Part shown: piece after piece, positions 1 to 23,458 of the stretch | How positions within the stretch are numbered: position 1 is the first letter of the stretch | Layout of the letters: each line of letters opens with the position of its first letter | Assembly: GCA_000165425.1 (NCBI GenBank) | Contig: CT868009.1 | Location: forward strand, 248,001-271,458 | DNA: 23,458 nucleotides | From: Paramecium tetraurelia | Lineage: Eukaryota | Reading direction: 5' to 3' | Position numbers and translations under genes: made by a program | Notes under the pieces: generated by a model | Database searches by the model: none | Told to the model about the DNA's origin: nothing | The model's input: the letters and a program-made list of their open reading frames with translations, nothing else

Positions 1-1
1 A

Positions 2-3000
2 ATAATAAAACAGAATTAGAGAATTCGTAATGAACTCTATTAAAACCTAATTATTGTGGGATAATTTTTTTAAACTCTTATATGGATTTTAATAGCTATA
101 TATATTTTGGGAGAATAAAGAGAGGACTTGCAATTTAAAATATTTTATTATTTTAGTTTACCTACTATTTCACTACAATTCGATATTGAGTAGAGCATCA
201 TATAAAGCGTAACAATATTTTTTTCATTGGCTTTCTTTCTAGCAATATTATTTGGAGGAAATTAGAAATATTCAAAAAGGATTGTTGATTTCCTTTGGGA
301 TGCTTATCCAAATTTATGTTAAATCGTAATCATTCAAAATAGTGGGCATTGTCTACTAACTGATAAAATCAACTTCACATTGGGTGTCTTAAATATTTTT
401 ATGGCAATTGGGAATTCTCAATTAACCAGCCTATATTCATTTCAATAAAATCATACTCAAAAATTAATAAAATCTTATTTTGAAAGGAGCCTACATCCTC
501 TGTGTTATTCGGTATTGGCATTATTCGCAGGTCTACAAATAAGCAGCTTCTACATATCCTACTTATATTTAGGAGCATAATTAATTTTTGACCTTTATTT
601 TGGAATATTTTATTATGTGAAACCTCACATGCAATATTTAAATATTCAAACCTAAAGATTAGTTGTATTTGGCTCTTTTTTAAGATTCCCAGTGGTGCTG
701 TTTCTATTTTATTATCAGGGCAACAACATTTTATATTTTTCATTATTTTCTCTTCCATTTATGATATAGATACATCTAATACTGTGGGACAACAGATTTA
801 TGAACCTAATATACCAAACGAATAAGTTTTTCTAATACATTTGTCTTGATAAGTTTAGTGAGAGGGACAATCTGATCGAATGTTATATAGCATATTATTT
901 TGAAATTATTGATTATAAGAAGCCGTTTAACCGAGTTTTGATGCTGAGCATTTTTTGTAATCATATGAATATGTGTTAAAATCTCAAATGCTTTTGTTAA
1001 AATAGAAACTTTAACGAAAGAGTTAAAATAACAACCCAACTGGCAATGGATGTAAAGGATATTCAATAGCAAATAAATTATGCAGTTGTAGAACAAGATA
1101 TTTAAATGAGTTTTAAGGAGCTGATGTTGTTATTCCTGGATAATTATATCAAGAATGTCAGATATTCTGCCCTTGGAGAAGCTTTGATTTTAAAGTTAAG
1201 TTTATATGAAATTCAAAGCTTTTAACAGAGACTATTCTTAACAAAACTTAGGTTTTAATATCTGAAAATATACTATCATAAATTTCACCCTCAGTTTTTA
1301 GAGAGATGGGCTACTTGTACATAGGTTACTGAAAAATTACAACTTTACATAGGTGAGAGCAATAAATTGAATTTTAATCTTTCAATGTCAATGCAATATT
1401 TTCATTTGCTAGATAGAATACAAACAAATATATTTAGAGTTATCGAAGACAAAATACGTATATTGGAACTATTGAAAAGGAACTATCAAAATGCAGTTCC
1501 TTATCTTTTACATTAGTCTACTGAAAATTATTTTAATTAATGCGATGAACTTGAATAGTTAATATAATAATTAATTGAGCTTAATGGGATTTCATTTGAA
1601 GTCAGAGGATTATAAGATGAATTTTATTCGGAAATAAAGGTAGATTATGCTCGTAAGAATATCCATAAAAAGTCAACTATTCCTTTCATAAACTAAAATT
1701 AAACAGCATTCGTAATCTGCGATTATGAAGGAGACCTCATAATTAAGGACTATTCTAACAATTTTATCTCAATGATTGATGTAAGTTCATAAATAAAGGG
1801 AAGTGCTATTGAATCAATTGTTCCAGTTACCCTATAATAATATCATAGAATGGCTATCGCTTAAATGGTGAGCACAGGCCAAACAAAATTGGTTAATAAG
1901 GAATAATACAGTTTAATGGTGAAATCGGAGAAATATATTTTGGAAGTGGATGCCTTACTAAGATTTGATTATAGATAGTTAGAGCTATTAAGATTCATTG
2001 GATTCATTCAATTGCGTGATAAGGATAGTATTTTAATACTTGCTAACGAGAAAGGCAAGATTGATTCGTATTCTAGATCTGCTGGTGTATTGCTTAAACT
2101 AGATGAAATTGACAGCAGTCATCTGAATTATTTTTAATTATCTCCTTGTTTATTACAAGAGAAGATGGAATTTGAGTTTGATGGATTTTTATTAATTCCT
2201 AAAAGACATTTTAGGTCTGATATTTTGAGCTACATGAAACACTTTTTAGGATCTCCTGATGAATGTATTATATTCTTAGTTAATGGTTAACATCATAAGA
2301 AATGTTACACTTCTGTTACAATCTAATTGTTGAAAGTGAATTCTTCTTATTAATTAAAGGAACTTGATTTTAAATTGATTGCTTTAGATATAATGATGAG
2401 ATAGATTATGATATTAAAATAAGTCAGTAAATCTCAATATATGATGCCGACAGAATCAGTTCGAAAAATATAAACTTTTAAAAAGACTTTTAAGTTTCAA
2501 CAAACTCACACAATTGAATTGACTGAAGAAGAGTACAATTTGATTTATGAAGATGATTCAGAAAGAGAAATCTAAGTTTAAAATAAAAATCAGTGCATTC
2601 TTCCTGAATTCATCCCATCCTTAGATTCCATAAGAACACAAAATGAAAAATTGCTTCTCACTTTTGAATAATGTCGAGATTACCAATATAATTTAAGTAA
2701 AGATAAATCTTTTGAATAATAATAAAAACTTGATACTTTGGAAGGATCCAAGTCAGAGTAAGAAACATTAAGCAATCAAAAGAGGAATACTCATAAATTA
2801 ATAGAAATTGAATTGAATGCTGCAGAAGATCAAAATATAGAAGAATAACTATAAATTATATTAGCAACTGTCAAATCTAGATAGACACGTAAAGAATTTC
2901 TGGAAATGAAATATCAAATGAAAAATAAGCATAAAACTAGTACTTGGTATGGAAGTGGAAATCAATAAACTTAAAAAAAGCTTATTAGAAGCATAGTTCA

Positions 3001-4549
3001 ATAATTCTAAAATTCTTCCTTGAGTTTATTAATTTATATTAAAATAGCATCATGCTTTTTGGTTTTAATAAACGTTGGATTTATTCTAGGATTCGTAATC
3101 AATAGTATAATCAATATTGCTGGTATATAAATGGATTCAAACAATCAAACTTATCCTCTGATATTATTTCAAGATCTCAATTTAGTATTATTAGGTATTC
3201 AACTTGATGATTGGAATAAATCTTATTATGAAATAGCACAATCTTTTAGAATCTTAGGAGCTGAGTAATACTAAAATTTAAGTATTTATGTTAACGATGT
3301 TGAACTGGACTATCACACATTTCTGTAAGAACTTGATAGATAAACTATAATAGTTTAAGAAAATGGACTTCCAATTACCTATTTTACAAAGTACTTTCTA
3401 AAAAATTATATGGTTGAAAAACTTAGAACAATTGAAGAAGCTGTATCTGTTCCTGTGTTTGGAGAGGAAAGTCAATTTCTATTTGATAATTATCCTGAAT
3501 TAGCAAATCAATTATGGAATTTGAAAAATAAAACTACAAGAGATGTTGGTGAAAGAATAGATGAATTAAATTTAATGTCGTAATTATTGCTGATCCTTTC
3601 GATCTTATGTAATCTTATAGCAATACTGGTCTATTTAGCATTTCTAATTAGTGTTATATAGTGGAGGAATTAGCTTTATACAACCCTATTCTTATTTAAC
3701 AACCTTTAAACATAGATTACCCAATTATCAGATTCAATAAATCGTTAGATCTTCTAAATTTCAGGGACAAGAGGAGATGATGAAGAAAAAAATAAGAAAA
3801 TTAAGTTGATTTGGTAGATTTATGGAATTCTAACTTTTTTTCTTCTTTTGATTATCTCTTTAGGTGTGTACATACCTCTGTTCCTGTATATAGATTCTGT
3901 CAATTTATAATCTATCGATGTTAATCAACTCCAAACTGAACTCGCCATGATGCAATTAAAATAATCTGCTATTCTCACTTGGTTTGCTATCAACCAAACT
4001 GAGAACAAGTATAATACTAATTTAGTCCATAACACTTCTATCATCCAATATGTGATTAACTAATGCACTCCCTCTGAATAGTTTGTTCTATACGATCTTC
4101 CTTTTGATAGCAAATATGATTACTTTCCAGAAATTCAGCAGTATTCAACAATCTCGTTATGCAATTGTTCTTTATTACAAAATCAATTAAAGAATGGATA
4201 TTATGGATTTTAATCTTATGTCTCTTAACATTTATAAAGATTAAGAATAATTTGATGAAATCATGGATGCCTACAAAATTGTATTTGAATATCAAATAAA
4301 AAAAAAAAAAGAATTTGACGATTATATGCAGACTAGATTAAAAAATACTTAATAAACCTTATAAATCATCTTGGAGATAAGTGTGATAATTATCATTCTA
4401 ATTTAAACATTGATTCTAATTTTAATCCACGGACAAATTATTAAAATAATTAAATCTGCTAAAACTATTATATACTTATTTCCTCCTCAAATTTTAGCAA
4501 ATACTAAGATAGTACTTTATAAGTATTAATTTAAGGTAGCAATTAATGA
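2..4549 (+). CDS. Large multi-pass membrane protein with PAS-like domain (ciliate TmcB-like PAS/transmembrane family); 5' partial, apparent frameshift near 4220-4253, 3' end uncertain
   Basis: In the ciliate code one frame is open from 2 to the TGA at 4253-4255 (~1417 codons, no intron needed). It has several N-terminal hydrophobic segments, an H-x3-C-x4-C-x-C motif (962-997), a PAS-like stretch 'KGSAIESIVPVTLQQYHRMAIAQMVSTGQTKLVNK' (~1795-1900), and more TM helices near 3020-3110, 3580-3660 and 3810-3890. A final TM helix and 'KSAKTIIYLFPPQILANTKI' continue in another frame (4218-4511). Confidence 0.85.
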
Positions 4550-5217
4550 TTTAGTTTTATTTTTATTTATTATTTATTTAAAAATCTCTAAATTATAATA
4601 TAAAAAATAAAATTGCCTCATCCTTAAATTCAAGAATACCANNNNNNNNNNNNNNNNNNNNNNNNNNNNNNNNNNNNNNNNNNNNNNNNNNNNNNNNNNN
4701 NNNNNNNNNNNNNNNNNNNNNNNNNNNNNNNNNNNNNNNNNNNNNNNNNNNNNNNNNNNNNNNNNNNNNNNNNNNNNNNNNNNNNNNNNNNAGTACAATG
4801 GCTTCCATTTTAAGATAAACACCGACTAGTTAAATAATTTTAATTCATAATTAACAAATGTTTTTATCGTAATAATTTCAAAAAAGATCTACAAATTCAA
4901 AATTTCTAACAGAAGAATCATTAATTAATCATTTTTAAATTCTGAATTTACGAATTATATTCTACATGAACATTAATTATCAGAATTAAAACGTTATTAT
5001 CTATGACTTTTAAGGACCCAAGACATACATGCAAATCAATCTATAATATCACTATTAGAAACAATCATTAAATGAATAAGTAAATAAGAAATACAAGTTT
5101 AATTTTATCTTATAAATGCAAAATTTTTAGTTTGAGCTCATTAAATTTATGCAAATGCAGGGATTAATACCTATCAATATTATTATTATTTCTGTTTTTA
5201 ATTATTAATTAAATCTC

Positions 5218-5975
5218 ATGATGAGAAATGGACTTGAATAGATTTGTAATTAGGCAACTAATTTTTGGAAATAACAACTCTTTCCATAATAAAAACAGTT
5301 TGAAGAGGCCTCTACGAATATTGGTTCAAATATCCTTATTGATGACTCGATTTTTGAAGTTTCGGCTAAAAAAACCGAAGATTTTCTCTTTTCAGAAGCA
5401 CAAAAATAAAACTAGTCTAACGAAAAATGCGAAGAAGAATTTGTTTGTCATTAAATACAAAACTCTTAAAAACTTTATCTTGAGGAGAATAGTCAAAAGG
5501 AGAGGGATAGTTTTTCTTGTTCTGAAAGCTAAAATAGGAAAAAGGAAAAGAAAAAATCAAGAACTCGATCAAACAAATCAAGTAAACATTTATTTAAATT
5601 ACAAGCTAAATAAAGACTAACTATAAGCCAAGAGGCCTTTATTTTGGAGCAAACTAGAAAGGGAACTAACCCTGCAGACATTCCTTTATAAATTCCTGGC
5701 GTAGCATCCAATTAAATTAAGAATCGCTTGATGAAAAAACTAAAAAATTTTAGTAAAAATAACGAATTTTCATGCTCAAATATTGCTGATCTGATTGAGA
5801 GGATATAAAAACTATAACAGTATTTAACATAAATAAAGTTAGAGAGTAAGACAAAGATAACACGACTAAAATAGAAGAGTTAAGATAGCATATCTAAATG
5901 ATTGAGAATCACTTGAACTCAACAAAGCAGCTGATCTTATAAAAATACATGATTTTATTTCAACAAGAGCAATGA
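5218..5975 (+). CDS. Small protein (~236 aa) with one degenerate Myb/SANT-like helix-turn-helix and a C-terminal coiled coil
   Basis: ATG 5218; introns 5582-5605 (24 nt) and 5820-5842 (23 nt); TGA 5973-5975. Basic stretch 'RKKEKKKSRTR' is followed by 'LTISQEAFILEQTRKGTNPADIPLQIPGVASNQIKNRLMKKLK', which resembles the Myb PGRTxNxIKNR helix 3. Without the second intron the frame stops at 5899-5901. Confidence 0.7.
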
Positions 5976-6375
5976 AGAGATTTACTTTATTCAAATCATC
6001 AATAAAATTGGATTTGAGTATTATTCAAATCTCATACTATAATTAGCTTAAAAATACAAAACAATTCGTAAATAAAATAATATAAAATTATTGCAATTAT
6101 ATTAATTATATTATAAGTAATTGATAAGGAAAAATAATTAATTTTGCTTTCTTTATCTATAAAAAAATAATGGAATGATGCAAACTAAAATAAATGAATA
6201 AAGACTATTTTAATAAAATTATAACTAATATTCATTCTTGAAAAATGTATAAAATTAAGATATTAACATATTTATTGATTCTCCAAGTTTTGAAATTCTT
6301 CTAGTAAAAGATTTTTACCTTAAATTATATCTATATGTAAAATTGAGAAGAAATAATATACTAAAAAATATAATT

Positions 6376-9300
6376 ATGAATTAAGTGTGCAACTCAGAAA
6401 AATAGGAATCGAAAGATCCTTTTGAAAATTTTCAAGTAACTCAATAATTATATCAAGAATTTACAAAAAATTCATATGTTTGATGAAGCCCTGAATGAGA
6501 TTAATGAAGCTTTGAAGATAAATCCACTTTATTCATAGGCCTTAAACTTAATAGGTAGGAAAAACTAATACTTTTTGATAGCTGAGTTCTCAATAAAAGA
6601 TGAAGAACTATTCTAAGTAGAAGAGAGATTACAGGGAGTTATTTAACCAAATCCTCGAATAGAAGATGCTCATTTTAACAGATGTATATTATACATTACA
6701 TTTTAGCACTTTTTTTCAGAAAAAACAAAATTTACAATTTGACGCAAAATCAACTAAACCTAGATTTTAATGAGAGTACTAACCTAAAGAGTATAATTAT
6801 TTTAAGCAAATAGGCTTTTTAATGAAAAAATAAGAAAGTTTATTAGAAGCACTTGGAATATTTTAGAAAATCTTGGAGATACAGTATTTGAATTATCCTG
6901 CCCATTATTACAGAGGTAAAGGAAAAGCATGGATAATTAGGTTTGATTTTTCATGCTTTAGGAAAGCATATGGATGCTTTTTTAGAATTTAATTAGGCAG
7001 TAGAAATAAGGCCTACTTCCACTGAAGCTTTTTTTTAAAGAGCAGAATTGTTATTAGATATGAATAGGAACTTAGATGCCTTGGAAAATTATAACAAATC
7101 AATTGAAATTGATCCTAAAAGGGCCTAATCTTATAAACGAAGAGGTATTTTCTTATATTTAGGAAAGGTAAACTTCTAAAATAAATGGAGAATTATGAAG
7201 AGGCCATTATAAATTTCAATCAGGCAATTGAATTAAATTCAGGTTTTGCTAATAATTATGTGAATAGAGGTTTTAAATTATTCTATCCAAAGGATTGTTA
7301 TTTAAGGCTCTGAATGAAAAACAAAAAGCCCTTGAAGATTATGATTTAGCCATTTCTATCAACCCTAAATTTATCAAAGCCTACAAAAATAGAGGTAGTT
7401 TCTATTCTTTTTTTAGCCATCTTATTTCAAGAAATTAATTAAAATGATAAAGCATTAAGTGACCTCAATAAAATCTTAGAATTAAACCCAAAAGATATTT
7501 ATACTCATATTTAAAGAGGTAGAAATTAATTTAAATAAAGCTAATTTACTATAATTGCTTGGATGTACTGAGTAAGCTCTTTAAGATTACACAAAAGCAA
7601 TTGATATTAATCCAGATGAAACAGAGAATTATTGCAAACGAGGTAAAGAATTATTAATATTAAAGCTGATCTGTATAAGTAGTTAGGCTAGACTGATTTA
7701 GCAATGAAAGATTATGACAAAGTTTTAGAGATTAATCCAAAAAATTCAAATGGTTATTGGAATAAAGGTATTGACTTTCTTAATGGAAGCCATCATCTTC
7801 GAAGAATTGAAATAATATGAACCTGCAATTGCTTTTTTGACTGGGTTTATCTAATTAAATCCATTAGATGAGAATGCTTATATGAAAAGATGTAGATAAT
7901 TCATGTTTTATTATATTAGCCGATCTCTATAAATTGGTAAATCAACTTGATAAGGCATTAGATGATTAATAAAAGATAATAGAAATCAACCCAAAAAATG
8001 TACTTGCGTTATTAAATAGAGGTTCAAATTTGAATATTTTGCTGTAGCATTTCTTTTCAAGGAAATGAATGAAATCGAAAAAACATTTTAAGATCTAAAT
8101 AGAATTTTGGAGATTAAGCCAAATAACATCAATACTTATTTTATTAGAGGTAAAGTTTAATAGTAATTCAGGAAATTTGTACAAAGATCTAAATTAAGAT
8201 GATCAAGCTATTCAAAATTTTAGCAAGATAATTGAGATAGACCCAACTCATTTTATCGTTTTTTATAATCGAGGTTAGGCGTTTTTATATAAAATAAAAA
8301 GCAAAAATCTATCAAAAATTACAGCAGAATGATCTGGCACTTTAAGATTTAAATAAAGCAGTCGAACTCAACCCATAAATCACTTTTACTCTTATAGAAA
8401 GAGGTGGAAAATGATCCTATTTTAGGCATCCAACTTTTTAGTATGAACTAAAAAGATAAAGCATTAATTGATTATAACAGGCTCTGAAATAATCCGCAAT
8501 GCTGTGATGCTTACATTAAAAAAGGTATTTTATTCGAGCATTCATTTTAGGCATATTATTAGAATCTTTAGATTAAAAATAATAAGCCCTTGAAAATTAT
8601 AATCAAGCTATCGAGATTGATAAAAATAATTTTTTAGCTTATAATTATAGAGGTATATTATTGTTATCCAAGTAACTAAGCTGATTATTGGAATTCAATC
8701 GATGAGAAGGAGAAAGCAATTGCTGATTATGATTAAGCAATTTCATTAGACCCTAAAAATGCATTAACATATTTCAAAAGAGCTAAGCTGCTCTCAGCAG
8801 TCAACTAGAAAGATAAAGCTATAGAAGATTTCACAAAATCTTTACAAATTGATCCCGGATAGAGTTCAATTCTAATGTATCGAGGTAAATGATGAATTGT
8901 ATTTGAAGGGGATTTATTCAAAGAATAAAATTTAATTTCTTAGGCAATTCAAGATTATTCAGATGCTATTCAAATTTGTCCTAATCAAACACAGATATAT
9001 ATAAAGAGAGGTATTTAACCACCTTCAGTTTTAGGTAATATTTTACTCGATCCAGTGAAGGATTACAAAAAGGCTTTACAAGATTATAATTATGCAATCG
9101 AAATTGATTCAAATTGTTTTGAGGCTTTTTATTAGAGAGGTATTACTCTTTCTTAAATTAGCAATACTGAACAAATGCATTTATAGAAACGATCTTGCAA
9201 TTGCTGATTTCAACATATGTATTTAAATAAATCCAAAGAGCGAACTTGCATATATTTCTAAGGGTCATACTTAAATATTTATAATAGGTTTAATATTGAA

Positions 9301-11072
9301 CGAAATGAATAAGCCAGAATAGGCAGTAATAGAATACAATAAAGCCTTATTGATAAATCCAAATAATTTCAATATAACCCTAAAAAGAGGTATCATATAT
9401 TACAAAAAATTAAGCTTATGCTTATATTTTAATGAAACTTTACAAATAAGCTTTAAACGACTTCTCAACAGTGATCGAAATGTACCCAAATGAATCGAGT
9501 TATTATACTAGTAGAGGTTTATTGATTATGTATAATATAGCGAACCTATTGTTTAATATTGGTTAAAAGGAAGAAGCTTTAAAAGATTATAACAAAGCTA
9601 TAGAATTGAATCCTAAAGATGCAACCTATTATTATAATAGAGGTAGAATTGAATATAATTGAAGCCGTCTTTTACAATAAAGTTAATTTGAAGGAGATGT
9701 CACTTCAAGATTACAATATGACTATCGAACTAGATCCGAAAAATTATTCTGCTTACAATAACAGAGGTTAATAGATCCTATAACAATAGGCCTTTTACTT
9801 TAGAGTATTGGCAAGAAAGATGAGGCTCTATAAGATTTTTTAAATGCAATTAGACTATGTCCTGATCATCCTTTATATTTGGCAAACTTAGGAGATCAAT
9901 ATTATTCTGATCACTAATTTGAATTAGCTAATCAATATTATAAATAAGCATAAACCCAAATAGAATGTATCTCACTTTAAAAATTAAATTAATTAAGATT
10001 GAATATTGAGCATTTAAATTTTATTAAAACAAAAGTCTAATTAATAACCTAGATTGAAGATGAAATTAAAAAAATGAAAAAATAAATAGAATAATTGCCT
10101 AAGACAAGCTCAAACAATGAATAGATTAAAGAATGCTTAGAAAAAGTGTCAACTATAGAAAGGTCTTTATCTTATTCAGTTTTACCGTGCAATCAGGAAT
10201 AGCAAAGTGATGCACAACAAACGATAATTTCGTTTTATTAATAAATGTAGAAATAATTGAAAGAACTTTATGTCAAACTAGATTAATAGGATAAAGTTAT
10301 CAATTTATTAGTCTAGTAAGATTAGTTTAAAATAGAATAATAAATGAAAGAAATAAAACTACCATAAAATAAGCATCAATTTACATATTTCCGATCTTTG
10401 TTTTGGCATTTATATTATTACTTACATGCAATGTCAGAGATTTCTACTAATTTGTTTTAAGTGAATACAAATGCTATGATAGAAAGTTCATCTGAAAAAG
10501 TTATAAATCTTGTCAAAAAAACATTTAATATAGGAACGAAGGTTTTAGATAAAGTACATATCGCCGCACATGCATTTCATATTATTAATGAAGCATTAAA
10601 TATTGTAGTAGATCATAAAAGGGAGGAAAAGTTTAAAAAAAGATTAATGCTCTTAACTAATATATTAAAATTGTTTGCTATTACACCTACTGAATTAGAA
10701 AGAGAGGTCTAATTTACTGCCATTGAACTAAGTAGAACTTAGTAAACTGGGTTGAAAGAAAATTAAAATTCACGATTCATTGAATTTATTAAGAAATTGG
10801 CTGAGGAAGAAAGTATCTCAGAGGAGAAGAGCAAGGATATTTTTTGGAAGAAAGGAATTGAAGATACCTTCATTATTTTACGATATTTAGAAAAGTTTAA
10901 TTAAAAAATTATACAAGAAGATCAAAATAAAAAATTAAGTGAAGTATTTTTGGAAGCCATCAAATTCAATATAATTGAGGAAAGTAGCAAAAAACAAAAA
11001 GATCCATCATAAACATAAATGAAATAAAAAAAGCCTAAAAAAAAATTTTAAGAAGCATGTAATATTTAATGA
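6376..11072 (+). CDS. Large TPR-repeat protein (~1357 aa, ~26 TPRs) with coiled coil, unassigned C-terminal domain and CaaX tail; 26 introns; one in-frame TGA at 8485-8487 as assembled
   Basis: ATG 6376, TGA 11070-11072. Removing 26 GT-AG introns of 22-28 nt (first 6436-6457, last 9767-9789) yields repeats such as 'ANLLFNIGQKEEALKDYNKAIELNPKDATYYYNR'. The last exon (9790-11072) ends 'KQKKPKKKFQEACNIQ*'. Confidence 0.93.
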
Positions 11073-12799
11073 TAATATTATTCATAATTCTTTATAATAT
11101 ATTGAACTTCTACAGCTATTGATTACTAAATTAATTAATAAGTTGATATTTTATTATTCAAATAAGGAATTCATCATAGCATTACATATTAAAATGACTC
11201 TTTCTAGTAATTTTCAAAATTTATTTAGATGTCTTAATTTTAATTAGAAAATAAAATTTTCTCAATTAAACTTATCCATGCATCTCATTAAATTTTATAC
11301 TGTCATTCTATAATCTTCCTAATTTATTTATTTATTTTACTTCTATAAAGTAATTGAGATCAAATTGACAGACCTAAATGGAATAAATTAATTTATATAT
11401 ATTAATGAAGTATTTATTATTCATACTTCTGGTTCTAAGATCAAAAATTCCTTCAGAAGAGCTATGAGCTTTTCCTTCAATATATAGCATGCATATAATA
11501 TATTTTTTTAATGATTGTTAATAATTAACTTAAAATTATCGAAATTTTAATGATTTTAAATAAATTAAAATTATAAGCATTTCTCAGTATTTATTACATA
11601 AATGCATAATTTCATATTTAGATGTCTAATTGTTTCATTTTTTAAATTAGTAATTAAAAATGCTTTAATTATTATAAAGTGGAGGTTAATTATATTGATC
11701 ATTAATTAATTGGAACCCCTTAACTAAGTCATACTAAATCGATTAAAAAACCAATGAAGTCAAATAATTATAAATTCAATTTTATCTTTTCTATGAAAAT
11801 AGTATATTTAGATTTTACTTAAGACTTATCAATTATATAAAGAGCCATAAAATCTTATTTTTTATTCTATTTCCAACTTTCAAGAAAACGATTCATACAA
11901 ATGCTTCGAAAACGAAATGAGGAATGAAGGACTGGAAATTAATTGACTTCATTTTTTGTGTTGAACTAATATTTGCCTCATAACTCTTTCCAATCTGTTT
12001 ACAGGGCTACAAATTTTCCAGAATGATAATTGAAAAGTTGCCTTGTAGTTTAACTAGTCATCCTGTGCCCTGTTCCTAAATAGAGTCTTGACATCCCTAG
12101 AATTCAGAAATAAATTGAGTTAGTTTGAAATTAACACCAAAAACAAAAGAATAATATAGGAGGCTCTGAACAACAATATTAAAAGATTTATAATGAATGA
12201 AATCGCTATTTCTTTTAGTTTTTGCAATTATACATGGTTGCATGAATTTCAAATTAATCGATAGCCTATTTCTGGTACATAGTAAAAATAAATTTTACTC
12301 AGGTAAAGGGTAATTTAGAAAGAAATAGCATAATTTAAAGAAATTCAACCTCTAAAATATATTCTTCATAAAGAAATTAAAAAGTTTATATCACTATCAA
12401 TTACATGATGTATTAAAAACTGAAACTGACCTTACCTTTCTTTAAACATGAAGGATAATATTTATTTTTTTTTCTACCTTAATCAGAGACAATTTAATAC
12501 TTTTGTGATATCTATTTAAAATAACCTAAATATCTAATAATTATATTGGATATCGACAAATAGTTATATAATTATTTTACTAAGTTCAGCTATAGAATTT
12601 AAGGTGATTTAATAAAAGATGTAAGAAATGTGTAAAACTTTAGCAAATTTGTTTTAGGAACTTTAATTCTTATTATAGGCTAGGGAAGATTTGAAATCAA
12701 AATTATGAGATGATTTAAATTAAGTAACTAGTATATATTATCAAGATCGTTAAAATTGATCAATTAAAGGAAATAATAATAATAAATTTGTACTAATTA

Positions 12800-13358
12800 G
12801 GTGATACGGTAAATTCTTAGGCTATTGAAATGAGTCAGAAGAACTTACAATAATATATTAAATGTTTAATTTAAAATAATGGAGCATTTAAATGAGAAAC
12901 CTTTTAGTGGGTTGGATTAGAAATAAAATCAAATAAAAATTGGAACATTGAGAGATTTCAAGAATTTCAAAAATCTAGTGAATTATATCATCAAATTTCA
13001 GGTAGATATTTTAGTTTACATAAATTGTGTCAACTAAAACTTGAAAAAATATTAAATTGTAAATTAATGAATAATAATGTTGTTTTAAAATACAAAATAT
13101 CATACAGAGCAAACAGCTAAATAAATATTATAGGCATAACTGAAATTTTTCAGGAACACAAGAAAATTTAAATAGAAATTTGTTTTTGACTAAAGTAATT
13201 GGTAAAAGCAATTTATTATTTGCTTATCTTGTAATGGATGAAGATAAAATCAAACTATTAATATATCCAATAGATTTTGGAGGTGGTCACTCATTTGTTT
13301 TGGCTAAGAACAACGTAAAATTCAGGAATGTGAAGTATTTGAAATAAGATTTATTTGA
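12800..13358 (+). pseudogene. Degenerate TLDc-domain gene
   Basis: Fragments in different frames occur in TLDc order: 'SGTQENLNRNLFLTKVIGKSNLL', 'QWMKIKSNYQYIQ', 'DFGGGH', 'FGQEQRKIQECEVFEIRFI*' (TGA 13356-13358). There are internal TGAs, frameshifts and missing segments. The 5' boundary is approximate. Confidence 0.65.
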
Positions 13359-13713
13359 AATCTAAATATATAAAATTAGTTGGTTTATAGCTAAATTATA
13401 TAAATCATCAAATAAGAAAGTTCTTGCATTTTGAACTTAAAAATATCTTTAATTCTGTTTTTTGTAATTTGGTTTTCAAAACATGATGTGGGTTGTTGAA
13501 TTAAAGCAATTTTATTTTGAATGTTCTTTTTTATTTATATTTTGATTTTTAATAGGATTTTTCTTTAATTACTATATAACTAAGTTTAGTTATTCAAATA
13601 AACATCCTTGTTAAAGTAAATTACATCAAGATTGATTGCATAACTGAAGTTAGATTTATTGTTAAATTCCTTTAACGAATGCTGTTTATCAAGATGAAAA
13701 TGTTAATTCGAAT

Positions 13714-15251
13714 TCATAATAATATTAATTATATCATTTTCGTATTGCCAACAATTGATGCATTTTTGAATTCTTATGCTCTATCAAATTTATCCTAATT
13801 CAATAACGAATTATCTGAAATTTTTTGAATTATTACTTTTATTTGTTAATATTTCTTAATTTCTTGATATTCGAAGGGCAGAATCATAAGACTTTATAGC
13901 TTTATTATATTCTTTAAGGTTATCTAAAGCTAATCCTATAATTAATTTCGAAATTAGAAACCTTTTCTAAAATAATAGTGCTGATTATTAGAATTTATAT
14001 TGATTGCTTTATTATAGTATTCTACAGCTTCAAGGTAGTGTTCAACTTAATGTAAGGCTTTTCCTAAAATTTTATTATTGTTATTATTAATTAGGTTACC
14101 TTTATAGTAGTAGGCCTTATCATTTTGAAAATTTATTTTTAGTGCCAAGTCATAACATTCAATTGCTTCTTCAAAAAGTTTCAATTAAGTTAGCGCATAT
14201 CCTTACTTTGAGATAAAATAAATACCTTTATTTAAATATATTGCATCGTTTTGGGAATTTAATTTTAAAGCTTAATTATAATTTGCAATTGCATCCTCAA
14301 AATATTCTAATTTTGTTAGAGTATTTCCTTTGATTTTCATTGTAATAAAATACCTTTATAAAAGTAAGCGGATGGATTATCCAATCGTAAATGAATTGCC
14401 TTATTATAATAAACAATAGCTTCCTCATAATTTTACATCAGATATAGATCATTAGCTTAATTAATTTTAAATATATAACCTTAAGTTAAATAATGAGTTT
14501 ATTTTTGAATGGCTTCTAAGTATGTTTAGTTTTGGGCTTGGCTGGCTTGTTTATGACTTAATTAAATAGTTTTATACTCATCAATTTCAACGTATATAAA
14601 GAGCATCACAACTGCTCCAATCAGAAAAAGATAAATATACATAATACAAACTATGACTTGAAAAGTTACAATGCACCATGAACCTCCTTTTGAAAGATAG
14701 TTCATTATATACTCTAATTGTAAATATCACAAAGTATACGTGTAAATTTCTATTTTTCATTAGTTAAGCGAACCTTCTTTGTTAATTCTAAAGATTAAAT
14801 TAGGTGTTCCATTTAATTTAACTTATTTACTAAATACTTTATTAAATTTACAATCATCTAGTTATCTATCTTGTTAAAATTCCTCTTTTAACATTATGAT
14901 TTATTCATTTGAAAAAGAATTCAATTTTTACTTCGATAAATTTCCTTAAATATTTCTAAAATCTTCTATTTATTTTTCATAGGCTTCAATTTAATGTCTG
15001 TTTAATTGACTTAATTGAATTTATTTTTCTCTGATCTTGTCTAAGTGATTCTTTTTTTCTTTGATAGAAATTGATAAGTCTTTGATTATTTGTCCAAATT
15101 CTTTGCAACTTTCCATATGATCCGAATGATCTTCTTCTAAACATAATTAACAATAGATAGAATTTTAAGGGCATTTTATGGAAACACAAAAACCTATGCA
15201 AATTTATGATTTGTGAAGTCTACAAATCAGAGCCTTTGATGTATTAAACAT
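13714..15251 (-). CDS. ~443 aa protein: N-terminal Cys/His (B-box-like) finger, coiled coil, single TM helix, ~5 TPRs; 8 introns
   Basis: ATG at 15251: 'MFNTSKALICRLHKSQICIGFCVSIKCPQNSIYCQLCLEEDHSDHMESC'. TM segment 'WCIVTFQVIVCIMYIYLFLIGAVVMLFIYV' at ~14590-14680. TPR exons of 102 nt at 14354-14455, 14226-14327, 14100-14201 and 13962-14063. Introns of 22, 26, 24, 26, 24, 36, 26 and 22 nt, all phase 1. TGA at 13714-13716. Confidence 0.88.
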
Positions 15252-15699
15252 TGAATTATAGATTAAATGTAGAAGTAATCATTCTATCTATAATATTTTT
15301 TTACATACGTGTAAATAATTAAATCATCAATATATATAAATTAAGATAACCAAAACCTAATTCTTAAAATTTATTAAATCAATATAGTATATATGAGCTC
15401 ATATCATAGCTAATCGTTTTTGATATATCAAAAATAAATGAAAATTTTTCAGGTGTAATGTAGCAAATTTATCTCTAAAGATTGTAAAATATAAAATAAA
15501 ATGATAATCAAAATAGAAAAATGAATTCTAACATAAAAATCAATTTTAATTTCGACATTGGAGTATAAATGTTGAAAATAAAGCTATTCTGAAATTCCTA
15601 CTATTCTCTATATTTATTTCAGATTTCTTCAAAACAATTTCAGTTTATATCTCATAGAAATGTATATATTAGGTTGATATTCAAATAATCATTATTGAT

Positions 15700-16050
15700 A
15701 GAAAATAAACACAATTCATAGTATTTAACAGCCATCTATTATTGTCAAAGTCATTTCTGATTATTCTAAAGATTTTAAAATAAATTTTGAATTATTATCA
15801 TTGCAGGGAATTTGATTTTATCATTTTTTATTAACTTATGCAACTCTTATTTCATCAGTAAATTACTAAAAAGACCATTCATACTACAACTAGTTAGTGA
15901 TACCATCGCTAACAGAAATTATAAGATCCTCAGTTTTATTAATTAAGACATCCCTATTATTTGCTTTCCCTTAAATTTGAGTGATTAATTAACCAAATAT
16001 TTTTGATTATAAAACTCAAGGAAAATCAAAAGCTTGCGTATTATAAAGCT
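15700..16050 (-). pseudogene. Possible decayed WD40-gene fragment
   Basis: Minus-strand 'LINKTEDLIISVSDG...EWSFQQFTD' resembles ciliate WD40 repeats (xNxxEDLIISGSxD...W) but is bounded by TGA stops. No intact gene model could be built. Confidence 0.3.
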
Positions 16051-16596
16051 ATTCAAGGTAATCTATTATTTTGGTCTTTCTTTAGCATTTCGAATGTCCA
16101 ATTAAAAATGATACATCAATATTTAATGTTTCTGTGGATACATTATGCAAATATTTCTTCTCACATAAGGGTGAAAAATCTTCTTCTTCTTTCTACATCT
16201 TATTTCCTATTTTGAAACCGACTGAAATTAAAGTGATAAAAGTATAGTTCTTATGGTTAAAAGAAAAACAATGGAAACATTAATTTTAATTCAGGACTTC
16301 CTATATGTATAAACAGGACATCTCAAAGGACCATTATTTAATTTATCTAATTCCATTGTTCACAATAAAAAATCATCCCTCAATTCAACTCTTTTCCTTT
16401 GCTCAAATAGCAAAGTATTAGCAAATCTATACTCACATAAGGCTCTCCTAAGTCATATTAAGATTTCTATAAATATAAGTGTTCTAAAAAGAAAAAAAAT
16501 CGCCAGTTAACTATGAAAAAAGTTTGTTTATCAAAAAGAAAATATAGTAAACAAGAATTGATATTGAATATTTGCAATGCATTATTATTATAATTA

Positions 16597-19500
16597 TCAA
16601 TTATATTATAATCCTATTGTTCTTTCTAAATTATAACTTCCTCTTGATTTAAATAATGGTCTTAAGTCGATGCCTAATTAATTATTAAATTCTCCTTTCA
16701 ACATTAAAGCATCTTAAGCTTACAATANNNNNNNNNNNNNNNNNNNNNNNNNNNNNNNNNNNNNNNNNNNNNNNNNNNNNNNNNNNNNNNNNNNNNNNNN
16801 NNNNNNNNNNNNNNNNNNNNNNNNNNNNNNNNNNNNNNNNNNNNNNNNNNNNNNNNNNNNNNNNNNNNNNNNNNNNNNNNNNNNNNNNNNNNNNNNNNNN
16901 NNNNNNNNNNNNNNNNNNNNNNNNNNNNNNNNNNNNNNNNNNNNNNNNNNNNNNNNNNNNNNNNNNNNNNNNNNNNNNNNNNNNNNNNNNNNNNNNNNNN
17001 NNNNNNNNNNNNNNNNNNNNNNNNNNNNNNNNNNNNNNNNNNNNNNNNNNNNNNNNNNNNNNNNNNNNNNNNNNNNNNNNNNNNNNNNNNNNNNNNNNNN
17101 NNNNNNNNNNNNNNNNNNNNNNNNNNNNNNNNNNNNNNNNNNNNNNNNNNNNNNNNNNNNNNNNNNNNNNNNNNNNNNNNNNNNNNNNNNNNNNNNNNNN
17201 NNNNNNNNNNNNNNNNNNNNNNNNNNNNNNNNNNNNNNNNNNNNNNNNNNNNNNNNNNNNNNNNNNNNNNNNNNNNNNNNNNNNNNNNNNNNNNNNNNNN
17301 NNNNNNNNNNNNNNNNNNNNNNNNNNNNNNNNNNNNNNNNNNNNNNNNNNNNNNNNNNNNNNNNNNNNNNNNNNNNNNNNNNNNNNNNNNNNNNNNNNNN
17401 NNNNNNNNNNNNNNNNNNNNNNNNNNNNNNNNNNNNGACCATCAGGAGAGAAGCAAACTGAATAAACAGTGCTAGTATGACCACCTAATTAGGCTTTTTA
17501 TTCACGTGTTATTACATCCCACAAACGGATGGATGCATCATCACCACCAGATGCTAATGTGGTATTATCGGAGAAACATACTGACAATACAGAGCTAGTA
17601 TGCCCAACTAATTTGGCTTTTAATTCTCCTGTCTTAACATCCCATAAATAGATTGAGTTATCAGAACTGCCAGATGCTAATGTAGTACCATCAGGAGAGA
17701 AACAGATTGACATAACTTATTTAGTATGGCCATGTAATATGGCTTTTTATTATCCTGTCTTAATATCCCATAAAAGGATTGAGTTATCATAACTACCAGA
17801 CGCTAATGTAGTACCATCAGGAGAGAAACAGACTGACATGACTTATCTACTATGGCCATCTAATTTTCCTTTTTAAAATCCTGTCTTTACATCCCATAAA
17901 CAGATAGACTTATCCGAACTACCTGATACTAAAGTTGTTCCATCAGGAGAAAAACAGAGTGACCAAACTTTATCACTATGACCTTATAATTTAGCCTTTT
18001 ATTATCCTGTATTAACATCCCATAAACTGATAGATTCGTCATCACTCCCAGATGCTATTGTTAAGCCATCAGGTGTGAAACAGACTGAATGGACAGTCTT
18101 GGTATGATAATCTAATTTGACTTTTTATAATTCTATTTCAATATCCCATAAACGGATTGAGTTATCTTAACTACAAGATGATAATGTATTCCCATCAGGA
18201 GAGAAATAGACTGAATTAACACAATCAGTATGACCATCTAATTTAGCTTTTTATTGTCCTGTCTTAATATCCCATAACCGGATAGAATTATCATCGCCAT
18301 TCAATACTCCACTACCAGATGCTAATGTGGTGCCATCAGAAGAGAAACAAATTGAATTAACTTAATCTCTATGACCATCTAATTTGATTTTTTATTATCC
18401 CGTCTTAACATCCCATAAACTGATAGACATATCTAAGCTACCAGATGCTAAAATCGTTCCATCAGGAGAGAAACAAACTGTCTAAACACTGTCAATATGA
18501 CCAAATAATCTGGCGTTCAATTATTCTGTTTTTACATCCCATAAACTGATAGAGTAATCAGAACTGCCAGATGCTAATGTTTAACCATCAGGAGAGAAAC
18601 AGACTGACATAATTTTTTTAAGGTAGCCATATAATCCGCCTATTTGTTATCCTGTTATGACATCCCATAATAGGATAAAATAATTATCCAATAGTTAACC
18701 ACTACCACTACAAGATACTAATGTAGTACCATCAGGAGAGAACTAAACTGTCTGTATCTTGTTTTGGTGGCTGATTAATTTTAATATTTATTTCCCTGTT
18801 TTGAGATTCCATAAATATATAAATTCGCAATCACCAAAAGCCAGAGTCGTACCATTAGGTGAGAAGCAAACTGAATTAACATTGCTTTTTCCTTTTAATA
18901 CAAACTTGATTTTTCCTGTTTTAACATCCCACAAACATATGAATTTATGATTACCACATGAAGCCAATGATCTGCCATCTGGAGAGAAAAAAACTTAATT
19001 GAACCCATTGAGATGACCATTTAACACCATCACCTCATTTATTCTTAGATTTTCCCATTTACAATTAAATAATTTGGCTCCATTCAAATTCATTCCACTT
19101 ATAATTACACCATAAAATTCAGATCCACTTAAGTCACATCTCACAAAATTTGCCCCTATTAATGAAGTATTCCTAATTTTAATATTTTCAAATGATTATG
19201 TCTTCAAATCCACTTTCATTTCAACTAATAAATGAAGTGAATTTGATCCACATTATATGTATCTCTTATCTAAGGCAGTAAGATGAACTAAAAATTTTAG
19301 AAATTCTATGATTCTCTTATTATATGATATTTTTGTGATCAAATATTATTTAATTTTTTCATATGCTTCTTTTGAATAATTCTGTTTATTAAAATCATGA
19401 TTCATAATTTTTTTCAGAGCTGCTGTTAATCTCTAAATGTTAATTTCTCCGACATATTACATCTACTCGTTATCAACCTGTGTTAACTTTGCTACTTATT

Positions 19501-19708
19501 ATGCATACTATTCAACTTTCCTTTGATTTACCCTTTCTGAAAGAAATTATAGGGGGTCTTTAATCATTTCTTTTTTAAGCATTCCAAAAATTACACAGAA
19601 AATCTTTTCATCTAAATCTGTAATTTATTCTAAAATCTAATACAAATCACTTTGCGATTTATAAGTTTATGATTACTGTGATTTTTTCACATTTCCACAG
19701 TTTCCCAT
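16597..19708 (-). CDS. Pentapeptide-repeat + WD40-repeat protein (ciliate NWD-like family, no NACHT domain visible); interrupted by an assembly gap
   Basis: ATG 19708 'MGNCGNVKK'. The frame is open without introns down to the gap at 17436: '[18 protein letters not shown]', pentapeptides '[46 protein letters not shown]', then 12 complete WD40 repeats plus a partial one. Beyond the gap, '[42 protein letters not shown]' ends at TGA 16597-16599. Confidence 0.92.
17437..19025 (-). repeat. Coding tandem array of ~126-nt WD40 units
   Basis: Plus-strand 'ccatcaggagagaaaca' and 'atcccataa' recur at ~126-nt spacing (e.g. W-D codons near 18410, 18270, 18145, 18018, 17892, 17766, 17640). Confidence 0.95.
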
Positions 19709-19949
19709 TATAGAAAAATTAAATTTATATCTGTTTCTATTACTTTATTAAAAAGTTGAGCAGATAAATTAGAAAAATCGGTAAGGTAGAAAGCAAAGAT
19801 TTGGAACTAGTTACAATTCAAGAAACTATAATTGTGAACATTTGCATAAATTTGGTTATAGAATAGTATGAATATGGAATATCAGTTCAAAATAAATTAT
19901 TAACAAAATTATTACAAGTATTTCCACAATTTAATTTATTTTTAAGTAA

Positions 19950-20990
19950 AACAATAGTGCTAGGGTTGTTTAAATTAATAATTGAATAAATCAATTGATT
20001 TACTAAGGCAACATTTATCTTCATATAACCAAAGAAGGATTTCGTATAAAATCAGTTTAACTTATTATTTTGGGTAAAGAAAAAAAAGTTGGGAAACTGG
20101 ATTAGATACAGCTATTAATTTGTTAATTGAATCCAAAATAACTTTATTACAAACCAATAATGAAAGAATCGAAGCGAGCTCACCTTGAAGGAAAAATATT
20201 TTCATTAAATTAAGCGGTTCCCTGAACATTTTTAGGTGATAATCTTAAGGTTGGCTCATTTATGTTTCCTTTTGAAGCCCATCTATCTGCAAACTTACCT
20301 GGAACATTTTATTATAAAATGAAGTTCTTTTAAAATTTGAGCTATAAATTAATTCCTTAGTAATCTCCACATCTAAATAGATGATGATATAAAAAAAATA
20401 TTTATGTAAACATCTTAAGGGAACCAATTAAGAAAACTTCAATTGAAACAAAAGAGGGAATACTTAAATTGTTAACGGATGCTTATTAATAGAAAAATAT
20501 CTATAATAAATCATATCTTTGACCTCTTATGTTGAAGTGAAAGTCGAAAAAATAATATATATATTTTCCAACCGAATTTCTAAACTTTAATTATGAAATA
20601 TAAAACTCAAATTATCAATTTGATGTAGATGAGGTAAATTCTGTGCTTATGTATCGATTAAGATTGGGATCTAACAAAGATTGTGAACATATTCTTGAAT
20701 TAAATGAAATTATTCATACCATCAAGGACTTTAAGCATGAAATAAATTTAATCTGCTTAATAGAGGAATAAATCATAATTGATTAATTTAAAAAATCCTC
20801 TTAAACATCTAACTCTATCAATTATAGGAAGTTGTGTGAATTCAATATATTAATTGAAAATGCAGCCAAATTTTGGGGGTAAATGTTAATCTATTTGGTT
20901 TTTCTTGTTTTTTAACCCAGACCTACTGTGAAGATTTTACTTAGCGTTTGGCTATTCCTCCTAAAAGCATATTCAACCAATTATCTAAAC
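19950..20990 (+). pseudogene. Arrestin-fold (alpha-arrestin-like) pseudogene
   Basis: 'GNIYLHITKEGFRIKSVQLIILGKEK/SWE', 'LKVGSFMFPFEAHLSANLPGTFYY...LSYKL' (arrestin N), 'ILREPIK' linker, 'YFPTEFLNFNYEIQNSNYQFDVDEVNSVLMYRLRL' and 'SIIGSCVNSIYQLKMQP' (arrestin C). These are broken by an in-frame TGA (~20223) and several frameshifts. Boundaries are approximate. Confidence 0.72.
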
Positions 20991-21269
20991 TCAAAATTGT
21001 CATCTAAAAGCATTTTAACCAATTATAATCTAATCAAACACTCAAGCTTAAATATAGTAATTGAATAATCCAATAAAAATTGTAAATTAACATAATACAT
21101 TAAAAAGTTAGATTTTCATATTGTTAAAAATTGACCTGATCCTGAAATACAATTTGTTAATTCATTATGTGAATCATATAAAAAGACAAAGGCGAATTTT
21201 TTTATCCTGTGTAATAAATCGAGTGATATATTTTTTAATTGGAAAAATAAAACTAAAATATAAAAAAAT

Positions 21270-22000
21270 TATTATTAAACATCAGTAACCTCCTGAATTA
21301 TTGGAATATAAGTCTATAAATTTTCTTATATTTAAAACTGGTTTTAAAGATAGAATAGAGATAGGATTTGTTGATATAGAAAATAATTGTATTACTCATA
21401 TTGATAATAAAATTAAAACTATATTATATATATAAATTCATTTTTAGCACTATAAATAAAATTTTAAAGATTAAGTAGATCAATACTATTCAGTAGATTG
21501 TCTTAGTTGCTATTCAAAAATGAATGTCTTTTATGGTTTAATTCCAATGGATGTGTAAGCTTTAAGATGTATAGCAGACGGGCTCCGACGGATCTCATTN
21601 NNNNNNNNNNNNNNNNNNNNNNNNNNNNNNNNNNNNNNNNNNNNNNNNNNNNNNNNNNNNNNNNNNNNNNNNNNNNNNNNNNNNNNNNNNNNNNNNNNNN
21701 NNNNNNNNNNNNNNNNNNNNNNNNNNNNNNNNNNNNNNNNNNNNNNNNNTTATTATTAAACATCAGTAACCTCCTGAATTATTGGAATATAAGTCTATAA
21801 ATTCTCTTATATTTAAAACTGTCTTAAAGATAGAATAGAGATAGGATTTGTTGTTTTTATATATATAAATTCATCCTTAGCACTATAAATAAAATCTTAA
21901 AGATTAAGTAGATCAATACTATTCAGTAGATTGTCTTAGTTGCTATTCAAAAATGAATGTCTCTTATGGTTTAATTCCAATGGATGTGTAAGCTTTAAGA
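21270..22000. repeat. Near-identical duplicated segment either side of the gap (21270-21567 vs 21751-22000); probably the same locus assembled twice
   Basis: Both copies run from 'tattattaaacatcagtaacctcctg' to 'ggatgtgtaagctttaaga'. They differ by scattered substitutions, a 1-nt indel and one 47-nt indel. Confidence 0.9.
21375..21423. mobile_element. Candidate 47-bp Internal Eliminated Sequence (IES) or TA-indel
   Basis: Present in copy 1, absent in copy 2. Bounded by TA at 21375 and 21422. Inward-facing ends read TATAGAAA and TATAGTTT versus the Paramecium consensus TAYAGYNR. Confidence 0.72.
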
Positions 22001-22780
22001 AATATGTCACATACTTCATCTAGTGCTCTTGATCTACCCTAAAGATACTTATCTTAGATTTAGAACAGAGACTTGGATGCAACTAATATTAGATACCTAA
22101 AGGCAAAGACTGTCCAGATCTAACCCTTTGAACTGGTTCCTGAAGACATATCAAATCATTTATAAAAATTGATCAGTGATATGAGTGAACAACTCTTAAG
22201 AGTTGTCGATAAACTTTATTGTCCTACTGAAAAATCTATGATTTAGGCACTTTCATAAAATATTAATTCTGACGGTTTTCAAAAATTATTAGAGTACGTT
22301 TAAGAAACTAAAATAGTCAAGGCTGATAATCTTGACCACCTAGAGTTTCCATGGTAGTTTCTCATTCAGCTAATCAATTGACTCCAGCACAACCTTAACC
22401 AATTGTTGATTCTTCAGATGATTTATATCTATCTGATCTCATTTACAAAGCATATGTTAATACAACTGTTCTAGTTTAATCAGCTATGACACCAGCCATC
22501 AAGTGGATTTATGAACACAATAAAAGAATAAACCATCATTCCAACCAAATTAGTTGAATATTGTTCATAATATATTGGCGAAGCTGTCACTTCAACCTAT
22601 GATTTCAACAGATGAATAGAAATAGAAGCAATTCACTTAAAGTCATGGTTATATTATCACCCTTTTCTGATTACTATTTGAAAATCGACAATCTCCCAAG
22701 TAACTGCAACTGAAATTGAACTTAAAGCTATTAAAGAGGGATGTACAAGTTGCATTGAACAGCCATATTTTAATAATTAA
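21953..22780 (+). pseudogene. Disrupted gene of unknown family
   Basis: ATG 21953 opens ~142 codons to TGA 22378-22380. Protein-like sequence continues in shifted frames ('DDLYLSDLIYKAYVNTTVLVQSAMTPAIKWIYE', 'IIPTKLVEYCSQYIGEAVTSTYDFNR*') with internal TGAs. GC content is visibly higher than in the flanks. Confidence 0.55.
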
Positions 22781-23458
22781 AATAATAAAATATTATAGCA
22801 ATTATTTAGATTATCTAAATTGGAATTACATAATTAAATAAATAAAAGGTACAAAAATTTTAATATGAGAATACATTTCAAAAGATAATTAGAATAGGGT
22901 CTAAATTTAATCTTTGTAAGATTATAATGTAGAAACTTATAAAAATTTATATAACACTCAATTCATGATTTTCAGCAAAATTAGAGAATAAAATTAATTG
23001 AAAATTATGTTTGTTTTAGTATTTATTTTTACTTATTATTAACACAATTTAAAAATATTTTTTATTTTGAAACCTAAGAAGATTCGATGTCATTAAAATT
23101 ATTATATGATAGAATAAAACTATGGATAAAAAATATTCAGGATTAGTAGGATTAATGTTTCTTTTACATAAATTAGTGATCGTTGCCTTAAAATTTATTT
23201 TAGTTTAAAGTCAAACAATATCCATATTTATTTTGATAATAAATATAGATGAGTATTAAAAATTAAATTAATTTAAAATTATTTTAAAAAATTTGGAATT
23301 GCATTTTCTTTAGATTTTTTCAATAATAGTGAAATAATTTCTTATGAAGCTCACTATGCAAATGGGGGTGCAAATATTAATTCGATTCGATATCAAAAAA
23401 AATTACACAGACGAAGAAATAAATGAATATACGTGTGTTGGCACCTCAGGTTAGTCGG

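Follow-up and report, generated by a model that had tools for sequence, protein, structure and literature searches.

An old array of TPR units encoded by 102-nt exons with phase-1 micro-introns in a Paramecium tetraurelia gene

Genes that encode one repeat per exon have been described in Tetrahymena and Ectocarpus, and have been touched on in Paramecium. The LRR genes of Tetrahymena contain arrays of exons of exactly 90 bp with introns in phase 2, and the passages dealing with them attribute the arrays to the clonal duplication of a unit of exon plus intron (Xiong et al. 2019, PMC6564038). According to the same passages, which contain no analysis of TPR exons, the LRR genes of P. tetraurelia do not have such arrays. 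In the NB-ARC-TPR genes of Ectocarpus each TPR has its own exon, inactivated TPR exons are present, and duplication and shuffling of units have been invoked in the relevant section of that study (Zambounis et al. 2012, PMC3341825). Concerning Paramecium itself, a figure legend in Vitali et al. 2019 (PMC6771405) refers to 'TPR coding exons' with an IES at the 5' end of almost each of them, which implies a one-repeat-per-exon design. Multi-copy IESs arising from TPR repeat expansion or recombination are also mentioned in a passage of Arnaiz et al. 2012 (PMC3464196). These two passages concern the same species and the same domain family as the gene described here, but their topic is DNA elimination, and as they stand they contain no 102-nt length, intron phase or intron position within the repeat. 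The example gene in the legend of PMC6771405, PTET.51.1.G1500001, differs from our gene in its identifier, and the two are set apart by identifier alone. In the literature searched, which left most subscription journals outside, we found neither an explicit description of 102-nt, phase-1 TPR exons in Paramecium nor the gene identifier. In that literature the design had thus been glimpsed but never analysed, with the Paramecium "TPR coding exons" and the one-TPR-per-exon genes of Ectocarpus already on record.

We examined a 23,458-nt window, meaning the whole stretch of DNA analysed, of P. tetraurelia macronuclear DNA (contig CT868009.1, GCA_000165425.1, positions 248,001 to 271,458). All coordinates are window positions, and the gene was rebuilt under NCBI table 6 (ciliate code). 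As wrong frames are often open under this code, dynamic-programming models that simply avoid TGA proved inadequate, and hallmark donor sites were used to build the gene models. The rebuilt gene (6376..11072, + strand) runs from an ATG at 6376 to a TGA at 11070-11072, with 27 exons, 26 introns and 1357 codons plus the stop. In the encoded protein, about 27 units of TPR length precede a helical C-terminal domain of about 370 residues. Exon lengths are, in order, 60, 97, 102, 84, 102, 204, ten times 102, 99, 102, 204, 102, 105, five times 102, and 1283 nt. The 25 internal exons therefore comprise 19 of 102 nt, two of 204 nt and single exons of 97, 84, 99 and 105 nt, exactly as a sequence-only reading of this DNA had listed them, and the 102-nt exons include uninterrupted runs of 10 and 5. 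After splicing, 24 of the 27 units are 34 residues long, and the others 28, 33 and 35. In a Pfam scan of the public protein model P0001, which includes exons 22-27 in frame, TPR_1 (PF00515) scored 112.6 bits against a cut-off of 27.8 (E 3.3e-33, four stretches), and TPR_11, TPR_2, TPR_17 and TPR_8 were also above their cut-offs.

The gene model begins with exon 1 (6376..6435, 60 nt), which carries the proposed ATG and encodes an N terminus resembling that of the P. sonneborni protein P0002. It is followed by the only intron that is not in phase 1 (intron 1, 6436..6457, 22 nt, phase 0) and by exon 2 (6458..6554, 97 nt), which encodes an N-terminal cap and a first partial TPR. The array introns, found between 6555 and 9789, are in phase 1 in all 25 cases, and the earlier claim that intron 1 is the sole exception among the 26 held. 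The first of them (6555..6581, 27 nt) is a multiple of three without an in-frame TGA and is preceded by an Ile codon. It is followed by introns at 6684..6706 (23 nt), 6791..6813 (23 nt) and 6916..6940 (25 nt). For the middle one of these three, an alternative intron at 6776-6813 (38 nt; donor 6776, acceptor 6813) would shorten exon 4 from 84 to 69 nt and also keep the frame. The first 204-nt exon (6941..7144) contains two units with no intron between them. Beyond it lie introns at 7145..7167 (23 nt), 7270..7292 (23 nt, GTT donor), 7395..7416 (22 nt), 7519..7540 (22 nt), 7643..7665 (23 nt), 7768..7789 (22 nt), 7892..7919 (28 nt), 8022..8047 (26 nt, GTT donor), 8150..8171 (22 nt, CAG acceptor) and 8274..8301 (28 nt, GTT donor). 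The intron at 8404..8425 (22 nt) has the only GTG donor and lies immediately upstream of exon 17 (8426..8524, 99 nt), a unit that is damaged as judged from the model and a profile alignment to the other exons. The introns at 8525..8550 (26 nt) and 8653..8680 (28 nt) precede the second 204-nt exon (8681..8884), again two units without an intron between them. The remaining introns are at 8885..8908 (24 nt, giving an in-frame TGA if retained), 9011..9034 (24 nt, no in-frame stop), 9140..9161 (22 nt), 9264..9287 (24 nt, GTC donor, no in-frame stop), 9390..9414 (25 nt), 9517..9540 (24 nt, GTT donor, no in-frame stop), 9643..9664 (22 nt) and 9767..9789 (23 nt, GTT donor). Exon 27 (9790..11072, 1283 nt) is intron-free and encodes the last TPR unit and the all-helical C-terminal domain, with the stop at 11070-11072.

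The position of the array introns within the repeat is constant. The codon before the junction encodes Arg in 20, Lys in 4 and Ile in one of the 25 cases, and the codon split by the intron encodes Gly in 10, Ala in 12 and Ser in 3. The site proposed from sequence alone, after an Arg/Lys codon and before a small residue of helix A, was thus found at 24 junctions, Ile being the one exception. The split residue corresponds to profile position 8 of Pfam TPR_1. Each exon encodes positions 8-34 of one repeat and positions 1-7 of the next, and the introns consequently cut helix A rather than lying between repeats. All array introns fall in this one codon, the array being otherwise intron-free, as is the last exon, and every internal array exon is symmetric (1-1). 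The exon-intron pattern is not due to chance. In 21 of the 26 introns the length is not a multiple of three, so that their removal is needed to keep the frame. With all introns removed, TGA occurs twice in the 1358 codons of the reading frame, whereas the two other frames contain 34 and 63. The splice signals are partly weak, with GTA donors in 19 and TAG acceptors in 14 of the 26 introns. Intron lengths (22-28 nt, mean 24.0) fit the range of 18-33 nt, mean 25, given in the passage available from PMC8997360.

The public model of this gene is GSPATT00031071001 (P0001; P. tetraurelia macronuclear), to which our last exon is 100% identical. The model is badly mis-built, with several exons read out of frame and two introns (9264..9287 and 9517..9540) kept as coding sequence. 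Two raw RNA runs, of which about 1.1 and 1.3 thousand million letters were read, yielded 7 and 13 reads of this gene (20 in all, each 58 nt long). No splice junction was found in these reads, which were too few to prove any. All 20 reads were oriented as expected for a + strand transcript. Contigs from two contig runs matched only exon 6 and the last exon. In runs X3, X4 and X5, fractions of 0.67, 0.61 and 0.58 of the sampled words were present, against 0.70 computed for fully spliced mRNA; the pieces aligned to the gene showed no visible splicing and were hence not counted as support. The part of our protein that contains the eight junctions between model residues 692 and 931 aligns to P0002, which was annotated independently, with only one gap, of one residue. 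Each of the introns is probably spliced in vivo.

We then consider the C-terminal domain. Homologues were found in 34 representatives at E <= 0.001, 11 of them at E <= 1e-30, and the organism was Paramecium in all 10 cases looked up. The domain and its gene family thus appear to be restricted to Paramecium. The homologue P0002 shows 50% identity in the C-terminal domain (E 3.4e-92). The combination of a TPR array and a helical C-terminal domain is found in P0002 (P. sonneborni), P0003 (P. octaurelia), P0004 (P. tetraurelia) and P0132 (P. bursaria), which share the homologous C-terminal domain; the N-terminal cap and last TPR unit also match. Family members differ in array length: ours, with about 27 units, is the longest seen, whereas P0002 has 10 and P0003 about 13. 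When the units were compared one by one with those of P0002, only the last was a clear positional match, and the rest matched the most consensus-like units. An AlphaFold2 model of the C-terminal domain is all-helical (mean pLDDT 73.8), and the best ESM Atlas score was 0.79. On the other hand, the Pfam scan of P0001 and the last exon revealed only TPR-clan families and PPTA, with nothing past the last TPR. Foldseek against the PDB gave no match for this domain at E <= 0.001, and the matches from VIA-align wide were all single long helices (Z <= 5.3). When metagenomes were scanned with the domain for DNA of relatives, 443 pattern matches came up, and none of them was confirmed.

The repeats are old. 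Nucleotide identity between units averages 48% and reaches at most 64%, the identities at codon positions 1, 2 and 3 are.447,.610 and.383, with third positions saturated, and neighbouring units are no more alike than distant ones. The mutual dissimilarity of the introns noted earlier was borne out, as intron cores were no more alike than shuffled ones (mean score -0.147 against -0.143±0.012, with 125 of 200 shuffles reaching the observed value). Taking these results together, we consider it likely that this is a gene of a Paramecium-restricted family whose old TPR array arose by tandem duplication of an intron-bearing unit, in a design common to the family. The founding TPR unit would already have carried a tiny phase-1 intron in codon 8, in helix A. 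Tandem DNA duplication of that unit, long ago, would have produced the array of about 27 units, each inheriting the intron in place. The intron sequences, unconstrained except at their ends, would then have drifted to randomness, and two introns would later have been lost precisely, leaving the 204-nt exons. The product of the array is presumed to be a protein-binding scaffold. By parsimony rather than by a traced history, an old duplication of an intron-bearing unit followed by two intron losses is the most economical origin. The expansion of an exon-plus-intron unit had been proposed before, and the single codon and phase, the saturated units, the randomised introns and the 204-nt exons, read as precise losses, all argue for it.

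The alternative that has to be taken most seriously, and to which we give slightly less than an even chance, is that we are dealing with a pseudogene disabled not long ago, in which the array survives as a fossil and from which no full-length protein of TPR array plus C-terminal domain is made in this strain. UGA is a stop codon in Paramecium. Aligned to a profile of the other exons, exon 17 displays a 2-nt gap and, 6 nt further on, a 1-nt gap. These small deletions create a short frame-shifted stretch with an in-frame TGA (8485..8487, codon 577 of the model), the only internal TGA in 1357 codons, and because of it the copy in the reference assembly is predicted to be unable to give a full-length protein. 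Reading this TGA as a sense codon or selenocysteine was set aside on general knowledge of the Paramecium stop codon. Within the family only this copy has an internal stop. The sole GTG donor just upstream of exon 17 and the very low RNA coverage (the 7 and 13 reads) point in the same direction. Moreover, among the 120 matches listed of 187, no protein but P0001 exceeds 46% identity over the C-terminal query. Exon skipping, which could bypass the lesion, is not reported for this species in the passage available (PMC8997360). Against this, a gene that had been decaying for long is difficult to reconcile with one internal TGA in 1357 codons where the other frames have 34 and 63. Any decay would have to be very recent, or the lesion would be an artefact of assembly or strain. 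Other assemblies also contain fragments of ORFs that match the C-terminal domain at about 90% identity and differ mostly by conservative changes, and sense-oriented reads lie on both sides of exon 17.

It had further been suggested that symmetric exons allow in-frame gain, loss or shuffling of repeats, as described for LRR genes of Tetrahymena. In the strongest form of this idea the 1-1 exons would be gained, lost or exchanged even now, in an actively shuffling cassette system of the kind proposed for the Tetrahymena LRR and Ectocarpus TPR/LRR genes. We regard ongoing shuffling as improbable here. The symmetry of every internal array exon would permit it, and the array exceeds that of P0002 by about 17 units. 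In the longer of the listed representatives the matched C-terminal domain starts somewhere from residue 98 to residue 633, compared with about residue 985 in this gene, which means very different upstream lengths (a TPR array in the two checked, P0002 and P0003). TPR repeat expansion or recombination has also been reported in the germline (passage in PMC3464196). Nevertheless, nucleotide identity stays at or below 64% in every pair of units, adjacent units are not more similar than others, and nothing in the repeats points to recent shuffling. P. sonneborni P0002 is collinear with our gene over the last nine units (one one-residue gap) despite only 50% identity in the C-terminal domain, and P0003 and P0004, an orthologous pair representing a paralogue, agree in their set of repeats and its order. 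Introns of 22-28 nt would be poor targets for intronic recombination, and unequal crossing-over that keeps the repeat register would keep the frame with or without introns. To this may be added that no exon skipping is known in this species, as far as the passage in PMC8997360 goes.

The parallel with Tetrahymena drawn earlier is one of kind and not of detail. Both are ciliate genes with one repeat per exon, long tandem arrays, near-uniform phase and a junction codon linking neighbours, and the explanation by clonal duplication of an exon-intron unit is shared. In the Tetrahymena passages (PMC6564038), the repeats are LRRs in 90-bp exons with phase-2 introns instead of TPRs in 102-nt exons with phase-1 introns, and young groups with nucleotide-level similarity and longer introns occur, whereas all units here are saturated and the introns are 22-28 nt. 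At the identities found here (mean 48%, maximum 64%), no recent clonal expansion at the nucleotide level, of the kind seen in the Tetrahymena arrays, was detected. The Ectocarpus genes share with ours an exon per TPR, inactivated TPR exons and duplication of exon units. In the section concerned (PMC3341825), their TPR exons are 126 nt (a 34-residue TPR plus linker, 42 residues) and those of 102 nt are deemed truncated, whereas 102 nt is standard here. Their introns are long, and an immune-receptor role has been hypothesised for them; they also have an NB-ARC domain, which the Pfam scan of P0001 and the last exon did not find in our gene.

We also considered that the introns were inserted independently in each repeat, the conserved Arg-Gly/Ala codons (AGA GGN or AGA GCN) acting as a favoured protosplice site. 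The exon side ends in AG at 22 of the 25 junctions, 10 of these being AG|G, and the AGAG|G at the junction resembles a protosplice site in 10 of 25 cases. The unrelated intron sequences, the two repeat boundaries without an intron and the use of the same site in unrelated TPR genes would fit as well. Yet at least 25 gains in one gene would be needed, all at one codon and none elsewhere. Of the 49 AG|G sites that the coding sequence has after splicing, 40 carry no intron, including 15 in the last exon, where there are no introns at all. C rather than a purine follows 14 of the 26 junctions, and the germline data in the passages of PMC3464196 and PMC6771405 show whole TPR units with non-coding inserts copied as DNA. 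We judge independent insertion to be about as doubtful as present-day shuffling, and prefer tandem duplication of an intron-bearing unit.

The design is not confined to this gene. On the - strand of the window a second TPR gene (13936..14479; public model P0157) has four consecutive 102-nt exons (14455-14354, 14327-14226, 14201-14100 and 14063-13962) and five phase-1 introns at the same TPR codon (14479-14456, 14353-14328, 14225-14202, 14099-14064 and 13961-13936). Three of these five introns are spliced in the public model exactly as modelled here. The design is thus present in both TPR genes of the window. In addition, P0004 has insertions of 8, 8 and 7 residues directly after the position-7 Arg relative to its P. 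octaurelia orthologue P0003, which suggests that the P0004 gene has the same 102-nt, phase-1 design. On this comparison of gene models, the unit design seems to belong to a family of TPR genes and not to be special to this gene. A broader proposal, on which we are evenly divided, is that Paramecium harbours a genome-wide class of TPR genes made of 102-nt exons and phase-1 micro-introns at codon 8. In the germline, each of their units would probably also include an eliminated sequence at a constant offset; exon, intron and eliminated sequence would then have been amplified together as one module, and the class would be a second, independent ciliate case beside the 90-bp LRR arrays of Tetrahymena. 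We searched the units of our gene for a TA at a constant position close to the exon 5' end, which excised germline sequence might have left behind; none was convincing, the best candidate being present in 9 of 24 units at offset 7.

The significance of this gene in itself is limited, as the copy may be dead. It does carry a lesson for annotation: the public models of genes like this one may contain serious errors, and introns that are free of stops and a multiple of three in length are easily taken for coding sequence. P. tetraurelia has well-dated whole-genome duplications, and with units as old as these, the timing of the expansion could be worked out. If the design is general in Paramecium, it would provide a second ciliate system for the expansion of repeat proteins by copying of exon-intron units, and a means of studying how introns of 25 nt, and germline eliminated sequences, are carried along with the units.

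The TPR gene was modelled by pairing donor-like sites with possible acceptors and assembling the result from coordinates. The model runs on the + strand from an ATG at 6376 to a stop at 11070-11072 and comprises 27 exons and 26 introns. Its 25 internal exons have the sizes claimed in the sequence-only reading; 19 are 102 nt, corresponding to one 34-residue TPR unit each, two are 204 nt, and the remaining four are 97, 84, 99 and 105 nt. The phases were also as described, with intron 1 in phase 0 and all 25 introns in 6555-9789 in phase 1. The latter had been said to follow an Arg or Lys codon, which applies to Arg in 20 and Lys in four of the 25 introns; one follows Ile. The residue at the split was small in every case, as proposed (Gly 10, Ala 12, Ser 3). 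This residue is position 8 of the Pfam TPR_1 profile, and therefore one exon consists of positions 8-34 of a repeat and positions 1-7 of the next, with helix A cut by the intron. Exons 3-5 encode degenerate TPR units. An alternative 38-nt intron (6776-6813, donor 6776) would give an exon 4 of 69 nt instead of 84 nt, with the frame also kept.

The window is AT-rich (GC ~27%) and reads as protein only when TAA and TAG are taken as glutamine. The introns of the TPR gene are 22-28 nt long (mean 24.0), within the range that PMC8997360 gives for P. tetraurelia (18-33 nt, mean 25), and the lengths of 21 of the 26 are not multiples of three. After removal of the predicted introns, TGA occurs twice in the 1358 codons of the coding frame, compared with 34 and 63 times in the other two frames. 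The exon-intron pattern is real and cannot be due to chance. Four of the 25 phase-1 introns (6555-6581, 9011-9034, 9264-9287 and 9517-9540) have lengths divisible by three and lack an in-frame TGA; retention of any one of them would lengthen the protein by 8-9 residues and leave nonsense-mediated decay untriggered. Stop-free introns of this kind are said to be counter-selected in P. tetraurelia (PMC8997360).

Two raw oligo-dT RNA runs contributed 58-nt reads on the TPR gene, 7 from one and 13 from the other, which were distributed over exon 11 to the last exon. The first mate was on the minus strand in all of them, matching a + strand transcript, and no splice joints were listed among these reads. 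Contigs of two other runs matched only exon 6 and the last exon. The gene is thus weakly transcribed. Indirect support for eight junctions comes from the independently annotated P. sonneborni relative P0002, with which residues 638-985 of the model could be aligned with a single 1-residue gap.

The sequence-only reading missed a damaged exon. Exon 17 (8426-8524, + strand, 99 nt) displays, against the profile of the 102-nt exons, a 2-nt gap followed six bases on by a 1-nt gap, and an in-frame TGA (codon 577, 8485-8487, + strand) falls in the short out-of-frame stretch between them. The intron directly upstream is alone in the gene in having a GTG donor. The TGA raised the possibility that this copy is a pseudogene, a reading we hold to be plausible but slightly short of even; against it, the remaining reading frame is intact, which indicates a lesion that arose very recently, is confined to the strain or is an artefact of the assembly. 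The last exon of our model is 100% identical to the public protein model at the locus, P0001 (GSPATT00031071001/XP_001428240.1, P. tetraurelia macronuclear, "unnamed protein product"), from a contig of 280,595 nt. In 8500-9790, P0001 begins past the internal TGA, has exons 18-21 in a wrong frame and includes two introns of 24 nt (9264-9287 and 9517-9540) as coding sequence. P0001 is credible in its last ~590 residues only.

A second TPR gene lies on the minus strand (~14726 to ~13790, introns and exons in 13936-14479). It has a run of four 102-nt exons, together with five introns of 24, 26, 24, 36 and 26 nt that are in phase 1 in the same TPR codon; three of these introns are spliced identically in its public model P0157. 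This 280-aa protein has a hydrophobic N-terminal helix and is unrelated to the first TPR gene. In P0157 the 24-nt first intron is treated as coding sequence and the 26-nt last one is left unspliced, so that the C-terminus of this model is probably wrong. Traces of the same design were found in a paralogue represented by P0003 (P. octaurelia) and its P. tetraurelia orthologue P0004, a 2006 model. Relative to P0003, P0004 carries insertions of 9, 8, 8 and 7 residues and a stretch of ~85 columns that reads as wrong frame, a pattern resembling intron retention and mis-splicing in a further TPR gene of the family. The insertions of 8, 8 and 7 residues lie right behind the Arg of TPR position 7 and read as introns of 24, 24 and 21 nt that were left in the sequence. 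The 102-nt, phase-1 design is not peculiar to the first TPR gene.

Among the other genes of the window, a large WD40-repeat gene (16436-19990, minus strand; WD40 E 4.3e-120, 10 stretches) is broken by a run of 709 Ns at 16728-17436, which also accounts for the artefact of very low GC at ~16500-17500 in the composition profile. WD40 repeats are named alongside TPRs as sites of repeat expansion by Arnaiz et al. (PMC3464196). Runs of 150 Ns are present at 4642-4791 and 21600-21749. The latter is flanked by near-identical peptide stretches in two overlapping open frames (20932-22378, + strand), suggesting that the sequence was duplicated locally or joined there during assembly. A 1417-codon open frame (2-4255, + strand) with many hydrophobic stretches runs past the 5' end of the window and had no Pfam match at E <= 0.001.

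The sequence-only reading attributed the array to an old duplication of an exon-plus-intron unit and held that symmetric exons allow repeats to be gained, lost or shuffled in frame; the duplication was supported, shuffling was not. The 102-nt units (n=24) displayed a mean nucleotide identity of 48% (range 28-64%;.447,.610 and.383 at codon positions 1, 2 and 3), and adjacent units were not more similar than distant ones. The expansion is thus old and its synonymous sites are saturated, and dissimilarity among introns is to be expected. This had been noted and was borne out, as likeness of intron cores was at shuffled level (observed mean reached by 125 of 200 shuffles). All 25 introns lie in one codon, with none elsewhere in the array or in the 1283-nt last exon, and this is most simply explained by duplication of an intron-bearing unit. 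An ancestral unit already bearing the intron would have been duplicated along the array, and the two 204-nt exons would reflect precise intron losses thereafter. Repeated insertion at a protosplice site formed by the Arg-Gly/Ala codons fits poorly, as 40 of the 49 occurrences of AG|G present after splicing lack an intron (15 of these in the last exon) and C follows the junction in 14 of 26 introns.

Ongoing shuffling is without support. No young units are present, and P0003 and P0004 have repeats identical in kind and order. The last nine units of the TPR gene are collinear with those of P0002, while the C-terminal domains of the two are only 50% identical. Array length does vary in the family over long times: P0002 has 10 units against ~27 in the TPR gene, and the matched C-terminal domain starts at residues 98 to 633 in the longer representatives listed against ~985 here. 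Introns of 22-28 nt would be poor recombination targets, and unequal crossing-over in register would preserve the frame with or without introns.

The C-terminal ~370 residues are shared by a small family, with 34 representatives at E <= 0.001. All ten members looked up were from Paramecium (P. aurelia species and P. bursaria), and ORF fragments ~90% identical to this domain occur in other assemblies. Searches of Pfam, the ESM Atlas and known folds yielded no assignment for it. The predicted structure (mean pLDDT 73.8) is all-helical and includes a long helix resembling a coiled coil. By analogy with general TPR behaviour, the protein is most likely a partner-binding scaffold, anchored or oligomerised via the helical domain.

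Comparable arrays have been described. Tetrahymena LRR genes comprise tens of thousands of exons of exactly 90 bp, and >96-98% of the introns are in phase 2, which is put down to clonal expansion of units; the Paramecium TPR gene differs in its 102 nt and phase 1. P. tetraurelia LRR genes lack such arrays according to the same authors (PMC6564038). Ectocarpus NB-ARC-TPR genes encode one TPR per exon of 126 nt, rather than 102 nt (PMC3341825). According to Arnaiz et al., eliminated sequences that occur in multiple copies stem from the expansion of TPR repeats (PMC3464196). The 102-nt length, phase and codon position of the Paramecium TPR exons were stated in none of the papers found (main texts, largely outside subscription journals). 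The architecture of the TPR gene is of a kind already known, and this copy of it may be freshly broken.
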